In this document: in pieces, positions 1 through 51,150 of the stretch
How positions within the stretch are numbered: position 1 is the first letter of the stretch
Layout: every line of letters begins with the position of its first letter
Origin: a phage
Reading direction: 5' to 3' (one strand)
Length of the DNA stretch: 51,150 nucleotides
Sequence record: PX930853.1
Program-made: the position numbers and the translations under genes
The notes under the pieces: model-generated
Told to the model about the DNA's origin: nothing
The model's input: only the letters and a program-made list of their open reading frames with translations
Database searches by the model: none

Positions 1-55
1 AGAAAGAAAACTCTACAAGCCCGAATCACTGCTATAAAACTCCGCTAGTATTACC
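1..55. repeat. 55-bp end overlap identical to 51096..51150 (circular-assembly overlap or short terminal repeat); carries last 37 nt of primase CDS
   Basis: Direct comparison of window ends: bases 1-55 equal bases 51096-51150. Confidence 0.9.
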
Positions 56-78
56 CCGCTTATGCGGGGTTTTTTTTT
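54..78 (+). terminator. rho-independent terminator downstream of primase gene
   Basis: CCCCGC-TTAT-GCGGGG stem-loop followed by run of 9 T. Confidence 0.7.
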
Positions 79-110
79 GCATTTGAAAATGCTATTATCT
101 GCATTGTCAT

Positions 111-128
111 TAGCAAAAAGTGCTATTT
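111..128 (-). promoter_or_regulatory. partial/degenerate copy of conserved intergenic box
   Basis: TAGCAAAAAGTGCTATTT resembles reverse complement of AATAGCACTTTTTG(T/C)TAAAAC box. Confidence 0.25.
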
Positions 129-143
129 AGGAGGATTTTACAA

Positions 144-2588
144 ATGGCGATTTACAGACAAGGCCAAGCGTCAATGGACGCTCAAGGTTATATAACTGGA
201 TACGACACAAAATGGCGAGAGCAACTAACACTCATTCGCCCTGGCGCGACCATTGTATTCTTAACTCAGCCGTTACAAATCGCTGTAATAACTGAAGTTA
301 TCAACGATACAAGCATTCGTGCAATTACAACTGGTGGAGCGGTAGTTGCTCGCTCAAATTACGCTATCTTGCTTCATGACTCAATAACTGTTGATGGGCT
401 TGCTCAAGATGTAGCGGAAACATTGCGCTACTATCAGAGTAAAGAAACAATCATTGAGGAAGCTATTGATTTTTTCAAAGACTTTGACCTGAAGGCGTTA
501 CAAGACCTGGTAAATCAGATTAAGGATGCAGCAGAAAATACATCAGCCGATCGCGCTGCAACTGAGCAACTTAAGAATGAAACAAATCAGATTAAATCTG
601 ATACGAACACCATTAAGCAACAGACTCAGCAAATAAAGGACTCTGCATTAACCGAAGTTAATAGCGCAAGAGATCAGGGAGTTCTGGCGGTAAACCAAAC
701 GAAAGATCAGGCTGTTTCAGAAATGAATCAGATAAAGAGTGATGTTTCCGGCCTTAAAAATGAAGCTGTGTCAGCAAGGGACTCAGCAAAGCAACACATG
801 ACAGATGCTCAGTCTGCAAAGAGTGCTGCTGAAACTGCAGAGGCTGGCGCTGTTACTGCGCGCAATGAGGCGGAGGAATTTGCTAAAAGCCTGAATGCTG
901 AAAACCTTTTACGCAAAGATGCAAACCTTTCAGATCTAACCAATGTTAATACAGCAAGGACAAGCTTAAAAGTTGACAAGGTTGTTCAAGGCGCATCGTA
1001 TTCAGACTTTTTAAGTGCGAATAGTGCTATGCGTCTTCGTGTTCAGGATAACAACACTTGGGGAGGTTGGAATGGTCAATGGATAGCTCTTAGTGTTGGT
1101 AATGGTGGTACTGGTGCAACAAGTGCAGAAGGTGCAAGGGATAATCTTGAAACGTTCCGTGAATCAAGGACCGCTCTTGGAGAAACAGATCTAAATACGC
1201 TGACTGGCGCAAAAAGCGGTGTGTATTATCAATCTGGAAACGCTGCCGCTACACCTGGTCGTGGATACCCAGAGAGTTCCGCTGGAACACTTATGGTGTT
1301 AAGAAACGTAGCAAACGGCATTGATGGTTGTACTCAGATTTACTACCCATACAATAACAGCAACAGATTTCATATAAGAAAATGTCTTGCAGGCAATCCA
1401 AGCTCATGGACAGGGTGGGCTACATATGACCGACCAAGCAATAGCCCTGAATTTAGAGATTCAATTGGGCTTGGAGGAACGGACAAAGTTCAATTTGGGC
1501 AGGTTAAGGCATACGGGACAAGTGGGTTTTTCGCCGATGGTATAGAAAGCACTCAGGGTGCATCCTTTGTCACAAGATACTATGACTCAACAAACACACA
1601 TAAAGGACAAGGTGAATTTATGGTTGACACTAATGGAGATGTGAGCATTATCAATAGGGGTGTAAAATCAGGTGATGCAACTCATTTCTTTACATTTGAC
1701 CGTGCTGGTCGCTTTTGGTCTCCGAATGGAATTACGACTGCCACAAGCATGAATTGGAATGATGGTAATAGTGTTGTTAACCGTGGCTTATTTATGGCAG
1801 GGCAAGCTAATGCACCCGTTGATTTGATGCACGGAGGGATACACGTTGGATACAGTAATTCCTACGCAATGCAGATCGCGGCAAGAGACAATGGCTTTTA
1901 CGGCAGGTGCATGGAGAGTAATATATGGAAGGAGTGGAAGAAATTTGCATTAGAAAACAGTGATATAGTTAACTTTTCAGCCGCTGGATATACATCAGAT
2001 GCAATATATACAACAAAAGCGATATCGTTTATAAATGGTGGTACAAATTATAATCTACCAGCCTCTTACGGCGTATTGGCTGGATTCGGTAATGGTAATA
2101 CTTCTGCGAATGGCTGCTATGTTGGTCAGCTATGCTGGGATAAAGCGACTGGCAACCTCTTTACAAGGATAAGGGATGATGGTCAGAAAGTATGGCTTAA
2201 CTGGTTGAAAGTAACAACCGCCGCCGTATCCGATGAAACACTGAAAGATGTTAAAGGCAATCTTAATGTTGAAGGCGCCCTAGACAACGTTAACCGCATG
2301 GAATTTAAGTTGTTCCGTTATCTGAACGATTCTCCAGAGCGTAGCGCTCGCCGTGGTGTTATAGCTCAGCAAGTCAGGAATATTGACCGTGAGTACACGA
2401 CAAAGGTCGGGGATCAGTTGCATCTTGACACGACTCCGATGTTGCTTGATGGTCTTGCTGCAATTCAGGCGTTAACCAAGCGGGATCAGGAAAACAAGGA
2501 AAGGATTAGCAAACTAGAAAGTGAACTTGAGGAACTAAAAGCTGTAGTTTCAGTGTTAATTAACAAGCCATCAACGCTTGAGGATTAA
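144..2588 (+). CDS. tail fiber protein with C-terminal intramolecular chaperone (peptidase S74-like) domain
   Basis: AGGAGG RBS then ATG at 144 (track ORF starts at upstream GTG 120); coiled-coil-rich N-terminal half; C-terminal ~120 aa ([28 protein letters not shown]...LESELEELK) resembles self-cleaving chaperone domain of endosialidase-type fibers. Confidence 0.75.
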
Positions 2589-2601
2589 CAAAATTTAACC
2601 G

Positions 2602-2631
2602 AAAGGCGCGGCTACGGCTTCGCCTTTTTTC
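2602..2631 (+). terminator. putative rho-independent terminator after tail fiber gene
   Basis: GC-rich dyad (AAAGGCG...CGCCTTT) followed by T-run. Confidence 0.5.
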
Positions 2632-2764
2632 GTATTTATGCCATTTACTGACATATCGCTTACAAATGTTTTATATATTCCTAGTAATTTGTCGCATGCT
2701 CTTTGTCGTAACATAAATGTTGCAAATTTTTTTTAATTTTTTTAACGTCAAAGAGGAATTTACT

Positions 2765-2965
2765 ATGTCAGATATTACTTTACTCCCTACTGGTAGTGGT
2801 TTTGGTTGAGAAGATGGCGCGGCTGGACTTGGTGGTGCTGTTGGTGGCATGTTGTCAATAATGACCGCCGGAAAGCTGAACGCTCATCAAACTGAACTTG
2901 CAAAGCGAATTACTGTTAATGTTATTTCTGTTCTTTGGATGGCTGAAAGTGAAAAAGGGGCGTAA
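2765..2965 (+). other. small Gly-rich ORF (66 codons) interrupted by in-frame TGA at codon 15 (2807-2809); pseudogene or readthrough candidate
   Basis: AGAGGA RBS 7 nt upstream of ATG 2765; MSDITLLPTGSGFG-TGA-EDGAAGLGGAVGGMLSIMTAGKLNAHQTELAKRITVNVISVLWMAESEKGA in one frame. Confidence 0.2.
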
Positions 2966-2978
2966 TGCCCCTTTGTTT
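2952..2978. terminator. bidirectional hairpin terminator
   Basis: GGGGC-GTAAT-GCCCC stem flanked by A-run upstream and TTTGTTT downstream. Confidence 0.5.
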
Positions 2979-3417
2979 ATGCGTTTAACCCTTCTCCGTT
3001 ATCTCTATGCCATTGCTTATGGTGTGCTTGGCACAGCCATCTAACTGATAAAGGTTTGCTGTAATCGTCATGGTGTGCAACTGATTTTTCACTACCGCAA
3101 ATTTCACATGGTGATTTTTCTACCTTCCCATCACGTAATGCGTTATTTAATGCGTTATGTGCTTTATATTTTCCTGGAAACTTATTTCTCCATGATTTTA
3201 AGTATTTAGGATCTTGCCTGCTTCCTCGATTCCTATCGTATTCCCTTTTTTCATCTATGTTATCCCACCTGTTTTTTGTGACATCCTTTTTTGTGCATTC
3301 CTTGCACTTGTTTAAGTGTCCATCAGCCATCCGTTTATGCTTATAGAATTCTTTAATGGGCTTTACAGCCCCGCATTTAAAGCATTTCTTAAAGCGCATA
3401 GATTCGATGTTTTCCAT
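2977..3417 (-). CDS. HNH family endonuclease (putative homing endonuclease) with N-terminal Cys-rich zinc-finger-like region
   Basis: CxxC...CxxC motifs and C-terminal HH...N...H signature (VAHHDDYSKPLSVRWLCQAHHKQWH); start overlaps SSB 3' end. Confidence 0.6.
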   Translation of the reverse strand: MENIESMRFKKCFKCGAVKPIKEFYKHKRMADGHLNKCKECTKKDVTKNRWDNIDEKREYDRNRGSRQDPKYLKSWRNKFPGKYKAHNALNNALRDGKVEKSPCEICGSEKSVAHHDDYSKPLSVRWLCQAHHKQWHRDNGEGLNA

Positions 3418-3886
3418 ATTGCAATCCTACACTAGCAAAAGGGATGTCATCGTCAAAGTCAATCGGCGGCTGATTGCTTTGCTGTGGATGCTGTTGAGTA
3501 TTTTGTTGCTGTTGCTGTTGTGGTTGCCCCCAGCCTCCTTGCGTTCGCTGCTGATATTGTTGCTGGCTTTCTCCGCGCTGGCTAAATATCAGGTTTGCAA
3601 ATCCGCCAGGCTGCACGGTGCTATAAATCTTTCCGTTGTATTCTCGCGTTTCAACTCGCAATGTATCGCAGGAAACAGAAATAACCTTTCCTACTTGGAA
3701 AGCATCAGCATACCAACCATTCAGGCCGTCTGTTTTCGCGTTAAAGAAAAATACATAGTTTGTATACTGCCAATTTCCCTCTCGGTCTTTGTATCGCTCG
3801 GAAAGCTCAACAACATATAGCGTGCTGCCGTTAGGCATTTGCTTTACTTTTGGCTCTTTTCGAATCTCACCTGTAATAACGTGCAT
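3389..3886 (-). CDS. ssb: single-stranded DNA-binding protein (SSB) with 15-aa extension after DDDIPF
   Basis: OB-fold-like N-terminal region, Gln/Gly-rich linker, acidic DFDDDIPF motif; AGGAGA RBS before ATG at 3886 (track ORF over-extended to 3937). Confidence 0.75.
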   Translation of the reverse strand: MHVITGEIRKEPKVKQMPNGSTLYVVELSERYKDREGNWQYTNYVFFFNAKTDGLNGWYADAFQVGKVISVSCDTLRVETREYNGKIYSTVQPGGFANLIFSQRGESQQQYQQRTQGGWGQPQQQQQQNTQQHPQQSNQPPIDFDDDIPFASVGLQYGKHRIYAL

Positions 3887-3908
3887 TTTGTTTTCTCCTA
3901 TGACAAAA

Positions 3909-3927
3909 GGGGCGCAAGCGCCCCGTT
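3909..3927 (-). terminator. hairpin (attenuator/terminator) between erf-like gene and ssb
   Basis: GGGGCGC-AA-GCGCCCC dyad followed on minus strand by TTTTGTC. Confidence 0.35.
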
Positions 3928-3929
3928 TA

Positions 3930-4586
<657 letters not shown>

Positions 4587-4844
4587 TTATTCCTTCTCGC
4601 TTTCAAGCATTTTAATAAATTCTTCTGTTGATTCAGCAACCAACCTCTCGCGCTCTTTGTTTCCCTTGCTCATCGTTGCAACAAGGATAACGTTGTCAAT
4701 GGATGCAACCACGTCCTTAATGTAAGTCTTCATTTCTTCCGACTCTTTAATGTTCATCGGCTTAATAAATTCTTTCATTGCAATGGTTACTCGATCAATG
4801 AATCGTTCTAAGTGCAATAAGGTGGCATTGTCTTTATCTGTCAT
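4587..4844 (-). CDS. hypothetical protein (85 aa) in recombination module
   Basis: ORF with GGAGAATGAGA RBS; stop 4 nt upstream of next gene start. Confidence 0.5.
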   Translation of the reverse strand: MTDKDNATLLHLERFIDRVTIAMKEFIKPMNIKESEEMKTYIKDVVASIDNVILVATMSKGNKERERLVAESTEEFIKMLESEKE

Positions 4845-4919
4845 TTCTCATTCTCCAGTTATCTGGTTGGCGAATTATATCACCAACCATTATAAAAGTT
4901 TAGCTATTTATTTAGTTTG

Positions 4920-5975
4920 TCATAGATACTGCCTGAATTGAGCACGAACCCAATCAGGAGTATCAAGATCAATTTCTGGTTGCCCGTTTGCATACGAAGG
5001 CCATTCATCTAACTGTTGGCAAACGTTGAACTTGTTGATCACGCTCATGTACTGGATACGACCGATCTTCAATTGCTCAATGTTCATGCGGAATGCGAGC
5101 GGCAAGTAAGGCTCTTTCTTCTCTTGAGCAAGCAATCTCACAATTACTGGCCTTTCCTCGTCTGGATACGCCTTTTTAAATAAATCATGCTGCAAAGCCA
5201 TTTTGAGATAATACCCGTGATTGTAAGCCAGGCGCTGGAAGTCAACCGGATTTGCGCTAACCGTTGTTTTATAGTCAGTGATAATCACAGCTTCTGGATA
5301 GATGACTTCTTCATAAATCGGTCGGCCTTTTTCGTCGTAACCGTTAATGATTGTGGCCTTTACATCCTTGTTTACGTCAACGTGATCAAGGCGCACTTTA
5401 ACTTTTACGCCATTGATGATCCCGAATATTGACATTTCACGCTGCGCGGTTGGGCTGTTCATGCAAGCGTTATGCTCCGGTATGGCCTCAAGTACGCGCC
5501 GCATCGCTACACAGGCATCATAATCTTTAGCGTCTATTAACTGCACTCCGTCCGCTGCGGCCTGGCATTCTGCCATCATTTCGATAAGCCACCACACATT
5601 GAGATCCTCGCCGCACTTGTACAGCATTTCCAGTAATTCAGGGTATTGTTTACCCGTCGTACCTTTCAGTCCAAAAGATTTCAGCTTTGATGCTAACGCC
5701 GTTTGACTAGTGATCAGATCTTTAAAATCATCCTGCGACGGTGCGCGGCGATATGTTTTTTCGAATAACTCCTTGCTTTCAAAATTGGTATGCGACTGCG
5801 TACCGAAAACAAGTGCCTTAGTTTCCTGGCGAGGCTTGTACTTCCAGTACGCCGGGCAAGTGCTGTAAATCTCCGCCAGGCTGGAACCGCTGACGTATTC
5901 AGCCGTCCACGCGTTAGGATCATGATAAAGCTCATTGCTCATTTCTTCGCTAGTATAGGCGTTAAAATCACTCAT
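4920..5975 (-). CDS. recombination exonuclease, PD-(D/E)XK type (RecE/exonuclease VIII-like), putative
   Basis: 351-aa ORF with GAGGAG RBS; D...ITDYKTT nuclease-like motif; first gene of exo-erf-ssb module. Confidence 0.6.
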   Translation of the reverse strand: MSDFNAYTSEEMSNELYHDPNAWTAEYVSGSSLAEIYSTCPAYWKYKPRQETKALVFGTQSHTNFESKELFEKTYRRAPSQDDFKDLITSQTALASKLKSFGLKGTTGKQYPELLEMLYKCGEDLNVWWLIEMMAECQAAADGVQLIDAKDYDACVAMRRVLEAIPEHNACMNSPTAQREMSIFGIINGVKVKVRLDHVDVNKDVKATIINGYDEKGRPIYEEVIYPEAVIITDYKTTVSANPVDFQRLAYNHGYYLKMALQHDLFKKAYPDEERPVIVRLLAQEKKEPYLPLAFRMNIEQLKIGRIQYMSVINKFNVCQQLDEWPSYANGQPEIDLDTPDWVRAQFRQYL

Positions 5976-6164
5976 CTTTAATGCTCCTCGTTGCTTTGTG
6001 TGTGCATTGTAGCCATTTGGTTGATTTAGTCAATAGTTGTTTTGTTTTTTTTCTGTTTTCTAAACGTTCTCAGATGGCAATAAAACAAATTTGACGAGTA
6101 AGTTAATGATTAATATGTGTTATTTTTCTTGTTCCTCTGTTCTCTCAGATACGCCGGATTATAT

Positions 6165-6335
6165 ACATACACATGAATGATGGCACATACAGATACACAG
6201 AAAGAAAAATCACCACAAACAACCAAAACCACAAGAAACACAGATAACAAGAAAAAACAAATATACATACATAAATAAATAAACTATTGATTTTATATGT
6301 ATATATCTATTTTATTAATTATTTATTGTTCTTAT
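6165..6335. repeat. AC/AT-rich non-coding repeat, copy A (homologous to 35615..35775)
   Basis: Shared blocks AGATACACA, A(C)CA(A)GATAACAA, ATACATA(C/T)ATAAATAAATAA in same order and orientation in both copies. Confidence 0.6.
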
Positions 6336-6404
6336 GTTGGCTAAAATTTGTGCTAAATTTACGCCGTCTTAATTCCGATAACACCGGAAAACAAAAAATA
6401 ACAA

Positions 6405-6424
6405 GTAGCACTTTTTGCTAAACG
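6405..6424 (+). promoter_or_regulatory. conserved intergenic box (TTGCTA variant), ~55 bp upstream of lipoprotein gene
   Basis: AGTAGCACTTTTTGCTAAAC; TATAGT hexamer ~21 nt downstream. Confidence 0.35.
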
Positions 6425-6477
6425 CGCTCCTTAAAATCGTGTATAGTTGAACCAACAACAACAAAGGAGATGAAAAG

Positions 6478-6705
6478 ATGAAAAAGTTAATTGCCGTTTT
6501 AATCGCAGCCGTTGCGCTGACTGGTTGCGCAAATATGCCTAAACGTGAATGTACGGCTATTTATGAAAATAGCGGAATGCAGTATTCAGTTGCTATCTTT
6601 GGGGCAAAACGAGTTGGCGATCGCACTCTTGTTAAGGCTGGCTATCCATTTAATTTTCAGTGGGTAAGCATTGATAACTTTAAAAACGCTGATTGCAGTC
6701 TGTAA
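6478..6705 (+). CDS. lipoprotein, Cor-like superinfection-exclusion candidate
   Basis: Signal peptide with lipobox LTGC (MKKLIAVLIAAVALTGC); AGGAG RBS; isolated plus-strand gene next to tail genes, as for cor in FhuA-dependent phages. Confidence 0.5.
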   Translation: MKKLIAVLIAAVALTGCANMPKRECTAIYENSGMQYSVAIFGAKRVGDRTLVKAGYPFNFQWVSIDNFKNADCSL

Positions 6706-6715
6706 ATAAAAACAA

Positions 6716-6737
6716 AGGGGCAAAAGCCCCTTTTTTA
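6716..6737. terminator. bidirectional rho-independent terminator
   Basis: AGGGGC-AAAA-GCCCCT stem with flanking A-run and T6. Confidence 0.6.
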
Positions 6738-6738
6738 A

Positions 6739-7377
6739 TTAGTCGTAAATATCAGTCTTTATTGCAATTATTGAATTTCCGTTGTTTGTTATAGATCCTG
6801 TTCCTGGAGTTGTCCTTGCCGCACTTATCCTTGTGCTTGAACCATTATACCTGCACGATGTGTATATGTCAGACGCACCCATACCTATAACCGCACCAAG
6901 CCTTGATGGGCAAACAGCATAAGAACCAGATAATGTCTGATCTATATTCGTCCCACCAGAAGATCCAGGAGTACCAATTGTTACAAGATCTGTTAGTACC
7001 CTGCTCTCATTAGTTAAAACCAACTTTCCGCTTTCATCCCATATTGCCATACCATATTTGGGTAGAGTTTGAGGGAAGATAGCAAATATATAAACAGTCA
7101 TTGTAAATGATTGACCGTATGGATTGCCTCCGTTTACATAAATGTTGCCACCGTTCCTGTAAGCTATTAATGCGGTTGGCTGCTGTGTGTTTGTTGTTTT
7201 TATAAATGCCATACATGGATAAGATTGATTTAATGGTATATTTGCGCTTGCGCTATGATAGGCAGAAGTGCCAGAAGATGAATAAGTGTACTTGCCATAT
7301 AAGCAAAATGGCGTTGATTTTGGTGTGATAAATGGATTCCCATTTGATAAAGATAACATTGCTCCATATTCAGCCAT
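6739..7377 (-). CDS. hypothetical tail-associated protein, MAEYG paralog 1
   Basis: ORF starting MAEYGAMLSLS with GAGAGGG RBS; internal YGMAIWDESGK repeats N-terminal motif of upstream paralog. Confidence 0.5.
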   Translation of the reverse strand: MAEYGAMLSLSNGNPFITPKSTPFCLYGKYTYSSSGTSAYHSASANIPLNQSYPCMAFIKTTNTQQPTALIAYRNGGNIYVNGGNPYGQSFTMTVYIFAIFPQTLPKYGMAIWDESGKLVLTNESRVLTDLVTIGTPGSSGGTNIDQTLSGSYAVCPSRLGAVIGMGASDIYTSCRYNGSSTRISAARTTPGTGSITNNGNSIIAIKTDIYD

Positions 7378-7378
7378 T

Positions 7379-7684
7379 TTAAGCCCTCTCAAGAAAAACA
7401 ACTAACTCGCACTTTGAAGAAGAATACCTATTTGGACCAACTGACGATGTAGGACTAATTCTTATTGTATTTCCAGATGCCACTATTTCCCTTCCAACTC
7501 CTCTAGCGCCTTCATCAAGTGAAACAACATACCCAACCTTAAAACCACTTGGAATGTTAAAACTCCACGATCCGCTTGTCTGACCAGCGGAAAGACTGAT
7601 AACACCAACAACTGAAACCGGCTTAATGCCGTAGTTATTATATTTTCCGTTTGCATCCCAAGTTGAGATACCATATTCAGCCAT
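7379..7684 (-). CDS. hypothetical tail-associated protein, MAEYG paralog 2
   Basis: ORF starting MAEYGISTWDANGK with GGAGG RBS; track ORF over-extended. Confidence 0.5.
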   Translation of the reverse strand: MAEYGISTWDANGKYNNYGIKPVSVVGVISLSAGQTSGSWSFNIPSGFKVGYVVSLDEGARGVGREIVASGNTIRISPTSSVGPNRYSSSKCELVVFLERA

Positions 7685-7727
7685 TATTAAACCTCCATAA
7701 ATGCGGGGCAAGCGCCCCGCTTTGATT

Positions 7728-10700
7728 TTACCACGTACCAGTAAGCCTACCAATCTGAACACGCAAGCTCCCGTTTGCGTCCCGTACACTTATCGTTTCG
7801 TTGGTCAACTTCATGGCCCCTTCTCCAGATGTAGAACCATAGTTCTCAAATCTGCCGTTTTTATCCAGCCTCCACCCCTGCTGATTAGCAACAAAGTTAT
7901 TCGACTGAATATAATTACCAATCATGGCATTTGTGATGGAACCGTTTTTCACTAGCAGGCTGTTAATGAAAACCTGGTTGTTTTCAACAACGAAAGGCAA
8001 AGTAAACGTACCTCCAGTAGAGCTAGTCATGATCGCGAACCTGTTAGCATCGAACAAGATTTGCGAGATCAGGCCTTGAGAAGATTGCGACAACTGCATG
8101 ATCATGCCTGCGCTGTACTTCTGCCCCTTGTAAGTAAGGCCCAATTTCATAGCGTACTTAGCGCCAACCGAATCAACGTTAGCCCACGAATCAAGTTTTT
8201 CGGCTAGTGCTGATTCAACGTCTCCGAATTTGGCTGTTAAAGCCTGGTCAGCCTGAACCCTTGCCTCTGTCTCATTAGCGATAGCCTGTCTTACTTCTGA
8301 TATGTTCGCCTCAACATCAACCTTGATTGCATCGTTAAGGTCATTAATCTCTTTCGAAAACTTAGCGTCAAGCTGCTGAACGGCTTGCGCACGCGCTTCT
8401 GATTCATTGGTAATGGTTTGCCTTACCTCGCCAATGCTTGCAGCCGTATCTCGTTTTACGCCGTCTATTTCCTTCGTAAATTTAGAATCAAGTTGCTGCA
8501 CTTGAGTAGCTCGCGTCTCTGATTCGTTGGCAATCGCTTCCTGAACGGTTTTGATACTTGAAACTATATCTTCATCAATTGACGCCTTTAACTCTTCGAT
8601 TTGAGTTACTCGCGCCTCCGTTTCGGTAGCAATAAGCTCCAGTGCATGACCATATTCAGCCTTACGCTTTCCGTTTTGTACTCGCGTCCACTTCACATCA
8701 GCATCGTTTGCCAATGCGTTCTGGATGATTGATTGCGCCTGGTCTTTGATTTTGTTGGCACTGTCTATGGCGTTCTCTTTGATTTCTTGACCAGCTTCGG
8801 TATCAAAAATCTTGTCCAGAATGTCGCCTAAAACAGAGTCAACATCATCTGACGCCATGCCACGAACAAAGTCAGTCCAGCCGGAAACGTTGCCTATTCT
8901 GTCAACGCTGCGGATTCTATACCATACAACTTGCCCCGCTGGTAACGTGCCATGCCAATACTCATATTGAGGATACGGGATCAGCGTAAGCAAACTTGAG
9001 TTTTCCACCGTTCCATCTGGCGATTGGTGAAGCTCGATGTAAGCCGTATCTCCTGACCCTTCCGGCATACCCCATTTGACACGAATGCCAAAAACTTCAT
9101 TATCAGAAGCTGTAAGATTAATCGGCGCTCCTGGCTCGCCAACTTTACCTGTCAGGGTTGCGGTTGCAATCTTTGACCACGGGGAAGTGTTACCGCTTGC
9201 AGAAACAGATCTAACCCTTACTTGGTAGTTACCAGAATAAATTCCTTCTACCTCTATCTCTTTGTTAGCTGTCTGCGGTGTATTCAGCCAGTTGCCATCA
9301 CCTTTTCGCCATTGCATTTCATACAATGACGCATAAGGCACTTTTTCCCATGACACAACCATAGTTTCAACGCTGACACCCTGCACGACGCGAGAATAAG
9401 ATGAGATCTGCACGTTCTCAGGCGCTGCCATCACGTCAGGCTGAACAATTGAAGTTGGCCTGTCATCAATGTTTACTCCATAATCAATCTCGTCGTATTT
9501 GTTCGGATCGTACTCTACAGCCGTGATTGAATAGGTAAACTCGTTTTCGTCATCACCCTTGCTGATAGTTGTCACAACGTATTGCTGCAACGCAAGGTCA
9601 GTACGGTCAATCGCAAAAACGGTATCAGGCTTAACATCAAAACCAAATCCAATATTTAACTCAATGGTTTTTCCGTCTGCGCTAACCTTTGAGATCGTGC
9701 GCTTAACTGGCTTACCGTCCGGCTTGTTGATGATAATAAAATCACCAGGACGAGCATCAACCTTAAACGGAACGAAAACCTGCAATCCTGAAACTTCCAT
9801 CACTCGGCCCGATAGGTTTAACGTTAGGTTGCTGCTCTGAAAATTATCAGCGATAGCAATCACATCACCTATTGATGGAATCATCCCCTCCAGTCCAGTA
9901 GCAAAGTTTACAGTAGTGCTTCTAAGGTTTGTTTTCAAAACCCACCGACCGCGACGATTCGCTTCGCTCCTGCGTGTACACCCGATCGCTGTAATGCTTG
10001 TTGGATTGTATCCAAATCGTAATGCCGCCTCAGTATCAAAAACCCCCTCTACGTCCTGTTGATACATGTTTTGTTCGTCGTCAAACGTCACGTTACACTG
10101 CGTGTACATGCTTTTTTCGCTTGCGGTTGTGTACTGAAAATCACCGTTGATGACGTTTTCATTAGTAAACACGTATGATGGATCGCGCGGCTTATCAATC
10201 ACGATTGATAAGCTCTCACCATTCCAAAAGCTCATTCCGCGAAAGATTGAGCAAATGTCACGGATTAGCTGATAAGCCTCAACTTGATTCTGAATCACAA
10301 CATCGCATAGGTAGCGAGGCTCTGTACCGCCTTTACCGTCTGGAACTTTCTGATCACAGTAAACTCCTGCCTCATATAAGCTCCACTTGTCGATCTGTAT
10401 TCCTAGCTCTCGCTGGTCAAGCCCATAACGCTGATTCGTTACCAGATCATAAAGCACCCAAGCAGGATTATTTGACCACGCTTTTTTAAAAGTACCATCC
10501 CATGACCCGTGATATTCTCTTGATATTGGATCGTAGTTGCTTGGCACGTTAATAATCTTCCATTTCTTTTTTATAGAAATGTTAGGGATTTGCGTAGGAA
10601 ACAATTCGCTGTCAAATTCTACGAATACAAGGCCAGTCAGAGGATAACGGAATTTTGCATCCACAACCTCAGCGTAACTTTGCAGTTTGATTTTATCAGT

Positions 10701-11306
10701 CACCTTTGAAGATGTGCTGTCTGGCGTAACTCGTCGAACGCGGAACAATACGCGATCATTGAACTTCGGCAAGTCGATACGGCGACTGCGGTCGTAACCT
10801 GTTCTCGTTTTACCGTTAATGGTGTCCAGCAAAACTTCTTTGTAAGATTCGCCATCAACCGCCATATCAACGGCATATGTGACACTAACACCTACCAGAT
10901 CTCCGTTATCCTCCTGCTTTATGCCAGTTGGCATCAGAATCTTGATTCTGATTGCGGAAAGATTTTTGTTTGTTACAGAGATAATATATGGATTGTCTGC
11001 TGTAATATCTCGCGAAACTGTCACCTCGCTTGATGTGTCAGTAAACCCCTGGATGTAATCTTGCGTCTGTGTGCCTGGTCTATATTCAGCCATTACCCCC
11101 TCATAGTTAACAGTGCCATCGCTGGCAATAACCGGAACATCATCAAGATAAAGATCACGCAACGTGAAATCTGGATCGCACTCGCCATCAGATACAGCCA
11201 GCAAAACTTTAATCTTGTTTATCGAGATCAGGTTATCTTCCATCTCTTTTGGCACGTATGGCTTTTTGCTTCCGCCCTTACTGCCGCTTATCATATATTT
11301 AGCCAT
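7728..11306 (-). CDS. tail tip / central tail fiber protein (lambda J-like host specificity protein)
   Basis: ~1190-aa ORF downstream of tail assembly I-K-L-M genes; N-terminus SGSKGG...KPYVP...DNLISINKIKVLLAVSDGE resembles J-family N-termini. Confidence 0.8.
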   Translation of the reverse strand: MAKYMISGSKGGSKKPYVPKEMEDNLISINKIKVLLAVSDGECDPDFTLRDLYLDDVPVIASDGTVNYEGVMAEYRPGTQTQDYIQGFTDTSSEVTVSRDITADNPYIISVTNKNLSAIRIKILMPTGIKQEDNGDLVGVSVTYAVDMAVDGESYKEVLLDTINGKTRTGYDRSRRIDLPKFNDRVLFRVRRVTPDSTSSKVTDKIKLQSYAEVVDAKFRYPLTGLVFVEFDSELFPTQIPNISIKKKWKIINVPSNYDPISREYHGSWDGTFKKAWSNNPAWVLYDLVTNQRYGLDQRELGIQIDKWSLYEAGVYCDQKVPDGKGGTEPRYLCDVVIQNQVEAYQLIRDICSIFRGMSFWNGESLSIVIDKPRDPSYVFTNENVINGDFQYTTASEKSMYTQCNVTFDDEQNMYQQDVEGVFDTEAALRFGYNPTSITAIGCTRRSEANRRGRWVLKTNLRSTTVNFATGLEGMIPSIGDVIAIADNFQSSNLTLNLSGRVMEVSGLQVFVPFKVDARPGDFIIINKPDGKPVKRTISKVSADGKTIELNIGFGFDVKPDTVFAIDRTDLALQQYVVTTISKGDDENEFTYSITAVEYDPNKYDEIDYGVNIDDRPTSIVQPDVMAAPENVQISSYSRVVQGVSVETMVVSWEKVPYASLYEMQWRKGDGNWLNTPQTANKEIEVEGIYSGNYQVRVRSVSASGNTSPWSKIATATLTGKVGEPGAPINLTASDNEVFGIRVKWGMPEGSGDTAYIELHQSPDGTVENSSLLTLIPYPQYEYWHGTLPAGQVVWYRIRSVDRIGNVSGWTDFVRGMASDDVDSVLGDILDKIFDTEAGQEIKENAIDSANKIKDQAQSIIQNALANDADVKWTRVQNGKRKAEYGHALELIATETEARVTQIEELKASIDEDIVSSIKTVQEAIANESETRATQVQQLDSKFTKEIDGVKRDTAASIGEVRQTITNESEARAQAVQQLDAKFSKEINDLNDAIKVDVEANISEVRQAIANETEARVQADQALTAKFGDVESALAEKLDSWANVDSVGAKYAMKLGLTYKGQKYSAGMIMQLSQSSQGLISQILFDANRFAIMTSSTGGTFTLPFVVENNQVFINSLLVKNGSITNAMIGNYIQSNNFVANQQGWRLDKNGRFENYGSTSGEGAMKLTNETISVRDANGSLRVQIGRLTGTW

Positions 11307-11353
11307 GACTTTTAACCTTTTGTGCTGTTTCTTGGTTTGCACATTATAAATGC

Positions 11354-11379
11354 ACAAAAAAACCAGCGCAATGCTGGTT
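11354..11379 (-). terminator. rho-independent terminator (minus strand)
   Basis: AACCAGC-GCAAT-GCTGGTT stem; T7 on minus strand. Confidence 0.5.
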
Positions 11380-11383
11380 AAAT

Positions 11384-11860
11384 CTACTTTCCGTGGTTTA
11401 TGTGGAATTTGTTTAAAACTTCAATCTCTATCCTCTTTTCTGCCGCATCCTGAAATGAATCAAAGTAAAATTCATGCCTAACACCATCAATCTTTGCTCT
11501 TGCAATCCATTTTCCGCGACTAAAGTTTACCCCAGTAATTCCCGTCTTGCTGTTCCTGTAAAGCGACTTATTCTTGTTGTTAACACTCATTCTAACAAGT
11601 CTTAAGTTTGAAATATTGTCGTTCATTGTGTTGTGATCTATGTGATCAACTTGCATTCCATGCGGTATTTCTCCATTATGAATTTCCCAAACTATCCTGC
11701 TCCTGTAGTATCTTTCTCCATCAATTGATATTCTAACCCTTTCTCCACTCTTCTTGCTTTTGCTTACGCTTCCTGCCTCACTTCATTTCTTTATCCTTCT
11801 TCCTACGTCTACAGCCCAAAATAACTTACCGTCATTATAATAAAAAATATCACGCCACAT
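11384..11860 (-). pseudogene. HNH homing endonuclease (HNH + AP2-like domain) interrupted by single in-frame TGA at 11783..11785
   Basis: One frame reads MWRDIFYYNDGKLFWAVDVGRRIKK-TGA-SEAGS...RYYRSRIVWEIHNGEIPHGMQVDHIDHNTMNDNISNLRLV...; GGAGGTGATC RBS before ATG 11860; track shows only the distal 90-aa piece. Confidence 0.6.
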
Positions 11861-11921
11861 GATCACCTCCTTAATTAATTGTAAAGCGAAAATCCGTTTT
11901 CGCTTTAACATATTGTGCTAT

Positions 11922-12518
11922 TTATGCTTTGTCCTCTGCGTAGCTGCCAGCCGACCAGATCGCGCCGCCTACTGTCCTATATCCATATGGCAAAGGAACC
12001 GGATAGCCTGCCGCCGTGGTATTTACTGCGCCGCCGAAAGCGTAAGAAGGCTTGTTTTCTGCTGATTGGCTTTGCAGTTTCATTCCGCCCTGCTGCGGAG
12101 AGATCATTTGCATGACACCGCCAAGCGCGATAGCACCACCCATCATAAATGCGGAAGATGCAAAAGCGCCCATAGCCGCCAGGCTTGCACCGCCAGTAAT
12201 GAACGCAGTAGCCATAATTACAGCACCAAAAACAACATTGAACAGGCCGCCGGACTTAGAACCAGTTGGAACAGGAACTATTCTAACCTCTCGCGCGCAC
12301 TTCCATGATTTTTCATCATGCTGACCAATGTTTTTACCGTCAACGAATATAGCATACTTCATGCGCGATCCAACTTCGCTTTGCATGTAGTCTTTGAACC
12401 CTTCAACCTGGGAAGATAACGCGCGTATTGCTTCGGGGTATGAGTCAACCGCCATTTTGTGAAAGACGCCAAATCTACGCCCCAGGGAACCAGATAGCTT
12501 AATTACTTTCAATGTCAT
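11922..12518 (-). CDS. tail assembly protein I
   Basis: 198-aa ORF after K; Gly/Ala-rich hydrophobic segment; lambda I-like position and size. Confidence 0.7.
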   Translation of the reverse strand: MTLKVIKLSGSLGRRFGVFHKMAVDSYPEAIRALSSQVEGFKDYMQSEVGSRMKYAIFVDGKNIGQHDEKSWKCAREVRIVPVPTGSKSGGLFNVVFGAVIMATAFITGGASLAAMGAFASSAFMMGGAIALGGVMQMISPQQGGMKLQSQSAENKPSYAFGGAVNTTAAGYPVPLPYGYRTVGGAIWSAGSYAEDKA

Positions 12519-13230
12519 ATTTCAGATCCTTATGTCGGCAAATTTTTACAGTGTGCTCCTGATACCATCCAGAATACAAGTCAATGCGAGATAGCTTTCC
12601 AAACGCATGATGTAATAGCTGATTGTTACCCAAATAAATCCCCGCATGATTCCAGACTGGCGATGATAGCTGCATAATCACCATATCACCAGGTTTTGGA
12701 GGCTCGTTAGTTTCAACAAATCCCTCTTTCAAATAATTATCCTGGTAAAGATTTTCACCATATTCTGACTTCCACCACTCGTAAGGCTTTCGGAAGTCAT
12801 TCAATACTACTCCGTGCTGTTTATGCCATGCCATGATAAGACCCCAGCAATCGAACGACCCCAGCGACCACGGGCGACCGATAAGCGGCCTCTCCTGCGG
12901 CTCGACAATTCTCATATCACCTTCTGGCCATGACACTATAATCCACGACACACCCATTTCATCGCACATACATGAGTCGTGCGCGCTCGGTATCGTGCTA
13001 GCACCATCCCCGCAATGGGAATGCACCACCGCGATTAATTCGCCTTTGTCGAGCGATTCAGCGTATTCTACGGCGTCCATTTCAAAATGATTTTCTGGAT
13101 CGTCATGCACGTTGGTTATGCGGTGATATTTCTGTACCCGTGATTTTTGAGTTATGACGCCGCAAGCCTCTTTAGGGTATTCCTCTTTAACGTGCTGCAT
13201 TATTTCAAGTTTAACTTTTGCACTAATCAT
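12499..13230 (-). CDS. tail assembly protein K (MPN/JAMM + NlpC/P60-like)
   Basis: HSH-x-motif (AVVHSHCGD) typical of MPN domain, Cys/His-containing C-terminal half; start ATG 13230 overlaps L stop. Confidence 0.75.
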   Translation of the reverse strand: MISAKVKLEIMQHVKEEYPKEACGVITQKSRVQKYHRITNVHDDPENHFEMDAVEYAESLDKGELIAVVHSHCGDGASTIPSAHDSCMCDEMGVSWIIVSWPEGDMRIVEPQERPLIGRPWSLGSFDCWGLIMAWHKQHGVVLNDFRKPYEWWKSEYGENLYQDNYLKEGFVETNEPPKPGDMVIMQLSSPVWNHAGIYLGNNQLLHHAFGKLSRIDLYSGWYQEHTVKICRHKDLKYDIESN

Positions 13231-13991
13231 TATTGATTCCTCCGTAGCAGTGACGCCACCGCGCAGCCGCCGAAATCCAATTCGTTTTTCTGACCGAATC
13301 TCAATTTGCAAGCCGTTACAGTTCCGGCGCAATAGTCTTGTGATGGATCTGTTACTGGCTTATTGTCTTTATCGAACATTGCCGATCCGTTATAAGAGCA
13401 ACCCTTTCCGCTCCTGTACCATCCCCTTTGCGCCCAATAGCAAACGCTTTGAGTGATGCGCGGCGGTATCATGATTCCATCCATATCGTAAGGCGATGTC
13501 AGATCAAATTTCGCCACCTCTCTATTATACTGGCTTGGGCGCTCAATGTAATAAACCAATTTTCTGTAAGCGCCACCTTTGATTGCCCCGCCTTCTCCGA
13601 TAAATTCCTTTGCCGTGATCCAGAAAGTCACTTTTGCTTGCATCATGCCATTGTAATTTCTGATCATTGCGCTAACCCTGCTGTCAAGGTTTGACACCAT
13701 AAGCTGAGGCTTATCTGCCCTGCCGTTACTTGTGAAGTTAATCCCGCTCACACCGAAAGGCCGCGCTCCGTAAACCTCACCTTGGAAAATAATATCTTTC
13801 GGCGGCAAGATTCCAGTTTGCTGCGCTTGCATTAATTCTTCGGCAGTATAAGAGATGTTTTCATTGTGAAATCGGTAAATATTTGCTCCGAACTTCGTCC
13901 CGTCAATCTCTACAAGCGTTATAATTTCGCCTGGGTACAAACTTTGTAGGCAGTTCTCAAATTCAACTCTACCTGATTCTTTATTAGCCAT
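13230..13991 (-). CDS. minor tail protein L
   Basis: 253-aa ORF with AAAGGAGG RBS; C-terminal Cys cluster (CYW...C...C...C) as in Fe-S containing lambda L family. Confidence 0.75.
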   Translation of the reverse strand: MANKESGRVEFENCLQSLYPGEIITLVEIDGTKFGANIYRFHNENISYTAEELMQAQQTGILPPKDIIFQGEVYGARPFGVSGINFTSNGRADKPQLMVSNLDSRVSAMIRNYNGMMQAKVTFWITAKEFIGEGGAIKGGAYRKLVYYIERPSQYNREVAKFDLTSPYDMDGIMIPPRITQSVCYWAQRGWYRSGKGCSYNGSAMFDKDNKPVTDPSQDYCAGTVTACKLRFGQKNELDFGGCAVASLLRRNQ

Positions 13992-14018
13992 TTTCTACCT
14001 CCTTTTTGCTCATTGTAA

Positions 14019-14040
14019 CATCAAGAAAAAAGCCGCACAA
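14019..14040. terminator. bidirectional hairpin between M and L genes
   Basis: AGCCGC-ACAAA-GGCGGCT with A-run/T-run flanks. Confidence 0.45.
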
Positions 14041-14054
14041 AGGCGGCTTTAAAA

Positions 14055-14405
14055 TTACTGCATTGATGTAAATTGTTCCGTAAAAGTGGCTTTTACTTCC
14101 TGAACGGTTGGCGACAATGGGGTAAGTCCGACGCTACCGCTTTTCACCCTAAACAATCCAGGGCTTCCATCTGGCATGATCCACAAGAAAGGTTTTAGCC
14201 TGTGCTCATTCAGGAACTTGACAACATCTCTGTAATCAAGCCCAGCGTAAACAATGCTAAACTCTCGCCGGATTGTGTTAAAACCTCCAGATGCTACCTG
14301 TGTGTATCCGTTACCGAATGCAATCTCTCGATCGTTATTCGATGACGTCATTGCCCCGCCTCCGTTCTGAACCTGCGTACACCACTTAAACTGATCCAGC
14401 TTCAT
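14055..14405 (-). CDS. minor tail protein M
   Basis: ~116-aa ORF immediately after tape measure stop (TGA 14408-14410); lambda M-like position. Confidence 0.65.
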   Translation of the reverse strand: MKLDQFKWCTQVQNGGGAMTSSNNDREIAFGNGYTQVASGGFNTIRREFSIVYAGLDYRDVVKFLNEHRLKPFLWIMPDGSPGLFRVKSGSVGLTPLSPTVQEVKATFTEQFTSMQ

Positions 14406-14407
14406 TA

Positions 14408-17089
14408 TCAACCTCGCTTGCTCATAACAAATTCGTAAACCTCCCCGCCCTGCATACAGGAACGTTTAATCATATCAGTAAAGATCATCTTAACACCAGT
14501 TTCGATACCCTTCGGATCGTTGCCGTTATTGATGCTAACATCAATCCCACCGATGTTAAATTGAGGTGCTCCACCAGTGACAGCTCCACCGCCAGTATAG
14601 CCGGAACTACCAACCGCGCCTCCGTTAGCATAGCCTCGCATCATGCGGTACAAGTTGCCTACCCCGATACGCTGCGTCGCCTCCTTCGTCATGACAAATT
14701 CACCTTTATGGACAATTCCGGCTGGCTCATACTTCCCGCCGTCGCCAGTGTATCCACCGCCAGCAAATCCGCCAATGTTCTTAAGCAAGCTCCCCATCGT
14801 CCAGGTTTGACCACCCATCAGGCCAGATAACGCATTAAAGACAACCATTTTCGTGATCATCTGAATAATCATTTTGATGATAGCCGTCGAGAAGTCTTTA
14901 AAGTTTGCCTTGCCAGTAGCGATAAAATTCGCTAATTGGTTTGTAAGGCCGTTTAACGCCTCGCTTGCGATCTGCTGAACATTGCCATAGGCATTGTTTG
15001 CATCTTCCGCGAATAGCTCCCATGCGTTTTTTGCTCCTGCCAACCAGTTGCCTTGAACCTCATCCTGTGTCTGATAATACTGCTTAAGTTTCGCCTCCAT
15101 TTGCTGAAAAACTTCATCGCTAACGCTTCCTCCTTGCGCCTCGTAGTCGGTGCGCAGCTTGCGTAACTCTAGCTCACGCTCGATCTGCTTTTCAGTGTAG
15201 CCAAGTTGCTTAAGGCCAAGCACATCAATAGCCGCCTGCGTTTCACGGATAAACTTAATGCTATCTTGCTCCAGCTTGTTTTTGCGCTCCTGCAAAACAA
15301 TCTGATCCCCTAATTCAGCCTTTTGCCTTGCCATTTCCAAAACGGATTTTTGCTCATTTAGTAGCGCCTGTTCCGCTCCGGTCAATTTACGCTTACTCTG
15401 CGCATCCTCCAGGATCTCGATCTGCTTTTCGATGCTCCATAAAGATTTACGCTGGCGAGAAATAACATCATTAACAGTGCGATGCTCTTTAAGCGTTTCC
15501 AGTTGCGCTTTTAAAACGTACAACTCTTTATCAAGCTGCTCAGTCGGGCCGCGAACTATTCCGCCTTTAGCCTCTTTCTTTTTCTGCTCCTGCTTCTTGA
15601 TCTCCTCAAGCTCTTTGCGTCTGAACTCCACGTTTTCAGCCGCACGCTTTTTCAGTTCTTCATCAGCCGAACGCGCCACGCCCTTCTGATCTTCAATGGC
15701 TTTGTTTAAAGCCTCCTGTGCTGCTCTCACTCTGTTCAAGGCCAGGTTTTCTTTGTCGATGCGCTCCGCTCGTTCAGCCATGTCCTTATTAGCATCTTTT
15801 ACGACCTTTCCAATGTCTTCATAAGTGTTAAGTGCAAACTTAAGCATAGGATTAACATAGCCAAGCTCTTTACCTAACAGGCCGCCGGACGGGGAAGCGT
15901 AATCACGCTTCGCTTTCAAAACTTCATACCACGACTCGCCCAACTCAAGGATTTTATTTTTGTGGTTTGCAATGTCGTTATTCAGGCCAACAAAGCTAGA
16001 TGCGCCTTTGTACTCGTTGACTTTCTTTTTTGCGTCATCATAAGTCATGCCAACGTCAACCAGTTTTTTAATCGCCTCGCTCGCTCCGTCTTTCGTGGTG
16101 ATGTAAGCCTTTGCCAGATCTTCGGCGCTTTCGCCTGTCTTGTCGGAAAGCTCCTGGATTCCGGTAGCAATCTTTTCGGCAAAATCACCAGTCAAGCCAG
16201 TTGTTTCCTGAACGGTTTTTTTAATTGCCTCAAACTCTGCCTGTGTTTTGTAGGCATTATATGCAGCAATTGCCAGCGTGCCGGAAAGCAAGCCAAACGC
16301 CACGTTTACCGGATTCAGGAAAGATAGCAACGCTTTTAAAGCATTGGATGCGCCACCAAAAGAATCCTTAATCTGTCCACCCTGCTGGATTGCTACCAAC
16401 CAAACGGGCATACCAGAAGCAAGTGAAGTCACCACGTCTGTGATCTGCATTGGCAATAGCTTCATTGCTTGATTGTATTGGCCTGTAGAAATCCCAAGTT
16501 TTTGGATCTGCTTTTCCTGCTCTTTCAGTCTTGCGATGTAAGGTGCTGCCTCCTGGCTAACTCCAAGCTGTGCCGCTTTCATTTCCAGCAATTCAGACTT
16601 GCTTTTTCCGGCTGCTTCTTCCTGCTCACGCAAAGCCTGGATGAATTTTTTAGCCTCTTCCGCTGCACGCGCTTTGTTCTTTGATTCCTCAAGCGCCGCG
16701 CGGCCTTCCTCTGTCATCGCTTTTTTGGTTGCGATCAGCTTGTTTTGCTGTGTCTCAAGAATTGCCCCAAGCTCAAAAAAAGTCTCATCAGGAACAATGC
16801 CCTTTTTCCATAGCGCATCAAGCTGTGTCGCTGCCTTTCGCAGCTTATCCATCTTTGACGCGGTGGGATCAATTGACTCCTGGATTTTCTTAAATTCTGC
16901 TTTCTGGCGCGCTAGTTCTTCGGCAAACTGTTTAGCTTGCTGTCGCGCCACAACCTCAGAATCAACAAATTCATTAACGCTTTTTTTTGCGTCGTCGTTT
17001 GCCTTCTTGAATTGCTGCAATGATTTAACAGCATTGTTGACCTGCGACACGTCAACGCCTAGCGTTAGGCCAGCGTATTTCTCAGCCAT
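14408..17089 (-). CDS. tail tape measure protein
   Basis: 893-aa ORF, long coiled-coil with Gly-rich C-terminus; GGAGG RBS; between chaperone G/T and M. Confidence 0.85.
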   Translation of the reverse strand: MAEKYAGLTLGVDVSQVNNAVKSLQQFKKANDDAKKSVNEFVDSEVVARQQAKQFAEELARQKAEFKKIQESIDPTASKMDKLRKAATQLDALWKKGIVPDETFFELGAILETQQNKLIATKKAMTEEGRAALEESKNKARAAEEAKKFIQALREQEEAAGKSKSELLEMKAAQLGVSQEAAPYIARLKEQEKQIQKLGISTGQYNQAMKLLPMQITDVVTSLASGMPVWLVAIQQGGQIKDSFGGASNALKALLSFLNPVNVAFGLLSGTLAIAAYNAYKTQAEFEAIKKTVQETTGLTGDFAEKIATGIQELSDKTGESAEDLAKAYITTKDGASEAIKKLVDVGMTYDDAKKKVNEYKGASSFVGLNNDIANHKNKILELGESWYEVLKAKRDYASPSGGLLGKELGYVNPMLKFALNTYEDIGKVVKDANKDMAERAERIDKENLALNRVRAAQEALNKAIEDQKGVARSADEELKKRAAENVEFRRKELEEIKKQEQKKKEAKGGIVRGPTEQLDKELYVLKAQLETLKEHRTVNDVISRQRKSLWSIEKQIEILEDAQSKRKLTGAEQALLNEQKSVLEMARQKAELGDQIVLQERKNKLEQDSIKFIRETQAAIDVLGLKQLGYTEKQIERELELRKLRTDYEAQGGSVSDEVFQQMEAKLKQYYQTQDEVQGNWLAGAKNAWELFAEDANNAYGNVQQIASEALNGLTNQLANFIATGKANFKDFSTAIIKMIIQMITKMVVFNALSGLMGGQTWTMGSLLKNIGGFAGGGYTGDGGKYEPAGIVHKGEFVMTKEATQRIGVGNLYRMMRGYANGGAVGSSGYTGGGAVTGGAPQFNIGGIDVSINNGNDPKGIETGVKMIFTDMIKRSCMQGGEVYEFVMSKRG

Positions 17090-17107
17090 TTTAAAACCTC
17101 CAGATAT

Positions 17108-17129
17108 TAAAAAAGCGCCTTGCGGCGCT
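17108..17129 (-). terminator. hairpin attenuator between T frame and tape measure gene
   Basis: AGCGCC-TTGC-GGCGCT stem followed by T-run on minus strand. Confidence 0.4.
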
Positions 17130-17763
17130 TATGTTTTGTTTGAATGAATCATTTCTAGCGCCTTTTGTTCCATGATGCGCAAATCATTTAGCGCCATCTC
17201 CCGATCCTCAATCTTGTAAATGTCAAAAAGCATAGGCAAAACGTTATAGTCGAACCCATACACACTGCCGATAGTCGATCTCCATTGCGTTTGCATAGCG
17301 CAAAACAGATCCCAAGATTGAAACATTGATTCATCAAAAATTACCTCCGGCGGCTCCTCCCCTTCGTAGTCTGAACGGGATAGGCCGACGGCCTCTAATT
17401 GTGCGTCAGTTGGCGGCTTGAGGTAAAACAGGTAAACCGCCCGCTTTAGTTTTTTACCCGCTGCCCCGCAAGTGCTTTCATATAATGACCAGTCAGCGAT
17501 AATGACGCAGAAGGGTAATAATCCAGCAATTTAGCAACATTTTCCTCGTTAAATTCATCTTCCAGATCCCAACCAGAAGCAAGGAAGGTGATCATTTCTA
17601 CGTCGCTCATCGGCTTTTCTGCCGTGTATCGTTCGTGAATCTCGCTTGCCTTCTTGTGGCGCACGGTAAAAACAATAACTTGCTCATCACCATTTGGAAG
17701 CACAAAAGAAACAGGTAGCTTAAAATCAGGCAGTGGGCCTAACGTTAGTTTCATCTTTGCCAT
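17129..17763 (-). CDS. tail assembly chaperone G-T fusion via -1 programmed ribosomal frameshift
   Basis: Slippery heptamer A AAA AAC (17455..17449, minus strand) at end of G; -1 frame open with no stop to 17129. Confidence 0.6.
17446..17763 (-). CDS. tail assembly chaperone G
   Basis: 105-aa ORF between major tail protein and tape measure; AAGGAGA RBS. Confidence 0.7.
   Translation of the reverse strand: MAKMKLTLGPLPDFKLPVSFVLPNGDEQVIVFTVRHKKASEIHERYTAEKPMSDVEMITFLASGWDLEDEFNEENVAKLLDYYPSASLSLTGHYMKALAGQRVKN
17449..17455 (-). other. -1 frameshift slippery site AAAAAAC
   Basis: In-frame X XXY YYZ heptamer two codons before the G stop. Confidence 0.55.
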
Positions 17764-17777
17764 CTCAAGATCTCCTT

Positions 17778-17797
17778 ATAGCACTTTTTGTTAAAAG
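17778..17797 (+). promoter_or_regulatory. conserved intergenic box, oriented opposite to flanking late genes
   Basis: ATAGCACTTTTTGTTAAAAG; TAGATT hexamer ~22 nt downstream; faces the 3' end of the major tail gene. Confidence 0.3.
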
Positions 17798-17837
17798 TGG
17801 AATTGATTTATTTGATAGATTGATTTTACAGGAATGA

Positions 17838-17862
17838 AAAAAGGGGCGCAACGCCCCTTGTT
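17838..17862. terminator. bidirectional terminator after major tail protein gene
   Basis: AGGGGCG-CAA-CGCCCCT stem with A6 upstream and TTGTTTT downstream. Confidence 0.6.
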
Positions 17863-18525
17863 TTAATTGATGTCGGAAGATAAGAACGTAAATCGACCTT
17901 TCAGAGATACGGAGAGGGAAACAGTTTCCATTTCGTTCATGGTGGTTTGCGGAATGTCATTAAAGGACAATACGCCAGCCCAGCAACGCATCTCTTTAGC
18001 TTTCGGAACGTACATACGCAAAGCGGTTACGTCGCCGGATTCCTCAGCCTCGCGCAAGATCGGATAAATCGGATTATCATATTCATGCGCGAAAGTGTAG
18101 GTAAGAGAAACGGCGCTCTTATAGGTCGGTAACTGCTGCTCCTGGTCATCAGCCAAACACTGATAAGTGTAATACTGTTGCTCGCCGCCGTCCTGCGCAA
18201 GATCCTGTACGCAAGGAATCTCTACCCAAGATTTCACCTCTCGGAAAGTTGCTGTGTTCTGTCCTTCTGGAAATACGTTTGTATCTTTAGTGCTAACACC
18301 TTCAAGAGTAACACTTACATTATCTGAAACTTCCTTAACTCGAAGCACGCGACTAACAAGTTTACCCCAAGAAGATGTTTCAATAAGAACATAAGCGCCC
18401 TTTTTGATGCTTTGAGTGTTTGCAGTCGTAAAAACAGGATCATCAGCATTGATGATTTGAGTAGCGCTAATAGGCTCACCCATATTAACGCCGATGAAAA
18501 TTTGAGAACCATTAGGCAAGTGCAT
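17863..18525 (-). CDS. major tail protein
   Basis: 220-aa ORF immediately upstream of G/G-T/tape measure; followed by strong terminator. Confidence 0.75.
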   Translation of the reverse strand: MHLPNGSQIFIGVNMGEPISATQIINADDPVFTTANTQSIKKGAYVLIETSSWGKLVSRVLRVKEVSDNVSVTLEGVSTKDTNVFPEGQNTATFREVKSWVEIPCVQDLAQDGGEQQYYTYQCLADDQEQQLPTYKSAVSLTYTFAHEYDNPIYPILREAEESGDVTALRMYVPKAKEMRCWAGVLSFNDIPQTTMNEMETVSLSVSLKGRFTFLSSDIN

Positions 18526-18527
18526 GA

Positions 18528-18929
18528 TTATTCCTCCTTTGTATCAAGCCTAACACTGAAACGGATCGGCAATAACCAACCTGTTTCACTTTTTAGTAAT
18601 GTGTTGACGTTTGCCCCCTCGCTAATATAGCCAGTTTCAATCATTCTACCATCATAGAAAAATCTCGCAATCTCTTTAGCCAGCAAACGCGCTTTATCAG
18701 TGCCGCCGCCAGGAGGAATGACAATTCCAACCTGAACCAAACCGATGTAAGAAACACATTTTCTATCAAGAGATATGCGATCCGTGTCCGCTTCCATGTA
18801 GTTAAATTTTAACCACATAGAACCATCTCCAGGCGGCACAAAATCAACGTTTTCATAGGCTATCTTAAATCGTGATTCATATTCAGCCGCCAGCGCCTTT
18901 CTTGCCGCCAACATTAAATCATAGTGCAT
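18528..18929 (-). CDS. tail terminator / tail completion protein, putative
   Basis: 133-aa ORF directly upstream of major tail gene; assignment by position. Confidence 0.4.
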   Translation of the reverse strand: MHYDLMLAARKALAAEYESRFKIAYENVDFVPPGDGSMWLKFNYMEADTDRISLDRKCVSYIGLVQVGIVIPPGGGTDKARLLAKEIARFFYDGRMIETGYISEGANVNTLLKSETGWLLPIRFSVRLDTKEE

Positions 18930-19371
18930 TTTTTGCCCTCGAATCCTTTATTGCCTTAGCCATATAAGATCGCAGCTTTACCGCCACGATTCCAAGTACG
19001 CCGGACGGCGCTTGTTTTGAATGACCGTATTCAAGCGCGTTGGCGTAAATGAGCATGTTTGAAAAATAGATTGACCGCACCGCGCCACCGCCACGCATGA
19101 TTGCATATATTGCTCGCTTGCCTTCTGCAATGGTTTTACTACCATCTCGATCGTATTGGTTGAGCGCATATAGAGGCGGCTTGTTTGCTGTTATCTGCCA
19201 GTTAGCTTTATATCGGCCCGTATCAACTGGCGAGCGCTTTACAAGATCCTCGTGGACGTTTGTCGCGAACATTTCAACACAATCAACAAGGCCGCTGCTT
19301 ACTGAATCAATCCACCTGCTTATATCACCGTGAAATTCTCTGATCTTATAATTATCAGCCATGCACAGCAA
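18919..19371 (-). CDS. neck protein (HK97 gp10-like), putative
   Basis: 150-aa ORF in head-tail joining cluster; assignment by position and size. Confidence 0.4.
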   Translation of the reverse strand: MLCMADNYKIREFHGDISRWIDSVSSGLVDCVEMFATNVHEDLVKRSPVDTGRYKANWQITANKPPLYALNQYDRDGSKTIAEGKRAIYAIMRGGGAVRSIYFSNMLIYANALEYGHSKQAPSGVLGIVAVKLRSYMAKAIKDSRAKNAL

Positions 19372-19735
19372 TCCTCCTTAATATCGGACGATAAGCTGCC
19401 GTGATGTTAGTCTGCCTGACTGGTCTTGCTTCAACGACAACATAACGTTCGCCATCAATTTCAATCTGATAACCATTTTTGATCTCAGTTTCATTGGTGA
19501 ATATCCCCAACTTGTCGGTTACTCGGATTGTTTCACCGTCAACCTCTCTAGTTCTAGGGGATCTAACAAGCCCCTTTATCATCACTGAAATCTCCGGCTT
19601 GGTAACTTCCTCTCCGCCGATAATCTCAACTCCGCCCTGCTGCGTGATGCACTTAAACATACCGTTAGCGTCGCTGAAAAAGTTAATCCCAGCCGTAGCC
19701 ATTCTTGCAATCTCATTGTAGTTCATCGGCAACAT
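19355..19735 (-). CDS. head closure / head-tail adaptor protein, putative
   Basis: 126-aa ORF in head-tail joining cluster. Confidence 0.4.
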
Positions 19736-20142
19736 CTCCGGCGCAATCCAGTTACAAGGCCAAAACCTCCACCGTGCTTACGGTTTAATACTTCGTACAT
19801 TTTGCCCCACGGCGTTTGTCGGATCTGCTTTCCGCTTGTATCGGAAGAGATTCGATCAAACGTCTGACTAAACTCACCAGTCAGAGTGAACGAGGCGACG
19901 CGGCGGGAATAGCTTTCTACGCTTTCACCTTCCTGTTTCATTGCCCCGTCTAAGGTCATAAGGTGAAGAGTGTAAAGAGCAACCGCTTTCTGGTATGAGT
20001 TTTTAAACCGCTTTTTGCAAACAAACTCTTTAGCAAGCTCAATCCATGCCACAATTAAATCGGGATCAACTTGTTGCATTGGCGGCGCTAACTTTACGAT
20101 TTGCTGCATGATTTCAGCGTCTGTGTAAAATTCATCTACCAT
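19723..20142 (-). CDS. head-tail connector protein (gp6-like), putative
   Basis: 139-aa ORF following capsid genes. Confidence 0.4.
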
Positions 20143-20188
20143 TTTGTTTTCTCCAGATGTGACAAAGGGCGCATAAGCGCCCCAATTA

Positions 20189-20455
20189 TTAATATTCGCC
20201 GCCGTCCTCTAGCTCTTTGCGGCTCTTGCCCTCGGTAGGATCTTTTTTGCGCTTTTTCTCCGCTTTCGCCTTGATTTGCTCGTTAATTTCGGAATTGTCT
20301 TTAACTTCCACATCACCGCGAGCGATCAGGTATTCAACTGCGGAATCATTAATGCGATCGGATTCAATTTCAATTTCATCACCAGGATGATAACGCTTAC
20401 CGTCCATAATAATCATGCAAACGCCAGTTACTTTAAGTTTTAAAGTTTTGCTCAT
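20189..20455 (-). CDS. hypothetical head-associated protein
   Basis: 88-aa ORF ([11 protein letters not shown]...) with GGAG RBS; highly charged C-terminus. Confidence 0.4.
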
Positions 20456-20512
20456 TTTGTGTACTCCATAAATAAAGAAAGGGGAACCATTAAGGCTCCC
20501 CATGTTATCTAA

Positions 20513-21484
20513 TTAATCAGCTTTTTTCAAGCCAGTAATAAGCACCATCGTAAAAGGACGATAAATCGTAAGGCCAGTACACTTGGAAGTGCAAGGAACC
20601 TTGAAATGTAGGTCTTTTGGCTGCGCCGGAAGCATGTTAAACGCTTCTGGAATCTCAATGCTCATGTTCATTGGATCTTTTTCGTAAACCAAGCAACCTT
20701 TCGTACCTTTGCCGTCAATATCCTCAAGCTCTGCGATAGAGTCGATAGTGATACCGCCGTTTTGCTTCTGGAAGTATTCCAGATAACTTTCAGTGGTATT
20801 TTCCATTCGAACCGTCAGGACTTTGCGCATGGACGGCGGGATCAGGATGTTAGTCGCGCGGTGCTGGCCTTTTGTTACTTCCTCGATCGTTTCGATTGCG
20901 GCCTCCAGTTCATCGCTTGCTACCTGCGGGAACTTGGTATTGCCGTCATTGCTCATCCAGCCTTTGGATGCAATTTTCGTAAGGTTAGGGTGATCGAAAA
21001 CGGAAACGATCTTATGAGGCTTAGAACCTTTGAACACCAGGAAGTTAATCAACTGATCATGCGCATTTTGCGCAGCGTTAGCCTTGCGAGTTGACAGGCT
21101 CTTGCCAGTTCGCTGACCTGCTTTAATCTCATCAATGGAGATCAGATAAGCGTTACCCAGGCGGAACACTTTGCCAAACTCAGAAGTCATCAGCGCGTCC
21201 ACAGTTGGCAGATCATCGGTGTAGTCGGCGATAATTTTCGCGTAGCCAACCTTATCAAAAGTCTGATATTCGAAAGTCTTGTCAGTATCAGAAAGCTCGT
21301 TTGTTACAGGGAATACGCGAAGCGCGGAACCTGCCGGATACTCTTTCTCGTATGCGGTAGAGCGGATCTTGTGTAGCTCTTGAGCGGTCCAAATACCCAT
21401 ATCAGAAGCGTCGGTCTTAACACCCTGAATCTGCAAATGATTCGCTACAATCGTAGCATCTAGTTCATCATATTTTTTAGCCAT
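20513..21484 (-). CDS. major capsid protein
   Basis: 323-aa ORF with GGAGG RBS, downstream of scaffold and decoration-like genes. Confidence 0.8.
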   Translation of the reverse strand: MAKKYDELDATIVANHLQIQGVKTDASDMGIWTAQELHKIRSTAYEKEYPAGSALRVFPVTNELSDTDKTFEYQTFDKVGYAKIIADYTDDLPTVDALMTSEFGKVFRLGNAYLISIDEIKAGQRTGKSLSTRKANAAQNAHDQLINFLVFKGSKPHKIVSVFDHPNLTKIASKGWMSNDGNTKFPQVASDELEAAIETIEEVTKGQHRATNILIPPSMRKVLTVRMENTTESYLEYFQKQNGGITIDSIAELEDIDGKGTKGCLVYEKDPMNMSIEIPEAFNMLPAQPKDLHFKVPCTSKCTGLTIYRPFTMVLITGLKKAD

Positions 21485-21499
21485 TTTGTTTCCTCCATA

Positions 21500-21528
21500 A
21501 AAAAGGCCGTTAAATGTAACGGCCTAGA
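21500..21528 (-). terminator. hairpin + T6 immediately upstream of major capsid RBS
   Basis: AGGCCGTTACATTTAACGGCCT dyad followed by TTTTTT on minus strand. Confidence 0.45.
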
Positions 21529-21529
21529 T

Positions 21530-21550
21530 GATAGCACTTTTTGTTAAACG
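21530..21550 (+). promoter_or_regulatory. conserved intergenic box, oriented opposite to flanking late genes
   Basis: GATAGCACTTTTTGTTAAACG between decoration-like gene stop and capsid gene start. Confidence 0.3.
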
Positions 21551-21573
21551 TGCAATGTTTTTTATGCTACTAG

Positions 21574-22356
21574 TTATTCGCCAGCGGTTTTCGTAAATAC
21601 AATATCAAACTGGTCAGCAACTCCAGAACCATCATTAGCAGTCCAGGTGACGTTAACTCTTCCTCCTACACCAGTAGGAACAACAAGACCTGTGCGGCTA
21701 ACACTGGCAACCTTTGGATATTGTGGATTTGTAATTGTCCACTGACCCGTTTTGTCATCAGCCCAAGTCGGAACAACCGTTACCTTTAATTGAACGTTGT
21801 TGATCGTCTCTGTGCCCTCTATGTATCCATTTTCAGCCTCAATAATCGCACCAGTGAGAAGATATTTTCTATGATAAAGCGGCGTTATTCTGACTCCGAC
21901 TATGTTTATTGTTTCATCAAACTTGTAGAAGTCACCAGTAAAAATCCAGCCATCGACGATTTCATCGCCATCACTCTTTGCTACAAAACCATCATTGTTA
22001 ACATAAACAAGATCCCCATGCTCAGGGGGAGATTCAATTGTTTGAGTTACACACCATACAACACCTCTTGTCAAAATGTTGATGGCGTCTCCTTCCTTGT
22101 AGTCGGAATACCCGTCTTCCTCGTTAACTGTCGTTGTTATGTTGCTTCTTAGCGCAACACCCGCAACCACGGCATCCTCCTCTTTGTGGTCAACAAATAT
22201 GTTGTAACCGCCGATTCTCTCCTTAAAGAAAACAACCTTACCAGCAATGATCGATTCAGAACCACAAACGCCAGTACCATCAATATTGTAGCGAGTAGAA
22301 TCAACCAAACAACCAGGGCAAGAAAGACCCATAACAGATGAATAATCTTTAGCCAT
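21574..22356 (-). CDS. putative capsid decoration/structural protein with C-terminal Ig-like domain (paralog 1)
   Basis: 260 aa; N-terminal 160 aa paralogous to 22407..22916 product; C-terminal segment resembles bacterial Ig-like fold. Confidence 0.5.
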   Translation of the reverse strand: MAKDYSSVMGLSCPGCLVDSTRYNIDGTGVCGSESIIAGKVVFFKERIGGYNIFVDHKEEDAVVAGVALRSNITTTVNEEDGYSDYKEGDAINILTRGVVWCVTQTIESPPEHGDLVYVNNDGFVAKSDGDEIVDGWIFTGDFYKFDETINIVGVRITPLYHRKYLLTGAIIEAENGYIEGTETINNVQLKVTVVPTWADDKTGQWTITNPQYPKVASVSRTGLVVPTGVGGRVNVTWTANDGSGVADQFDIVFTKTAGE

Positions 22357-22380
22357 TTCATTTCTCCTTACATAATAAAA

Positions 22381-22407
22381 AAGGCGCTCAAGCGAGCGCC
22401 TTGATTT
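22381..22407. terminator. bidirectional hairpin terminator
   Basis: GGCGCTC-AAGC-GAGCGCC stem with A/T flanks. Confidence 0.5.
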
Positions 22408-22916
22408 TAGCTTGGGAAGACCTTAACTTCAAACAAAGTCAACGCACCTTCGCCAGTTCCAAATGTGGTTTTATCCCCCGTGTAAATCCAGTTAGTATTG
22501 ATAGTGCCAGCACTTTTCACCTTGCCAGTGTTTTCATCAATTTTTACAGGCTCACGATACAATGGATTTTTGTTCTTGTCGGAATCATCGCCAATCATCC
22601 AAACACGGCCCTCGGTCATAACGTTGATTCCGCCGCCAGCCTCATAAACCATTCGCCCATTATCAGCCGTGGTTTGAAAGTGCGAGCGGATGCCAACGCC
22701 ATAAGGAACATCACCACCACCAGAAATAGCGTCGATCAGCTTATTACCCATTGAGTCAACGCCTTTTAGCTTAACAGCCACGCCAACCAGGATTGGGATG
22801 CCGTCTTCCTTGTCAAGAACGCAAGCGCCGTCGATGTTATATGCCGACGTGTCGGATACCTGACCAGGAAGAGCGCGCGCCATAGTGTCAAAATAACTTG
22901 CTCCAATTTTAGCCAT
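22407..22916 (-). CDS. putative capsid decoration/structural protein (paralog 2)
   Basis: 169 aa; shares YNIDG..., IN(I/V)(L/M)T.G.VW and W(I)(F/Y)TGD blocks with 21574..22356 product. Confidence 0.5.
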   Translation of the reverse strand: MAKIGASYFDTMARALPGQVSDTSAYNIDGACVLDKEDGIPILVGVAVKLKGVDSMGNKLIDAISGGGDVPYGVGIRSHFQTTADNGRMVYEAGGGINVMTEGRVWMIGDDSDKNKNPLYREPVKIDENTGKVKSAGTINTNWIYTGDKTTFGTGEGALTLFEVKVFPS

Positions 22917-22928
22917 TTTAATTACTCC

Positions 22929-24044
22929 TTATTTCAGTTTCTCAAAACGAGCGTTAGGATTCAGCTTGCAACCTGCGTCATCCTGTTTTTCATTAGCGAA
23001 AGAGTCACCTTTAATGCTCTTACGCTGTGCCGCCATTTTATCAGAGTTTTTGGCGATGTCGAAAGCTGTTTCGATATAGGCATCAGCTTTATCAGAAACG
23101 TCATTACCCATAACTTCTTTTATGTATGCAACCTTGATTGCTTTCGCATCCAGGCCGTCGCACTTGATGCCTAACTCTTTAGCGTCTGCCACTAATTGAG
23201 CATATTGCTCGGCATCTTCTTTGGCCTTCTTGACTGCGGCATCAATCTGATCCTGAATGCCATCTACTTTGGTTTGCAGCGCATCGCGCTCAGCTTCCAG
23301 GCCATCCGCCTTTTCTTTCTGTGCTTTGGCATCAGCTTTAAGCGTTTCAATGTGTTCCGCAACTGCTTTCGGCACATCAAATTCTACAGCGCCATCCAGT
23401 TTAATTTTTACAGTCATGATTTGATCCTCTTTGTTGTTAATAACGTCGTCACTATACGGAAAATCTTGCTGGCTATCAAGGTTTAATTTTGCAATACCGG
23501 CTCGACCTCGGAAAACTAAAGCGATGTGGTTTACCTTGATTTCAGTCTGGATTGCATCAAACTTAACCCAATCAGGAGAGTCAGGTTTCCAGTCTTCGCT
23601 AACATCCTCATCGAAAACGTACTCACCAGTTTTATTATTTCCCCAGCCTGGTTTATCAATATCAACCGATGTGTAACCAACTGAAATTTCAGCCGTGTCT
23701 CGCTTCTTCGCGCTTTCGATTGCTCGTTTTGAGTAAATGCTTAACGGAACCTCTACGCCGATCCCGTTCGGCACACCAGCGCCAGCACAAGAACCAACCA
23801 CAACCTTTTCGGCGTTTTCTGGAGTTACCGTAACGTGACCAACCGTGACTGGCTTCCCTGCGAAGGTGGCGAGTGAGTCGGCCTTGAACACTTCGGACGC
23901 AGGACGAAATTCTCTGCGCTCACCGAAAGGAGTCTGATAGACTTGTAAACCAATTCGCGCCACGATAGGGCGATCAACTAAAAACCCGTTATCATCAAAG
24001 TGCGCCTTTACTTTGGCGCTATCAAATCTTTGTTTTGCTTTCAT
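22929..24044 (-). CDS. head scaffolding protein with N-terminal prohead-protease-like domain, putative
   Basis: 371 aa; C-terminal half is charged coiled coil (KADAKAQKEKADGLEAERDALQTKVDGIQDQIDAAVKKAKEDAEQ); lies between head morphogenesis and capsid genes. Confidence 0.5.
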   Translation of the reverse strand: MKAKQRFDSAKVKAHFDDNGFLVDRPIVARIGLQVYQTPFGERREFRPASEVFKADSLATFAGKPVTVGHVTVTPENAEKVVVGSCAGAGVPNGIGVEVPLSIYSKRAIESAKKRDTAEISVGYTSVDIDKPGWGNNKTGEYVFDEDVSEDWKPDSPDWVKFDAIQTEIKVNHIALVFRGRAGIAKLNLDSQQDFPYSDDVINNKEDQIMTVKIKLDGAVEFDVPKAVAEHIETLKADAKAQKEKADGLEAERDALQTKVDGIQDQIDAAVKKAKEDAEQYAQLVADAKELGIKCDGLDAKAIKVAYIKEVMGNDVSDKADAYIETAFDIAKNSDKMAAQRKSIKGDSFANEKQDDAGCKLNPNARFEKLK

Positions 24045-24054
24045 TTAATACCTC

Positions 24055-24810
24055 TTAACTGTTCCAATCTGGTATGGCCCAACAACGACAACCGAAAGGC
24101 TCACCAGGAAAATCATGTTCAGAATCTAGCGCAATGCGCTTACCTTCCCATTGTACATGCTGCAATCGCTCTCTGTCATCAAGCATACCATGCCAAAAAT
24201 AATGAGTTACTTTTGCATCATACAGACGCTGGCGCATGAGTCTACTATTCCAAGCGCCTATGATGTTTTCCGCCCTGGTCTTACCCCAAGAGCTATAAAC
24301 TGCGAACCTCTTACCAGCCAATTCATTAACCTGACTATCTCTCATTCCGCGAAAGTTTGCCGATCTGATATTGGTTGACCAGTCAGACACAATGTTTCCA
24401 AATAGTTTTTGAAGAGATGCGATCGTCATGTCATGCCATTGACCGTATAGCGTCATATACCAACTCTCATTCGCATTGGCCCCAATAGCCATAAGGATGA
24501 TAACGGCGGAATTTGACTTGCCTCCCGATGATTTCGCTACGTTAATAAATTGCTTTGCGTTGAATTTATAAACAGCAAGGCCGATAACCGGAAGTGATGC
24601 GGCGATGCCAGCTATTAGCTTTAACGCGAAGCTACTAATCTCATCCTCTGCGGCGTTGATTTCTTCGGTGTCCGCGTCAAATTTCATCCCCTTTGTTTTG
24701 CTGCGCATCAGCACAACAAGATCCCTTATCGCCTCCTGAATTGAGCGGCGCAATTGCCGCTCGCTTGCTTCAGGAAAGCGCCATTGTTTAACGACGCCTT
24801 TCACTATCAT
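24055..24810 (-). CDS. head morphogenesis protein (Mu F / SPP1 gp7-like minor capsid protein)
   Basis: 251-aa ORF directly after portal; conserved C-terminal FGCRCW-type motif. Confidence 0.55.
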   Translation of the reverse strand: MIVKGVVKQWRFPEASERQLRRSIQEAIRDLVVLMRSKTKGMKFDADTEEINAAEDEISSFALKLIAGIAASLPVIGLAVYKFNAKQFINVAKSSGGKSNSAVIILMAIGANANESWYMTLYGQWHDMTIASLQKLFGNIVSDWSTNIRSANFRGMRDSQVNELAGKRFAVYSSWGKTRAENIIGAWNSRLMRQRLYDAKVTHYFWHGMLDDRERLQHVQWEGKRIALDSEHDFPGEPFGCRCWAIPDWNS

Positions 24811-26099
24811 TGATTGCTACCCTCGGTTGTTCCTGGCTCCGGCTCTACGTCCTGCTCAGGTAATTTAATGTTATTTCCGTCCTTTAGTTTAACGTTAGGC
24901 GCAATGGCTCGCAATGTGTCGCGCGCCTCCTCTGTATCCATGAATTGACCGTCAATAGCCTTGCTCAAAGAATCAATATTCTTGTTCAAGATCTCGGCTT
25001 GGTCCTTTTCACTGGGAACGCTTAACGGCGCAAACTGAATACTCCATTCTTCCTCTTGAATCAGGAACGGGATCAGAAATTCAAGGATTGGTTTGTATTC
25101 TTCCTTTCGCTTTCGATCGATCAGCTTGTAGAAGGTTTCAAGCGCCGTGTTTTGGCTCGCGCTAACACCGCCAACGTTCTTGTTTTTGAGGATGATTTCA
25201 TGGATTCCGGAAAGAGATACAATGCGATCCATCTTCTTTTCCAGGAATGAATCGACACCGGAAATATCAGAATTTAAAACATCATATTCCTCATCTTCCG
25301 CATCAATGCCGATCGCACGACCTACGCCACCCTCATCATCAACTTGAGCAAGGCGCAAACGTGCGGCGCTAACACCATCATCATCATCACAAAGATCAGC
25401 AAGACCTTTAGCCTTCCATACCGCCTGTTGCTTACGTCGCAACAATTGAGTTGCTAAGTTTTCGCAGTAGTTGTAATCACAAATAGCCTCAACCAATCGC
25501 TTATTCAGGATTGACTCACCCCAACCATCATTTGATTGACGTCGCTGATTTGGTAGCCGCTCACCGTCGATAATACAGACTCGCGAATAGTGAACCTGAT
25601 ATTCTGGCAAGTCCGCACCAGGTGAAATGGTGTAAATTAATGGCTCACCATATCGCACCTTGCGTGGATTAGTTTCTCGCTTTTCTACGCGAACCTGAAA
25701 GCGATCGTAAACGCGAACATCTTCAAGGATTGCACCAGGCGCTGCAGGTGACTTTAACGACCTGCCATCCTGAACGATTGCCACGATTGCCGCGCCACCA
25801 AAAAGACGCGACCAGCAAAGCGCATCAATGATTTTATCGTTTAGTCGCTTCTCATCCCACAAAGATCTAAAACTCTCCTCATCTTCCACGCCATCAATAT
25901 TAAATCCAGGTGTCACCATTTCTTCTGGAACAACGTCGATAATTCGTTTTGCTAGGCCGTCGAGAATGTAAAAATCAGCGTGCGTGGTGTATTCGAACCC
26001 TTGCATAAAGAAAGGCAACTCCACACGCCCATTGTCCTTGCTACCCTTGAAAATCTCGTTGTATCCATCGGCCTTAACTAGCCTTGTTTTTTCGCTCAT
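24807..26099 (-). CDS. portal protein
   Basis: ~430-aa ORF directly downstream of terminase large subunit; acidic C-terminus; GGAG RBS before ATG 26099. Confidence 0.8.
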   Translation of the reverse strand: MSEKTRLVKADGYNEIFKGSKDNGRVELPFFMQGFEYTTHADFYILDGLAKRIIDVVPEEMVTPGFNIDGVEDEESFRSLWDEKRLNDKIIDALCWSRLFGGAAIVAIVQDGRSLKSPAAPGAILEDVRVYDRFQVRVEKRETNPRKVRYGEPLIYTISPGADLPEYQVHYSRVCIIDGERLPNQRRQSNDGWGESILNKRLVEAICDYNYCENLATQLLRRKQQAVWKAKGLADLCDDDDGVSAARLRLAQVDDEGGVGRAIGIDAEDEEYDVLNSDISGVDSFLEKKMDRIVSLSGIHEIILKNKNVGGVSASQNTALETFYKLIDRKRKEEYKPILEFLIPFLIQEEEWSIQFAPLSVPSEKDQAEILNKNIDSLSKAIDGQFMDTEEARDTLRAIAPNVKLKDGNNIKLPEQDVEPEPGTTEGSNQ

Positions 26100-26116
26100 A
26101 GTCAAATCTCCATAAT

Positions 26117-26140
26117 AAAAAAGGCTGGAAAAATCCAGCC
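26117..26140 (-). terminator. hairpin + T-run between terminase large subunit and portal genes
   Basis: GGCTGGA-AAAA-TCCAGCC stem; T6 on minus strand. Confidence 0.45.
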
Positions 26141-26169
26141 TTGATTATATAACTTTTTAGCAATTAGTG

Positions 26170-27738
26170 CTATTTATTGCGTAGACCTGCCAGCTTTTTC
26201 ATCCTTGCTACCGGATCATCTGCCAAATTCATTTCGACGTTAACAGCATCAACTATATTATCGACAATATCATCATGGGGATGAGAATCATCAAAAGTGA
26301 ATGCTGCAACCTCTGCTAGTATCTCAGGCAGCATGGGGTGATTTTCTGGCAGTGCCACACGTCCGGCCCTCATTACTGGCGCGGCGTCCATTGCTCGCGT
26401 CACCTTGTCATTGCTTCGCTGAACGGGATTTATATCAATCGGGATCTTCTTTTTGGCCCCCTGAATCAAACCCGTGCCGCTGGCCTTATCCTCAATGTGG
26501 ATACGTCGCAAGCTGCCACACTCCTTATTGCGCTTCCAGCACTGGTTAACGAAGGCAATAAAATTTAATTCAAGATCCGGCGCTTCCCACTTTCCGCGAA
26601 TGCCATCAATGAAGTAAACTCGATTCTTATACATCCCCCAATAACAAAAAACCGAATAGTCGTTAAGCTCTCCGGCCTTCTGCGCGGTATCTCCAGTAAT
26701 AAATGTGTATTCAAAGCGATCCGGTTTTGGTAGTGCGCACTTTTCGCCGCTGCCGTAATACTGGAACCACTCTGTTTTAAACACGTTCCCGCCAAGCGCG
26801 ATTGGTTGCTGTTGGTATTGGCTGGCGAACGTGTAAGGATCTGCATTGCGCAATGCAAGCAACTCCTCCGCGCTTTCCTTCGCAGGCCAAAATGAATAAT
26901 GAGCGACGCCATCTATCATCACTGGCTTACTTGACAGCACATCACGATCAAATTCAGGCTTCAACCAATCAGGAAGCGTTTCGCGGTATTCTTTCGTAAC
27001 CAGCGCCGGAATGCTCACGACTTTAAACTCAATACCACCCATCCCGCCATTAAGCATGAACCAGGTGGAATCATTAACGTGTAGTCGCTGTTGCACCATA
27101 ACAATTGGCGTTGTGTCTTTCATTCGACGCGATCGCACTGTGTTTTTTAACCGCATATGAATAGCCTCGCGCTTGACCTTAGAAAGCATATCATCCGGCT
27201 TGTCTGGATCGTCAAGAACCAGCATACCAGTAAAACCATCGTCCATATAGCCGCCACGCAAACCTGTTACCTGGCCGCCAATAGAACGTGAGTTAACTTG
27301 CAATTTAACCTTGCCGCCTTCGGTGACTATCAGATCTTTAGCGCTCGCCTTTGCCAGTTTTCCTGGCCATAGCTCTTGCCACTCATGAGAACCAATAATC
27401 TCCTTTATCCGGTTGCTGTTTTGCTGGACAAGGCCATCACTAAACGAAAGGTTAAGATTTCTCACCTTCCGGCTTTTCAATGACGCGTAGGGTGACATGT
27501 GGATCGAGAAAATCTCAGTCTTGCCGCTACCTGGAGTAATGTTGAAAATCACATTCCGCGACTCTCCATTGATGATCTTCTCTACCTCACTGCACAATAA
27601 GCTAAAATGCCAGTTGCTCTGGAATTTTTGCCCCTGCAATAATTGGAACCAGATTCTGATCATCTTTTCGAATGAATGCTCACTGATTTCTTTAATGGCT
27701 CGCTTTTGCGCAGCCGTCAAATCTTCCCATATGATCAT
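26170..27738 (-). CDS. terminase large subunit
   Basis: 522 aa; Walker A-like PGSGKTE, nuclease-type C-terminal acidic residues; start overlaps small-subunit stop. Confidence 0.85.
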   Translation of the reverse strand: MIIWEDLTAAQKRAIKEISEHSFEKMIRIWFQLLQGQKFQSNWHFSLLCSEVEKIINGESRNVIFNITPGSGKTEIFSIHMSPYASLKSRKVRNLNLSFSDGLVQQNSNRIKEIIGSHEWQELWPGKLAKASAKDLIVTEGGKVKLQVNSRSIGGQVTGLRGGYMDDGFTGMLVLDDPDKPDDMLSKVKREAIHMRLKNTVRSRRMKDTTPIVMVQQRLHVNDSTWFMLNGGMGGIEFKVVSIPALVTKEYRETLPDWLKPEFDRDVLSSKPVMIDGVAHYSFWPAKESAEELLALRNADPYTFASQYQQQPIALGGNVFKTEWFQYYGSGEKCALPKPDRFEYTFITGDTAQKAGELNDYSVFCYWGMYKNRVYFIDGIRGKWEAPDLELNFIAFVNQCWKRNKECGSLRRIHIEDKASGTGLIQGAKKKIPIDINPVQRSNDKVTRAMDAAPVMRAGRVALPENHPMLPEILAEVAAFTFDDSHPHDDIVDNIVDAVNVEMNLADDPVARMKKLAGLRNK

Positions 27739-28265
27739 TAAAGTTGCTCCAGAATATCAATCACAGCCTCTTTCACCTCATCGGCAGTTACTGCGTCAAT
27801 GCTTGCATTAGCTGCCGCGCTCGCTTCAACGCTCACTGTTGCTGGCTTCTCTACTCCGATCTCTTTACCGATAAATCCAGAATTAATCATGTTATTTGCC
27901 GCAAGCTGGAATTTTTGCTCGTAAATTACTTTATCAACAAACTCCATCACATCGCAGAATCCAGGCTCTTTACGCCATTTGCTTACGGCAGCCTCAGTAA
28001 CGCCGAGATACAAGCTGAATCCGTTAACCGTGAAAACGCGAGGCTTGTAAACTCTGCTCTCGTACACGTCACCATGAAAGGAAGCAGTTTCAGCCGCCTG
28101 GATGTGATTCTCTTCGGCCCAAGTGAAATAGCGGATCGCCATATCAAAAACCTGTTCCGGCGTGTACTTGTGGCGGTTATTTAGCGTGACAATATCGCCA
28201 TAAGTTTTATTGTATAACTCTTTGAAATTTAATGCCTTTACAGCAGGCTCAACATTTTTAGCCAT
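27738..28265 (-). CDS. terminase small subunit, putative
   Basis: 175-aa ORF with AAAGGAGG RBS immediately upstream of large subunit. Confidence 0.6.
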   Translation of the reverse strand: MAKNVEPAVKALNFKELYNKTYGDIVTLNNRHKYTPEQVFDMAIRYFTWAEENHIQAAETASFHGDVYESRVYKPRVFTVNGFSLYLGVTEAAVSKWRKEPGFCDVMEFVDKVIYEQKFQLAANNMINSGFIGKEIGVEKPATVSVEASAAANASIDAVTADEVKEAVIDILEQL

Positions 28266-28315
28266 TATTAATCCTCCTTTGGTTAGATGCCTGATTATAC
28301 CAGACAACGGGCAAT

Positions 28316-28345
28316 AAAAAACCCGCCGTGCGGCGGGTAATTTTT
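28316..28345. terminator. bidirectional hairpin terminator upstream of packaging genes
   Basis: CCCGCCG...CGGCGGG dyad flanked by A6 and T5. Confidence 0.55.
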
Positions 28346-28568
28346 AAGCTGTATATTTTACTTTTCCATCTTTGGCTCGAATGGAATTTAGGATCTTGCT
28401 GCCGATCATCAGGTATTGACCACGTACAAGCCATTTCTTTTGTTTTTCGCTCCAGATTGCAGAAGCGTACCAGCCTTTATTGATCACGAACTTATAAGCA
28501 AGGCGCATGACAACGGAAAAGATAATGATAGCCATGATAAAACCAATGCAGAAAGATAATGCGATCAT
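28344..28568 (-). CDS. small membrane protein (one predicted TM helix)
   Basis: 74-aa ORF; hydrophobic N-terminus IALSFCIGFIMAIIIFSVVM. Confidence 0.45.
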   Translation of the reverse strand: MIALSFCIGFIMAIIIFSVVMRLAYKFVINKGWYASAIWSEKQKKWLVRGQYLMIGSKILNSIRAKDGKVKYTA

Positions 28569-28732
28569 TGTAAAGCCCTCACAAGGTTAATTGAAAATTG
28601 ATGTGTTTCAGGATTAGCGCCCGATTGCTCTTTTGCTTTTGCTACTGCTTCCAGTTCATCAAGAGCATCAACTACGCATTCATATTCCTGTTTGCATGAT
28701 TGGCAATTACGCCCCATTCGCCGGATCGTCAT
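28565..28732 (-). CDS. hypothetical Cys-rich small protein (start uncertain)
   Basis: ORF track 28565..28831; start trimmed to internal Met to limit overlap with 28707..28940. Confidence 0.3.
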   Translation of the reverse strand: MTIRRMGRNCQSCKQEYECVVDALDELEAVAKAKEQSGANPETHQFSINLVRALQ

Positions 28733-28940
28733 CTTTACTTTGTAATTCATCAGCGACAACCTCACGCTTAATGCTGGTAATGTTGTGAATCGGATAAGCA
28801 ACATTGCCGATAGAAATGCAAGTTTCGTCACCGTCTAGCTGATCCTCTGTAACTTCTACCGTAAAGCATTTAACAAAGCTCTTGAGGAAAGGATGAATAA
28901 CGGTATCACGGAAAGAAACAGTTAATTTGTATTTAATCAT
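28707..28940 (-). CDS. hypothetical protein (77 aa)
   Basis: ORF track; overlaps alternative ORF 28565..28831. Confidence 0.3.
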   Translation of the reverse strand: MIKYKLTVSFRDTVIHPFLKSFVKCFTVEVTEDQLDGDETCISIGNVAYPIHNITSIKREVVADELQSKDDDPANGA

Positions 28941-29101
28941 TTTGGATCCCCATTAAAAAGGCGATACATCTTACGGATTATTTTGCAATGCAAAAACCTC
29001 CTGCATATCGCCGTTGTTGTGTGACTATCGCGTCACGCGTTCGGACTAAGCCGCTCTTATGTAAACGACGCCATGCTAACCAATCAGGAAAGAGTTGTCA
29101 A

Positions 29102-29353
29102 TCATTCCCTGTCGAAAGCGTTCCCCCAACGTCCGCGCAAGTAACCACATAGCCAAATGAATTGAGTGATCGTCAACATTGGCGCGATTGGCTGGTAGTG
29201 TTCTGCAATGATGCCCTTCATTACTTCATCAACATACTTCCAGCGCTTTTCCACATCCGCTTTCATCGCCTCGCCGCACTTTTTAGCCTGGCGTTTAGCT
29301 GCGTTGAATTGCGCCTCATTCATGCCGAACATCAGTATCCTCTCCCCTTCCAT
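29102..29353 (-). CDS. hypothetical early protein
   Basis: ORF track, start moved to ATG with GGAAGA/GGAGAGGA RBS context. Confidence 0.4.
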   Translation of the reverse strand: MEGERILMFGMNEAQFNAAKRQAKKCGEAMKADVEKRWKYVDEVMKGIIAEHYQPIAPMLTITQFIWLCGYLRGRWGNAFDRE

Positions 29354-29530
29354 TCTTCCGCAAGTTTGAAATAGTTCATAGCTTCTTCCACATCTCCGCG
29401 CTCCAGTGCCTCTTCTTGCTTCTCTTTGCACCACTGCGAAGGTTGTTTGTACTCATCCATTAAATCACCTTACCAGAAAAATAGCTCGTTAGAATGCGAT
29501 TGAGGCGCTCTAACGGCTATGCGTTTTTAA

Positions 29531-29845
29531 TTAAAAGCCGTCGAGAATCTCTCGAAAGTTGTTTAGCGTCTTAATTTTGGCCTTGTCCCACGTTACAGAT
29601 CCTGCGTCTTCCCACGGGGAACCAGGGCCGTGATTTGTCATATCATCAATCAAGCAAGAGATCTCATCAATAACAACATCTTTTAAATGCTCGCGGTACT
29701 CAATATCTTCTACAGGCTCAAAAGCCTGAATGACGCCGCCTAAAACCTGTTGCTGGGCCTTTGCCTTGTCCAAATCATCGTGGATGAAACGATGCTCTTT
29801 TTTGTTCTCGTTAGTTCCGATTTGGTAGTAGTGAATGTAAATCAT
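29531..29845 (-). CDS. hypothetical early protein
   Basis: ORF track; start at ATG overlapping upstream stop (ATGA-type coupling). Confidence 0.45.
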   Translation of the reverse strand: MIYIHYYQIGTNENKKEHRFIHDDLDKAKAQQQVLGGVIQAFEPVEDIEYREHLKDVVIDEISCLIDDMTNHGPGSPWEDAGSVTWDKAKIKTLNNFREILDGF

Positions 29846-30105
29846 AAACCTGATTCCTCCATAGTCTCGTTTATGCGCTTCCAGTTTTCGACTTGCTGAT
29901 CTCTGTATCCGTTCTCTCCGAACCATGCGGCAGTTTCCGCTTGCTCAGTCCCAGCAGGATCAAATGCGTGTTCTAGCTGGCTGAAAACTTCACGCGCCAC
30001 TGGCTCATAAATTTTAACTGTGGCCTGTAAACCGTCATTGTCTCGCCAACCGAAGGCCGACAACATAATGCGCGCTTGCTGCTCTGACAGGTTAATCGTG
30101 ATCAT
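29842..30105 (-). CDS. hypothetical early protein
   Basis: ORF track; overlapping stop/start with neighbours. Confidence 0.45.
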   Translation of the reverse strand: MITINLSEQQARIMLSAFGWRDNDGLQATVKIYEPVAREVFSQLEHAFDPAGTEQAETAAWFGENGYRDQQVENWKRINETMEESGL

Positions 30106-30314
30106 TCTTCTACTACCTCGCATTCGTCATGGTTAACACTAATATTGTCGCCAGCCTTGATAAACTCGCTGTTACGCGGCGCAATAACACAATAAGATCC
30201 GTCGCTGAAATGACCGTCAACTTCCAGCACATCACCAACAACCAAACCGCATTGCTCAAGAGTGATTGATCCGTCGCCGTTGATGGTGTCGATTTTGGTG
30301 ATTTTAATTTTCAT
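30102..30314 (-). CDS. hypothetical early protein (70 aa)
   Basis: ORF track; ~60 bp downstream of conserved box. Confidence 0.45.
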   Translation of the reverse strand: MKIKITKIDTINGDGSITLEQCGLVVGDVLEVDGHFSDGSYCVIAPRNSEFIKAGDNISVNHDECEVVEE

Positions 30315-30370
30315 TGCGCTTTCCTCTGTTTCGCTTCAATAAGGGCACTTTACCAAATGCCCTTGCGGAA

Positions 30371-30391
30371 GTTTTAACAAAAAGTGCTATT
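30371..30391 (-). promoter_or_regulatory. conserved intergenic box (minus orientation)
   Basis: Reverse complement AATAGCACTTTTTGTTAAAAC; followed by GC dyad AAGGGCA...TGCCCTT and TAAAGT. Confidence 0.4.
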
Positions 30392-30680
30392 AGCTCAGAT
30401 AGTAAAGCTCATCGCGAGCGAAGTCGTCAAAATCTCGCTGTGTCAGCGGTCGATCCTCTCGCGCAGCTTCCTCTATCATGTTGATCAAAAAGTCGCTCAT
30501 CGCTCCTAGTCCACCATCCGGCATATAGCAAGCTGCGAAAGCTCGCGCCCATGAACGAGCATTTTTGAATCCGGCGCGCTTCATTGTGACTGGCGAGTGT
30601 TTAGAGTCGTTCCACTTGTTACACTGCGCAATGTTTTCAAAAGCGTTAACCAGTAGTTTGCGGTAAGTTTTGTTTGCCAT
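30390..30680 (-). CDS. hypothetical early protein (96 aa)
   Basis: ORF track; ATG start. Confidence 0.5.
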   Translation of the reverse strand: MANKTYRKLLVNAFENIAQCNKWNDSKHSPVTMKRAGFKNARSWARAFAACYMPDGGLGAMSDFLINMIEEAAREDRPLTQRDFDDFARDELYYLS

Positions 30681-30760
30681 TTCAGATCCACTTATTTTTG
30701 TTTAAGTCCCATCAGCATCTTGCGAACGCCGTCCTTTTTCCCGTCAGAGTAGCCAGTAAT

Positions 30761-30874
30761 TTAACCAGCGGCAAAAACCATCAAGTTGCCCCAAAAGGCC
30801 ATAATGCCCTCATAGTTAATGGTTAAATGGCTACCGAAAAGTATCAGGAAAAGAATAATAATACCAGTTTTCAT
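30761..30874 (-). CDS. small hydrophobic peptide (37 aa), not in ORF track
   Basis: GAGGTGAAA RBS then ATG; MKTGIIILFLILFGSHLTINYEGIMAFWGNLMVFAAG. Confidence 0.3.
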   Translation of the reverse strand: MKTGIIILFLILFGSHLTINYEGIMAFWGNLMVFAAG

Positions 30875-30881
30875 TTTCACC

Positions 30882-31130
30882 TCAGTAACAATCATTAACG
30901 TGAATCAGCACGGAAAAACGACACTTGCGTAAGCGGTGGCGCTTCTTGACGTACATGTAAGCATCACTGTAATACTTAAATTCAGTGGCAATGATGCCGA
31001 AAAAGTCGTCTGTAACATAGTGCCAATTGCCGCCTAAGCTGCGTCGCTGCACATGATAAGTAGAACAGTCGCGGCAAAATACGATCCGGCATTCCGGCTT
31101 AAACAGTCGTTTCAATGCGTTAAAAACCAT
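30882..31130 (-). CDS. hypothetical Cys-rich protein (82 aa)
   Basis: ORF track; CRxxFCRDC...C motifs suggest metal binding. Confidence 0.45.
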   Translation of the reverse strand: MVFNALKRLFKPECRIVFCRDCSTYHVQRRSLGGNWHYVTDDFFGIIATEFKYYSDAYMYVKKRHRLRKCRFSVLIHVNDCY

Positions 31131-31229
31131 AGTAGCGCCCTCATGCTATAAAGAAAAAGTAGCATTGATAATACCGCAATCATTGCGGAATGAAAATCAA
31201 AAGGTGGCTTAGGATTCGTTGCGTTATTG

Positions 31230-31610
31230 TTATTTCCCAGCATTGCGCGCAATCCTCTTGTATCCATAGTAGAAATCATCGCCTACGCCACGGAATTTTA
31301 ACGCGTTACGCGCCAGGCGGCGGATTCGACGATTATCCAGTTTGCCGTAATTTATTGGCGCTTTAATCGTCTTGATTGGGCAGCCGCGATGATTAGTAAT
31401 TCGTTTAAGAGTTGCAACAATACCCTCAAGCGCACGGATAGCGAAGCCGTCGAATCCAAGATCTTTATTGATTAGATAGCCATTGATACCATGGATTCCG
31501 AACCTTTTGCTATCAACCTTAACAATCTGGCCCTTCTTCATTCCGCTATCTGGAATGGCATAAGTAACTAAGAATTTAGTGCCGACGCGGATTTTTCGGA
31601 TGTTAACCAT
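31230..31610 (-). CDS. hypothetical early protein (126 aa)
   Basis: ORF track. Confidence 0.5.
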   Translation of the reverse strand: MVNIRKIRVGTKFLVTYAIPDSGMKKGQIVKVDSKRFGIHGINGYLINKDLGFDGFAIRALEGIVATLKRITNHRGCPIKTIKAPINYGKLDNRRIRRLARNALKFRGVGDDFYYGYKRIARNAGK

Positions 31611-31665
31611 TGTGATTTCCTCTTGATTGTTGATGCGAGCATTATAGCGGGGCCGATAACCCCGC

Positions 31666-31686
31666 GTTTAGCAATTCGTGCTATTT
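31666..31686 (-). promoter_or_regulatory. degenerate copy of conserved box with GC dyad and TATAAT
   Basis: Minus strand AAATAGCACGAATTGCTAAAC then GCGGGG-TTATCGG-CCCCGC then TATAAT. Confidence 0.3.
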
Positions 31687-32271
31687 AATCTGTGTGTGCT
31701 TCCATTTGACTGCATTGACGATCTCGCTTACAGCCAGTTCCGGCTTGCCGTCCTGCAAGTGGAAGTCATAGTGATGAATTCGATAGTGATAACCGCTCAG
31801 GTCAATGTAGTCTCTCGAATCGCCAGCAAACGTGAAGCCGTCGCGATGCAATCGGCAAATATGCACTTCATGCCCTGCCTTAACCAGCGGATTGATTTCT
31901 TCGGGGAATCCGCCATCACTGATCACAACCGCCAAATCTCGGTACATCTCGTGAATCTCTTCAACCATTCGACGCCCGAAATAGTGATCCCCAAAAACTG
32001 GCTTCATTACATCCTCGCTAATCCAGATCATGAATTGTCGAGGTGACTTGCCGCCTAAGATAACTTGAGGCTTTTCTTTTTGTTCTCGGTCGTTGTACAG
32101 GTCCATAAATTCATCGTATCGGTACACGCCCAGCATGGAAAACGCAATATCGAACATCGGCTGTTTGAATGACGCCTTAACCGCTGGGTAACGATGGCCC
32201 GTTAGGTAAGCTGCAATAGTGTCCTTTCCACAACCAGGCGGCCCATTAAGGATAATAATGTCTCGTTTCAT
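31681..32271 (-). CDS. P-loop kinase, deoxynucleoside monophosphate kinase-like
   Basis: Walker A GPPGCGKDT at N-terminus (GKD-type P-loop); 196 aa. Confidence 0.55.
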   Translation of the reverse strand: MKRDIIILNGPPGCGKDTIAAYLTGHRYPAVKASFKQPMFDIAFSMLGVYRYDEFMDLYNDREQKEKPQVILGGKSPRQFMIWISEDVMKPVFGDHYFGRRMVEEIHEMYRDLAVVISDGGFPEEINPLVKAGHEVHICRLHRDGFTFAGDSRDYIDLSGYHYRIHHYDFHLQDGKPELAVSEIVNAVKWKHTQIK

Positions 32272-32273
32272 GA

Positions 32274-32426
32274 TTAATGATCTCCATAGCGAAAAATCGC
32301 ATTAAATTTTTTCCCGCGCTTCTTGTCTTCGTTGCGCTTCTTGCGTTGCTTTTTCACAAGCTCCACATGCTCATCGTACCCGCGACGCTTCTTTTTGGTA
32401 ATGATTTTCTCAAAGTTGCGCATCAT
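32274..32426 (-). CDS. small highly basic protein (50 aa), not in ORF track
   Basis: AAGGGGG RBS then ATGATG; MMRNFEKIITKKKRRGYDEHVELVKKQRKKRNEDKKRGKK... Confidence 0.3.
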   Translation of the reverse strand: MMRNFEKIITKKKRRGYDEHVELVKKQRKKRNEDKKRGKKFNAIFRYGDH

Positions 32427-32482
32427 TTCCCCCTTTAGGTTTTCTCAACATGGCGCACTGCATGAATGCGCCATAGCAAGAA

Positions 32483-32668
32483 TCACCAATCAAATTTCTG
32501 TTTGTCTCTGATGATCTCGTAAATTGCTAACCACACCCAAACAAACCAGAAAGCGAGAACCATTTTATCGTCCTTGTCTGTCGTGTCAGAATATTTCACC
32601 AACGCGCGGAACGTGAATAAGCCTGAAATGTAAAGAAAAACAACCAAAAAAGCAAGTAACCAAATCAT
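32483..32668 (-). CDS. small membrane protein (61 aa, two hydrophobic segments)
   Basis: ORF track; MIWLLAFLVVFLYISGLF and LAFWFVWVWLAIY segments. Confidence 0.45.
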   Translation of the reverse strand: MIWLLAFLVVFLYISGLFTFRALVKYSDTTDKDDKMVLAFWFVWVWLAIYEIIRDKQKFDW

Positions 32669-32928
32669 TTATTTTCTCCTTCTACTACCAGAGTGTAAAG
32701 CAGAACAGGCTCTACCATGTCGCGGCGGCGCGGCTCTCGTGGCGAATCTTGCCATGCACATTTCCCGTTTGCCACAACATGACCTACCAGGTCACTAAGT
32801 TTTGAGATTCCATCTCGACGGATAACGTTGTACCCAATATCCTTGCCGTCAATAGAATGGATCGCAAAGAAGCTAGGCGCGCAGTCGATAATGTCTACCG
32901 CTTTAAAAAATTCGATCTTGTTAGCCAT
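32665..32928 (-). CDS. hypothetical early protein (87 aa)
   Basis: ORF track; ~60 bp downstream of conserved box. Confidence 0.5.
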   Translation of the reverse strand: MANKIEFFKAVDIIDCAPSFFAIHSIDGKDIGYNVIRRDGISKLSDLVGHVVANGKCAWQDSPREPRRRDMVEPVLLYTLVVEGENK

Positions 32929-32983
32929 GATTTAATCCTCGTTTGTTGTTGATGGGCTTACTATACCGCAAGCCCGTTGAGAT

Positions 32984-33005
32984 GTTTTAACAAAAAGTGC
33001 TATTT
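32984..33005 (-). promoter_or_regulatory. conserved intergenic box (minus orientation)
   Basis: Reverse complement AAATAGCACTTTTTGTTAAAAC; GGGCTT...AAGCCC dyad and TATAGT 22 nt after TTGTTA. Confidence 0.4.
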
Positions 33006-33152
33006 CTTAATACATAGCGTGTGAGTGTACGCATAAAACCTGTTGTTGTTCTTGATCTGCTCTCGTGCCTCAATGCAAGATTGCTGGCTATTCATTTCGA
33101 TATGGTCAACGCCGCCATCAATCATAAGAATCAGCAAAATCCAGGTAGCCAT
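33000..33152 (-). CDS. small ORF (50 aa), not in ORF track
   Basis: GAGGTGAGAG RBS then ATG; MATWILLILMIDGGVDHIEMNSQQSCIEAREQIKNNNRFYAYTHTLCIKK. Confidence 0.25.
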   Translation of the reverse strand: MATWILLILMIDGGVDHIEMNSQQSCIEAREQIKNNNRFYAYTHTLCIKK

Positions 33153-33228
33153 CTCTCACCTCAATAAAATCTAAACAGGTAGGCAAACAATCCGATCCAT
33201 GCGGCGACGTGCGCCGCAGTGAGCAAAC

Positions 33229-34122
33229 TCAAATCTTCACCTTCCACTTAACCATCGTTCCGCGCTTGATGCTGATCTCACCTGCAACCGTACGGTTTTT
33301 AGCGCAGCCATAGTGAAGCAGGAGGATAACAACATCATCATGAATTTCGATCGTCTTTGGTGTAGCCGTTAATTCATACCATGTACCATCATCAAGCCGG
33401 ACTCCTTTTAGCGTGGCTGCAACTGGCATATCTTCAATTGCGCCCTGCGTTACGATTTCTTGATTTGCAAAGGCGCTCTTGTCAATACGCCAGCCTCCAG
33501 GTGCTTTCATTTCGGCAGCCGCTTTGTGGATCTCATCGCCAATGATTTTTTGAATTGACGTCTTACCGCCGCCGAATTGAGTTTCTCCAAATAAGTGTTT
33601 TGTAATATCTTCCACGTAATACACTTTATCTTTTTCGTTGTGCGGATTGTGTCTATTGTGACCATTGACAAAGAAATCAACTTTCAACTCTGATTTCGTA
33701 CCATCGCTATAAACGCCATTGCCGCGCGATGTGAATCGAATCGTTGAATTACCAACCGTGTAGAACGTGATCGGGTACTTGATATTGTCCACACTTAAGC
33801 ACCACGGCTTTTTGTAGTCGCATGTTTTCATATTGACCATCGGAATCTCTGCGCGTTCCGGCGATCGCACTGGCAACACCTGGCCTTTATATGGCTTGTA
33901 GTGGAAGCTGGTATATCCTGGCATTGCATAGCCATAGTCTTTAAGTGCGTTGTAGTGCGTATTGTGTGCATCAATAAAGTGTTCAATCTCCATTGTTGAT
34001 GGGCTTAGTTTGTCGCTATTCATATCAACCTTATGGCATGTTTTTGCATCGGTAAAAATGTAATGACCAATGACGCGAGATTCGAAGGTGATCGGGAATT
34101 TAATGTCAGCAAGTTTTAACAT
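33229..34122 (-). CDS. hypothetical protein (297 aa), largest unknown in leftward early region
   Basis: ORF track; no motif I can assign with confidence. Confidence 0.55.
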   Translation of the reverse strand: MLKLADIKFPITFESRVIGHYIFTDAKTCHKVDMNSDKLSPSTMEIEHFIDAHNTHYNALKDYGYAMPGYTSFHYKPYKGQVLPVRSPERAEIPMVNMKTCDYKKPWCLSVDNIKYPITFYTVGNSTIRFTSRGNGVYSDGTKSELKVDFFVNGHNRHNPHNEKDKVYYVEDITKHLFGETQFGGGKTSIQKIIGDEIHKAAAEMKAPGGWRIDKSAFANQEIVTQGAIEDMPVAATLKGVRLDDGTWYELTATPKTIEIHDDVVILLLHYGCAKNRTVAGEISIKRGTMVKWKVKI

Positions 34123-34201
34123 GGTGCTTTCTCCTGATTGGTTTAACTGGGCGACGCCGTGCCGCCCTATGTGATTTATTATGCCTGGTTATCGTTTTTG
34201 A

Positions 34202-34223
34202 GTTTTAACAAAAAGTGCTATTT
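34202..34223 (-). promoter_or_regulatory. conserved intergenic box (minus orientation)
   Basis: Reverse complement AAATAGCACTTTTTGTTAAAAC ~80 bp upstream of 33229..34122 start. Confidence 0.4.
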
Positions 34224-34407
34224 AGAATTTCACTTCTTCCACAAGCTCAACCATCTTGTAACCAAGACGATAAGAGTCACCGAACAACAAGATCCCCATA
34301 AATTCATCGTGGCTTATTGACTCTTTGCCAACCGTTCTAAGCTCTCCGTTGTGAATCACAGTATCGCCGATCTTGATTTCTGATTTATGGACTAATTTCG
34401 TTTTCAT
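34222..34407 (-). CDS. hypothetical early protein (61 aa)
   Basis: ORF track. Confidence 0.45.
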   Translation of the reverse strand: MKTKLVHKSEIKIGDTVIHNGELRTVGKESISHDEFMGILLFGDSYRLGYKMVELVEEVKF

Positions 34408-34422
34408 TTATTCACCTGCTAA

Positions 34423-34608
34423 TTAAAAGAAAGCTACATAGTTTGCAATGCCTTTGGCGTCGTCGTTTGGCATTGCTTTTACAGCCAGGTCATAACCTGC
34501 CTCTACCTTCTGCTTTGCTGCTTCTTCGTTGTAGCCCCAGATAACCAGGATTTTAACTACGTTTTCTTTGTTCAGGACTTTAAGGTCTTTGGTGATGCGA
34601 CGTGCCAT
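34423..34608 (-). CDS. hypothetical early protein (61 aa)
   Basis: ORF track; ~55 bp downstream of conserved box. Confidence 0.5.
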   Translation of the reverse strand: MARRITKDLKVLNKENVVKILVIWGYNEEAAKQKVEAGYDLAVKAMPNDDAKGIANYVAFF

Positions 34609-34664
34609 TTTTGTTTCCTCAATCTCGTTTCGATGAGGCTATTATGCCAGGCTTTGCGCCTGGC

Positions 34665-34686
34665 GTTTTAACAAAAAGTGCTATTT
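34665..34686 (-). promoter_or_regulatory. conserved intergenic box (minus orientation)
   Basis: Reverse complement AAATAGCACTTTTTGTTAAAAC followed by GCCAGGC-GCAAA-GCCTGGC dyad and CATAAT. Confidence 0.4.
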
Positions 34687-34953
34687 TGTCTCGACGGTCA
34701 TATGTTCTGTCTTCGTGCCTTTGCCGTTGCTTTTCGACACTTCCCAGCTAGTCGTTCCCTTGCAGTTGGTGAAGTAAACAGTGCGACCGTCATAGAATCG
34801 GTAAACAGTGCAACCATCGGCGGTGAATAGCTCCCTTACGCTGTAGTCATCGCCAGGGTTAGCCATCTGCACATTGCCAACATGCGCGCCATCCTCTTTG
34901 CATCCGGTCAGGAATGCCATTGCCACCAAAACACCGATTAACGCCTTTTTCAT
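34681..34953 (-). CDS. lipoprotein (second lipobox protein), function unknown
   Basis: MKKALIGVLVAMAFLTGC signal peptide with lipobox. Confidence 0.6.
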   Translation of the reverse strand: MKKALIGVLVAMAFLTGCKEDGAHVGNVQMANPGDDYSVRELFTADGCTVYRFYDGRTVYFTNCKGTTSWEVSKSNGKGTKTEHMTVETK

Positions 34954-35414
34954 TGCTCATCCTCCAGGAAAGTTTTTTTGATCATCGCGTGAAAGTCAGC
35001 GACGGCCTTTGATAATGTTTCATACTCTTCCGGAGCATAGTTTGCCAGGTTGGGTGACATATCGATGATCGCCTCTGCAACTTTGCGCTTGGCCTGGCGT
35101 ACTGCCCTTTCCAATGCCTCTTTGTTGTAAACCTTGCGACGGCCTTCAACAATGCGCACCTCGTAGAAAGTGCTACCGAAGTTTTCATCTTCCGGCCCGT
35201 AAACGCCACGGGTAACGGATACGCGCCCCCGCTCGGCGACTTCTGGCACTCGACTCATGATCTGGCGAATGTAGGCCGCCGGATTGCTTGCCGACTTCTT
35301 GCCGAACATGTGGACCTGCAAATACGCGTCAGGAATATTGATCGTCTCTTCCTCGCCATTAGCCAGCATAATAGCGGCACGGCGCAGCGTGTCAGTGAAT
35401 GATTGCTCGCTCAT
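34950..35414 (-). CDS. hypothetical protein, first gene of leftward early operon
   Basis: ORF track; start moved to ATG preceded by AGGAGG. Confidence 0.5.
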   Translation of the reverse strand: MSEQSFTDTLRRAAIMLANGEEETINIPDAYLQVHMFGKKSASNPAAYIRQIMSRVPEVAERGRVSVTRGVYGPEDENFGSTFYEVRIVEGRRKVYNKEALERAVRQAKRKVAEAIIDMSPNLANYAPEEYETLSKAVADFHAMIKKTFLEDEQ

Positions 35415-35614
35415 TTCTGCCTCCTGGTTGTTAGGTGTGGGCATTATCAATAATGCTATTTAATGTGTCAACTGTTTTTTCTTGTTCCAGCGTGTTTTAT
35501 CAATTTTATATGGTGGCACAATAACAATATGGGCGTTATTTTTCCTTATAAATCAATGTTATCATTGCTTGTTATCGAAGTTTTCTCGCGGAAAGTGCCA
35601 TATAGATATATATG

Positions 35615-35775
35615 CCCCTACATACCCATACACACATATAGATACACAAAAACTATATACCCCCACCAAATACCACAATAACCAAGATAACAAAAGAGAA
35701 TATATAGATACATATAAATAAATAATCCTTATTTTTCAATGTATTATATAGGTATTGTTTGTTATTTTTTGTTAT
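35615..35775. repeat. AC/AT-rich non-coding repeat, copy B (homologous to 6165..6335)
   Basis: Same ordered sequence blocks as copy A; both copies lie in divergent intergenic regions. Confidence 0.6.
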
Positions 35776-35889
35776 CGTATTTTGCGGAAGGTCAACAAAA
35801 GAACAGGTGGGAACGGAACATAACAACCACTGACAGCCAGGCGGAAAAGTGAGGCAAGAGGGGAAGGTTTCACTATCTCCCCTGCAATC

Positions 35890-35985
35890 AATGATTAAAC
35901 GTGATTACTTTCTCATCAAATTTGCAAATGCAATCATCATTTTGACGTGATTTGATTACGAATGATTACTTTTGATTATTTCTAT
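35890..35985. promoter_or_regulatory. phased GATTA(C) repeats and 10-bp palindrome ATTTGCAAAT (candidate operator/origin-like element)
   Basis: Five GATTA(C) units at ~10-11 bp spacing in two clusters; perfect palindrome near 35920. Confidence 0.3.
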
Positions 35986-36010
35986 CACAGTCCTGGCGCT
36001 AACCGTCAAA

Positions 36011-36029
36011 TGGCACTTTTTGTTAAAAC
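36011..36029 (+). promoter_or_regulatory. conserved intergenic box (TGGCAC variant) ~58 bp upstream of first rightward early gene
   Basis: TGGCACTTTTTGTTAAAAC. Confidence 0.4.
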
Positions 36030-36087
36030 TCAGGCCGTCTGATCGGGTACATTGCACACATCAAAACGAACCGCTCAGGAGATAGCA

Positions 36088-36360
36088 ATGAACATCAGCA
36101 AAACCACTTTCAACTTCGCTAAGCGTCACGGTCTGGATCTGACTGTTGAAGATTTTGGCGATGTTCTGCAACTCTGCATTTGTGAAGCAGATAACGATTG
36201 CGAGTGGCTTTGCTCTTATCGTATCAACTACGATTGCTTGACCTGGCACGGCAATATCTATCTGCCGCAAGAAGTGAAAGAAGAATTGCCAGCGACTATC
36301 AACAACGAGGTTTTCTTGCGTCAGGTGCTGAAATTTATCAGTGAGGAGATCAAGAAGTAA
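36088..36360 (+). CDS. hypothetical early protein (90 aa)
   Basis: AGGAG RBS then ATG 36088 (track ORF starts at upstream TTG). Confidence 0.5.
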   Translation: MNISKTTFNFAKRHGLDLTVEDFGDVLQLCICEADNDCEWLCSYRINYDCLTWHGNIYLPQEVKEELPATINNEVFLRQVLKFISEEIKK

Positions 36361-36626
36361 TGGCGGTGATTACCGAAAATGATTTGGATCTGGCGGAGGC
36401 ATTTTGCAGGGCCGCCAGGGCTAACCTGGATGTGGCTACTAAATTTCTTCCGGCGCGACCACTCTTTTCGTGTGCGCCCGTGAATAAACCGACTCGCGTA
36501 ATGATCGTGATTGAAGGTGATGGCCTGTACGCTGAAAAGACGTTCCACATCAGCAACATTAAGGGCCGTGCTGATTTTATCAATGATGTTTGCTTATTGC
36601 AGGAGAAGAAAAAATGTTGGATGTGA
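36360..36626 (+). CDS. hypothetical early protein, paralog pair member 1
   Basis: C-terminal GRADFINDVCLLQEKKK similar to GAQSNFINEVCDLYGRI of next gene. Confidence 0.45.
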   Translation: MAVITENDLDLAEAFCRAARANLDVATKFLPARPLFSCAPVNKPTRVMIVIEGDGLYAEKTFHISNIKGRADFINDVCLLQEKKKCWM

Positions 36627-36823
36627 TCAACAAAGCCCGTGAGATGGGTATGGATGTTTCAATCAGTGATGCGCAACGCTATAACCGCTCAATGCCTGAA
36701 AACATGGTTGTAGTCATCGTGCATAATCATAAGTTTGAATGCCGCGCAATTCTTGAGCGTGACAACAAAGGGGCGCAAAGCAATTTTATCAACGAAGTCT
36801 GTGATCTGTATGGGCGTATCTGA
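36614..36823 (+). CDS. hypothetical early protein, paralog pair member 2
   Basis: GGAGAAG RBS before ATG 36614. Confidence 0.45.
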   Translation: MLDVINKAREMGMDVSISDAQRYNRSMPENMVVVIVHNHKFECRAILERDNKGAQSNFINEVCDLYGRI

Positions 36824-36824
36824 A

Positions 36825-37037
36825 ATGTTCAAGAAATTGTTATGGCTGTACCGCTCCAGGCGCAACAAGGGATATTGCAGGGGCACGGAAAGGAATCTTG
36901 ACCGCGCTTATAAATACTGCCTGTTATTGCTCGCCAGGATGCCGGAAAACAGGAAGGAATATATTGCACTGCGGGAAATAACAATGCGGATATATAGTTA
37001 CCGCAATAAACTATACGTCTTTAAATCTTTACGATAA
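36825..37037 (+). CDS. hypothetical basic protein (start uncertain)
   Basis: ORF track 36735..37037 trimmed to first ATG after upstream stop; weak RBS. Confidence 0.3.
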   Translation: MFKKLLWLYRSRRNKGYCRGTERNLDRAYKYCLLLLARMPENRKEYIALREITMRIYSYRNKLYVFKSLR

Positions 37038-37049
37038 GGAGTAATAACC

Positions 37050-37313
37050 ATGAAAATTAATGCACCTATTCCAGTTAAGCGCAAAGCACGTTTGCTAAAC
37101 AACGGATGTTACGCCATGCGGCCCGCATTTAAGGATCGCACATTTCCGGTTATCGTTAACGTGTCTCATGTAAGCCGTAGCGGAAACCTGGTATTCGTTA
37201 AAGGTGAAGATCTGACGGCGCTTGGATTCTATGGCGGTGTTCACGGCGAACCGCTCGGATTCTGGCTTGTGGATCCGCTAACTGGAGAGCGTGAAATCGA
37301 ATTCCTGGACTAA
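37050..37313 (+). CDS. hypothetical early protein (87 aa)
   Basis: AAGGAG RBS. Confidence 0.5.
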   Translation: MKINAPIPVKRKARLLNNGCYAMRPAFKDRTFPVIVNVSHVSRSGNLVFVKGEDLTALGFYGGVHGEPLGFWLVDPLTGEREIEFLD

Positions 37314-37333
37314 ATAGCACTTTTTGTTAAAAA
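37313..37333 (+). promoter_or_regulatory. conserved intergenic box
   Basis: AATAGCACTTTTTGTTAAAAC overlapping upstream TAA stop; ~55 bp before ATG 37389. Confidence 0.4.
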
Positions 37334-37388
37334 CGATGTGCGCCTGAATGGTATATTACACCCATCGACAACAAGCGAGGATTTAAAG

Positions 37389-37586
37389 ATGGAAAATCAG
37401 GTTGATGTTAAAGTTGTTAAGCGCGACAAGTCTCACGAAAAAGGTTTGTTTAAGAAAGGCGCTGAAATCACCATTGACCTTGATGATATGGAGGCGTACC
37501 ACTCAGGGCTAACTTGGAACGTGCGCAAATGTGAAAACGGCCTGTTCAAGTTAAATGGCTTTGAAACATACATGGAGATCATTTAA
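37389..37586 (+). CDS. hypothetical early protein (65 aa)
   Basis: GAGGA RBS then ATG 37389 (track ORF begins at upstream GTG). Confidence 0.5.
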   Translation: MENQVDVKVVKRDKSHEKGLFKKGAEITIDLDDMEAYHSGLTWNVRKCENGLFKLNGFETYMEII

Positions 37587-37840
37587 TGGCATACGAAAAG
37601 AATGATTTCAATAGCGCAAGAGAAAAAATCAAGGCGGCGCGAATTAAACAGCGCGCCTTTAGATTCTGGCTTGACTATCGCGATCTAAGAAAAGAGATGG
37701 ATACGCTTATTAAGAACGGTAGCGCATTCTGCTCTAATAGAACGGTTTGGCGAAATATGAATCGCAGTACGGCCAGGGTAAAATTCGTGTATTTGGCGGC
37801 GCTGTTGATGCTTATGTATTTAGCGCAACAAATGCTGTAA
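37586..37840 (+). CDS. hypothetical early protein (84 aa), hydrophobic C-terminus
   Basis: ORF track; TAATG stop-start overlap. Confidence 0.45.
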   Translation: MAYEKNDFNSAREKIKAARIKQRAFRFWLDYRDLRKEMDTLIKNGSAFCSNRTVWRNMNRSTARVKFVYLAALLMLMYLAQQML

Positions 37841-37865
37841 GTTTTAACGTAACTGGGATCGCATA

Positions 37866-38078
37866 ATGGCAAAGCAATTAAAACTTAAATGCGTAGAAAC
37901 TTATAACTCAATTTGGAAATTTACGCGCGGAAAAGAATATCCACTAATGGGAAATCTCAAAGAAGATCCTCATGTAATTTCAGATAATGGTCTTCACCTT
38001 TATTTAATGGAATACAACGATGGGTATATTGGCGCTGGTGTTCCAGGTCATAAATTTAAGCTGAAAAATAAGAAATGA
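37866..38078 (+). CDS. hypothetical early protein (70 aa)
   Basis: ORF track. Confidence 0.45.
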   Translation: MAKQLKLKCVETYNSIWKFTRGKEYPLMGNLKEDPHVISDNGLHLYLMEYNDGYIGAGVPGHKFKLKNKK

Positions 38079-38186
38079 GGCTATTTATTTTCAAAAACGC
38101 TTGGATGGTGGCGGTTGCAAATGACCATTACGGCGGCGACGGAAAAAGAGCGCCACGTCATTCATATTTCAATTGAGGATATTTAA

Positions 38187-38414
38187 ATGAAAGCAAAAGT
38201 TTTAAACATTATGGCAACTATTGACGCTCATCACCGCGTGGCTGTAAAACTTGATAAGTCATGCGGAATTAGCCAAATCACTATCACAGAGGGCAAAGGC
38301 GGCTATCTTATTGGTATCCATCCAGGCGGTAAGGTGCGCAAATACAATAAAGATCAGGTAAAAGAATTACTGGAAGAAAACGCTTTCTATATTCAAAGTT
38401 GGCGCGCTCTTTAA
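38187..38414 (+). CDS. hypothetical early protein (75 aa)
   Basis: GAGGA RBS. Confidence 0.5.
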   Translation: MKAKVLNIMATIDAHHRVAVKLDKSCGISQITITEGKGGYLIGIHPGGKVRKYNKDQVKELLEENAFYIQSWRAL

Positions 38415-38421
38415 TTAATCT

Positions 38422-38447
38422 GGCGGCGTTTTGCCGCCTTTTAAATG
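38422..38447 (+). terminator. putative rho-independent terminator
   Basis: GGCGGCG-TTTT-GCCGCC stem followed by TTTTAAA. Confidence 0.5.
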
Positions 38448-38456
38448 AGGTGAAAA

Positions 38457-38573
38457 ATGATAGATAAAGCTATTGATTTCTTTTTTTATTCGATTATTGG
38501 CGCGGTTGGATTTTTGGTTACTGCTGCTGGCCTGGCTATTATCTTGGCTGTTATTAAGGGAGTTATGCGATGA
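38457..38573 (+). CDS. small membrane peptide (38 aa), not in ORF track
   Basis: GAGGTGAAAA RBS; MIDKAIDFFFYSIIGAVGFLVTAAGLAIILAVIKGVMR; ATGA overlap with next gene. Confidence 0.3.
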   Translation: MIDKAIDFFFYSIIGAVGFLVTAAGLAIILAVIKGVMR

Positions 38574-38794
38574 GTCAGGACGGTTTTTTTGAGCGCCTTC
38601 AAATGGCAGAAGATGCCGGACTAAATAAAGAGGCGGCGCTTGAAGTGGCATATAAAATTAAGACTCTTGATGAGGCTTTAGGTGATATGGATATGGATCT
38701 TGAATCAAGCGCAATATTTGCAGATCCAAATATGATTGTTAATGATTGTGGATGCGATTTCGATCCTAGTTGTCCGCGCTGTTTTCCGTTTTGA
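38570..38794 (+). CDS. hypothetical acidic protein with C-terminal Cys cluster
   Basis: ORF track; CGCDFDPSCPRC motif. Confidence 0.45.
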   Translation: MSQDGFFERLQMAEDAGLNKEAALEVAYKIKTLDEALGDMDMDLESSAIFADPNMIVNDCGCDFDPSCPRCFPF

Positions 38795-38802
38795 GGTAAT
38801 GA

Positions 38803-39330
38803 ATGAATTGGCACGATTACTTTACATACAATCCAGAAACTGGAAAGCTGTTCTGGAAAGAAAGAAAAGATATTCACCCATCAAGAGTTAAACAATGGAA
38901 TGCTTGCAATGCTGGTAATGAGGTTGGCTCTTTTGGTAGTGGTGGCAGATATTTAGAAACTGCACTTACTGTAAACGGAAAACGTTATAACCTGAAAGTT
39001 CATAGAATATGCTATGAAATGCACTATGGGCCTATACCGGAAGGAAAGGAGGTTGATCACGTAAATCACATCACGACTGATAACAGAGCAATAAACTTTG
39101 AGTTAAAAGATCACAAAGGAAATATGCGAAACACATCAAAGCAGAAAAACAATACAAGTGGCATACCAGGTGTGCATAAAAATAAACATGGCAAATGGGT
39201 TGTAAGGGTTGGAGGCGGAAAGCGAGGAAGTAGGATTTATATAGGTTGTTTTTCCAGTTTTGGAGATGCTGTTGCCGCAAAACGTAAAGCCGAGAATGAA
39301 TTGGGGTATCATAAAAATCATGGGAAATAA
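38803..39330 (+). CDS. HNH homing endonuclease with AP2-like DNA-binding domain
   Basis: YNPETGKLFW...VDHVNHITTDNRAINFEL HNH signature; C-terminal GIPGVHKNKHGKWVVRV AP2-like segment. Confidence 0.65.
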   Translation: MNWHDYFTYNPETGKLFWKERKDIHPSRVKQWNACNAGNEVGSFGSGGRYLETALTVNGKRYNLKVHRICYEMHYGPIPEGKEVDHVNHITTDNRAINFELKDHKGNMRNTSKQKNNTSGIPGVHKNKHGKWVVRVGGGKRGSRIYIGCFSSFGDAVAAKRKAENELGYHKNHGK

Positions 39331-40006
39331 AGTTGCTTACTCAATGTTTGATGGATCTGGAATCATGCTGCTTGAATATGCGAAGGCTGGCTATCAATGC
39401 TATTGCTTTAACGCTGATGAAGGCAATCACGGCGAATATTTCATCAAGATGAAACATGAAAATCTGCATTATGTGAATATGTGGATTGATGAAAATTTCA
39501 TTGAAAGAATCAGTAAGATTGGTATTCCAAAACCAGATATTGTATTTGGATTTCCAGACTGCACCATGTTTGCCCAATCAGGAATCAAGCACGTGCGAAG
39601 CGATGATGATATTCAGGTTGCGCTCAAAAATGCAATCATGGTTGAAACTGTCGGGAATCATTTCGGTGTCCCCTGGATGGCTGAGAATCCTGTAGGCCGA
39701 CTATCAACGCTATGGCGAAAGCCTGATTTTTATTTCAATCCTCGCGATTTTGGTAACTACCTGGACGAATCCGATGGATCTTTTCACCCCAAGATGCCGC
39801 TAAAGGATGGCTACACAAAAAGGACTGCTATCTGGTGCGGCAACGGATTTACAGAACCCGAACGCAAGCCGTTATCCAATGATGATGGCGTAATGTTCTT
39901 TTGGGGTTGGAAGTTTTTAGGCGGTAAGTCTGCCAGAACAAAGCAACTACGCTCCCTCACTCCGCGCGGCTTTGCTCGCGCCGTCTTTGAGTCAAACTCA
40001 AAATAG
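39320..40006 (+). CDS. putative SAM-dependent DNA methyltransferase (C5-cytosine-like motifs, atypical)
   Basis: FDGSG (motif I-like), FGFPDC (PC-like motif IV with inserted Asp), AENPVG (ENV-like); start overlaps 3' end of HNH gene. Confidence 0.4.
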   Translation: MGNKVAYSMFDGSGIMLLEYAKAGYQCYCFNADEGNHGEYFIKMKHENLHYVNMWIDENFIERISKIGIPKPDIVFGFPDCTMFAQSGIKHVRSDDDIQVALKNAIMVETVGNHFGVPWMAENPVGRLSTLWRKPDFYFNPRDFGNYLDESDGSFHPKMPLKDGYTKRTAIWCGNGFTEPERKPLSNDDGVMFFWGWKFLGGKSARTKQLRSLTPRGFARAVFESNSK

Positions 40007-40022
40007 CACTTTTTGTTAAAAG
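40002..40022 (+). promoter_or_regulatory. conserved intergenic box
   Basis: AATAGCACTTTTTGTTAAAAG then CCAGGT-GTAAAAA-ACCTGG dyad then CATAAT; ~50 bp before ATG 40076. Confidence 0.4.
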
Positions 40023-40075
40023 CCAGGTGTAAAAACCTGGCATAATCACATCGAACAAACAAAGGAGATCTGATC

Positions 40076-40462
40076 ATGAATGTTATCTGTAATGAAACCA
40101 ACGTATTGATGAAAGGCCGTTTTAAAACTGTTTATCAGAAGATTGCAGGAAGTGATGATGTGATCGAGGTGGAAGAGTTCCAGGTTAAGACGCTTGTTAA
40201 GGGTGGCCGCTGGCTTCCAGCAAACCGAGATGATTACCGCGCCATTAACACAAAAACCGTTCTTTGCACGTTTGTAGATCATAACATGCCGTGCAAAAAG
40301 CACTTTAAGCAGGGCAAGCGATACCAGATCGAGAAAGGGCGACCGCTTGGAAGCGTTGCGGGTTATGTTTTTGATGAGTGCGGCGACCGCTGGAACCTGT
40401 ACCGTGAAGAGGTCGGATTCTCTGCTGGCGGCTGTTATCTGTTTGAGGGCAAATATCTGTGA
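40076..40462 (+). CDS. hypothetical early protein (128 aa)
   Basis: AAAGGAG RBS. Confidence 0.5.
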   Translation: MNVICNETNVLMKGRFKTVYQKIAGSDDVIEVEEFQVKTLVKGGRWLPANRDDYRAINTKTVLCTFVDHNMPCKKHFKQGKRYQIEKGRPLGSVAGYVFDECGDRWNLYREEVGFSAGGCYLFEGKYL

Positions 40463-40680
40463 TAAACAGTGAAAACCGTTACAAAGTAACGCATTCTACC
40501 ACAAAGACTTTCAAGCCTGGCGATATAGTCAGGCCCATCAAAAAAACGGCGGTAGGTTGGCTGATTGGTTTTTCATATCATAAGGCGCTTTACTTTACGT
40601 TTAAGGATGGGATTACAGGAGAATGCTACAGCGACCGCCAGCCTGATCGACTTCTGGTTGCAATAGAGCGGATCAAATAG
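40459..40680 (+). CDS. hypothetical early protein (73 aa)
   Basis: ORF track; overlapping stop-start. Confidence 0.45.
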   Translation: MINSENRYKVTHSTTKTFKPGDIVRPIKKTAVGWLIGFSYHKALYFTFKDGITGECYSDRQPDRLLVAIERIK

Positions 40681-40696
40681 CACTTTTTGACAAAAC
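40676..40696 (+). promoter_or_regulatory. conserved intergenic box (TTGACA variant)
   Basis: AATAGCACTTTTTGACAAAAC then GGGCCGT...ACGGCCC dyad containing TAAAAT. Confidence 0.4.
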
Positions 40697-40748
40697 GGGG
40701 TAGTATTGGGCCGTTAAAATTTACGGCCCACAAAGGAGAAGCTAACGA

Positions 40749-42329
40749 ATGTTTTCATTAGAAACGAACAAATTAACTCCACAGCAAATAATCGCTATGG
40801 CTGAAAGCCAGAACCTTTCACCAGTTCGCGTATCAATTCAGGCTAACGGCTATCGCCAGTCGTCCAGCTTTTGGGGCGACGTGAAGGATGTAAATAGCGG
40901 TCACGATCGCTACCCCGTAATTTCTCTTGGTAATGATATTGATGTTGTCGGAAAGTTATCACGCAGTATTGCGCGATCCGTTCAATTCCCTGAATCATCG
41001 GCTTACATGCACTTTATCGGCTGCATTTCTGCCGCCATGCTTGGACGCTTTACGGTTGACTATCACGGGACCGATCAGCCGACTGCGATTTACGTCGTTA
41101 CAAGCCAGCCGCCGTCAACTGGTAAATCTGCGATCAACAGTATGGCTATTGCTCCGATGATTGCGGAAGTTGAGAAGATCAACGAGCAACGCCGCAAGGA
41201 AAGAAAGAAAATACAGGCAAAGTTGGCAGGTCTTGCAAAGGAGATGAAAAGCGAAAGATCAGGCGCTGATATGGAATCTCTATACCAGGAAAAAGAGGAT
41301 CTGGAAGAGAAGCTGGAAAAGATGTGTGATATAACTTTCCCTGTTTCAGATACAACTCCAGAAGGCTTGGCAAAAATCAACAACAAGCAAGGTAACTTTG
41401 CCGTAATATCTGACGAAGCAACAAGTATTAACAGTCTGTTAGGCTTGACCTATGCCAATAGCGAAAGGAAGACTAACAGTGAGCTAGTGCTTAAGGCGTG
41501 GGATAATGGTCACGTATCAATTGCCCGTGCTAATGCTGACAATAACATGAGTTTTCGCGCACTTGGATGTATGAGCGTTATAGCCCAGGATGAAACGATA
41601 AGCGGAATCATGGACGCTGGATCGCGCGGTATCGGTGTGAGTGAGCGCTTTTTGTTGGTCCGTGAGGAATCATTCTTAGGCCGTCGCTCATTCATTGATG
41701 AAAATGGTGATTCTACCTATGAGGCGGTGGATCCTGAATTGAAGGCCCAATATTATCAATTGGTGCATAACATCATGAGCGAATCAAATATATCGCTGAA
41801 AATAAGCCGTTCAGCTATGCGAGTGCTCAACATTGCTCGCCAGGATATGGAACCGCATCTTGCAGACGGCGGAAAGTATTCTCATACAATGTTACGCGGT
41901 GCGCTGGGTAAAATGGATAAACAGGTGATCAGGCTTGCTTCCGTCCTGCATGTTATCCGCAACTGGTTTAATCCTGCTGGATACCCGCAGAAGTCGAAAG
42001 AGATCGACGTGGAAACAATGCAAGAGGCGCTGATCATGTTTCAGGAATTGAGCAAAACATACATTAGCGCCGCCAATGCTTCTGGTTATGCTGGTGATGA
42101 TGCTGAAATGGGCAAATTGATTGAATTGATCACTAGACACGGCAAGGCTAATAAAGGGATTCTGAATATTCGCGCCCTGTACGAATCAGCGAGAAAGGTA
42201 AAACCTTTCGTTGGTCAGGCTGGCGTAATGAAGAGGATAGAAGGGCACTTGCTGCCAATGCTGGAAGAAAGAAATTATGTTTGTGTGATTAATGGTGTTA
42301 TTTTTGTCAATCCAATACTGCTGGGATGA
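40749..42329 (+). CDS. large early protein with P-loop NTPase-like motifs, function unknown
   Basis: 526 aa; Walker A-like PPSTGKSA, Walker B-like FAVISDEAT, central charged coiled coil; AAAGGAG RBS. Confidence 0.55.
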   Translation: MFSLETNKLTPQQIIAMAESQNLSPVRVSIQANGYRQSSSFWGDVKDVNSGHDRYPVISLGNDIDVVGKLSRSIARSVQFPESSAYMHFIGCISAAMLGRFTVDYHGTDQPTAIYVVTSQPPSTGKSAINSMAIAPMIAEVEKINEQRRKERKKIQAKLAGLAKEMKSERSGADMESLYQEKEDLEEKLEKMCDITFPVSDTTPEGLAKINNKQGNFAVISDEATSINSLLGLTYANSERKTNSELVLKAWDNGHVSIARANADNNMSFRALGCMSVIAQDETISGIMDAGSRGIGVSERFLLVREESFLGRRSFIDENGDSTYEAVDPELKAQYYQLVHNIMSESNISLKISRSAMRVLNIARQDMEPHLADGGKYSHTMLRGALGKMDKQVIRLASVLHVIRNWFNPAGYPQKSKEIDVETMQEALIMFQELSKTYISAANASGYAGDDAEMGKLIELITRHGKANKGILNIRALYESARKVKPFVGQAGVMKRIEGHLLPMLEERNYVCVINGVIFVNPILLG

Positions 42330-42721
42330 TTATGTTTTTGCTTGATCTGTATAAATGGTGTGAGTCATACGACTGGTTTAACAGGCAGCACATAGCCAAA
42401 TTTATCTATCAGCATAGAGAATGTGAGCGGCTCGCACGGGCCGCCGGACTTACGCCGCGAATGTTCGCCAGCCTTGCATCTAAGGAATTTTGCGCAAGAA
42501 TGATGACGGCTGGCTATATAGATGGGGTCTGCGGTAAATACTGGTCCAAAGGATCGTCAAAGCGGCCTTTCGGATTCGAATTGTATAGCCTGGATGGTAT
42601 GCGCAACGACTGGATCAGGGATATGGCGAGAATAGGGGAGATGGGCGATGATGAATTGTTCCAGGCAAAATCTAATAGACAAGATCTTGAAGCACTGCGC
42701 CGTAAATTCAATATCACATGA
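42326..42721 (+). CDS. hypothetical protein translationally coupled to P-loop protein
   Basis: ATGA start/stop overlap with 40749..42329. Confidence 0.5.
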   Translation: MIMFLLDLYKWCESYDWFNRQHIAKFIYQHRECERLARAAGLTPRMFASLASKEFCARMMTAGYIDGVCGKYWSKGSSKRPFGFELYSLDGMRNDWIRDMARIGEMGDDELFQAKSNRQDLEALRRKFNIT

Positions 42722-42837
42722 GGATTTTATTCATGCTTTACTTACGCTACTTTATTCAGATATGCGCGCTTTTAGCACCACTGAACATGTTTTATGCAAT
42801 GATGATGGTGTATTACTGGTTACGGTAAAGCGTATGG

Positions 42838-42858
42838 AATAGCATTTTTTGTTAAAAC
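42838..42858 (+). promoter_or_regulatory. conserved intergenic box
   Basis: AATAGCATTTTTTGTTAAAAC then CCCGGC...GTCGGG dyad then TATATT. Confidence 0.4.
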
Positions 42859-42918
42859 GCCCGGCATAGTGTCGGGTATATTTGTTTCATCGAAACGAAA
42901 CAACCAAAAGGTAAAATT

Positions 42919-43143
42919 ATGTCCAGCAAGTTTTTAGTAGTTCGCGTATATAATCATGACAACGGATCTTCTGCTGAAATCCCGACAATTTATGACAGGG
43001 ATTTTGGATGGAGTGAGCAATCGGCTGTTGAAAATGAGCGCAAGATTGCAGAACTGTACGGCGACACTTGCAGCATTGAAGTAAGGCAGTACGACGAATC
43101 GAACAAGCCAACAAACGAAACTCATATGTGGCCCGACGCATAA
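42919..43143 (+). CDS. hypothetical early protein (74 aa), last gene of rightward early cluster
   Basis: ORF track; followed by strong bidirectional terminator. Confidence 0.5.
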   Translation: MSSKFLVVRVYNHDNGSSAEIPTIYDRDFGWSEQSAVENERKIAELYGDTCSIEVRQYDESNKPTNETHMWPDA

Positions 43144-43177
43144 AAATAAAGGAGGCATTAAGCCTCCTTTTTCTTTT
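43142..43177. terminator. bidirectional rho-independent terminator between early-right and lysis clusters
   Basis: GGAGGC-ATTAA-GCCTCC stem with A-run upstream and T-run downstream. Confidence 0.6.
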
Positions 43178-43553
43178 CCCTCCAGTAAAGACAAATCAGC
43201 ACAATGAACACAACCACGCATATGATTATTGGATCGTACCATCTGCCGTTATTACCCTGCACGACCTGAATTTTGTCTGCCTTGATGGTATTGGCCTGAA
43301 TGGTTGATGTTGTGAAATCCTTCTTGCTGGACGTGTCCACCTTGTCAACCGCAGATTCCTTTATTGTGGTTTCCTGTTTTGTGCTGGCGTCCTGCTTTGC
43401 TGTAATGCCAACTGTCTGCTTCACGTTCTCCGCGCCAGCCTGTGCTGTTATTTCCGGCTTACTGCCGATTAATCCGGTCAGTGGCGTAACGCTTGAACAT
43501 CCAGACAAGATCACCGCCATTGCGATTGGTGTAAATAAAAATTTCTTCATCAT
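43158..43553 (-). CDS. unimolecular spanin (u-spanin): N-terminal lipoprotein signal plus C-terminal transmembrane helix
   Basis: [19 protein letters not shown] lipobox and C-terminal [16 protein letters not shown] followed by basic tail; directly after endolysin. Confidence 0.7.
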
Positions 43554-44041
43554 TTCAGATCCATTGTGCAATATTTGTATTCGACCTTGCGCCTGTTAAG
43601 TAAGCCTTTAGACTTCTCGCGCTTTCCTGTTTTGGGGTTATGGTAATACGTCCAACGATAAAGCTGATCGCAAGCCTCGTTTAATTTCCCCTGGTTGATG
43701 AGTTTCAGCATTGTTGAATTTCTGAAAGCTCCCACACCTGCATTGTAAGTGAATGAGTACATTGCTGCACGCATACTATCAGGAATGTCAACCTTAACTT
43801 GCTTGTCAACTTCCTTTTTAGCAACCTGGATATGCTTAGCCAACAAAGCATCACACTCTTTTTTAGTGTACGTTTTCCCCAGGATAACATCTGGTCCGGT
43901 GATTCCTGCGCAAACCGTCCATACTCCCGCAATATCTTTGTATGGCTTGTATCTTACCCCTTCGATCTCTTCAAGAAGTGGAGAAGTCAAGGCAACCGCA
44001 ACGCCAAAGGCCGCAGCCGCTACCTTGTTCTTTATGCTCAT
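43550..44041 (-). CDS. endolysin, lysozyme-like (T4/lambda R-type fold) with N-terminal signal-anchor-release-like segment
   Basis: E-x8-D-x5-T catalytic-type spacing ([22 protein letters not shown]); weakly hydrophobic Ala/Gly-rich N-terminus [17 protein letters not shown]. Confidence 0.8.
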
Positions 44042-44262
44042 TACTTGCCCCTGATCTCAATAGCTTTTTGAATATCACCTTTTTCGATCGCCTCGTGGAA
44101 TTTTTTACTATCACGCCAGCGAAGGTAAGCGCCCCATGCACCGAATGCAGCCATTAAAACAAAGCTGGCAATAGCAATGGTTAACTGCCCTGTAGCGGCG
44201 CTTGCGATAGATGAACCGCCAGATCCGGCGGTAGCTGCGTTAATAAAATCTTTCATTTTCAT
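44041..44262 (-). CDS. holin (pinholin-like, two predicted TM segments)
   Basis: 73 aa; Gly/Ala-rich first hydrophobic segment, second [23 protein letters not shown], charged C-terminus; GGAGA RBS. Confidence 0.65.
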
Positions 44263-44401
44263 TCTCCATATTAATTAAAGTCAATATATTGACCGCATGA
44301 TAAACGCACATGGTAAAAAATTAAACAAAAAAAAGAGGCGACAAACGCCGCCCCTTTGCAAGTTTTTGATTTAATTTGTCATTGATTTAAATAAAAATTC
44401 A

Positions 44402-45517
44402 TCAATTCATCATTTCTGGATAGTGAACAAATCGCCCAACCTCTCCATGCTCTTTGTCGTAAATGATAACCGCCGCACGGCGTCGAGATCTCCAGCCACC
44501 GCGCGCGGCGTATGCGTCTTTTGCCGCCAGGGTGCTATGTACCTCCACGATCCCAAGCGACGTTTCCGTCACGGTCTGGTGATGCCAGTGCCCTACGTGC
44601 GCATACATCGTTTTTGAGTTTCCGAAGTCCTCCCGCCAATCTGACGCGCACATCATTAGCAAAGTCTCCGGTTTACGCACTGTGTGCCCGTGATGGTACG
44701 CAAGGAAAGTTTTTCCGTATTGCGTGTGGTGAACAACGCGAGGAGAAACATCAACGTAAACGCGCGGCTCGTTCTCATATGCTGCCGCCATTGCTGCGCG
44801 TAGCCAAATCATTCCTGATTGGTCGTGATTGCCCTCAACGATCTGGACCTCAACATGTTTATGCTTTAACAGCATTTTATTAATTGCGCGGCGCATTGCA
44901 CGTATTGCAACGTAAACCAATTTTGCATATCGGCTATCTTGATCAAGTACGTGACCGCTTGCAGGGGTCACAGCCTCCAGGCCATCGCTATGAAGCATGT
45001 CGCCACCAATCAGGATAACAGCCTTTTCACTGTCAGGTGCGCACATCAAAGCATAGTCGATAAAGTTATTCATAACGCGCTCCGCCGTCGCAGTATCCCA
45101 ATTTTCGCCGCATTCGTGCTTATGGGCCATAGCGCCTAAGTGCATGTCAAAGATCGGATACAATGAAAGCGTTTCATTATAGTCACGCTCCTGCAATGGA
45201 ACTGGATCTAATCGCGGCACTTCCTCGCTAAACGCCTCCATTGCTGCGCGCATCAATGCTTCTAATTGCTCTTTGTCCTTGCTGGTTTTGGTCCACTTGA
45301 GGATTATGTTGCCTTCTTTGTCGGTCATTACTGACTCACCATGAACACCAAAACCAGGCGCTCCAATGGTCGATAACTGTCCTTGCTTTGCAAGACGCGC
45401 CGCGCGACGCTCGACGCTTCTCACATTCATTCCGTACTCTTGAGCGATCTGTTTATATGTCTTACCTGCCGCCCGTTCGATCTTGAATTGCTCATCTGTA
45501 ATTTTTACATTTTTCAT
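44402..45517 (-). CDS. HTH domain fused to calcineurin-like metallophosphoesterase
   Basis: N-terminal HTH-like KTYKQIAQEYGMNVRSVERRAARL; phosphoesterase motifs DMH, GGDMLHSD, GNHD, HHGH, GHWHH. Confidence 0.6.
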   Translation of the reverse strand: MKNVKITDEQFKIERAAGKTYKQIAQEYGMNVRSVERRAARLAKQGQLSTIGAPGFGVHGESVMTDKEGNIILKWTKTSKDKEQLEALMRAAMEAFSEEVPRLDPVPLQERDYNETLSLYPIFDMHLGAMAHKHECGENWDTATAERVMNNFIDYALMCAPDSEKAVILIGGDMLHSDGLEAVTPASGHVLDQDSRYAKLVYVAIRAMRRAINKMLLKHKHVEVQIVEGNHDQSGMIWLRAAMAAAYENEPRVYVDVSPRVVHHTQYGKTFLAYHHGHTVRKPETLLMMCASDWREDFGNSKTMYAHVGHWHHQTVTETSLGIVEVHSTLAAKDAYAARGGWRSRRRAAVIIYDKEHGEVGRFVHYPEMMN

Positions 45518-45611
45518 TCTGCTACCTATCTCATTACTATATGGTACATAACTGTAACAGCGATGATAACGGGTAACGGTAGAACAAACAAGCGCCACAT
45601 GATAACTATCC

Positions 45612-45854
45612 TCATTTATAATATTTGCGAGGCTCTCGGATTTTAGCCATTGCCTCTTTGAAATCAATTTTTGTTGGAACTGCTGGAACTCTTACCATTT
45701 TTCGCGGCCTTTCCTTGAGGAAAGTCATCTTATCACCGCTAATTATGCTCACATCTGCAATATCAAAGTATTGCGCGATCTTCTTTATATCGTCGGCAAT
45801 ACCGCATTCTTTAGCGTGATTCCATACCGCCTCTCTCCCTTGCTCAACCTTCAT
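45612..45854 (-). CDS. hypothetical protein (80 aa)
   Basis: GGAGG RBS before internal ATG of track ORF 45612..45902. Confidence 0.45.
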   Translation of the reverse strand: MKVEQGREAVWNHAKECGIADDIKKIAQYFDIADVSIISGDKMTFLKERPRKMVRVPAVPTKIDFKEAMAKIREPRKYYK

Positions 45855-46023
45855 GCTTATAATATGCCTCCGCTTGTTCAATTGGCGCGTGACCGTATGC
45901 AACTTTCAGTAAAAACATTGCGATCTCCCAATCAAACTGGAACCCTTCCTTTGAACCGCCATCCACTGAACCTTTTGCTACTTCTTGAGCAAGATTAAAA
46001 GCGCGTTTATCGAATACCACCAT
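45844..46023 (-). CDS. small ORF (59 aa), not in ORF track
   Basis: GAGGAAAT RBS then ATG; ~55 bp downstream of conserved box at 46081. Confidence 0.3.
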   Translation of the reverse strand: MVVFDKRAFNLAQEVAKGSVDGGSKEGFQFDWEIAMFLLKVAYGHAPIEQAEAYYKHEG

Positions 46024-46080
46024 TTTTTATTTCCTCATGTTTGCTTCGTTGAAATAATTATGCCCGACACTAGGCCGGGC

Positions 46081-46101
46081 GTTTTAACAAAAAGTGCTAT
46101 T
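46081..46101 (-). promoter_or_regulatory. conserved intergenic box (minus orientation)
   Basis: Reverse complement AATAGCACTTTTTGTTAAAAC then GCCCGGC...GTCGGGC dyad then CATAAT. Confidence 0.4.
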
Positions 46102-46357
46102 AGTGGTTCATTCCGTGCTGAAAATTCCACGAATCGACAAACTCTTGCATGTCATTTCTGATTTGTTCGTGCCATTTTTCAAGCGGGAGTTTTCTTGTCT
46201 CCTCAAAGCTCATATCTAATGCGCTTGAAAATTCCCACGGATCGCAATCAATCATCTTTTTCACGTTAGGATTTTTATCAAGTGCATCGCACACCATAGC
46301 GCGAAATAACAACCATTCGCCAGTTTCATTTAAATAAAAGCTTCTCTCTTTTTTCAT
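46100..46357 (-). CDS. hypothetical protein (85 aa)
   Basis: ORF track. Confidence 0.5.
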   Translation of the reverse strand: MKKERSFYLNETGEWLLFRAMVCDALDKNPNVKKMIDCDPWEFSSALDMSFEETRKLPLEKWHEQIRNDMQEFVDSWNFQHGMNH

Positions 46358-46361
46358 CGTG

Positions 46362-47093
46362 TTAGCTCCGTTTGCGTGCGCGACGTTCTGTTACAGAAGG
46401 GCAAATATCGCTGATCTTAACGTATCGCGTTTTCTGCTCCTCGCCTTCTTTAAGTTTGCGCATGACAAAAATCACGCTTCCCTTGTTGTTGCCCTGCACA
46501 GGCTCACCAGTCAATCCAGACACAAAGGCAATTCTTCCGGTGCGGGAGTATTCTACTCCACCCTCTTCGTAAACCTCACCAGTGATCCAGATGATTTCAG
46601 CCGCGTTTTTCTGCGCCTCATAAAACCATGCTGTAGAGTTGTCGGCTGGCAACAAAACATCAATTTGGTTGTTGTGCTCCATTTGCTCAATTGCTTTCTT
46701 GATAAATGGAGTTGGGTTGCTGTACGGCGGGTTAAGCCATACGTGCTTGTTGCTACCCCACCAACGCTTTAAGCAGTTTGTTTCCTTGCTATAGAACTTC
46801 TCGCAAACTGCGTTTTCCTGGCTTGCTGCCGCGTCGAGATCGTATTCACCAAATTCTGATTCCATCCACTCCACGATCTCTTGAGGCGTGCTCCACATAT
46901 CTCGCACAACGTCCGGCGTAGTGCTTCCAGCGTATCGGTTTCCGCTTACCTTATAATATTGATTTGGCTTTACTGCCTGGTAATGGCCTCCAGTTGCAAG
47001 GGCATTCCCTATAAACGTTTCTCTCTCCAACTGCTCAAAGCTAACGAATGCGTCATGGGTGTCTTTATCTAAAATATCTTTAGCCATTTTCAT
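46362..47093 (-). CDS. dam: DNA N6-adenine methyltransferase (phage Dam-like)
   Basis: NPPY motif (HVWLNPPYS) and SAM-binding-like region; start chosen at downstream ATG with RBS (track start 47114 also possible). Confidence 0.75.
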   Translation of the reverse strand: MKMAKDILDKDTHDAFVSFEQLERETFIGNALATGGHYQAVKPNQYYKVSGNRYAGSTTPDVVRDMWSTPQEIVEWMESEFGEYDLDAAASQENAVCEKFYSKETNCLKRWWGSNKHVWLNPPYSNPTPFIKKAIEQMEHNNQIDVLLPADNSTAWFYEAQKNAAEIIWITGEVYEEGGVEYSRTGRIAFVSGLTGEPVQGNNKGSVIFVMRKLKEGEEQKTRYVKISDICPSVTERRARKRS

Positions 47094-47151
47094 TTCTCCG
47101 CTATTAAAAGCCATCTCGTGTTATTGAATTATGGCGCAATCCATCGCGCCA

Positions 47152-47173
47152 GTTTTAACAAAAAGTGCTATTT
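47152..47173 (-). promoter_or_regulatory. conserved intergenic box (minus orientation) upstream of dam
   Basis: Reverse complement AAATAGCACTTTTTGTTAAAAC then TGGCGC...GCGCCA dyad then ATAATT. Confidence 0.4.
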
Positions 47174-47587
47174 AAGCATGTATTCAATAGCCAACTTAAA
47201 CTGATTGAATCCGTAGGCTACCGCAGCGAATCCTCCTAAGCTGCGAACGCGACGCAAAAAAGCCTTTTGTTCATCGCTGACTGGTGATGCTTTCCCCTTG
47301 CCTGATTTATTCACTCGTTTGATCTCAATCGCTGCAAAGGGGTATTTTCCGTTTAAACCAATCAGAATGATGAAATCGCTTACTCCCTTAACCAAGCCGG
47401 ACTGCTGATCAATCATCGCCGTTGCTTTAGACTTCTCATTCTCGTTTACCGTATGCCACGCCAGCAAATAAGGATGAGCATAAGTCAACCACTGAAAACT
47501 ATCTATCTGGTGATTAACTTCCCTTCTCGTGTCGGTTGGATCCCTTTCGTAAAACTCAAGATAATCGCCTTTATCAGTTATAGCCAT
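47168..47587 (-). CDS. VRR-NUC domain nuclease (PD-(D/E)XK), putative
   Basis: GVSDFIILIG...AAIEIKR motif pattern; start overlaps helicase stop. Confidence 0.55.
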   Translation of the reverse strand: MAITDKGDYLEFYERDPTDTRREVNHQIDSFQWLTYAHPYLLAWHTVNENEKSKATAMIDQQSGLVKGVSDFIILIGLNGKYPFAAIEIKRVNKSGKGKASPVSDEQKAFLRRVRSLGGFAAVAYGFNQFKLAIEYMLK

Positions 47588-49584
47588 TAAACAAACTCCC
47601 GTTTTGCAATGTTATCCTCACCTTTGCCGTTTTTGCGATGCGTTACGCGTACAGGAGGCATGATGTGATGAGCGTATGACATTATTTTACGCGCATTTCT
47701 ATAGCTAGCCACCATACCAGCAATCTTGCGATCCGGTATGTGCTGCAATGCTATTTTTCTCCATATCGTCCGGCAAATGTTGCTTTCTGACTCAGGGAAA
47801 AATCTTTCGTATGCCTTGAACGTGTCGCCGTTGGCCTCAAGCTCATAGCAAAAAACAATTCCTTTCTGGTTTTTCGTCATATCAACGCGGAAAGATTTAA
47901 CGTCGCACCAATCGTTTTTGGTGTAGTGCTTGCCGCTTAACTTCTCGTTAGGATCGACAAGAGAAATATCGCAACAACGGCATACTCTCGCAACTACGTC
48001 GTTTTTTGTTCCGCAACCGCGCTTGATTATCTTTTTCGTTCTCGGATCTACCTGGTCCTCGCAAATTCTGTAAGTCCAAAAATGCTCGCATCTCTTCCCG
48101 TTATCGTCTACGTGCATACATCGGCGAGCGTAAAAGCTGTTTAGCGTTCCACATATCGGACAAGTCTTAGGCTCTTTCCCGTTTGTAAATCTCTTTTGGA
48201 ATTGCGCTTGCTCAAGGATTGGATCGAAATACAAATCCCCTAACTCATCCATAGTACCGGCAAAATCCAATACAAGATGGTCTTTTTTCTTGAATCCCTG
48301 CTCAATGTGCCATTGCTTAAGCAGTCGCATACCGCGCCCCAAAAGCTGGATAAGTAATGTTAGAGATCCTATCTTTCTCAGTATTACCGAAGTATCCCAA
48401 AACGGAACGTTAACGCCAGTGGTAAGCGCCTGTACCTGAAAGATGTATTTTACTTTTCCCTCGTATGCCTCCCTCAGCCACTCTTTACGCTGATTGTCTC
48501 CAGTCTTGCCAGTTATGATCCTGTATTCAACGCCTGGCGGAAGTGCGGCGGCGGCCTCCTTGCAGTGTCTTTCCCCTGCGCATGTAACTAAAACTCCGTT
48601 CCTGTCTTTGCATATCTCATGGACTTTAGCCATGATTTTCTGTGTCATTGTTGCGTCTTGATGGATCTTTTCTTCCATCTTGCGCAATGTTTTAGCGTCA
48701 AAGTCTGAAACGCCATCCTCGCTACTGGCTTCGAACTCTGAAAGGTCATACCCCAGGTCGCCTACGTCGCCGAAATTTGTTGACACTACCGAACCAAATT
48801 TGATTAAGTAGTTTGTGTCTATGTTAGTCACCTGCTCACGCCAGAATCCCTTTTTGTTCTTATCTTCAACCAGTATTGGAACCACGCCGCGAAACTCAGA
48901 TCCAGTCATACCGAATATTCGCAATTCGTGCCCGTATGCCTCGCGACACCTGCGCATCATTTCCATGATTATTACGGTGTACTGTGTGCGTCCTGTTCCG
49001 AACATTGGATCGCCATTGGAATCAAATTGCTGTTCTTCTCCAATCAGTACAGGCAAATCCTTCTTAGTGGTCATCTGCTGGTAAGATTCATTATTTTCTA
49101 TCGCGTCGGCGAGATCCTCCCAATCCACCTGGTGACATTCATCAATACCGATAACGTGCGGAACATAATCACCTAACGACTTAAACAATCCGTTTACCAC
49201 AGTGCCCTCAGAACCGACTACGATCGGAAAGTATGCGCTTTTTGTTTTCAGTCCGGCGCAATAGATTGAGTTTGGCACGCCAAGATTGCTGATCTCTTCC
49301 GAATCCTGATCAACAATTTCAGCCTGGCGAGCAAGGACCATCATTTTCAATCCCATTTTGCGGCATTGCGCAGCAACCATCGCAAACATCAAAGTTTTGC
49401 CAGCCGACACAGAAGCCTTAACGAAGAAAGGATGCTCATAGTTTTTCATGCGCTTTGCGATCTCGGCATACGCAACGCACTGATAAGGATAAGGCACTAT
49501 ATTGCCAACCGTGAATCGCTCTTGGATGATTTTTATTACTGCCTCGCCTAACGCTGATATTTGTTTTTCGATATTTGGAATCAT
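47587..49584 (-). CDS. superfamily 2 ATP-dependent helicase with C-terminal Cys-rich zinc-finger region
   Basis: Walker A SAGKT, DExH box IGIDECHQV, multiple CxxC pairs near C-terminus. Confidence 0.75.
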   Translation of the reverse strand: MIPNIEKQISALGEAVIKIIQERFTVGNIVPYPYQCVAYAEIAKRMKNYEHPFFVKASVSAGKTLMFAMVAAQCRKMGLKMMVLARQAEIVDQDSEEISNLGVPNSIYCAGLKTKSAYFPIVVGSEGTVVNGLFKSLGDYVPHVIGIDECHQVDWEDLADAIENNESYQQMTTKKDLPVLIGEEQQFDSNGDPMFGTGRTQYTVIIMEMMRRCREAYGHELRIFGMTGSEFRGVVPILVEDKNKKGFWREQVTNIDTNYLIKFGSVVSTNFGDVGDLGYDLSEFEASSEDGVSDFDAKTLRKMEEKIHQDATMTQKIMAKVHEICKDRNGVLVTCAGERHCKEAAAALPPGVEYRIITGKTGDNQRKEWLREAYEGKVKYIFQVQALTTGVNVPFWDTSVILRKIGSLTLLIQLLGRGMRLLKQWHIEQGFKKKDHLVLDFAGTMDELGDLYFDPILEQAQFQKRFTNGKEPKTCPICGTLNSFYARRCMHVDDNGKRCEHFWTYRICEDQVDPRTKKIIKRGCGTKNDVVARVCRCCDISLVDPNEKLSGKHYTKNDWCDVKSFRVDMTKNQKGIVFCYELEANGDTFKAYERFFPESESNICRTIWRKIALQHIPDRKIAGMVASYRNARKIMSYAHHIMPPVRVTHRKNGKGEDNIAKREFV

Positions 49585-49640
49585 CTTAAACCTTTAAAAA
49601 ATGCCATTTTGAGTATATAATAGACTCATTACAATAAACT

Positions 49641-49660
49641 GTTTTAACAAAAAATGCTAT
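49641..49660 (-). promoter_or_regulatory. conserved intergenic box (variant) upstream of helicase gene
   Basis: Reverse complement ATAGCATTTTTTGTTAAAAC; TATTAT 22 nt after TTGTTA. Confidence 0.4.
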
Positions 49661-49671
49661 GAGGTGACTAG

Positions 49672-50148
49672 ATGAAAGATGCACGAATTGCAGTGTCTAC
49701 GGGTGAGATCGACAAGCGCACTATTAACGGTAACAACGGAACGCGACGAGGTAAAGACAAAAAGCCACGAAAACACAGAACCGGATTTCTTATCCTGCGA
49801 GATGAGGTAAAAGCAAGCCTGAAATCTCGCCTTGACATTCTGATCGAGTATTACGGCGGCGTTCCTGCTATGGCTCGACGTCTGCGCGTATCTCAGCAAG
49901 TTGTTAACCAATGGCGAAAGCGTGGTATGATTTCAGCCGCTGGAGCACAAAAGGTGCATAACGACTACAAATATAATGGATGCAAAGGATACCGCGCCTC
50001 GTTTTGTCGTCCAGATCTGCGGTTTGATTCTAACGGCAAGCCTCTTACTACCCGTTGCGACAAATACGAAATGTTGCGCGTAGTCAAAAATTCAGACTAC
50101 GAACCAGGCGGACGATTCTACAAAGGTGATAACAGCACGAATAGCTAA
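49672..50148 (+). CDS. putative DNA-binding protein with Cro/YdaS-like helix-turn-helix
   Basis: GGVPAMARRLRVSQQVVNQWRKRGMIS HTH-like segment; basic N-terminus. Confidence 0.45.
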   Translation: MKDARIAVSTGEIDKRTINGNNGTRRGKDKKPRKHRTGFLILRDEVKASLKSRLDILIEYYGGVPAMARRLRVSQQVVNQWRKRGMISAAGAQKVHNDYKYNGCKGYRASFCRPDLRFDSNGKPLTTRCDKYEMLRVVKNSDYEPGGRFYKGDNSTNS

Positions 50149-50155
50149 TGATAAG

Positions 50156-50190
50156 GCCCAGCGAAATGATAATATTTGCTGGGCTTTTTT
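50156..50190 (+). terminator. rho-independent terminator
   Basis: GCCCAGC...GCTGGGC stem followed by T6. Confidence 0.7.
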
Positions 50191-50202
50191 ATTGAGGTTG
50201 CT

Positions 50203-51132
50203 ATGAATACTGAAAACTTTATGACCTATCAGAAAGAAGATGTTTTGCCATATATGAAGGGGTTATGGCGTGAAGCACTACAAAGCATTTGCGGACTGCA
50301 TAGCGATGTTTTCAACAAAAAGCATCAGCCTTGCCCACACTGCGGCGGTAAGGATCGTTTTAGATGGACTGATAAGCTAAATGAAGAGGGCGACGGCGGC
50401 GCGATCTGCAACGTATGCGGTAACGACACGGGGATCGGTTGGTTAATGAAATTAACTGGCGAACCTTACAGCGAGGCCATCAACATTTTGGGCCGCTTCC
50501 TCGGCAAAGTGCCACAAGATTACAGGATCAGAGCAAACAAGCGCGCTTCACGTTCTTCTGGCTACTCGTTCGGGAAACAGGCAAGTCATGAATGCTGCGA
50601 AAAAGTGATGGCAAAAACATTAAAATTCGATCGCACACCCTTAAGCGTTTATGAGGGGATATATCCGCCGGAAGATTGTTATTATGATTGCGGCGTCAAG
50701 GATGGTCGATACATTCACGCGCTACCTTGTCACCTGGTGCATGATGACGGGCTGGATGATGAAATGTGTAACGTGCTTTTCATTGATGAGGATGGAAAGG
50801 ATTGGTTTTTAGCTCGCGACTACACGCGCGGGTCTGTTGTTAAAACAGGTAGCACAGATAAGACGATCTATTTGTGCCTTGATTGGGTTGATTCTCAGCA
50901 TGTTCATTTATCAACTGGTCAAGAGGTGTGGGCCTGCTTTACTCCTTCAAATCTTGAAATGGTTGCGCATAGATATAAAGGAGAAAGAAGAATGCGCGTA
51001 GTCTGCCGGAAAGATGATCGTGATGTGATAATCGCGGCAGAGGAAAGAGGTCTTGACATAATGATGCCTGTTAACGATAATTTTAAACAGGGCGTAGAAA
51101 GAAAACTCTACAAGCCCGAATCACTGCTATAA
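50203..51132 (+). CDS. DNA primase (zinc-finger type), putative
   Basis: CPHCGG...CNVCG zinc-binding motif near N-terminus, acidic DxD-containing core; GAGG RBS before ATG 50203; 3' end repeated at 1..37. Confidence 0.6.
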   Translation: MNTENFMTYQKEDVLPYMKGLWREALQSICGLHSDVFNKKHQPCPHCGGKDRFRWTDKLNEEGDGGAICNVCGNDTGIGWLMKLTGEPYSEAINILGRFLGKVPQDYRIRANKRASRSSGYSFGKQASHECCEKVMAKTLKFDRTPLSVYEGIYPPEDCYYDCGVKDGRYIHALPCHLVHDDGLDDEMCNVLFIDEDGKDWFLARDYTRGSVVKTGSTDKTIYLCLDWVDSQHVHLSTGQEVWACFTPSNLEMVAHRYKGERRMRVVCRKDDRDVIIAAEERGLDIMMPVNDNFKQGVERKLYKPESLL

Positions 51133-51150
51133 AACTCCGCTAGTATTACC
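51096..51150. repeat. 55-bp end overlap identical to 1..55
   Basis: Direct comparison of window ends. Confidence 0.9.

What the first reader, a model, noticed from the sequence alone, without database searches (positions are those of the whole stretch)
11384..11860. HNH-AP2 homing endonuclease gene interrupted by one in-frame TGA
Read in a single frame from a GGAGG-led ATG at 11860, the sequence encodes a full-length HNH endonuclease (N-terminal YYNDGKLFW block, core HRIVW-like RSRIVWEIHNGEIPHGMQVDHIDHN...DNISNLRLV, C-terminal AP2-like segment), but codon 26 is TGA at 11783-11785. The ORF track therefore shows only the distal 90-aa piece. It sits between the tail tip J gene and tail assembly gene I, a typical homing-endonuclease insertion point. 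It is either a recently inactivated selfish gene, a sequencing error, or expressed by stop-codon readthrough or internal re-initiation.
Basis: seen in the sequence. Interest (0 to 1): 0.55.

Follow-up and report, generated by a model that had tools for sequence, protein, structure and literature searches.

The report
Homing endonuclease gene with private stop
A small selfish "homing endonuclease" gene that hops between related E. coli phages carries, in this one phage only, a single-base change that turns a strictly conserved glycine codon into a stop, so it is an ordinary freshly broken copy (or, less likely, a one-base sequencing error), not a case of recoding.

Summary
On the minus strand, an ATG at 11860 preceded by GGAGG opens a 158-codon HNH endonuclease frame ending at 11384, and codon 26 (11785-11783) is TGA.

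The window is a Warwickvirus (Drexlerviridae) coliphage. The gene lies on a 537-bp insert between tail genes I and J. That insert is present in some relatives and precisely absent in most.

All 18 other copies examined have GGA (Gly) at codon 26, and Gly26 is invariant in 21 homologs down to about 32% identity. The TGA is therefore a private G-to-T change, not a conserved recoding signal. TGA also ends 10 of the window's 34 long ORFs.

The insert is 99.75% identical among carriers whose flanks differ by 2-4.5%, and it carries short carrier-specific flank markers. These are signs of a recently mobile element.

Two other independent lesions of the same gene exist: Glu64-to-TAA in a metagenome phage, and a 323-bp deletion in phages tonn and ityhuna.

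Best reading: a recently inactivated selfish gene at the start of decay. A single-base sequencing error cannot be excluded without reads. Programmed readthrough or re-initiation is not supported. This is ordinary and of low interest.

The parts
11384..11860 (-). HNH-AP2 homing endonuclease reading frame: 158 codons plus TAG. In this window it is a pseudogene.
   Evidence: Translation. Differs at one base (the nonsense change) from four of the eight relatives where a 477- or 528-nt HNH endonuclease or hypothetical-protein CDS is annotated, and at 2-3 bases across the whole insert from the others.
11783..11785 (-). The lesion: codon 26 is TGA. On the gene strand it is a private G-to-T change at 11785 (GGA Gly to TGA).
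   Evidence: Alignment A1 column 216 has T in the window and G in 10 GenBank phages. GGA is also found in metagenome contig L016, in L017/L018, and in L019-L022 and L024. Gly26 is invariant in 21 homologs.
11866..11870 (-). Shine-Dalgarno GGAGG, 5 nt upstream of the ATG at 11860.
   Evidence: Read directly from the sequence. Variants GGATG (mar001J1, tonn, ityhuna) and GGAGA (brachmannus) occur in other carriers.
11883..11906 (-). Perfect 10-bp hairpin (AAAGCGAAAA-CGGA-TTTTCGCTTT) at the 5' end of the insert, between the stop of gene I and the endonuclease RBS.
   Evidence: RNA fold -11.4 kcal/mol, z=-2.6. It is part of the 537-bp insert and is absent from empty sites.
11381..11917 (-). The 537-bp mobile insert. 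Boundaries are ambiguous by about 3-5 nt because the junction is A-rich.
   Evidence: The distance between GCATAAA (end of I) and the ACCNGC terminator stem is 542 nt in carriers and 5 nt in empties. Gap columns in A1 and in the flank alignment agree. Diversity is 0.25% among 9 carriers, against 2.1% and 4.5% in the flanks.
11361..11379 (-). Intrinsic terminator hairpin plus T-run after the endonuclease gene. It carries three carrier-specific bases (11375 A, 11372 A, 11365 T, against C, C, G in empty sites), and 11375/11365 form a compensatory stem pair.
   Evidence: Terminator scan. Fold -12.6 kcal/mol. The markers associate perfectly with the insert in 17 carriers against 8 empties.
11931..11934 (-). 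Two synonymous carrier-associated bases in the last codons of gene I (11934 G, 11931 C; empties have A, T). This is the upstream co-conversion tract.
   Evidence: Fixed in 11 GenBank carriers against 3 empties. They hold in metagenome carriers except L024, which carries the insert with empty-type A,T and is therefore a recombinant.
11384..11656 (-). Residual 90-aa ORF from Met69. It keeps the D72-H73 catalytic dyad and the AP2-like domain but loses the N-terminal domain and the first part of the HNH_3 fold.
   Evidence: ORF list. Pfam matches only profile positions 19-45 of 46, at 26.3 bits. There is no ATG, GTG or TTG in frame between the TGA and Met69. The nearest GGAG is 14 nt upstream of this ATG.
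11922..12518 (-). Tail assembly protein I (198 aa), upstream neighbour and left border of the insertion site.
   Evidence: The identical protein in 10 other contigs hits Pfam Lambda_tail_I. Relatives annotate it as tail assembly protein.
7728..11306 (-). Tail tip / host specificity protein J (1192 aa), downstream neighbour.
   Evidence: Relatives annotate a 3579-nt J/tail fiber CDS that starts at the equivalent ATG. Pfam GpJ, Phage-tail_3 and Phage_Tail_Tip hit homologs.

Best explanation
The region holds a free-standing HNH-AP2 homing endonuclease gene (HEG). It lies on a 537-bp mobile insert between tail genes I and J of a Warwickvirus coliphage.

In its intact form the gene is transcribed with the late tail genes and translated from its own GGAGG site. 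The protein has an I-HmuI-like His-Me finger nuclease domain (D72-H73, N85, N94) and a C-terminal AP2-type DNA-binding domain.

By inference, during co-infection the enzyme cuts insert-free relatives at or near the I-J junction. Repair from the insert-bearing genome then copies in the insert together with a few flanking bases.

In this window a single private G-to-T transversion changed the invariant Gly26 codon GGA to the opal stop TGA. Translation ends after 25 residues and no usable restart precedes Met69, so no functional nuclease is made.

The copy is now a passive passenger at the first step of the usual HEG decay path: invasion, then inactivation, then deletion. It otherwise equals the consensus element, so the inactivation is very recent.
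For: Shown directly:
1. The frame and the TGA are as described.
2. All 18 other copies have GGA at codon 26: 8 full-length GenBank phages and 2 deletion remnants, one metagenome contig, the two Glu64-stop contigs, and 5 further metagenome phage contigs.
3. Gly26 is an invariant column in 21 homologs down to about 32% identity, within a K-x-G-S-E-A-G motif.
4. TGA terminates 10 of the 34 window ORFs of at least 150 aa, so there is no reassignment.
6. Mobility signatures:
   - Of 60 matching GenBank records, 12 carry the full insert, 3 carry a remnant and the rest match only through the flanks.
   - Mean pairwise diversity is 0.25% in the insert, against 2.1% and 4.5% in the 1.5-kb flanks of the same genomes.
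   - Carrier-specific bases lie only within 14 bp of the insert.
   - One recombinant carrier exists (L024).
   - The same exact I protein flanks both occupied and empty sites.
7. Independent decay of the same element: GAA (Glu64) to TAA in ERZ27232774 and SRR11125400, and a 323-bp deletion with GCG microhomology in tonn and ityhuna.
8. The window's copy differs from the copies in four carriers (JLBYU01, Phunderstruck, Kalemo, JLBYU10) only at the nonsense base.
9. The assembly looks sound overall. Its 308 private substitutions are 69% third-position and 66% synonymous, like the control genomes.
10. All three private gene-breaking changes in the window fall in small accessory genes. Under randomly placed errors, P is about 0.03.
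11. Precedent: an HNH-AP2 HEG split by a frameshift in phage ICP1 (PMC10448857).

Inferred, not shown: the cleavage site, the homing mechanism, and loss of activity of the truncated product.
Against: - No reads are available, so a consensus error at 11785 cannot be excluded.
- The window carries three private ORF-breaking differences: this one, TCA to TAA at 30762, and a 1-nt deletion near 37762. Four control genomes carry 0-1 each. That is somewhat elevated and could reflect a few assembly errors.
- No independent assembly of this isolate was found. Its J and tape-measure proteins are not on record, and neither truncated product is on record.
- Endonuclease activity and homing have not been shown experimentally for any member of this narrow lineage. 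The next homolog is only 41% identical.
- The lineage has Ser in place of the nearly invariant His54.
Confidence: 0.74

Rival explanations
1. Sequencing or assembly error. The phage really has GGA at codon 26 and an intact endonuclease, and the T at 11785 (gene strand) is a consensus miscall.
For: - The change is a singleton among 19 copies.
- The window has two further private ORF-breaking differences (30762 C-to-A nonsense; a 1-nt deletion near 37762). Both are absent from 54-58 related records.
- Four control genomes show 0-1 such events each.
- No independent assembly of the isolate could be found to cross-check.
Against: - Private substitutions genome-wide have an evolutionary signature: 69% third position and 66% synonymous, within the control range.
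- Their base spectrum is unremarkable: C>A is 27%, against 17-25% in controls.
- All three disruptions hit small dispensable genes and none hits the roughly 69% of coding sequence in larger genes. P is about 0.03 if they were placed at random. This is what selection on real mutations would produce.
- Real nonsense and deletion alleles of this same gene exist elsewhere.
- The site is not a homopolymer.
Confidence: 0.2
2. The TGA is real but the gene is still expressed. This could be through basal UGA readthrough, where Trp-tRNA outcompetes RF2 and a small fraction of full-length G26W enzyme is made. It could also be through re-initiation at Met69, giving a 90-aa protein that contains the AP2 domain.
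For: - UGA readthrough by Trp-tRNA(Trp) competing with RF2 is documented in E. coli (PMC10570021).
- The 90-aa ORF keeps D72-H73 and the whole AP2-like domain.
- The independent Glu64-stop allele also leaves the same Met69 ORF open.
Against: - The stop is not conserved. All other copies encode Gly, so nothing has been selected for readthrough.
- Readthrough would place Trp at an invariant Gly.
- Met69 has no well-spaced Shine-Dalgarno sequence; the nearest GGAG is 14 nt upstream.
- The Met69 product covers only positions 19-45 of the 46-position HNH_3 profile.
- Two stops both falling upstream of codon 69 is expected by chance about 19% of the time ((68/158)^2, my arithmetic).
Confidence: 0.04
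3. Genetic-code recoding: TGA is read as Gly (as in code 25) or as selenocysteine at this position.
For: The ancestral residue at this codon is Gly, which matches the TGA=Gly reassignment known in some uncultivated bacteria (my own knowledge).
Against: - The host is E. coli.
- TGA ends 10 of the window's 34 long ORFs.
- All relatives use GGA here.
- No relative shows TGA at any conserved Gly position that was inspected.
Confidence: 0.01

Closest known systems
HNH endonuclease gene of Warwickvirus phages (for example atuna gp19 YP_009901325.1, JLBYU10_82, mar001J1 MAR002J2_00023)
   Same: It is the same gene at the same I-J junction. The 537-bp insert is 99.4-99.8% identical and has the same RBS region, 5' hairpin and terminator.
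   Different: The window alone has TGA where the others have GGA at codon 26. In the relatives the CDS is annotated full length, at 477 or 528 nt.
HNH-AP2 homing endonucleases (Magnani et al. 2004, as cited in PMC10448857; the 'IPA-HNH' HEGs of phage ICP1, Barth et al. 2023)
   Same: An N-terminal HNH-type nuclease plus a C-terminal AP2-type DNA-binding domain, in a small free-standing phage gene. The ICP1 gp115-gp116 pair is likewise described as likely an inactivated, split copy. The fold matches AP2/ERF domains, and three distant homologs carry Pfam AP2 together with HNH_3.
   Different: Here the HNH part is called directly by Pfam HNH_3, unlike the ICP1 genes. The AP2 part is not called by Pfam on this protein. 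The inactivation is a nonsense substitution, not a frameshift.
I-HmuI (PDB 1u3e), the HNH homing endonuclease of Bacillus phage SPO1
   Different: I-HmuI is encoded in an intron, and its C-terminal DNA-binding part is not an AP2 domain (my own knowledge). No sequence-level match to any PDB chain was found. This gene is free-standing and intergenic.
The homing endonuclease life cycle: invasion, fixation, degeneration, loss (Goddard and Burt model; my own knowledge)
   Same: All stages are visible in one phage genus: empty sites, intact copies that are nearly identical, two independent nonsense alleles, and an internally deleted remnant.
   Different: That model was described for intron- and intein-associated HEGs in eukaryotic organelles. 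Here the element is free-standing and sits in virulent phages.

Membership tests
HNH / His-Me finger endonuclease (Pfam HNH_3, PF13392) | Profile match above the curated gathering score | tested here: met
   57.5 bits against a cut-off of 24.8, residues 51-95, on the frame with Gly restored at codon 26. phrog_99 'HNH endonuclease' E=4e-49 over residues 1-158.
HNH / His-Me finger endonuclease (Pfam HNH_3, PF13392) | Catalytic Asp-His dyad and conserved Asn residues of the beta-beta-alpha-metal motif | tested here: met
   D72, H73, N85, N94 and N97 are invariant columns and are present in this sequence. The nearly invariant His54 is Ser in this lineage.
HNH / His-Me finger endonuclease (Pfam HNH_3, PF13392) | Beta-beta-alpha-metal fold | tested here: met
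HNH / His-Me finger endonuclease (Pfam HNH_3, PF13392) | Uninterrupted coding sequence able to produce the domain in this genome | tested here: not met
   TGA at codon 26. The only downstream ORF covers profile positions 19-45 of 46. In this window it is a pseudogene of the family.
HNH-AP2 homing endonuclease architecture | C-terminal AP2 domain by sequence profile (Pfam PF00847) | tested here: not met
   No AP2 hit at E<=0.1 for this protein. Only 3 of 20 homologs (P0002, P0009, P0012) carry a precomputed PF00847 call.
HNH-AP2 homing endonuclease architecture | C-terminal AP2/ERF fold (three-stranded sheet packed on one helix) | tested here: met
Free-standing homing endonuclease gene (mobile element) | Precise presence/absence polymorphism at one site among syntenic genomes | tested here: met
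   A 537-bp insert against an empty junction (542 against 5 nt) in 17 carriers and 8 empties that were inspected. The identical I protein flanks both states.
Free-standing homing endonuclease gene (mobile element) | Element much less diverged than its host genomes (recent horizontal spread) | tested here: met
   0.25% pairwise diversity in the insert, against 2.1% upstream and 4.5% downstream, among the same 9 genomes.
Free-standing homing endonuclease gene (mobile element) | Co-conversion of flanking markers, with tracts of variable length | tested here: met
   Five carrier-specific bases lie within 14 bp of the insert. L024 carries the insert with empty-type upstream markers.
Free-standing homing endonuclease gene (mobile element) | Site-specific cleavage of the insert-free allele, and super-Mendelian inheritance in crosses | not testable with these tools
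   This needs an in vitro cleavage assay and co-infection crosses. No paper mentioning both Warwickvirus and HNH was found.
Programmed stop-codon readthrough or recoding | The stop codon is conserved among homologs at that position | tested here: not met
   18 of 18 other copies have GGA. 21 of 21 family members have Gly.
Programmed stop-codon readthrough or recoding | Genome-wide avoidance of TGA as a terminator (code reassignment) | tested here: not met
   Among window ORFs of at least 150 aa, stop usage is TAA 20, TGA 10, TAG 4.

The most novel reading that the evidence does not exclude
The TGA is real, and the surviving 90-aa Met69 ORF (AP2-type DNA-binding domain without a complete nuclease) is translated. 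It would act as a site-specific DNA-binding protein, for example by shielding the I-J target site from intact endonucleases of co-infecting phages or by modulating transcription into J. That would be an early step in domesticating a HEG DNA-binding domain, as proposed for CapR and for plant AP2 factors (PMC10448857). The independent Glu64-stop allele leaves the same ORF intact.
Probability: 0.03. Interest if true: 0.5.

Novelty: already known. Interest (0 to 1): 0.12.

Why it matters
It matters little beyond annotation. The locus should be labelled as a pseudogene (HNH endonuclease, internal stop), not as a 90-aa hypothetical protein, and resequencing at 11785 would settle the error question.

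The wider picture is a tidy natural example of the homing endonuclease life cycle within one coliphage genus. Empty sites, near-identical intact copies, two independent nonsense alleles, a deleted remnant and a recombinant with a short co-conversion tract can all be seen.

The material would suit a teaching case or a simple homing experiment, for example intact atuna-type donor, this isolate and an insert-free phage such as tunus. It does not open a new question.

Tried and rejected
1. **Oxidative-damage signature.** Five of the first six private substitutions I saw were C>A or G>T, so I tested for a genome-wide bias. C>A is 27% of the window's 308 private substitutions, against 17-25% in four control genomes. 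There is no meaningful excess, so I rejected the idea.
2. **Error-dominated assembly.** Rejected on codon-position and synonymous fractions, which match the controls.
3. **Truncated products in public assemblies.** Exact look-ups of the 90-aa and 42-aa products found nothing on record.
4. **Independent assembly of this isolate.** Exact look-ups of the window's J and tape-measure proteins, used as fingerprints, found nothing on record.
5. **Pattern scans accepting G or T at the mutated base.** IMG/VR gave 0 hits, the GTDB genomes gave 0 hits, and JGI metagenomes gave 1 hit, which is GGA.
6. **Sequence search of the PDB.** No hit at E<=1. A fold search was needed instead.
7. **First disrupted-gene scan.** Using all ORFs of at least 60 aa produced mostly spurious out-of-frame ORFs. 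I redid it with a greedy non-overlapping ORF set and a requirement of at least 3 supporting genomes.
8. **Literature.** No paper holds both 'Warwickvirus' and 'HNH'. The ShiLan hidden-HNH paper concerns actinophages and is not related.
9. **Deletion junction.** My by-eye note of a GGCAGGAA/GGCAGAAA repeat at the tonn deletion was wrong. The junction has 3-bp GCG microhomology.

Full report
**What is in the sequence**

Read on the minus strand, an ATG at 11860 lies 5 nt downstream of GGAGG (11870-11866). It opens a 158-codon frame that ends with TAG at 11386-11384. Codon 26, at 11785-11783, is TGA.

The mechanical ORF list therefore shows only a 90-aa piece from Met69 (11384-11656) and a 42-aa piece that ends at the TGA. 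No ATG, GTG or TTG lies in frame between the TGA and Met69.

**Identity of the genome and the gene**

The window is a coliphage of the genus Warwickvirus (Drexlerviridae, Tempevirinae). It is 95-98% identical to its nearest deposited relatives and identical to none of them.

With Gly restored at codon 26, the protein hits Pfam HNH_3 (57.5 bits against a cut-off of 24.8, residues 51-95). It also hits phrog_99 'HNH endonuclease' across residues 1-158 (E=4e-49). The 25 codons upstream of the stop therefore belong to the family.

An AlphaFold2 model of the near-identical intact allele has mean pLDDT 85.7:

Pfam's AP2 profile does not call this protein. Three of 20 distant homologs do carry AP2 together with HNH_3. 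The label 'HNH-AP2' is thus supported by fold and only indirectly by sequence.

**Is the TGA a feature or a lesion?**

I aligned the window with eight full-length GenBank carriers: JLBYU01, Phunderstruck, atuna, Kalemo, JLBYU10, orkinos, mar001J1 and brachmannus. I added two internally deleted carriers (tonn, ityhuna). The window alone has T where all the others have G, so the change is GGA (Gly) to TGA.

The same GGA is found in:
- a JGI metagenome contig;
- two assemblies that carry a different lesion;
- five further metagenome phage contigs that encode the window's exact I protein.

That makes 18 of 18 other copies.

In an alignment of 21 family members down to about 32% identity, Gly26 is an invariant column in a K-x-G-S-E-A-G motif. 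TGA terminates 10 of the window's 34 ORFs of at least 150 aa. The stop is therefore a private substitution at a strictly conserved residue. It is neither a conserved recoding signal nor a reassigned codon.

**Evidence that the element is, or recently was, mobile**

- *Patchy distribution.* Of 60 related GenBank records, 12 hold the full insert, 3 hold a remnant, and the rest match only through the flanks.
- *Exact size.* The insert is exactly 537 bp. The spacing between the end of I and the terminator stem is 542 nt in carriers and 5 nt in empties.
- *Low diversity.* Among nine carriers the insert shows 0.25% mean pairwise diversity. The 1.5-kb flanks of the same genomes differ by 2.1% upstream and 4.5% downstream.
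- *Flank markers.* Bases that distinguish carriers from empties lie only within 14 bp of the insert. Two are synonymous positions in the last codons of I (11934, 11931). Three are in the terminator hairpin (11375, 11372, 11365), including a compensatory stem pair.
- *Replication and a recombinant.* In independent metagenome contigs the terminator markers track the insert perfectly. One carrier (L024) has empty-type upstream markers, so it is a recombinant with a shorter co-conversion tract.

These are the expected footprints of a free-standing homing endonuclease gene. The cleavage site and the homing reaction itself are inferred, not shown.

**Independent decay of the same gene**

The 90%-identity protein cluster of this gene contains a 63-aa and a 90-aa member. 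Their contigs (ENA ERZ27232774, 47 kb; Logan SRR11125400) carry GAA (Glu64) to TAA, with GGA at codon 26.

Phages tonn and ityhuna share a 323-bp deletion that removes the nuclease core. It corresponds to window positions 11447-11769 and has 3-bp GCG microhomology at the junction.

Some carriers also have altered Shine-Dalgarno sequences, GGATG or GGAGA.

Together with the window's opal codon, that gives three independent inactivating lesions in one narrow gene lineage. The next homolog is only 41% identical. Published work describes a comparable split HNH-AP2 gene in phage ICP1 (PMC10448857).

**Real mutation or sequencing error?**

This cannot be settled without reads. No independent assembly of this isolate could be found.

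For the error reading:
- The window has two more private ORF-breaking differences. One is TCA to TAA at 30762 in a conserved 60-aa gene. The other is a 1-nt deletion near 37762 in a conserved 93-aa gene.
- Both are absent from 54-58 related records.
- Four control genomes show 0-1 such events each.

Against the error reading:
- The window's 308 private substitutions are 69% third-position and 66% synonymous, like the controls.
- Their base spectrum is unremarkable.
- All three disruptions hit small accessory genes and none hits the roughly 69% of coding sequence in larger genes. P is about 0.03 for randomly placed errors. That pattern is what selection on real mutations would produce.

I put a real mutation at about 0.74 and an error at about 0.20.

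**Expression despite the stop?**

Basal UGA readthrough in E. coli inserts Trp, through competition between Trp-tRNA(Trp) and RF2 (PMC10570021). Any full-length product would therefore be a minor fraction and would carry Trp at an invariant Gly.

Met69 has no well-spaced Shine-Dalgarno sequence, and its product covers only the second half of the HNH_3 profile. Nothing indicates selection for either route.

**Verdict**

This is a correctly observed and correctly interpreted broken homing endonuclease gene, and it is unremarkable. The gene is already annotated in relatives, and nonsense decay of such genes is expected. Interest is low.

Noticed in passing
window 38803-39330 (+): A second, intact HNH endonuclease gene of the same broad family. 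It is 175 aa, about 36% identical to the tail-region one, and 97% identical to JLBYU10_20. It lies next to cytosine-methylase ORFs. Relatives tonijn, atuna and B1.2 lack it, so it looks like another polymorphic homing-endonuclease insertion.
   Followed up: partly
window 30762 (gene 30692-30874, minus strand): A private TCA (Ser38) to TAA nonsense change in a 60-aa hypothetical gene. Relatives annotate an intact gene here, and no copy identical to the window's was found among the 58 matching Warwickvirus records.
   Followed up: partly
window ~37762 (gene 37586-37866, plus strand): A private 1-nt deletion (the G of AATGCGC, not a homopolymer) frameshifts a 93-aa hypothetical gene. The gene is intact in the four relatives aligned, and the top database matches all span 282 nt against the window's 281.
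   Followed up: partly
L017:2001-2477 and L018:968-1444: An independent nonsense allele of the same endonuclease gene, GAA (Glu64) to TAA, together with two Thr-to-Ala changes. It occurs in ENA assembly ERZ27232774 (47-kb contig) and Logan SRR11125400. Whether these are the same sample is unknown.
   Followed up: yes
L009 and L010 (phages tonn, ityhuna), equivalent to window 11447-11769: A shared 323-bp internal deletion of the endonuclease gene with 3-bp GCG microhomology. What is left is annotated as a 117-nt hypothetical ORF.
   Followed up: yes
L024 (Logan SRR29834454 contig), I-J junction: This carrier of the insert has the upstream flank markers of empty sites (A,T rather than G,C at -14 and -11). 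It is a recombinant with a very short upstream co-conversion tract. The upstream markers are therefore not needed for the element to reside there.
   Followed up: partly
window 11699-11701 (codon 54 of the endonuclease frame): This gene lineage has Ser where at least 90% of family members have His, in the 'HR' motif preceding the conserved ...VW motif (SRIVW here). The effect on activity is unknown. All Warwickvirus copies share it.
   Followed up: no
L012 (phage vB_Eco-B1.2) ~34441-34649: A relative also carries a private frameshift that splits a 73-aa gene intact in the other four genomes. Occasional broken small genes are therefore not unique to the window.
   Followed up: no

Follow-up and report, generated by a model that had tools for sequence, protein, structure and literature searches.

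A repeated box in the genome of a T1-like coliphage (Drexlerviridae, Warwickvirus) faces, in three of its copies, against the late genes that it precedes, and the two such copies at the tail-chaperone and capsid genes suggest that, on late genes, this site has a negative effect. The reading that we favour, to which we give a probability of roughly one half, is that a shared factor activates early promoters through the box and restrains those late promoters that carry a reversed box. The window analysed is the whole stretch of 51,150 nucleotides (record PX930853.1).

The box family and its likeness to the marbox

Taken as an 18-mer, the box occurs 18 times in the window at three mismatches or fewer (0.13 expected from shuffled sequences), and its core, GCAHWWWWTGYYAAA, has 16 exact copies (0.0 expected from shuffles). 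Set against the gene strands, 15 of the 18 copies share the direction of their genes and three are reversed, namely 17778-17796, 21531-21549, and 108-126 at the tail-fibre gene. All three lie upstream of late structural genes, but as forward boxes are also found inside the late operon (11903 and 26155), the box is not a clean early-gene marker. Most forward copies carry a GC dyad downstream. The preliminary description of this DNA had placed two copies on the plus strand, facing against the minus-strand genes just upstream of the tail assembly chaperone (TAC) and major capsid genes and devoid of the dyad, and all of this holds at 17778-17796 and 21531-21549.

The box belongs to the same sequence family as the 21-nt repeat of T1-like phages, described in the 2024 re-annotation of phage TLS as aaATAGCACnnnTTGnTAAAA, with 21 copies, and found also in T1, Rtp and Rogue1 (PMC11447400). 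Both plus-strand copies fit this consensus when taken as 21-nt repeats (ttATAGCACTTTTTGTTAAAA at the TAC gene and tgATAGCACTTTTTGTTAAAC at the capsid gene). As published, the repeats run with transcription and precede start codons by about 76 nt (PMC11447400), an orientation and a distance that neither of the two reversed copies shows. In TLS, the capsid copy appears in Table S1 as DR7, on the 'neg' strand; the paper leaves the function of the repeat open (stoperator, enhancer site or UP element), and is silent on reversed copies, on the overlapping capsid promoter and on the marbox match (PMC11447400).

Judged by its sequence, the box is a consensus marbox, indistinguishable from an E. coli site for MarA, SoxS or Rob. 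It agrees at 15 of 15 positions with the MarA/SoxS/Rob site GCAHWWWWTGYYAAA, at 15 of 15 with gcannwwntgnnaaa, and at 13 of the 14 specified positions of AYnGCACnnWnnRYYAAAY, position 19 being A, as in micF. A matrix of 54 promoter-type copies from three phages has T or C at positions 2, 14 and 15, is variable at positions 8-10 and is near-invariant at G4, C5, A6, G13 and A16-18, so that the variable positions of the box are the degenerate positions of the marbox. A copy in phage KLPN1 (ATAGCACGTTTTGCTAAAAc) is identical to the authentic mar marbox at 17 of 20 positions, and the window box to the micF marbox at 15 of 20. Spacing agrees as well: forward copies are followed after 19 nt by a TAnnnT hexamer, base for base as in E. 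coli micF, where the marbox is centred near -41 and followed by 19 nt, TAGAAT and 7 nt to the annotated 5' end. A hexamer with A2 and T6 stands at exactly 19 nt from 16 of 22 boxes in the window, 16 of 22 in T1 and 13 of 15 in KLPN1, and at most other spacings the count is two or fewer. Forward copies therefore share with class II mar/sox/rob promoters such as micF the consensus, the forward overlap with the -35 region, the 19-nt distance and the centre near -41; they differ from them in that the sites are carried by a virulent phage, with about 16 exact-consensus copies per 51 kb, and that binding is predicted.

Among the ORFs and proteins scanned, the phage encodes no MarA-like activator: phmmer with MarA found no matches in the phage, the best match to a MarA/SoxS/Rob profile was an antisense ORF with E 0.19, and a Pfam scan of 42 small phage proteins found no HTH_18 or AraC domain. 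We found no paper linking marboxes to T1-like phages, and the marbox identity, the promoter spacer described below and the reading of the reversed copies are new relative to published work on the repeat. Neither the marbox identity nor the promoters in gene direction that overlap both copies appeared in the preliminary description.

Reversed copies at late genes

The capsid copy (21531-21549, plus strand; ATAGCACTTTTTGTTAAAC, one mismatch in the 19-mer) lies 47 nt from the start codon of the major capsid gene (20513-21484, minus strand; assigned from the annotation of near-identical phages and by alignment), on the strand opposite to it, and downstream of a gene for a Phage_cement + Big_2 protein (21574-22356, minus strand). 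In 71 of 80 relatives, the 160 nt upstream of the capsid gene contain a reverse marbox core. The preliminary description had taken both copies for possible antisense promoters, which does not suit this one: in the direction of the box, the 19 nt downstream (gtgcaatgttttttatgct, without GC dyad) lead to ACTAGT, which is not the class II layout, and the T at -7 is absent in all relatives listed except one (TATGCT). The capsid copy is instead the spacer and extended -10 of a predicted sigma-70 promoter in gene direction, hereafter P_MCP. On the minus strand, P_MCP consists of a -35 hexamer TTGCAC (21550-21555), a 16-nt spacer (21534-21549) that is the reverse complement of the box, an extended -10 TG (21536-21535) and a -10 hexamer TATCAT (21528-21533). 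The box thus occupies -13 to -27, its GCAC overlaps the TG, and it supplies this TG plus the first three bases of the -10.

In the window, P_MCP (TTGCAC-N16-TGcTATCAT) matches the hexamers at 3/6 and 5/6 positions (8/12) and stays under the cut-off of the scan tool; in T1 and SA12KD it reads TTGACG-16-TGcTATTAT (10/12), and the SA12KD record annotates the equivalent as a promoter. Relatives with capsid identities of 54-99% have TTGCAC, TTGAAC, TTGACG, TTGACC or TTGATT as -35 counterparts; the -10 counterparts in relatives are TATCAT, TATATT, TATTAT or TATTCT. P_MCP thus has conserved -35 and -10 hexamers at a distance within the 16-18 nt usual for a sigma-70 promoter, and 71 of the 80 loci retain this promoter with the box for a spacer. 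The most distant relatives keep the -35, the TG and the -10 and have lost the GCAC, which shows that the constraint on the promoter is separable from that on the box. Between P_MCP and the capsid SD, a hairpin followed by a T-run (21504-21525, minus strand) has the features of an intrinsic terminator (-15.7 kcal/mol for the full fold). The predicted P_MCP start (~21521) falls inside its 5' arm, and for a transcript from 21522 the fold is -8.8 kcal/mol and opens with a 6-bp stem at the 5' end.

The TAC copy (17778-17796, plus strand; ATAGCACTTTTTGTTAAAA, no mismatch to the family consensus; marbox core at 17781-17795) lies 15 nt from the start codon of the TAC gene (17446-17763, minus strand; Pfam Phage_TAC_4, E = 5e-31), again on the opposite strand, and the box is immediately adjacent, by its 5' end, to the SD of the gene (AAGGAG). 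A reverse box occurs at this site in 30 of the 72 relatives having a TAC match, and T1 carries one at the equivalent site (18832-18850). Here the antisense promoter proposed earlier does find support. Read on the plus strand, the copy has the micF-like class II layout: box, a 19-nt spacer without GC dyad (17797-17815; gtggaattgatttatttga) and a TAnnnT hexamer, TAGATT (17816-17821), the -10 of a candidate promoter P_anti with an inferred start at A 17828. Across 24 distinct relatives, the spacer is variable (mostly 0.1-0.9 bits per column, 1.1-1.5 bits in the last four), and meanwhile the hexamer is TAnnnT in 24 of 24, positions 1, 2 and 6 being invariant (2.0 bits) and positions 3-5 carrying 0.5 bits. 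By this layout, the 17778 copy keeps a complete forward promoter anatomy, and it faces a bidirectional terminator.

This terminator (17841-17859), which follows the major tail protein gene (17863-18525, minus strand), scores on both strands in a terminator scan, in agreement with the preliminary description, and folds at -15.8 and -15.5 kcal/mol (z about -3.7 and -4.1). The predicted P_anti RNA would start near 17828 and end near 17866, a length of about 36-40 nt that corrects the earlier figure of ~50 nt, and is predicted to fold stably. In T1, the terminator has a poor tail on the side that faces the backwards promoter, which means that a short RNA is not the outcome everywhere. Back-to-back with P_anti lies a predicted promoter in gene direction, P_TAC, with a -10 hexamer TAAAAT (17823-17828, minus strand; predicted start at A 17816) and no recognisable -35. 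The -10 hexamers of P_anti and P_TAC adjoin each other, and 12 bp separate their predicted starts. Box-carrying relatives conserve the P_TAC -10 as TA(A/C/G)AAT, and relatives without the TAC box have TAATAT, TATAAT or CATAAT at the same place after the terminator.

Finally, the third reversed copy (108-126, minus strand; ATAGCACTTTTTGCTAATG) is flanked on one side by a terminator-proximal TATTAT (93-98) and on the other by the SD and the start codon (ATG, 144) of the tail-fibre gene; no TAnnnT stands at 19 nt in the direction of this box.

Proposed mechanism and competing readings

Under the favoured reading, the box would be an asymmetric site for a transcription activator. A forward box, overlapping the -35 region at 19 nt from the -10, would form a class II, activator-dependent early or middle promoter. 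At the capsid gene, RNA polymerase would face competition at P_MCP from protein bound on the promoter's spacer and extended -10. At the TAC gene, a complete cassette of box, 19 nt and -10 is set backwards between P_TAC and the ribosome-binding site; the activator would recruit polymerase to P_anti, and P_TAC would be shut out because the -10 hexamers are adjacent and the predicted starts only 12 bp apart. Bound protein, at +21 to +39, would also stand in the way of polymerase transcribing the TAC gene, and the bidirectional terminator would end the P_anti transcript after about 36 nt. The preliminary description had offered, as an alternative, orientation-independent sites timing late gene expression: its late-timing part comes close to our best model, but the box is asymmetric and its placement specific to each promoter, and so it is not orientation-independent.

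Okamoto and Freundlich in 1986 and Hanamura and Aiba in 1991 are said to have described how E. coli crp limits its own expression by way of a divergent promoter that CRP activates. In crp, an activator site downstream of the start drives an overlapping promoter on the opposite strand, and polymerase bound there excludes that of the gene itself. The logic is the one proposed for the TAC copy, with another activator and with autoregulation in place of the control of a late phage operon. The stoperators of mycobacteriophage L5, with which the TLS authors compared their repeats (PMC11447400), offer another parallel. Like the box, they are an asymmetric site that recurs many times in short gaps between genes. 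L5 stoperators block elongation and have one orientation relative to transcription. In the window, by contrast, most copies show the geometry of a promoter, and those that are reversed lie across promoters.

As to the protein that would bind, it is possible, if doubtful, that the host's Mar/Sox/Rob stress activators run the whole transcription programme of the T1 family, with a copy-number timer. About 15 consensus marboxes per genome would then act as class II early or middle promoters, and the reversed ones would check the capsid, tail-chaperone and tail-fibre promoters. Replicating DNA would present hundreds of high-affinity sites soaking up a limited pool of Rob, MarA and SoxS; depletion of this pool would turn early promoters off and late promoters on, with genome copy number as the timer. 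A similarly tentative case can be made for the same cis-architecture being bound by the phage's own Cro/YdaS-like regulator (49672-50148, plus strand), the marbox likeness being coincidence or mimicry. Made first from a plain sigma-70 promoter, this protein would activate box promoters, limit its own and restrain late ones. It is the only recognisable DNA-binding regulator among the small proteins of the phage and is conserved in T1 and KLPN1; its promoter (TTTAAA-17-TATAAT here) looks good and factor-independent, and the TLS equivalent, P57, is one of only three sigma-70 promoters called there (PMC11447400). The promoter of the helicase gene, with a forward box at 49642-49660 (minus strand), stands back-to-back with it in the same design as at the TAC locus, with overlapping -10 hexamers (TATTAT, 49622-49617, minus strand; TATAAT, 49616-49621, plus strand) and predicted starts 18 bp apart, and the box falls at about +15 to +33 of the regulator's own predicted transcript. 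The box also holds an imperfect dyad, TAGCA-N5-TG(T/C)TA. Against the regulator, the marbox match is far beyond chance (about 22 bits, the same degenerate positions and the 19-nt spacing of micF), the site is asymmetric outside its 5-bp half-sites (A1/A17 and C7/T11), unlike typical dimeric Cro-type operators, and the box is nearly unchanged between E. coli and Klebsiella phages, whereas the regulator is only 57-63% identical across genera.

Other readings concern what the reversed copies do. Spacer marboxes have precedents of both signs: at pbpG, a marbox overlapping the sigma-70 spacer mediates repression by MarA, SoxS and Rob, and at the E. coli sigma-28 promoter flgBP2, MarA bound between the -35 and -10, at -16 to -30, activates (PMC12781870), so control at P_MCP could be of either sign. 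The likeness to pbpG lies in spacer overlap, and the capsid box also provides the extended -10 TG and the first three -10 bases; flgBP2 likewise has its marbox inside the core promoter, but P_MCP is of sigma-70 type with the box at -13 to -27, and the outcome may be opposite. That the capsid box is a positive element, bound protein distorting the DNA and helping promoter opening as at flgBP2, would suit a spacer of 16 nt, one short of the optimum. We think this improbable: the precedent has its box 3 bp further upstream, GCAC here overlaps the TG contacted by sigma-70, the sole sigma-70 example with a spacer marbox (pbpG) is repressed, and the promoter already looks strong in T1. It is equally hard to credit that both copies are promoters for short antisense RNAs regulating the major tail and cement-protein messages. 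P_anti is conserved, its product should fold stably, and the weak facing terminator tail in T1-type relatives could let antisense RNA into the major tail gene; the 21531 copy, however, lacks a usable -10 in the window, as it does in every listed relative except one, and the transcribed part of the 17778 RNA, which matches no Rfam family, is essentially the terminator plus an A-tract, and the terminator alone explains its conservation. It seems very unlikely that the reversed copies have no regulatory role, as remnants of promoter cassettes or as conserved stretches at which mosaic modules recombine. The similarity of many relatives to the window does end at about 21556-21570, at the capsid box, and the gene upstream of it differs between genera, but across genera, down to a capsid identity of 56%, the capsid copy retains its position, orientation and key bases, TAnnnT persists in the TAC cassette despite drift of the spacer, and the flanks of the capsid copy are specifically adapted to -35 and -10 hexamers of the P_MCP type, which forward copies lack.

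Implications for T1-like phages

T1-like phages count among the most common coliphages, are notorious for contaminating laboratories, and to our knowledge have neither a polymerase nor a sigma factor of their own. The marbox reading addresses the timing of their gene expression and a repeat whose function the TLS re-annotation left open (PMC11447400), and makes this function approachable by simple experiments. The two reversed copies bring out two compact designs by which late genes could be held down, one with the site placed within the spacer of a promoter and one with a decoy promoter that backs onto the genuine one. If the host's Mar/Sox/Rob factors do run the programme, infection would be coupled to the bile salts, oxidants or antibiotics that activate them, and the marbox reading would connect the development of the phage with a host regulon on which antibiotic tolerance centrally depends.

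The box and the published marbox

With an 18-mer of the box (the 21-nt repeat of T1-like phages), we obtained 18 matches at three or fewer mismatches, against 0.13 expected. By our reading of gene strands, 15 copies are co-directional with their genes and three are opposed: 17778-17796 (ATAGCACTTTTTGTTAAAA), 21531-21549 (ATAGCACTTTTTGTTAAAC) and 108-126, ahead of the tail-fibre gene. The first two lie on the plus strand, where the preliminary description had placed them, and it was also correct that both lack the GC dyad which follows most forward copies. The genome is 51,095 bp long and circularly assembled, positions 1-55 recurring at 51096-51150; this exact 55-nt end repeat does not represent a biological terminal repeat but stems from assembly overlap, the genome being circular or circularly permuted. 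The phage is a T1-like coliphage with its late operon encoded by the minus strand, and its structural region is 97-99% identical to phages vB_Eco-B1.2, FritzSarasin (Drexlerviridae, Tempevirinae, Warwickvirus) and atuna.

The box agrees with three published forms of the marbox, the MarA/SoxS/Rob site: with GCAHWWWWTGYYAAA at 15/15 positions, with gcannwwntgnnaaa again at 15/15, and with AYnGCACnnWnnRYYAAAY at 13 of the 14 specified positions. The core occurs without mismatch 16 times in the window, 11 times in T1 and 10 times in Klebsiella phage KLPN1 (0.0-0.05 in shuffled sequences). Among 54 promoter-type copies from these three genomes, the positions that vary (2, T/C; 8-10; 14 and 15, T/C) coincide with the degenerate positions of the marbox, and G4, C5, A6, G13 and A16-18 are nearly fixed. 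The E. coli mar marbox GATTTAGCAAAACGTGGCAT is identical in reverse complement to a KLPN1 copy (ATAGCACGTTTTGCTAAAAc) at 17 of 20 positions, and the micF marbox ACAGCACTGAATGTCAAAAC matches the window box at 15 of 20.

Forward copies also share the geometry of micF. In the latter, the 19-nt box equivalent, described as centred near -41, is followed after exactly 19 nt by TAGAAT, itself 7 nt from the annotated 5' end. A hexamer with A2 and T6 lies exactly 19 nt past the box in 16/22 cases in the window, 16/22 in T1 and 13/15 in KLPN1, most other spacings yielding counts of two or fewer. As class II marboxes are defined by forward orientation and overlap with the -35 element, this spacing identifies the forward copies, as far as sequence can, as class II activator-type promoters. 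A factor-independent sigma-70 promoter was considered for them, but a -35 formed by the box's TTGTTA would be separated from the -10 by 22 nt, in our judgement more than sigma-70 can bridge unaided.

The T1 record annotates as rho-independent terminators the GC dyads that separate forward boxes from -10 hexamers (for example 46044-46081, 34628-34665 and 42858-42895 in the window; 38973-39001, 39998-40024 and 41980-42007 in T1), so that the promoter of each early module overlaps the terminator of the preceding one. We rejected a nut-like (boxA/boxB-type) RNA signal made of box and dyad: dyad sequences vary and are annotated as terminators in T1, and several copies without a dyad still have TAnnnT at 19 nt. 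A conserved leader motif, CATCGA(A/C)AACGA(A/G), is found just past the -10 of many forward-box promoters in the window (e.g. 42882-42895, 37358-37372, 36054-36068), T1 and KLPN1. Between the genes for the large terminase and the portal protein, a degenerate co-directional box (ATAGCACTAATTGCTAAAA, 26155-26173, minus strand) lacks TAnnnT at the 19-nt distance and has a terminator hairpin immediately after it. Two A/C-rich low-complexity stretches (6203-6282 and 35665-35725), ending in ATACATA(C/T)ATAAATAAATAA, fall in the two large ORF-poor gaps of the genome (~5981-6478 and ~35450-36052), which may serve as origins or in early control. An Rfam scan of the whole window returned zero matches.

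The repeat itself was already known. A re-annotation of phage TLS (2024, PMC11447400) reported aaATAGCACnnnTTGnTAAAA at 21 places, and also in T1, Rtp and Rogue1, running in the direction of transcription ~76 nt ahead of start codons, and left its function between stoperator, enhancer site and UP element; the capsid-proximal copy appears in its Table S1 as DR7, 'neg' strand, without comment. What appears to be undescribed is the identity of the repeat as a marbox, a capsid promoter built on a reversed box, and a decoy promoter back-to-back with that of the tail assembly chaperone (TAC) gene: our literature search found no publication connecting marboxes with T1-like phages, a full-text search for ATAGCAC returned only unrelated primer lists, and a paper of 2026 that touches on Drexlerviridae and transcriptomics contains no T1-type transcript data.

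The reversed copy at the major capsid gene

The capsid copy lies between the genes for the major capsid protein (20513-21484, minus strand) and a Phage_cement and Big_2 protein (21574-22356, minus strand). Read in gene direction, it forms the spacer of a promoter: -35 TTGCAC (21555-21550), a 16-nt spacer between 21550 and 21533 that is the reverse complement of the box (GTTTAACAAAAAGTGC), and -10 TATCAT (21533-21528), extended by a TG in the spacer. This arrangement was sought in 80 IMG/VR loci gathered by capsid-protein homology, without use of the box (capsid identity 54-99%). In 71 of these loci, the 160 nt upstream of the capsid gene contain a reverse marbox core, which constitutes the spacer of a gene-direction promoter in all but one, the exception being a locus (L084) where our script took up an unrelated weak match. 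In these relatives the -35 is TTG plus three variable bases (e.g. TTGCAC, TTGAAC, TTGACG, TTGACC, TTGATT) and the -10 is TATCAT, TATATT, TATTAT or TATTCT; the promoter is annotated in the SA12KD record. The most distant group (54-55% identity) retains TTGACG-N16-TATTCT and the TG while GCAC has become TCAC, showing that promoter and box constraints are separable.

Among the relatives listed, only one has the final T in the hexamer that lies 19 nt past the capsid copy in the box's own direction. Together with the gene-direction promoter around the box, this argues that the capsid copy is not an antisense promoter. Transcription is predicted to start near 21521, inside the 5' arm of a hairpin (21525-21504), so that the hairpin would stop upstream transcripts while the promoter's own transcripts would bear only a 6-bp 5' stem. 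In the most distant relatives, there is instead a terminator upstream of the capsid promoter. For many relatives of other genera, DNA similarity ends at ~21556-21570, at the box and -35, and different genes replace the cement/Big_2 gene; this position is a mosaic joint.

The reversed copy at the tail assembly chaperone gene

The TAC copy lies between the genes for the Phage_TAC_4 tail assembly chaperone (17446-17763, minus strand) and the major tail protein (17863-18525, minus strand). Its forward anatomy is complete: box, 19 nt, TAGATT (17816-17821), GATTTTACAG. TAC was matched in 72 loci, and 30 of them have a reverse box at this site. Over 24 distinct sequences, most columns of the spacer carry 0.1-0.9 bits (1.1-1.5 for the last four), against 2.0 bits at each of the hexamer positions 1, 2 and 6; such conservation over a drifting spacer is the sequence signature of a working -10.

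Past the hexamer lies a conserved block which reads CTG-TA(A/C/G)AAT-C on the gene strand. It includes a gene-direction -10-like hexamer (17828-17823, minus strand) a few bases past the T-run of the major-tail terminator, and box-less relatives have TAATAT, TATAAT or CATAAT at that spot. As this hexamer is kept with and without the box, a separate promoter directly past the terminator appears to serve the TAC gene, the cassette having apparently been inserted backwards between this promoter and the Shine-Dalgarno sequence (SD). The predicted starts, an A at 17828 (plus) and an A at 17816 (minus), are only 12 bp apart; both promoters would therefore melt the same DNA, excluding simultaneous occupancy. 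On the predicted TAC transcript, the box spans +21 to +39.

On either strand, the sequence at 17841-17859 scores as a terminator, as the preliminary description had it, but a backwards transcript from 17828 would end there after ~36-40 nt, not ~50. In T1-type relatives the terminator tail facing the backwards promoter is weak, so transcripts could extend antisense into the major tail gene. Antisense promoters, proposed for both copies, are credible at 17778 (conserved TAnnnT at 19 nt) but not at 21531.

Two other readings were rejected. A gene-direction extended -10 at the TAC copy conflicts with the relatives' hexamers (TATAAG, TATCAA, TATTAA), which lack the -7 T, and the window hexamer overlaps the SD. 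Class I (reverse, upstream) marboxes serving gene-direction promoters would not fit, because the box centres are no more than 24 nt (TAC) and 56 nt (capsid) away from the start codons and leave no space for a start site at -56 to -85.

The probable binding protein and a proposed control of late genes

We found no MarA-like ORF in the phage, and the only recognisable regulator among 42 small proteins is Cro/YdaS-like (49672-50148). We favour the host factors MarA/SoxS/Rob as binder, with a probability of roughly 55-60%: the marbox match is far beyond chance, the site is asymmetric, micF has the same spacing, and E. coli and Klebsiella phages have almost identical boxes. The phage regulator is a distinctly less probable binder, and something else is less probable still. 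The regulator is, however, conserved (57-63% identical), only three canonical sigma-70 promoters are present in TLS and one of them belongs to its gene, there is a weak dyad within the box, and the leader of the regulator gene contains a box. The back-to-back design of the TAC gene recurs at the helicase/regulator pair. The regulator promoter (TTTAAA-17-TATAAT, plus strand) has its plain sigma-70 -10 TATAAT at 49616-49621, overlapped by the box-dependent helicase -10 TATTAT (49622-49617, minus strand); 18 bp separate the predicted starts, and the regulator leader contains the box (region 49593-49671), which suggests autoregulation or a switch.

All functional claims made here derive from sequence and comparison. 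We propose that a single protein recognises the box and would activate from forward copies at about -41. Within the capsid spacer, the bound protein would compete with sigma-70, since GCAC overlaps the TG of the extended -10. At the TAC gene, it would recruit polymerase to the decoy promoter, excluding the real one, and would also obstruct the path of TAC transcription; the decoy-promoter logic reportedly resembles that of crp autoregulation. As to whether the capsid box acts positively or negatively, a marbox in the sigma-70 spacer of pbpG mediates repression by MarA, SoxS and Rob, whereas the sigma-28 promoter flgBP2 is activated through one at -16 to -30 (PMC12781870); with these precedents opposed, we infer that the capsid box probably acts in repression.

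The third reversed copy (108-126, minus strand) follows a terminator (54-79) and a TATTAT (93-98), ahead of the tail-fibre SD and ATG (144). It has no -10 at 19 nt in its own direction, and T1 has no box copy at the equivalent place. The observation behind the preliminary description is confirmed and its interpretation partly supported: sites timing late expression come close to the best model, except that they would not be orientation-independent, since orientation and placement matter. From their placement at the capsid, TAC and tail-fibre genes, all three reversed copies would lie on or just past promoters of late structural genes.

What the first reader, a model, noticed from the sequence alone, without database searches (positions are those of the whole stretch)
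35890..35985. Phased GATTA(C) repeats and a perfect palindrome in the 35.4-36.1 kb hub
Between repeat copy B and the first rightward box lie five GATTA(C) units at ~10-11-bp spacing (near 35893, 35903, 35954, 35964, 35975) and a perfect 10-bp palindrome ATTTGCAAAT near 35920. Helically phased short repeats plus a palindrome are typical of operator or iteron arrays. This is a candidate origin or master control site for early transcription, possibly bound by the Cro-like HTH protein or the HTH-phosphoesterase.
Basis: partly seen in the sequence, partly recalled or inferred. Interest (0 to 1): 0.5.

Follow-up and report, generated by a model that had tools for sequence, protein, structure and literature searches.

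The report
Probable phage DNA packaging start site
Five same-strand TGATTA repeats, spaced one DNA turn apart in the main non-coding hub of this T1-like coliphage, are real and conserved, and they most likely mark where the phage's terminase starts cutting and packaging DNA (the pac site), not an operator or a replication origin.

Summary
The window is a T1-like coliphage (Drexlerviridae, Warwickvirus). TGATTA occurs on the + strand at 35892, 35902, 35953, 35963 and 35973 (spacing 10/51/10/10). This never arose in 20,000 local simulations and is the densest TGATT/AATCA cluster in the genome. The palindrome ATTTGCAAAT exists but is not significant, and 18 of 18 relatives read ATTTGCAAAG.

The array lies 29-116 bp upstream of the first rightward copy of the known 21-nt T1/TLS box, in the 673-bp divergent hub. 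It is not dyad-symmetric, overlaps no promoter hexamers, has no DnaA or IHF consensus nearby, and is absent from the other box promoters.

Genome ends reported for four relatives all fall in the homologous interval, 85-149 bp upstream of that box: T1 record base 1, TLS restriction-mapped pac, and MSK and UDF157lw by PhageTerm. That corresponds to window positions about 35860-35925. In T1 and TLS the densest TGATT/AATCA cluster straddles that end.

Array type and small-terminase (TerS) type co-occur in 61/61 Warwickvirus records. An alternative pair occurs in about 63/64 Hanrivervirus records, although neighbouring genes are exchanged between the two genera.

Best reading (about 0.45): this is the TerS recognition part of pac. 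An upstream regulatory site for the early promoter remains a serious rival. No experiment exists for this genus.

The parts
35892..35897 (+). TGATTA unit 1 (TGATTAA)
   Evidence: Invariant in 19/19 clade sequences.
35902..35908 (+). TGATTAC unit 2
   Evidence: Reads TGATTGC in 5 of 19 relatives.
35920..35929 (.). Palindrome ATTTGCAAAT, lying between the two repeat clusters
   Evidence: The 10-mer is unique to the window; the 8-mer TTTGCAAA is conserved in 19/19. Not significant on its own.
35883..35906 (+). First copy of a 24-nt imperfect direct repeat (TGCAATCA...ACGTGATT). The second copy is at 35929-35952.
   Evidence: family D3: 75% identity, 46-bp spacing.
35929..35952 (+). Second copy of the 24-nt repeat. 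It contains AATCA (35932) and TGATTT (35948).
35953..35959 (+). TGATTAC unit 3
   Evidence: One of 19 relatives has CGATTAC.
35963..35969 (+). TGATTAC unit 4
   Evidence: Invariant in 19/19.
35973..35979 (+). TGATTAT unit 5
   Evidence: Invariant in 19/19. A TGATTAA sits at the same distance from the box in the type-B (Hanrivervirus) allele.
35860..35925 (.). Projected zone of the first packaging cut. This is inferred, not observed in this phage.
   Evidence: Distance from reported end to first box: MSK 149 bp, UDF157lw 143 bp, TLS 120 bp, T1 85 bp. Measured from the window box at 36009, these give 35860, 35866, 35889 and 35924. The MAFFT alignment places the MSK and UDF157lw ends at about 35863/64 and 35870/71.
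35868..35882 (+). C/T-rich element TTTCACTATCTCCCC. A counterpart aligns in the same columns in nine diverse T1-like hubs, just to the right of the PhageTerm ends of MSK and UDF157lw.
36008..36029 (+). First rightward 21-nt box AAATGGCACTTTTTGTTAAAAC, with a -10-like TACATT at 36048-36053. This is the neighbouring promoter-like element, not part of the array.
   Evidence: The same box is described for TLS and T1 in PMC11447400.
27741..28265 (-). Small terminase subunit (TerS), the proposed binding protein
   Evidence: Pfam PF16677 GP3_package, 44 bits against a cut-off of 29.4. At least 95% identical in exactly the 61 records that carry this array.
26173..27738 (-). Large terminase subunit (TerL), the nuclease/ATPase that would make the cut

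Best explanation
The TGATTA(C) array is the recognition part of this phage's pac site, the place where headful DNA packaging starts.

**Proposed mechanism**
- The P22-gp3-type small terminase (TerS, 27741-28265) forms a ring of DNA-binding motifs spaced about one DNA turn apart.
- The ring engages the same-face TGATTA units, in clusters of 2 + 3, and wraps this roughly 100-bp segment.
- This positions TerL to make the first cut at or just left of the array, at about 35860-35925.
- Packaging then runs leftward in window coordinates, through the small minus-strand genes towards terS, terL and the structural genes. It produces terminally redundant, partly permuted genomes, as in T1.

**Shown**
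- The array is non-random, unique in the genome and conserved.
- It sits in the interval homologous to the reported ends of four relatives.
- Array type and TerS type co-occur.

**Inferred**
- TerS binds the array.
- The position of the cut.
- The direction of packaging.
For: 1. **Reported ends of relatives map here.** T1 RefSeq base 1 begins the annotated 2.8-kb terminal repeat. It lies in the homologous hub, 85 bp upstream of the first box and 162 bp upstream of the ST1 start codon. TLS pac was restriction-mapped about 5,882 bp from a HindIII site; that site is at 5876 in the record, so base 1 is 120 bp upstream of the box. The MSK PhageTerm start at 36,862 (p 1.6e-9) is 149 bp upstream. The UDF157lw record, re-organised by PhageTerm, starts 143 bp upstream. 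The SU57 paper states that pac lies in this untranslated region in T1-like phages.
2. **The motif marks those ends.** On circularised genomes, the densest TGATT/AATCA cluster straddles base 1 in T1 (5 copies) and in TLS (6 copies). In the window the maximum (8, next best 4) is this array. Across 12 diverse hubs the motif is about 3.3-fold enriched in the 200 bp upstream of the first box: 48 observed against 14.6 expected.
3. **The array is unique.** It is absent from the other six box promoters, as a pac site should be.
4. **Coupling with TerS.** Array A occurs in 61 GenBank records, the same 61 whose TerS is at least 95% identical. Array B occurs in 64 records and TerS-B in 63. Between the window and haarsle, TerS is 70% identical while the adjacent TerL is 92%. 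The array is replaced while the promoter and first gene next to it are 98% identical and genes at 34222-34608 are 97-100% identical. TerS differences concentrate in a putative HTH helix.
5. **The block is constrained.** Diversity is 0.022, against 0.041-0.051 at third codon positions.
6. **Precedent.** In small-terminase rings, neighbouring HTH motifs are about one DNA turn apart, and pac DNA with direct repeats wraps around the ring (PMC4737164).
Against: - No terminus data exist for this phage or for any Warwickvirus.
- The fine position of TLS base 1 was chosen by its authors from an AGATTT motif, which is partly circular with a GATT-rich cluster.
- The precision of T1 base 1 is unknown, and its cluster margin is narrow (5 against 4).
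- UDF157lw and haarsle show no TGATT enrichment at the hub.
- MSK, T1 and TLS carry the motif mainly as AATCA, the opposite orientation to the array here.
- The two PhageTerm ends project about 20-30 bp to the left of the array, not inside it.
- The TerS/array co-occurrence is confounded by genus. The major capsid protein is also at least 95% identical in about 62 records.
- P22-type TerS proteins normally have pac inside their own gene. No match to the P22 pac sequence above chance was found.
- Position immediately upstream of a promoter is also what a regulatory site would show.
Confidence: 0.45

Rival explanations
1. The array is an upstream cis-regulatory site for the first rightward early promoter (the box promoter at 36008-36053). 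A phage- or host-encoded protein binds cooperatively to the same-face direct repeats and activates or represses that operon. Response regulators, for example, bind 10-11-bp direct repeats.
For: - The units lie 29-116 bp upstream of the 21-nt box, roughly -87 to -168 from the likely transcription start.
- Direct repeats at 10-bp spacing are typical of cooperative activator or response-regulator sites (established knowledge).
- The block is conserved above the synonymous-site level.
- Different genera carry different repeat sets at the same position, as expected of a specificity module. The type-B allele has TTATTCC x2 / GGAATA x2.
Against: - The array is not found at any other box promoter.
- It does not overlap any promoter hexamers.
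- No candidate regulator is encoded nearby. The Cro-like protein's Pfam hits are below threshold, and its divergence from haarsle is only genome-average (80%).
- This reading does not explain why reported genome ends of four relatives map here.
Confidence: 0.25
2. The array is an iteron-type replication origin, or part of one.
For: - The hub is the cumulative GC-skew minimum.
- It contains AT-rich repeated DNA 150-400 bp to the left.
- No origin is known for T1-like phages (PMC11447400).
Against: - The GC-skew switch coincides with the switch in transcription direction, so it is uninformative.
- No DnaA-box or IHF-core consensus occurs in the hub.
- The repeat core is 6-7 bp, whereas classical iterons are 17-22 bp.
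- No initiator gene lies adjacent. The primase and helicases are 5-15 kb away.
- The more iteron-like ATAACA repeats are elsewhere in the hub.
Confidence: 0.07
3. There is no specific protein site. The repeats are a remnant of local tandem duplication, or a generic bent, AT-rich upstream region bound by nucleoid proteins.
For: - A 24-nt imperfect duplication (35883 and 35929) and 21-nt repeat families show the segment grew by duplication.
- A wedge-model curvature estimate reaches the 96th-98th percentile at 35920-35940.
- Substitutions do not clearly avoid the hexamers: 2 of 30 variable columns inside them against 9 of 71 outside.
Against: - The whole block evolves at about half the synonymous rate.
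- All five units are present in 19 of 19 sequences.
- Predicted curvature is not extreme.
- A related phased TGAYNAY array persists in a divergent relative, L012, despite sequence turnover.
Confidence: 0.1

Closest known systems
pac region of coliphages T1 and TLS (Drexlerviridae)
   Same: - Same position in the genome: the divergent untranslated hub, 85-120 bp upstream of the first 21-nt box on the ST1 / gp86 side.
- Both have a local TGATT/AATCA cluster that is the densest in their genome.
- Same P22-gp3-type TerS family.
   Different: - There is no nucleotide homology to the window's array.
- In T1 and TLS the motif is mostly in the AATCA orientation, at 5-30-bp spacing rather than 10-bp phased TGATTAC.
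- Published proposals for their pac sequence were other motifs: ATATA repeats for T1 and AGATTT for TLS.
- No TerS binding site has been defined experimentally in any of them.
Bacteriophage P1 pac site
   Same: As recalled from the literature (not tested here), P1 pac has short hexamer repeats (TGATCA/G) in two clusters (4 + 3) that flank the cleavage region and are bound by the small packaging subunit. The array here has a 2 + 3 arrangement of TGATTA around a roughly 45-bp centre. The type-B allele contains TGATCA and TGATCG.
   Different: - The P1 hexamers contain GATC and are regulated by Dam methylation. The window's units contain no GATC.
- P1 PacA is unrelated to gp3-type TerS.
- P1 pac lies inside pacA.
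SPP1/SF6 pac (pacL-pacC-pacR)
   Same: - Direct repeat boxes lie on the non-encapsidated side (pacL) next to the cut.
- A TerS ring with HTH motifs about one helical turn apart wraps roughly 100 bp of bendable DNA.
- The site overlaps promoters (PMC4737164).
   Different: - The TerS family is different.
- The SPP1 site lies at the terS gene itself, whereas here it is 7.6 kb from terS.
- SPP1 recognition was found to be largely sequence-independent.
P22/Sf6 pac
   Same: The TerS belongs to the same Pfam family, GP3_package, and uses headful packaging.
   Different: - P22 pac is a single 22-bp site inside gene 3.
- No P22-pac-like sequence above chance occurs in the window: 64 matches against 64.4 expected.
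Lambdoid operators (OR/OL) and plasmid or lambda iterons
   Same: They are multiple short repeats in a divergent control region.
   Different: - Operators are dyad-symmetric and overlap promoter hexamers.
- Iterons are 17-22 bp and lie beside or within an initiator gene.
- Neither set of features is met here.

Membership tests
pac site of a headful-packaging phage | The phage encodes a headful-type terminase (TerS + TerL). | tested here: met
   TerS matches PF16677 GP3_package at 44 bits, above the 29.4 cut-off. TerL is 65-92% identical to T1 and haarsle TerL. T1-like phages are documented headful packagers.
pac site of a headful-packaging phage | The site coincides with the physical end produced by the first packaging cut. 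| tested here: inconclusive
   There are no virion-end data for this phage. By positional homology, the ends reported for T1, TLS, MSK and UDF157lw project to window 35860-35925, at the left edge and left half of the array.
pac site of a headful-packaging phage | The site occurs once in the genome. | tested here: met
   There is only one such cluster: 8 TGATT/AATCA in 100 bp, next best 4. TGATTAC also occurs singly at 36367 and 40231 (+ strand) and at 25479, 15905 and 14238 (- strand).
pac site of a headful-packaging phage | Site specificity co-varies with TerS. | tested here: inconclusive
   Co-occurrence is perfect for type A (61 records = 61 records) and near-perfect for type B (64 against 63). 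TerS is unusually divergent next to a conserved TerL. The result is confounded by genus.
pac site of a headful-packaging phage | The site is bound by TerS and is sufficient in cis for packaging or transduction. | not testable with these tools
   This needs EMSA or footprinting and plasmid-transduction assays.
Cro/CI-type operator array | Dyad-symmetric half-sites. | tested here: not met
   All five units are on one strand as direct repeats. The only dyads are AATCA-A-TGATT at 35886-35896, which is unique to this genome, and the non-conserved 10-bp palindrome.
Cro/CI-type operator array | Sites overlap the -35/-10 of the regulated promoter, and the repressor gene is adjacent. | tested here: not met
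   No sigma-70-like promoter was found in 35880-35990. The box starts at 36008. The nearest HTH gene, with weak Cro/YdaS hits below threshold, is at 49672.
Iteron-type replication origin | At least three 17-22-bp iterons next to an AT-rich unwinding element and an initiator gene, often with DnaA or IHF sites. | tested here: not met
   The repeat core is 6-7 bp with a 10-bp period. No TTWTNCACA or WATCAANNNNTTR occurs in the hub. No initiator gene is adjacent. AT-rich DNA is present 150-400 bp away.
21-nt intergenic repeat of T1-like phages (aaATAGCACnnnTTGnTAAAA) | A match to the consensus about 76 nt upstream of a start codon, in the direction of transcription. | tested here: not met
   The TGATTA array is a separate element. 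The box itself is at 36008-36029, 79 nt upstream of the ATG at 36088.

The most novel reading that the evidence does not exclude
The array is a dual-purpose element in which the packaging signal and the control of the first rightward early promoter are physically coupled. Late in infection, the TerS ring assembling on the phased TGATTA units, 29-116 bp upstream of the 21-nt box, would shut down or redirect that early operon. Conversely, early transcription through or next to the site would keep pac unavailable until late. The outcome would be a timing switch between gene expression and packaging, built from one repeat array. The specificity pair (array type + TerS recognition helix) would be swapped as a unit between genera.
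Probability: 0.12. Interest if true: 0.55.

Novelty: new member of a known kind. Interest (0 to 1): 0.35.

Why it matters
T1-like phages are common laboratory and industrial contaminants, generalized transducers and phage-therapy candidates. Their pac signal has only been located to a region. The sequences proposed so far (ATATA repeats, AGATTT) are guesses.

A defined repeat array paired with a TerS type would make three things directly testable:
- packaging specificity;
- transduction potential, through pseudo-pac sites in host genomes;
- engineering of packaging-competent plasmids.

It would also give correct genome start coordinates for about 60 Warwickvirus records. If the array is instead a regulatory site, it marks the control point of the first early operon in a family whose transcription programme is essentially unknown.

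Tried and rejected
- **Literature search for the heptamer TGATTAC**. It returned only primers and unrelated hits.
- **Host-factor consensus matching.** There is no DnaA box or IHF core in the hub. A resemblance of the reverse strand (GTAAT-N5-GTAAT) to the CpxR box GTAAA-N5-GTAAA, and to ArcA or OmpR direct repeats, was noted from memory only. It could not be tested with these tools, so it was dropped as a claim.
- **P22 pac similarity**. AAGATTTATCTG with up to 3 mismatches gave 64 matches against 64.4 expected.
- **Intrinsic curvature**. A wedge model with parameters recalled from memory gave only the 96th-98th percentile at 35920-35940, which is not enough to explain the array.
- **Structured RNA**. 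Rfam gave only sub-threshold noise.
- **Hidden small ORF.** No ORF of at least 40 aa is present, and a 1-bp indel inside the array separates the window from all relatives.
- **Sigma-70 promoter inside the array**. None was found. TTGACG at 35942 has no acceptable -10.
- **Record ends of other GenBank phages as extra evidence** (haarsle, XY3, ityhuna). Rejected as not independent, because many records are simply re-oriented to match T1.
- **Metagenome and IMG/VR scans for more diverse type-A arrays**. They gave only 13 loci, all of the two known alleles.
- **Hexamers against spacers within the clade.** Too few substitutions to decide: 2/30 against 9/71 variable columns.
- **The T1 genome paper and the Rtp paper** are not in the library.

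Full report
**What the window is.** The 701 bp around the finding match 65 GenBank phages at 86-98% identity. The best matches are Escherichia phages MikeNSara and PeterMerian (Drexlerviridae; Tempevirinae; Warwickvirus), which are T1-like siphoviruses.

A simple ORF map, compared with T1 and haarsle, shows that 35416-36087 is the one large divergent non-coding hub:
- To the left, minus-strand small genes run 7 kb to terS (27741-28265), terL (26173-27738) and the structural genes.
- To the right, plus-strand small genes lead to a methylase and a helicase.

**Checking the observation.** TGATTA is on the + strand at 35892, 35902, 35953, 35963 and 35973, with spacing 10/51/10/10. The units read TGATTAA, TGATTAC, TGATTAC, TGATTAC and TGATTAT.

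The clustering is far beyond chance:
- 0 of 20,000 composition-matched simulations of the hub reached five TGATTA in 90 bp.
- No 6-mer reached five copies in 2,000 local simulations, or in 30 whole-genome simulations.
- Counting both orientations of the core (TGATT/AATCA), the array is the genome-wide maximum: 8 in 100 bp, next best 4.

The palindrome ATTTGCAAAT (35920-35929) is present, but 10-bp palindromes are common. There are 26 in the window, and they are in fact under-represented against about 60 expected. All 18 relatives examined read ATTTGCAAAG. It carries little weight on its own.

**Immediate context.**
It recurs on the + strand at 37312, 40001, 40675 and 42837, and on the minus strand near 34200 and 34670.
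- Across diverse relatives the box is followed about 18 nt later by an extended -10-like GGTAYAWT and a conserved leader.
- This is the published, functionally unexplained 21-nt repeat of TLS and T1, found about 76 nt upstream of start codons (PMC11447400).
- The array therefore sits 29-116 bp upstream of the first rightward box promoter.
- A good leftward sigma-70 promoter (TTGACA-17-GATAAT) lies far away, at 35471..35443. No promoter-like site lies in the array.
- None of the other box promoters has TGATTA units.

**Conservation.**
- In 19 distinct sequences of the clade, all five units are present. Unit 2 reads TGATTGC in five sequences, and unit 3 reads CGATTAC in one.
- The window alone lacks one T between the two clusters, giving a 51-bp gap where the relatives have 52 bp.
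- Nucleotide diversity of 35885-35985 is 0.022, and 0.019 for the 55 bp upstream. Third codon positions of the two downstream genes give 0.041-0.051, and positions 1+2 give 0.006-0.014.
- The block is therefore constrained. The data cannot separate hexamers from spacers.

With an identical promoter and a 96-99% identical first gene, other phages (Hanrivervirus: haarsle, 2019SD1 and several metagenome contigs) carry a different 'type B' module in the same place. It reads TTAATCAcyTGATTAA, TTGATCAA, then TTATTCC x2 ... GGAATA x2. TGATTAA units sit at the same distances from the box as units 2 and 5 of the window. A more divergent contig (L012) keeps a phased TGAYNAY array: TGATTAC, TGACGAC, TGACAAC, TGACGAT, TGATTAT.

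**The key lead: reported genome ends.**
- *T1.* The RefSeq record annotates bases 1-2800 as the terminal repeat. The record junction falls inside the homologous hub, 85 bp upstream of the first box and 162 bp upstream of the ST1 start codon, among AATCA/TGATT repeats.
- *TLS* (same subfamily as the window). Its authors mapped pac about 5,882 bp from a HindIII site. The record has HindIII at 5876, so base 1 is that end. It lies 120 bp upstream of the first box, and the sequence there is AGATTTTGTGATTGAAATTGATTTGATTTGATTAGATTTG.
- *MSK* (Braunvirinae). PhageTerm gave a forward start at 36,862 (p 1.6e-9). This is in the hub, 149 bp upstream of the first box.
- *UDF157lw* (Rogunavirinae). The deposited sequence was re-organised according to PhageTerm, and its junction is 143 bp upstream of the first box.
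- *SU57.* The paper states that the end lies in this untranslated region, and that pac is in the corresponding region of T1 and other T1-like phages.

Measured from the window's box at 36009, these four distances give 35860, 35866, 35889 and 35924. A MAFFT alignment of nine diverse hubs aligns a C/T-rich element (window TTTCACTATCTCCCC, 35868-35882) in the same columns in all nine. It puts the two PhageTerm ends just to its left, at about 35863/64 and 35870/71.

On circularised genomes, the densest TGATT/AATCA cluster straddles base 1 in both T1 and TLS.

Many other records simply copy T1's orientation, so I do not count their ends.

**Coupling with the small terminase.**
- TerS is a P22-gp3-type protein (PF16677).
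- Exactly 61 GenBank records contain the type-A array, and they are the same 61 whose TerS is at least 95% identical. No record falls between 80% and 95%.
- The type-B array is in 64 records, and its TerS type is in 63.
- Between the window and haarsle, TerS is 70% identical and the adjacent TerL 92%. The differences concentrate in a putative recognition helix, GVTEAAVSKW against GLSASVLEKW.
- Genes between the array and terS (34222-34608) are 97-100% identical across the two genera, and the gene next to the array is 98% identical. Exchange between genera therefore occurs around both loci without uncoupling them.
- The caveat is that the two states correspond to two genera. The capsid gene shows a similar roughly 62-record set.

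**Most likely mechanism.** The array is the TerS recognition part of pac.
- A ring-shaped TerS presents DNA-binding motifs about one helical turn apart. DNA with phased repeats wraps around such a ring (PMC4737164).
- The 2 + 3 same-face TGATTA units would serve as that landing pad.
- TerL would cut at or just left of it, at about 35860-35925.
- Packaging would run leftward, the direction of T1 base 1 onward and of MSK 'forward' towards terS.
- Binding, cut position and direction are inferences. I put this reading at about 0.45.

**Rivals.**
- *Upstream regulatory site for the first early promoter (0.25).* It fits the position and the direct-repeat geometry. It does not explain the mapped ends, and no candidate regulator is linked to it.
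- *Replication origin (0.07).* There are no DnaA or IHF consensus sites in the hub, the repeat cores are short, and no initiator gene is adjacent.
- *Duplication remnant or generic bent DNA (0.10).* The block-level constraint argues against it, and predicted curvature is only moderate.
- A combined packaging and promoter-control role is possible and is given as the novel case.

**Weak points.**
- There are no terminus data for any Warwickvirus.
- The fine position of TLS base 1 was chosen from an AGATTT motif.
- T1's cluster margin is small.
- UDF157lw and haarsle are not TGATT-enriched at the hub.
- Motif orientation differs between genera.
- The PhageTerm ends project to the left edge of the array, not its centre.

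**Comparison with known systems.**
- At the level of the region, 'pac lies in this hub' is already in the literature for T1-like phages.
- The specific phased TGATTA array, and its pairing with a TerS type, has not been described in the papers I could read.
- The published pac proposals are different motifs.
- In kind, it resembles the repeat-flanked pac sites of P1 (from memory) and SPP1. I therefore class it as a new member of a known kind, of moderate interest.

Noticed in passing
window 36008-36029, 37312-37333, 40001-40022, 40675-40696, 42837-42858 (+); about 34202-34223 and 34665-34686 (-): The 21-nt box AAATAGCACTTTTTGTTAAAAC is always followed about 18 nt later by an extended -10-like GGTAYAWT and a conserved CATCGAAACGA leader, with no -35 hexamer. 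It is the published but unexplained TLS/T1 repeat. The fixed geometry suggests a promoter class that depends on an upstream element or a phage factor.
   Followed up: partly
window 35521-35600 and 35714-35792: Two roughly 70-bp repeat copies lie in the left half of the hub. Read on the minus strand, copy A contains a degenerate box ATATGGCACTTTCCGCGAGAAAAC (35578-35601) followed 18 nt later by TAACAT. It may be a leftward box-type promoter.
   Followed up: no
window 35795-35830, 35558-35577, 35676-35692, 35755-35777; L010 upstream region: (G/A)ATAACA units occur at 9-10-bp spacing. There are four perfect copies in type-B relatives (AATAACACGCATAACAGCGATAACAGAAGATAACAG), degenerate ones here, and further TGTTAT/ATAACA pairs in the hub. 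They look more like iterons than the TGATTA array does, and could be a separate protein-binding or origin element.
   Followed up: no
whole window: Perfect 10-bp palindromes are under-represented: 26 observed against 60 +/- 7 expected. This is consistent with avoidance of restriction sites.
   Followed up: no
window 35600-35608, 35636-35644, 35702-35710: ATATAGATA occurs three times inside a TATA-rich stretch. T1 has a comparable TATATA-rich stretch in its hub. According to the MSK paper (citing Wietzorrek 2006), this was once proposed as the T1 pac signal.
   Followed up: partly
window about 35500 and 35471..35443 (-): One of the strongest predicted curvature peaks in the genome (99.9th percentile, wedge model) lies just upstream of the near-consensus leftward sigma-70 promoter TTGACA-17-GATAAT.
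   Followed up: no
L068 (tunus) 1094-1396 and L059 (XY3) 222-524: Two relatives carry an extra 303-bp gene, with its own copy of the box, inserted between the array plus first box and the usual first rightward gene. The array can therefore head a different first gene.
   Followed up: no
window 27741-28265 (-) against 26173-27738 (-): TerS is a divergence hot spot next to a conserved TerL: 70% against 92% identity to haarsle. The nearest outgroup records are at most 80% identical for TerS and 90-95% for TerL.
   Followed up: yes
window 35859-35883: A short hairpin (AGGGGA / TCCCCT, 13-nt loop) overlaps the conserved C/T-rich element. Three relatives carry stem-breaking or wobble changes, so the hairpin itself does not appear to be selected.
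   Followed up: partly

What the first reader, a model, noticed from the sequence alone, without database searches (positions are those of the whole stretch)
38803..40006. HNH endonuclease gene overlapping a methyltransferase-like gene
The HNH-AP2 endonuclease (38803-39330) is followed, with an 11-nt overlap, by a 229-aa protein whose motifs resemble a C5-cytosine DNA methyltransferase (FDGSG, FGFPDC, AENPVG) but with an Asp inserted in the catalytic Pro-Cys dipeptide and no obvious target-recognition domain. The pair could be an ordinary homing endonuclease beside an anti-restriction methylase, or a compact nuclease plus methylase unit resembling a restriction-modification or exclusion system. 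With Dam at 46362-47093 the phage would carry two DNA methyltransferases.
Basis: inference. Interest (0 to 1): 0.5.

Follow-up and report, generated by a model that had tools for sequence, protein, structure and literature searches.

The report
Homing endonuclease beside compact phage Dcm
This is an ordinary, already annotated pair in T1-like coliphages: a mobile HNH homing endonuclease gene has landed just upstream of a very small (228 aa) cytosine-C5 DNA methyltransferase. The two are neighbours by insertion and do not form a restriction-modification unit.

Summary
Both genes are real. The HNH ORF is 38803-39330 (Pfam HNH_3, E=2.9e-14). A 228-aa ORF at 39320-40006 overlaps it by 11 nt (PHROG 757 'DNA methyltransferase', E=1.8e-77). 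The window is a Drexlerviridae (Warwickvirus-like) coliphage, and near-identical GenBank phages already annotate the pair as HNH endonuclease plus Dcm-like methyltransferase.

The HNH gene is an independent mobile insertion. Phage BEK7 has the same methylase directly after the upstream 74-aa gene. HNH DNA occurs in 13 phage records against 79 for the methylase, and sits at a different locus in Shigella phage S2_02.

A 44%-identical homologue at the same locus (phage K42/KarlJaspers Dcm) was reported to add 5mC to retron Ec86 msDNA and trigger that defence. Target sequence is unproven. Dam is confirmed, on the minus strand.

The parts
38570..38794 (+). Conserved 74-aa gene of unknown function. 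Its stop and the following GAGG Shine-Dalgarno mark the left edge of the HNH insertion.
   Evidence: ORF. It is present directly upstream of the methylase in the HNH-less phages BEK7 and KarlJaspers. Pfam gives no hit.
38803..39330 (+). Free-standing HNH homing endonuclease gene (175 aa). It is a mobile insertion of about 0.5 kb that took over the methylase's Shine-Dalgarno and supplies the methylase's new start codon.
   Evidence: Pfam HNH_3 E=2.9e-14 for residues 65-109; phrog_99 E=1.9e-50; PADLOC 'homing endonuclease' E=3.2e-5. Absent from BEK7 and KarlJaspers at this locus. Present in only 13 phage records. At a different locus in Shigella phage S2_02.
39320..40006 (+). Compact Dcm-like C5-cytosine DNA methyltransferase (228 aa) with no separate target-recognition domain.
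39347..39361 (+). Motif I (F10-D-G-S-G14), the AdoMet-binding loop after strand beta-1.
   Evidence: Sequence. Aligned to M.HaeIII SLFSGAGG. The family consensus is S-L-F-D-x-T/S-G.
39551..39562 (+). Motif IV (F78-P79-D80-C81). C81 is the predicted catalytic nucleophile. D80 replaces the canonical Pro.
   Evidence: Cys is present in 101 of 102 family representatives. The position before it is P 73, V 11, E 10, with D and others making up the rest. Among 120 closer homologues the counts are FPDCT 89, FPSCT 17, FPPCT 10. C81 is equivalent to C82 of K42/KarlJaspers Dcm.
39683..39691 (+). Motif VI (E122-N-P), the ENV-equivalent. The Glu is predicted to protonate cytosine N3.
   Evidence: E is present in 101/102, N in 96/102 and P in 100/102 representatives. 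E122 is equivalent to E128 of K42 Dcm, which was mutated in the inactive variant.
39818..39835 (+). Motif VIII-equivalent strand (K167-R-T-A-I-W172).
   Evidence: K167, T169 and W172 are nearly invariant. K167/R168 are equivalent to K175/K176 of K42 Dcm. The model places this stretch in strand E169-174.
39950..39988 (+). Conserved C-terminal R-S-x-T-P-x-G-F-A-x-A-V-F element (motif IX/X-like helix). Only about 40 residues separate it from motif VIII, so there is no room for a TRD domain.
46362..47114 (-). Dam-type N6-adenine DNA methyltransferase, the phage's second methylase. It is not part of the pair.
   Evidence: ORF. Pfam PF05869 Dam E=1.1e-61.

Best explanation
Two functionally independent genes lie side by side.

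(1) 38803-39330 encodes a free-standing HNH homing endonuclease. Its cassette inserted between a conserved 74-aa gene and the methylase gene of a Drexlerviridae phage. It captured the methylase's ribosome-binding site and replaced the first four codons (MKQK became MGNK). By inference, the methylase is now translated by coupling to HNH: its ATG lies 10 nt before the HNH stop. The cassette spreads by cleaving HNH-less alleles during co-infection and being copied in together with flanking sequence.

(2) 39320-40006 encodes an active, compact, AdoMet-dependent C5-cytosine DNA methyltransferase of the widespread phage 'Dcm-like' family. It consists of the catalytic Rossmann domain only. Cys81 attacks C6 of a flipped-out cytosine, Glu122 of the ENP motif protonates N3, and short loops do the job of a target-recognition domain. 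This is closest to the DNMT3 catalytic domain.

The methylase's likely role is post-replicative 5mC marking of phage DNA to blunt host restriction, possibly at CCWGG. The cost is that such methylation can trip retron Ec86/Eco1.

Shown here: gene reality, HNH mobility, fold, motif conservation, purifying selection and homology to K42 Dcm. Inferred: catalytic activity of this allele, its target sequence, its anti-restriction role and translational coupling.
For: HNH identity.

HNH mobility: BEK7 and KarlJaspers carry the methylase directly after the 74-aa gene. HNH DNA is in 13 phage records against 79 for methylase DNA. The same HNH (93.5% nt identity) lies beside unrelated genes in the Tunavirus S2_02.

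Co-conversion: phage Kalemo is 99-100% identical to the window from the 74-aa gene through HNH to about 39700, then switches to the KarlJaspers-type allele. This gives an intact chimeric methylase.

Methylase: phrog_757 E=1.8e-77. A 59%-identical member passes the Pfam PF00145 threshold (27.3 bits against a cut-off of 22). Weak M.HaeIII alignment of motifs I and IV. AF2 pLDDT 88.4. C5 MTases head both fold searches.

Family size: 1,495 phage records and 773 clusters at 50% identity, nearly all 200-260 aa. Cys, ENP and K167 are near-invariant. dN/dS is 0.10-0.14.

Experiment on a homologue: K42 Dcm (residue numbering matches KarlJaspers Dcm, which is 44% identical and syntenic) raised 5mC in msDNA by LC-MS and triggered retron Ec86. 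A C82A/E128A/K175A/K176A mutant did neither.

Site usage: GATC and CCWGG are not avoided in the window (observed/expected 1.01 and 0.97), while many other palindromes, including CCSGG, are depleted.
Against: The window protein itself gives no Pfam or NCBIfam hit. A family profile finds no C5 MTase among PDB sequences. Assignment therefore rests on PHROG, fold and one family member.

The canonical Pro before the catalytic Cys is Asp here, and this allele has not been tested. The characterised homologue has FPPC and is only 44% identical.

CCWGG specificity was assumed from E. coli Dcm in the K42 study, not mapped. Those experiments were done in MG1655, which to my knowledge is dcm+, yet control msDNA had low 5mC. 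The phage enzyme may therefore differ in substrate or site.

The BASEL study found no simple link between these methylases and restriction resistance.

No good Shine-Dalgarno precedes ATG 39320.
Confidence: 0.85

Rival explanations
1. The HNH nuclease and the methylase form a functional restriction-modification-like or exclusion module. The methylase would protect the phage's own DNA from the HNH nuclease, which would attack unmethylated competitor or host DNA.
For: The genes are adjacent, overlap by 11 nt and are probably translationally coupled. A small gene annotated as an HNH endonuclease also abuts the Dcm gene in Dhillonvirus phages.
Against: Most phages with this methylase lack the HNH gene. 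The same HNH sits beside unrelated genes in S2_02. In vB_GS71 the HNH gene is intact while the methylase has lost residues 15-111, including the catalytic Cys. The HNH matches homing-endonuclease families. The Dhillonvirus protein is unrelated (E=0.39) and has no Pfam HNH hit.
Confidence: 0.04
2. The 228-aa protein is a catalytically dead or repurposed methyltransferase-like protein, for example a DNA binder or decoy. The reasons would be that the Pro of the Pro-Cys motif is lost and there is no TRD.
For: FPDC replaces FPPC. There is no Pfam or NCBIfam hit. The allele has not been tested. The gene is dispensable or decayed in some relatives (vB_GS71 deletion, split gene in 2019SD1).
Against: Cys81, ENP, motif I and K167 are conserved. 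The position before Cys varies naturally (P, V, E, D, S, Q) across an otherwise conserved family, and FPDC is the majority form among close homologues. Purifying selection is strong. In canonical enzymes the Pro contributes mainly through its backbone (from memory). A natural chimera joins this N-terminal half to the C-terminal half of the characterised allele type.
Confidence: 0.07
3. The enzyme is active but makes something other than site-specific 5mC in duplex DNA. Possibilities are relaxed or very short specificity, a preference for single-stranded or hairpin DNA, RNA m5C, or transfer of a group other than methyl.
For: There is no TRD. In the K42 study the control msDNA from MG1655 (dcm+ to my knowledge) had low 5mC although it carries CCTGG, while the phage enzyme raised it. 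A C5-carboxymethyltransferase (8yf3) is among the structural neighbours.
Against: LC-MS on the homologue detected 5mC. Mutating CCTGG in the msDNA abolished defence. The best structural matches are duplex-DNA C5 methyltransferases.
Confidence: 0.08

Closest known systems
Phage K42 / KarlJaspers (Bas06) 'Dcm', the trigger of retron Ec86 (Eco1). Source: Wang et al., bioRxiv 10.1101/2023.08.16.553469.
   Same: Same protein family, same genomic slot (74-aa gene, dcm, 128-aa gene, 73-aa gene, DUF3987 'helicase') and similar size (236 against 228 aa). Cys, ENP and the K-K/R residues are conserved.
   Different: Only 44% identical. It has FPPC where the window has FPDC. The C-terminal loops differ: FVIPPRATILPKEDDKDNPGWAKTGG against FTEPERKPLSNDDGVMFFWGWKFLGG. 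There is no HNH gene upstream in KarlJaspers. The window allele is untested.
DNMT3A/DNMT3B catalytic domain
   Different: Only 13-16% identity. DNMT3 is about 280 aa, works as an oligomer with regulatory domains, and targets CpG. The phage enzyme is smaller and stands alone.
Canonical bacterial type II C5 methyltransferases (M.HaeIII, M.HhaI, E. coli Dcm/M.EcoRII; Pfam PF00145)
   Same: Same chemistry is predicted. Motifs I, IV (Cys) and VI (EN-) are recognisable. The possible target CCWGG is the same as for Dcm (inference).
   Different: Canonical enzymes are about 320-480 aa with a distinct small TRD domain (from memory). The window protein does not reach any Pfam PF00145 score. Its motifs read PDC-T instead of PC-Q, ENP instead of ENV, and K-R-T instead of Q-R-R.
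Free-standing HNH (HNH_3) homing endonucleases of phages (PHROG 99)
   Same: It has the HNH_3 catalytic core, a sporadic distribution and an intergenic insertion between conserved genes. There is evidence of co-conversion of flanking sequence.
   Different: The cleavage site is unknown. The proposed AP2-type DNA-binding tail is not statistically detectable.

Membership tests
C5-cytosine DNA methyltransferase (PF00145-type) | Motif I F-x-G-x-G AdoMet-binding loop | tested here: met
   F10-D-G-S-G14, aligned to M.HaeIII FSGAG.
C5-cytosine DNA methyltransferase (PF00145-type) | Motif IV Pro-Cys with the catalytic Cys | tested here: inconclusive
   The Cys is present and near-invariant (101/102). 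The preceding Pro is Asp here. The family consensus is PPC, with V, E, D, S and Q variants.
C5-cytosine DNA methyltransferase (PF00145-type) | Motif VI E-N-V | tested here: met
   E122-N123-P124. E and N are near-invariant, and the third position is Pro across the family.
C5-cytosine DNA methyltransferase (PF00145-type) | Separate target-recognition domain between motifs VIII and IX | tested here: not met
   About 40 residues lie between strand 169-174 and the C-terminal helices. 192 of 228 residues align to the DNMT3B catalytic domain.
C5-cytosine DNA methyltransferase (PF00145-type) | Score above the Pfam PF00145 gathering threshold | tested here: not met
   No PF00145 hit at E<=1 for the window protein. 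The 59%-identical member P0066 scores 27.3 bits against a cut-off of 22, over motifs I-IV only.
C5-cytosine DNA methyltransferase (PF00145-type) | C5-MTase catalytic-domain fold | tested here: met
C5-cytosine DNA methyltransferase (PF00145-type) | AdoMet-dependent formation of 5-methylcytosine in DNA | not testable with these tools
   Reported only for the 44%-identical K42 Dcm (LC-MS).
Compact phage Dcm-like methyltransferases (PHROG 757) | Full-length match to the family profile, with a length of about 210-250 aa | tested here: met
   E=1.8e-77 over residues 3-227. Homologues are 200-260 aa.
Type II restriction-modification pair | Nuclease and methylase are inherited together, and the nuclease is not found without its cognate methylase | tested here: not met
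   The methylase occurs without HNH in BEK7, KarlJaspers and many others. HNH occurs next to a deleted methylase in vB_GS71. HNH occurs at another locus in S2_02.
Free-standing HNH homing endonuclease | HNH catalytic motif | tested here: met
   Pfam HNH_3 E=2.9e-14.
Free-standing HNH homing endonuclease | Sporadic presence/absence at a precise site between conserved genes, with flanking co-conversion | tested here: met
   Junction alignment. Records: 13 against 79. Kalemo mosaic.
Free-standing HNH homing endonuclease | Site-specific cleavage of the endonuclease-free allele | not testable with these tools
   Needs an in vitro or co-infection assay.
HNH-AP2 architecture | AP2 DNA-binding domain at the C-terminus | tested here: inconclusive
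   No Pfam AP2 hit, even on the isolated tail. There is only a match to AtERF1 1gcc at E=2.1 over residues 123-163.

The most novel reading that the evidence does not exclude
The FPDC clade of this TRD-less family, to which the window enzyme belongs, might differ in target or substrate from the single characterised FPPC homologue. For example, it might have a very short or relaxed site, or a preference for hairpin or replicating DNA. Asp, Glu, Val or Ser before the catalytic Cys might tune the chemistry. The family would then be a natural minimal C5 methyltransferase whose specificity is encoded in a few loops and can be exchanged by recombination, as the natural Kalemo chimera suggests.
Probability: 0.12. 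Interest if true: 0.5.

Novelty: already known. Interest (0 to 1): 0.2.

Why it matters
It matters little as a discovery. The pair is already annotated in near-identical GenBank phages, and the methylase family has a published functional study.

Three points of residual value remain:
- This very common family (about 3% of GenBank phage records) is a minimal C5 methyltransferase with no TRD, and its recognition sequence has never been mapped directly.
- The family tolerates replacement of the canonical Pro next to the catalytic Cys.
- Carrying the gene determines sensitivity to retron Ec86/Eco1, which is relevant when choosing therapeutic T1-like phages.

Tried and rejected
- Pfam and NCBIfam scans of the 228-aa protein gave nothing useful.
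- A 65-sequence family profile against PDB sequences found no methyltransferase, so fold comparison was needed.
- The AP2 domain in the HNH tail could not be confirmed.
- PADLOC gave only weak generic MTase hits (E=0.0017 and 0.0092) plus a homing-endonuclease hit for HNH. No defence-system assignment followed.
- I considered a recurrent Dcm-HNH association because Dhillonvirus phages list an 'HNH endonuclease' right after Dcm. I rejected it: that 105-aa protein is unrelated to the window HNH (E=0.39) and has no Pfam HNH hit.
- Literature searches for direct data on PeterMerian/Bas05, or for the target site of 'Dcm-like' phage enzymes, found nothing beyond the K42 preprint and a general remark in the BASEL paper.
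- The published version of the K42 study was not in the searchable library.
- Site-usage statistics are compatible with CCWGG protection but cannot separate the phage enzyme from host Dcm or host-like oligonucleotide usage. I did not use them as proof.

Full report
**Observation.** The two ORFs exist as described. HNH runs 38803..39330 (175 aa). A second ORF has an ATG at 39320, 10 nt before the HNH stop, and runs to 40006. It is 228 aa, not 229, and the overlap is 11 nt. HNH matches Pfam HNH_3 (E=2.9e-14) and PHROG 99 (E=1.9e-50). The second protein matches PHROG 757 'DNA methyltransferase' over its full length (E=1.8e-77), but has no Pfam or NCBIfam hit. The AP2 label for the HNH tail could not be confirmed. 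Dam is real (PF05869, E=1.1e-61) but lies on the minus strand at 46362..47114.

**Source and prior annotation.** The region is 96-98% identical to Escherichia phages AV105, Poky, JLBYU07/10/19 and PeterMerian (Bas05). All are Drexlerviridae, Tempevirinae, Warwickvirus. In these records the two genes are already annotated as 'putative HNH endonuclease' and 'putative DNA cytosine methyltransferase' or 'Dcm-like C5 cytosine methyltransferase'. Those annotators chose three different upstream starts.

**The HNH gene is an independent mobile insertion.**
- In phage BEK7 the methylase gene (also 687 nt, 96% identical protein) follows the conserved 74-aa gene directly. It has its own GAGG Shine-Dalgarno and the N-terminus MKQKIAYSMF.
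- In the window, the same GAGG now serves the HNH ORF. The HNH 3' end provides a new start, giving MGNKVAYSMF. No good Shine-Dalgarno precedes 39320. Translation is therefore probably coupled to HNH termination; this is an inference.
- HNH DNA occurs in 13 phage records, against 79 for methylase DNA.
- In the Tunavirus Shigella phage S2_02, the same HNH (93.5% nt identity) lies beside unrelated genes.
- In Salmonella phage vB_GS71, HNH is intact while the adjacent methylase has an in-frame deletion of residues 15-111 that removes the catalytic Cys.
- Phage Kalemo is 99-100% identical to the window from the 74-aa gene through HNH to about position 39700. It then switches to the KarlJaspers-type methylase allele. 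That is the pattern expected from homing with co-conversion of flanking sequence.
- Taken together, these results contradict a restriction-modification-like unit.

**The methylase.**
- The family is very large: 607 clusters at 90% identity, 773 clusters at 50% identity, and 1,495 GenBank phage records. Hosts include Escherichia, Klebsiella, Salmonella and Vibrio, and several phage families are represented. Almost all members are 200-260 aa.
- Conserved features are S-L-F-D-x-T/S-G; F-P-P-C-T-D-L-A-x-S-G with a near-invariant Cys; E-N-P; Y-T-K-K/R-T-x-L-W; and R-S-x-T-P-x-G-F-A-x-A-V-F.
- The residue before the Cys is Pro in 73 of 102 representatives but Val, Glu, Asp, Ser or Gln in others. FPDC is the majority form among the 120 closest homologues.
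- M.HaeIII aligns weakly over motifs I-IV (E=0.026). One 59%-identical member passes the PF00145 threshold.
- The AlphaFold2 model is confident (pLDDT 88.4, pTM 0.88), with low confidence only in the catalytic loop at residues 84-90.
- Only about 40 residues separate the motif VIII strand from the C-terminal helices, so there is no separate TRD. BFVD contains other viral C5-MTase cores of 210-250 aa.
- Pairwise dN/dS among four alleles is 0.10-0.14.

**Experimental anchor.** Wang et al. (bioRxiv 10.1101/2023.08.16.553469) isolated escape mutants of phage K42, a KarlJaspers-like phage, on retron Ec86. All four escape mutants hit a 711-bp dcm gene. Expressing Dcm was toxic only when Ec86 was present, and it raised 5mC in msDNA as measured by LC-MS. 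A C82A/E128A/K175A/K176A mutant did neither. Mutating CCTGG in the msDNA stem abolished defence. The KarlJaspers Dcm (MZ501090, 40087-40797) has exactly those residues at those positions. It occupies the same slot as the window gene and is 44% identical to it. CCWGG specificity was assumed from E. coli Dcm rather than mapped. The low 5mC in control msDNA from MG1655, which to my knowledge is dcm+, leaves the true site or substrate open. The BASEL paper notes that Drexlerviridae commonly encode both adenine and cytosine methylases, and found no simple link to restriction resistance.

**Supplementary genome statistics.** The window avoids many palindromic restriction sites, for example TCCGGA, GGCGCC, AAGCTT, ATGCAT and CCSGG. 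CCSGG occurs at only 3 sites. GATC and CCWGG are not avoided. This is compatible with protection of those two sites by Dam- and Dcm-type methylation, but it does not prove it.

**Verdict.** The locus is an ordinary homing endonuclease next to a known type of compact phage C5 methyltransferase, and both are already annotated. The open points are the unmapped recognition sequence, the TRD-less architecture, and the variable residue beside the catalytic Cys.

Noticed in passing
window 11384-11863 (-): A second HNH homing-endonuclease homologue (33.5% identical to the first, same ...HxNHGK* ending) lies between the large tail protein gene (7728-11357) and the next tail gene (11922-12518). An in-frame stop after about 26 codons interrupts it. 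It is likely a decaying pseudogene, or it may be expressed only as a 90-aa remnant (11384-11656).
   Followed up: partly
window 40022-40041 (+): A stable hairpin, GCCAGGT-GTAAAA-ACCTGGC, lies 16 nt after the methylase stop. It has no T-tract, and its stem carries two CCWGG sites. The 76-nt region folds with a z-score of -4.0. The last 57 nt of the methylase gene plus this spacer stay 93-100% identical between otherwise very divergent methylase alleles.
   Followed up: partly
whole window: There is strong palindrome avoidance. CCSGG has 3 sites against about 44 expected from dinucleotide shuffles (about 18 by Markov model). TCCGGA, GGCGCC, AAGCTT, AGGCCT, ATGCAT, GCCGGC, GATATC and GAATTC are nearly absent. 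GATC (288) and CCWGG (118) are at or above expectation.
   Followed up: partly
L008:1190-1882 (Escherichia phage Kalemo): A natural chimeric methylase. Residues 1 to about 134 are identical to the window's FPDC allele, and the C-terminal approximately 100 residues are of the KarlJaspers/K42 type. The crossover lies in the conserved ENPVGxLSTLWRKPD stretch.
   Followed up: yes
L009:1190-1603 (Salmonella phage vB_GS71); L007:1443-2206 (Shigella phage 2019SD1): The methylase gene is decayed in some relatives. vB_GS71 and vB_GS166 have an in-frame deletion of residues 15-111. In 2019SD1 the gene is split into two annotated CDSs. The gene is therefore dispensable in some hosts.
   Followed up: partly
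GenBank MG0656xx 'Campylobacter phage' records: About 20-40 records labelled as Campylobacter jejuni phages carry this Drexlerviridae region at 85-93% nucleotide identity to coliphages. The host labels look doubtful (mislabelled or contaminant assemblies).
   Followed up: no
window 40749-42329 (+): The 526-aa protein annotated 'putative helicase' in relatives matches only Pfam DUF3987 (E=1.6e-43). The helicase label rests on that domain alone.
   Followed up: no
BFVD A0A6J5SE15: A compact Dcm-like core (26% identical, TM 0.67) occurs fused within a 1,397-aa 'Helicase/UvrB N-terminal' protein of an uncultured phage.
   Followed up: no
window 38422-38438 (+): A terminator-like GC-rich hairpin with a T-tract lies just after the 75-aa gene (38187-38414). 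It is upstream of the genes leading into the HNH-methylase pair.
   Followed up: no

What the first reader, a model, noticed from the sequence alone, without database searches (positions are those of the whole stretch)
40002..40046. GC-rich dyad symmetry immediately 3' of the box, then a -10-like hexamer
In most early-region copies the box is followed directly by a 6-7-bp GC-rich inverted repeat and then an A/T hexamer, for example CCAGGT...ACCTGG + CATAAT at 40023-40046, GCCAGGC...GCCTGGC + CATAAT after the 34665 copy, and GGGCTT...AAGCCC with TATAGT in the loop after the 32984 copy. The composite box + hairpin + hexamer looks like one regulatory unit. Alternatives are a promoter whose spacer carries an operator or cruciform, a 5'-UTR stem-loop that stabilises or processes the mRNA, or, read on the opposite strand, hairpin + GTTTTAAC acting as weak terminators against antisense transcription.
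Basis: partly seen in the sequence, partly recalled or inferred. Interest (0 to 1): 0.6.

Follow-up and report, generated by a model that had tools for sequence, protein, structure and literature searches.

The report
Promoter-embedded RNA hairpins in T1-like phage
Each short early gene of this T1-like coliphage is followed by a repeated promoter that has a small selected RNA hairpin tucked inside it, much like the promoter/stem-loop cassettes known from T4-like phages, and probably serving to mark the end of the upstream message.

Summary
The window is a T1-like coliphage (Drexlerviridae, Warwickvirus). The 20-bp box AATAGCACTTTTTGTTAAAA occurs 17-18 times. It is followed by exactly 19 nt, a G, a TAnnnT hexamer, 6 nt and CA, which is the layout of a sigma-70 -10 element and start site.

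In 316 box copies from related phages, perfect stems of at least 6 bp occur in 38% against 5% in controls. They lie either inside the 19-nt spacer (the focal copy, 40022-40041) or around the -10. Stems differ between copies but keep pairing through compensatory and G.T changes. G.T outnumbers A.C (31 clusters against 2), and GNRA loops occur only on the sense strand. So the structure is selected in the sense strand, most simply as RNA.

The hairpins lie upstream of the predicted start site and are commoner where an upstream gene ends in the box. They therefore belong to read-through transcripts. This argues against an operator or cruciform, a 5'-UTR hairpin or an antisense terminator.

The closest known system is the PeSL cassette of T4-like phages. 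As with PeSLs, homology breakpoints between relatives fall at the boxes. The T1 GenBank record already annotates four such hairpins as terminators, but their U-tails are weak, so the exact role (attenuator or 3'-end stabiliser) is inferred. This is a new member of a known kind.

The parts
39260..40006 (+). Upstream gene, a Dcm-like DNA methyltransferase. Its stop codon TAG (40004-40006) lies inside the box.
   Evidence: ORF list; PHROG DNA methyltransferase, E = 5e-78; annotated dcm in relatives. The TAG of the box is the upstream stop codon in 161 of 234 instances.
40002..40021 (+). Focal copy of the 20-bp box AATAGCACTTTTTGTTAAAA. It is the upstream promoter element, at about -51 to -32 from the predicted start site.
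   Evidence: 17 copies against 0.02 expected; nearly invariant in 316 instances. It is also a junction of homology between related phages.
40022..40041 (+). Class A hairpin filling the 19-nt spacer: GCCAGGT, loop GTAAAA, ACCTGGC.
   Evidence: RNA fold -14 kcal/mol, z = -5.2. Orthologues change only to T.G wobbles, or shift by 1 nt while keeping the stem and the 19-nt spacing.
40041..40046 (+). -10 hexamer CATAAT, preceded by TGg (40038-40040), an extended -10 TGn.
   Evidence: Fixed 19-nt distance from the box; TAnnnT signature and G at -14 across 316 instances.
40050..40054 (+). Predicted transcription start zone. This copy lacks 3 nt of the usual discriminator, so the conserved CATCGAA begins at 40049.
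   Evidence: Family consensus CA lies 6-7 nt after the hexamer; alignment with orthologues. This is inferred, not mapped.
40062..40078 (+). Shine-Dalgarno AAGGAG (40062-40067) and the ATG (40076-40078) of the downstream 128-aa gene.
34646..34664 (-). Class A hairpin GCCAGGC, GCAAA, GCCTGGC of the 34666 copy. Its -10 CATAAT is at 34641-34646.
   Evidence: -15.7 kcal/mol, z = -3.6.
42859..42877 (+). Class A hairpin of the 42838 copy (GCCCGGC/GTCGGGT, with a G.T pair). Its -10 TATATT is at 42877-42882.
   Evidence: Flagged as terminator-like in the sense direction. Compensatory T-A to C-G change in orthologues.
46062..46080 (-). Class A hairpin of the 46082 copy (GCCCGGC/GTCGGGC, with a G.T pair). 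Its -10 CATAAT is at 46057-46062.
   Evidence: Compensatory C-G to A-T change in an orthologue.
47132..47151 (-). Class A hairpin of the 47153 copy (TGGCGC/GCGCCA). Its -10 CATAAT is at 47128-47133.
   Evidence: The T1 counterpart is annotated as a rho-independent terminator.
11884..11905 (-). Class A hairpin (GCGAAAA/TTTTCGC) of the degenerate 11903 copy. Its -10 TACAAT is at 11878-11883.
   Evidence: z = -3.4.
32954..32975 (-). Class B hairpin of the 32985 copy (GGGCTT/AAGCCC) with the -10 TATAGT (32960-32965) in the loop.
   Evidence: -14.9 kcal/mol, z = -4.1.
30341..30364 (-). Class B hairpin of the 30372 copy (AAGGGCA/TGCCCTT) around the -10 TAAAGT.
   Evidence: Compensatory A-T to G-C change in an orthologue.
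40707..40730 (+). Class B hairpin of the 40676 copy (GGGCCGT/ACGGCCC) around the -10 TAAAAT.
   Evidence: -15.6 kcal/mol, z = -3.0.
33005..34665 (-). A 1.66-kb gene module flanked by two direct box copies (34666-34685 and 32985-33004). It is absent from, or replaced in, four close relatives.
   Evidence: Homology breakpoints lie at the box edges. Phage SLUR29 has a single box joining the same two flanks.

Best explanation
The unit is a composite promoter and stem-loop cassette of a T1-like phage.

**The promoter.** The box (about -51 to -32), a spacer of exactly 19 nt, a G at -14 and the TAnnnT hexamer form a host-RNA-polymerase (sigma-70 type) promoter. It starts transcription about 7 nt after the hexamer, at a conserved CA. 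An A/C-rich leader and a ribosome-binding site follow.

**The dyad.** The GC-rich dyad is not part of promoter recognition. It is a hairpin selected to fold in the sense strand. It occupies the only sequence-free positions between the stop codon of the upstream gene (usually the TAG inside the box) and the next start site. Those positions are either the whole spacer (class A, as at 40022-40041) or the spacer plus the discriminator, with the -10 in the loop (class B).

**How it probably works.** The hairpin lies upstream of its own promoter's start site, so it is transcribed only when polymerase reads through from the upstream gene. There it most likely forms the 3' end structure of the upstream message. 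It would act as a weak terminator or attenuator, and/or as a barrier to 3'-exonucleases, and it would insulate each small gene cassette.

**The repeated box.** The boxes also serve as short homologies at which cassettes are exchanged between phages.

**Shown:** the geometry, the enrichment, the covariation, the strand of selection, the association with upstream genes and the breakpoints at boxes.

**Inferred:** the start site, that the folding molecule is RNA rather than sense-strand DNA, and the attenuator/stabiliser role.
For: **Geometry.** In 316 unique instances the 19-nt spacer carries little information. Then come G (86%), the hexamer T/C-A-T-A-A-T with A2 87% and T6 89%, and then C (73%) and A (84%) at positions 31-32.

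**Enrichment.** Stems of at least 6 bp occur in 38% against 5% in controls. Mean sense-strand MFE is -10.2 against -5.1 kcal/mol in column-permuted controls. In the window, 10 of 16 copies fold with z between -2.4 and -5.2.

**Two positional classes** exactly fill the unconstrained positions.

**Covariation.**
- Within orthologue clusters there are 18 stem pairs with double changes, 17 changed on one side via G.T only, and 5 that only break.
- The count of structure pairs gives covariation scores of 0.675 and 0.892, against 0.26-0.30 in shuffles (0 of 500 reach the observed value) and 0.05-0.26 in slid controls.
- Orthologues of the focal copy keep the stem through T.G wobbles and a compensated 1-nt shift.

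**Strand.**
- Single non-Watson-Crick pairs inside stems are G.T or T.G 56 times and A.C or C.A 5 times. By cluster this is 31 against 2, P = 1.3e-7.
- 24 of 51 class A tetraloops are GNRA and 6 are UNCG on the sense strand. None would be GNRA on the antisense strand.
- The sense fold is more stable than the antisense fold in 211 instances against 99.

**Read-through link.**
- A hairpin is present in 75% of copies where a co-oriented ORF stops at the box, against 46% otherwise (P = 4e-6). The cluster-level median is 77% against 46%, P about 6e-4.
- In the window, the promoters with no upstream co-oriented gene (36009, 49642, 6404, 21530) have no hairpin.

**Prior annotation.** The T1 GenBank record marks four of these hairpins as sense-direction rho-independent terminators. 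A pattern scan flags the 42838 and 46082 copies the same way.

**Analogy.** PeSLs of T4-like phages have the upstream stop codon in an AT-rich stretch. Their stem-loops lie most often between -35 and -10 or over the -10, and contain G-T pairs. One stem-loop was shown to reduce downstream expression like a strong terminator (PMC2839356, read; PMC4122927).

**Cassette exchange.** 5 of 31 unique homology breakpoints against four relatives lie within 3 nt of a box, where 0.9% is expected (P about 9e-6). One clean box-to-box insertion was found.
Against: - No transcript ends are known. The start site and the read-through are inferred from sequence only.
- The hairpins score poorly as canonical intrinsic terminators. 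The median discriminant is about -39 (class A) and -56 (class B), against +8 for T1's late terminators, because the U-tail is weak (the formula was recalled from memory).
- The excess of T in the discriminator of class A copies is only marginal once orthologues are collapsed (median P 0.06).
- About a quarter of 'internal' promoters lack a hairpin, and 46% of copies without a detected upstream ORF have one.
- G.T tolerance and GNRA-type loops would also fit a hairpin in sense-strand single-stranded DNA.
- The sequences used for searches were selected because they fold in that register. This inflates the percentage paired, though not the diversity of pair types.
- Instances from related phages are not independent. 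Cluster-level tests were used to limit this.
- How the box itself is recognised is unexplained. Its TTGTTA lies 22 bp from the -10, too far for a normal -35.
Confidence: 0.6

Rival explanations
1. The hairpins are antisense terminators. Read on the opposite strand, the hairpin followed by (C/G)UUUUAAC stops transcription running against the early genes.
For: For copies with perfect stems the antisense RNA folds well and is followed at once by four U. The focal copy folds at -12.3 kcal/mol followed by CUUUUAAC, and the 34666 copy at -16.1. The class A antisense tail score is slightly higher than the sense tail score (1.86 against 1.21).
Against: - Wobble pairs are G.T on the sense strand, which become A.C mismatches on the antisense strand: 56 against 5, or 31 clusters against 2.
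- GNRA/UNCG loops occur only on the sense strand.
- The antisense folds of the 42838 and 46082 copies are no better than shuffles (z about -1).
- Class B hairpins lie 7-13 nt from the UUUU run.
- No antisense hairpin has a positive terminator score.
- The association with a co-oriented upstream gene is not expected under this reading.
Confidence: 0.08
2. The dyad is a DNA-level element of the promoter. It would be either an operator for a dimeric regulator sitting in an over-long spacer (as in MerR-type promoters) or a cruciform that tunes the promoter with supercoiling.
For: The dyad lies in the spacer between a -35-like TTGTTA and the -10, and that spacer is abnormally long at 22 bp. The phage encodes a Cro/YdaS-like helix-turn-helix 'transcriptional regulator'. 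As DNA, the focal stem folds on both strands at about -7 kcal/mol.
Against: - Stem sequences differ completely between copies, with up to 4-6 pair types per stem position. No single protein could read them.
- Position varies between two classes and several registers.
- Promoters with the same box and -10 but no dyad exist.
- The strong G.T over A.C asymmetry means that only one strand needs to fold.
- Stems of 6-8 bp are short for cruciform extrusion (general knowledge).
Confidence: 0.05
3. The hairpin is a 5'-UTR stem-loop of the downstream mRNA. Transcription would start at or just after the box, so the hairpin would be at the 5' end of the message and would stabilise or process it.
For: The structure is selected on the sense strand. 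5'-terminal hairpins are known mRNA stabilisers (general knowledge). If RNase E cut read-through RNA in the A/U-rich box, the hairpin would become 5'-terminal on the downstream fragment.
Against: - The only strongly conserved sigma-70 signals (G at -14, TAnnnT, CA) lie downstream of, or inside, the hairpin. They place +1 after the 3' arm in both classes.
- The best -10-like string inside the box (TAAAAC) lacks the conserved final T.
- Promoters without an upstream gene lack the hairpin. That is unexpected if the hairpin served the downstream mRNA.
Confidence: 0.07
4. The hairpin forms in sense-strand single-stranded DNA. It could form on the lagging-strand template during replication as a priming or recombination signal. 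Alternatively it could form on the non-template strand, presenting the -10 in a loop to sigma (class B).
For: G.T mismatches and GNRA/GNA-type loops are also favourable in DNA hairpins (general knowledge). Genes point away from the AT-rich repeat region at 35.5-36 kb, so the sense strand would be the lagging-strand template if that region is the origin. In class B the -10 sits in the loop.
Against: - Class A hairpins do not contain the -10.
- The DNA folds are weak, at -5 to -7 kcal/mol.
- Some loops are UNCG, which is special only in RNA.
- The link to an upstream co-oriented ORF is explained by read-through RNA, not by replication.
- There is no evidence that the origin is where assumed.
Confidence: 0.07

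Closest known systems
PeSL (promoter-early stem-loop) cassettes of T4-like myoviruses RB49/phi1, PST and nt-1 (Arbiol et al. 2010, PMC2839356; Comeau et al. 2014, PMC4122927)
   Same: - A repeated intergenic unit made of, in order, the upstream stop codon in an AT-rich stretch, a host-type early promoter, a Shine-Dalgarno sequence and a start codon.
- A stem-loop of variable sequence, most often between the upstream element and the -10 or over the -10, with G-T pairs on the sense strand.
- Concentration among small genes of unknown function.
- Insertion, deletion and replacement junctions between close relatives fall at the repeats (searches compared).
   Different: - The phage family is different (Drexlerviridae siphoviruses).
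- The upstream element is a specific 20-bp box whose TTGTTA lies 22 bp from the -10, not a near-consensus -35 at 17 bp.
- The stems are mixed GC sequences rather than G(n)...C(n).
- Terminator activity and mini-circles have not been tested here.
Rho-independent (intrinsic) terminators, including those annotated in the phage T1 GenBank record NC_005833
   Same: - A GC-rich hairpin of similar stability (median -11.5 kcal/mol) lies just after a stop codon.
- Four T1 homologues are annotated as sense-direction terminators, with the -10 and discriminator acting as a T-rich tail.
- Two window copies pass a simple terminator pattern.
   Different: The U-tract is weak or absent. The tail score is 1.2 (class A) or 0.5 (class B), against about 3.5-4 for the phage's own late terminators. 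Only 2-3% score above zero on the classical discriminant.
Intercistronic stabiliser hairpins in polycistronic mRNA (for example REP-type and other 3'-exonuclease barriers)
   Same: A stable sense-strand hairpin without a U-tract lies between cistrons. Its sequence is free but its pairing is conserved.
   Different: This comparison rests on general knowledge only. No decay data exist for this phage, and the hairpin is nested inside a promoter.
Extended -10 and class II activator-dependent sigma-70 promoters
   Same: There is a -10 hexamer with G at -14 (full TGn in roughly a quarter to a half of copies). There is no -35 at the normal distance. The conserved upstream element is centred at about -41.5.
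   Different: The factor that reads the box, if any, is unknown. The box is not palindromic and matches no site known to me.

Membership tests
PeSL-type composite promoter/stem-loop cassette | A repeated intergenic motif containing a host sigma-70-type early promoter next to a Shine-Dalgarno sequence and a start codon. | tested here: met
   The -10, the G at -14, the CA start, the leader and the RBS are conserved in 316 instances. However, the upstream element is a box at a non-canonical distance, not a -35 at 17 bp.
PeSL-type composite promoter/stem-loop cassette | A stem-loop placed within or next to the promoter, most often between -35 and -10 or over the -10, of variable sequence and with G-T pairs. 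| tested here: met
   Classes A and B. G.T 56 against A.C 5. Covariation.
PeSL-type composite promoter/stem-loop cassette | The stop codon of the upstream gene lies in the AT-rich part of the motif. | tested here: met
   The TAG of the box is the stop codon in 161 of 234 instances, and TAA or TGA lies within 1-2 nt in most others.
PeSL-type composite promoter/stem-loop cassette | Insertion, deletion and replacement junctions between close relatives lie at the motifs. | tested here: met
   5 of 31 unique breakpoints lie within 3 nt of a box, P about 9e-6. A box-to-box 1.66-kb insertion relative to SLUR29. Partial matches end at the box edges.
PeSL-type composite promoter/stem-loop cassette | The stem-loop terminates or attenuates transcription, and excised mini-circles form. 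| not testable with these tools
   This needs reporter assays and PCR on infected cells.
Canonical intrinsic terminator | A GC-rich hairpin followed directly by a U-rich tract of about 7-8 nt. | tested here: not met
   The hairpin criterion is met. The tail criterion is mostly not met: median d is -39 and -56 against +8 for positive controls, and 2-3% score above zero. A minority of copies (42838, 46082) pass a looser pattern.
Sigma-70 promoter with canonical -35 | A TTGACA-like hexamer 16-18 bp upstream of the -10. | tested here: not met
   The TTGTTA of the box is 22 bp from the hexamer. The consensus scan does not pick up the box promoters.
MerR-type promoter with an operator in the spacer | One conserved palindromic operator sequence in a 19-20-bp spacer, shared by the regulated promoters. 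| tested here: not met
   The dyad sequences differ between copies and between orthologues. Selection is strand-asymmetric.
N4 virion-RNA-polymerase hairpin promoter | A conserved hairpin with a 5-7-bp stem and a 3-nt loop at a fixed position, plus a phage-encoded RNA polymerase (features recalled from memory). | tested here: not met
   Loops are mostly 4-6 nt (class A) or span the -10 (class B), and the register varies. The features compared were recalled from memory, and the window was not systematically searched for a phage RNA polymerase gene.
Sigma-54 promoter (TGGCAC-N5-TTGC) | GG at -24 and GC at -12 separated by exactly 10 nt. | tested here: not met
   The box reads TAGCAC-TTT-TTGTTA. 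The GG is absent in all copies but one, and the spacing is 2 nt too short.
Rfam RNA families | A match to a curated covariance model. | tested here: not met
   No match at gathering score in the whole window, and none with E up to 1 in 39950-40120.

The most novel reading that the evidence does not exclude
The box promoters may be a distinct, phage-specific promoter class. They have no -35, and a non-palindromic 20-bp element is centred at -41.5 and would be read by an unknown phage or host factor. In this reading the nested sense-strand hairpin is an active part of the switch. For example, read-through transcription or hairpin formation on the non-template strand could gate firing of the downstream promoter. 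Each cassette would then be a self-insulating and mobile expression module that drives gene exchange across Drexlerviridae.
Probability: 0.15. Interest if true: 0.65.

Novelty: new member of a known kind. Interest (0 to 1): 0.45.

Why it matters
It gives T1-like phages, which are common laboratory contaminants, therapy candidates and members of the BASEL collection, a concrete map of their early transcription units. About 15 promoters per genome share one recognisable box. Each has a predicted start site, and most carry a hairpin that marks the end of the preceding message.

It extends the promoter/stem-loop cassette idea from T4-like myoviruses to an unrelated siphovirus family. This suggests that nesting a 3'-end hairpin inside the next promoter is a recurrent answer to very tight gene packing.

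It also explains where the mosaic junctions between these phages lie. This is useful for annotation, for engineering (natural insertion sites and portable promoter parts), and for designing the end-mapping experiments that would settle the mechanism.

Tried and rejected
- **Sigma-70 -35 reading of TTGTTA.** Rejected because the spacer is 22 bp.
- **Sigma-54 resemblance (TGGCAC...TTGC).** Rejected on spacing and on the missing GG.
- **CRP, FNR or IHF site in the box.** No convincing match by eye. This is a recollection only and was not formally tested.
- **Classical terminator discriminant in both orientations.** Both score poorly, so 'efficient terminator' was dropped in favour of 'attenuator and/or stabiliser'.
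- **Excess T in the discriminator of class A copies.** Significant per instance but only marginal per cluster, so it is not relied on.
- **Dcm idea.** The focal stems contain CCWGG and the upstream gene is a Dcm-like methyltransferase. CCWGG in spacers is only modestly enriched (29 against 17 expected; 14 of 134 clusters), so it is treated as a side note.
- **Literature searches** for the box sequence, for T1-like or Drexlerviridae promoters, and for transcriptomes found nothing relevant.
- **Rfam.** No match.
- **GenBank records of relatives.** None annotates a regulatory feature at the focal site. Only the T1 record annotates some hairpins as terminators.
Full report
**What the window is.** The region around the finding is 97-99% identical to Escherichia phages AV105, Poky and JLBYU07. 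The records fetched are classified as Drexlerviridae, Tempevirinae, Warwickvirus. So the window is a T1-like coliphage genome. The gene upstream of the focal site (39260-40006) is a Dcm-like DNA methyltransferase. The gene downstream (40076-40462) has no known function.

**Checking the observation.**
- box AATAGCACTTTTTGTTAAAA at 40002-40021
- GCCAGGT (40022-40028), loop GTAAAA (40029-40034), ACCTGGC (40035-40041)
- CATAAT at 40041-40046
- AAGGAG at 40062-40067 and ATG at 40076

The box occurs 17 times with up to 3 mismatches, against 0.02 expected, and 18 times with up to 4. Its orientation follows the genes in the early regions. As RNA the focal segment folds at -14 kcal/mol, z = -5.2, and 0 of 200 shuffles do as well. 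Ten of the 16 copies tested in the window fold with z between -2.4 and -5.2.

**Fixed geometry.** An exact-match scan of viral contigs for 18 nt of the box returned 120 stretches from T1-like phages. Together with the window they give 316 unique box instances. In these:
- The 19 nt after the box carry almost no sequence information.
- Position 18 is G in 86%.
- Positions 20-25 are T/C-A-T-A-A-T, with A at position 2 in 87% and T at position 6 in 89%.
- Positions 31-32 are C (73%) and A (84%).
- CATCGAAAC and a purine-rich ribosome-binding site follow.

This is the signature of a sigma-70 -10 element, with part of an extended -10 and a start site 7 nt downstream. It places the box at about -51 to -32. 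The TTGTTA inside the box is 22 bp from the hexamer, so it cannot act as a normal -35. How the box is read remains open. The start site is inferred, not mapped.

**Is the dyad more than chance?** Perfect stems of at least 6 bp (loop 3-14) between the box and the start site occur in 38% of instances. After permuting each column among instances, which keeps position-specific composition, the figure is 5.2%, with a maximum of 6.3%. Mean sense-strand MFE is -10.2 kcal/mol against -5.1 in that control.

The stems fall into two positional classes:
- Class A has both arms inside the 19-nt spacer, with the 3' arm ending at positions 19-22. The focal copy is of this class.
- Class B has the 5' arm at positions 7-13 and the 3' arm at 26-31, so the -10 hexamer sits in the loop.

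These are exactly the positions that the promoter leaves free. That explains why the hairpin sits either in the spacer or astride the -10.

**Conservation by compensation.** Stem sequences differ between paralogous copies and between orthologues, but pairing is kept.
- Within clusters of orthologous cassettes, 18 stem pairs show changes on both sides, 17 change on one side only through G.T, and 5 only break.
- On two fixed-register alignments, the covariation scores are 0.675 and 0.892. Shuffled controls give 0.26-0.30 (0 of 500 reach the observed value) and slid controls give 0.05-0.26. The rows were chosen because they fold in that register. This inflates the percentage paired but does not create the diversity of pair types.
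- For the focal copy, Hanrivervirus orthologues show T-A to T.G and C-G to T.G changes. pSf-1 shifts the stem by 1 nt and shortens the loop by one, which keeps both the stem and the 19-nt spacing. PeterMerian has a different hairpin at the same place.

**Which strand folds?** Stems interrupted by a single non-Watson-Crick pair contain G.T or T.G 56 times and A.C or C.A 5 times, where controls give about equal numbers. Counted once per orthologue cluster, this is 31 against 2, P = 1.3e-7. Of 51 class A tetraloops, 24 are GNRA and 6 are UNCG on the sense strand, and none would be GNRA on the antisense strand. The sense fold is more stable than the antisense fold in 211 instances against 99.

Selection therefore acts on the sense strand alone. 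This argues against a duplex palindrome (operator) and against a cruciform, both of which need both strands. It also argues against an antisense-RNA terminator as the main function. For the perfect-stem focal copy taken alone, the antisense RNA also folds (-12.3 kcal/mol) and is followed by CUUUUAAC. A side effect on antisense transcripts there cannot be excluded.

**Which transcript contains the hairpin?** Both classes end at or before -1 of the predicted start site. So the hairpin is not in the mRNA made from its own promoter. It is transcribed only by polymerases arriving from upstream.

In line with this, the upstream gene usually stops inside the box. The TAG of AATAG is the stop codon in 161 of 234 cases. 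A hairpin is present in 75% of copies with such an upstream co-oriented ORF and in 46% of the others (P = 4e-6). With one representative per cluster the figures are 77% against 46%, median P about 6e-4.

In the window, four promoters have no co-oriented gene upstream, and none has a hairpin. They are 36009 (the first rightward promoter), 49642 (in a divergent region), and 6404 and 21530. By contrast, 9 of the 11 internal promoters do have one.

**Terminator or not?** The T1 GenBank record annotates four homologous hairpins as sense-direction rho-independent terminators. There the -10 and discriminator serve as the T-rich tail. A simple pattern scan flags the 42838 and 46082 copies in the same way.

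On a classical hairpin-plus-tail discriminant (formula recalled from memory; T1's late terminators used as positive controls, median +8), the embedded hairpins score about -39 (class A) and -56 (class B) in the sense direction, and worse in the antisense direction. The hairpins are as stable as those of real terminators, but the U-tails are weak. The extra T in class A discriminators is significant per instance but only marginal per cluster.

I therefore describe the role as a 3'-end element of the upstream message: a weak terminator or attenuator and/or an exonuclease barrier. This role is inferred, not demonstrated.

**Comparison with known systems.** The closest described system is the PeSL (promoter-early stem-loop) of T4-like phages. 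In RB49 and phi1 the motif starts with the upstream stop codon in an AT-rich stretch and contains a sigma-70-like promoter. Its stem-loop is 'most commonly' between -35 and -10 or overlapping the -10, with G-T pairs. One stem-loop reduced downstream lacZ expression like a strong terminator, and the repeats mediate gene shuffling (PMC2839356; PMC4122927).

I tested the shuffling feature here. Against four close relatives, 5 of 31 unique homology breakpoints lie within 3 nt of a box, where 0.9% is expected (P about 9e-6). The 1.66-kb module at 33005-34665 is flanked by two box copies. Phage SLUR29 has a single box joining the same two flanks, and AV105 has different genes there. Partial matches to the focal region in more distant phages also stop at the box edges.

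The differences from PeSLs are:
- the phage family
- the specific 20-bp box at a non-canonical distance in place of a -35
- the stem composition
- the absence of any experimental test

No paper in the searchable library mentions the box or promoters of this kind in T1-like phages. No Rfam family matches.

**Verdict.** The unit is a phage promoter with a sense-strand RNA hairpin from the upstream transcription unit nested inside it. It is a T1-family counterpart of PeSL cassettes. It counts as a new member of a known kind and is of moderate interest. The open questions are what reads the box, and whether the hairpin terminates, pauses or stabilises.

Noticed in passing
window 33005-34665: A 1.66-kb module of four small ORFs, with an internal box at 34203, is bounded by direct box copies (34666-34685 and 32985-33004). 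SLUR29 has one box joining the same flanks. AV105 carries different genes there, including a polynucleotide kinase. This looks like box-to-box recombination.
   Followed up: yes
window 17777-17865 (+) and 21530-21549 (+); T1 (L121) 18832-18851 (-) and 15068-15087 (-): Box copies point against the late structural genes, and their positions are conserved between this phage and T1. The 17777 copy has a -10-like TAGATT at the standard 19 nt and points into a bidirectional terminator about 40 nt downstream. It would make only a tiny RNA, and its spacer forms an unusual AU/GU-rich hairpin (z = -5.0).
   Followed up: partly
window 35440-36010: A roughly 550-bp AT-rich non-coding region separates the divergent early operons. 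It contains several short direct and inverted repeats (ATATAGATA, TGATTA(C), TTGTTATC/GATAAC) and a half-box (AAAGTGCCAT at 35592-35601, the complement of ATGGCACTTT). It may be an origin or a regulatory hub.
   Followed up: partly
window 35471-35443 (-): This is the only near-consensus sigma-70 promoter in the early region (TTGACA, 17 bp, GATAAT; 11 of 12 matches). It precedes the first leftward gene (34950-35450, DUF7174). This raises the possibility that box promoters are a later class needing a phage factor.
   Followed up: no
window 40023-40040 and 34647-34663; gene 39260-40006: The arms of the two CCAGG/CCTGG hairpins are Dcm sites (CCWGG). The gene just upstream of the focal copy is a Dcm-like methyltransferase. 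CCWGG abutting the -10 is modestly enriched in spacers (29 against 17 expected). CCWGG is not avoided in the genome (118 sites against 68 expected).
   Followed up: partly
all box copies, for example 40004-40006: The box carries a built-in stop codon. The TAG of AATAGC terminates the upstream ORF in 161 of 234 instances, so coding sequence runs into the promoter.
   Followed up: yes
positions +1 to about +20 of each unit, for example 40049-40061: The leader is conserved, A/C-rich and G-poor (CATCGAAACGAAAC...) between the predicted start site and the Shine-Dalgarno sequence. It is presumably kept unstructured. The focal copy has lost 3 nt between the -10 and this motif.
   Followed up: no
window 49672-50148 (+): This gene is a homologue of T1 gp23, annotated as a 'transcriptional regulator' (PHROG 2856). 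It has a weak Cro/YdaS-like helix-turn-helix and is transcribed divergently from the box promoter of the helicase gene. It is a candidate for the factor that reads the box.
   Followed up: partly
window 26155-26174 (-): An atypical box copy (AATAGCACTAATTGCTAAAA) lies at the end of the large terminase gene. It is followed after 3 nt by TATATAAT and then by a canonical terminator, so it does not have the standard 19-nt architecture.
   Followed up: no
search hits: About 20 records named 'Campylobacter phage' (host given as C. jejuni, unannotated) are 82-94% identical to this coliphage region. They are probably E. coli phage contaminants or mislabelled records.
   Followed up: no
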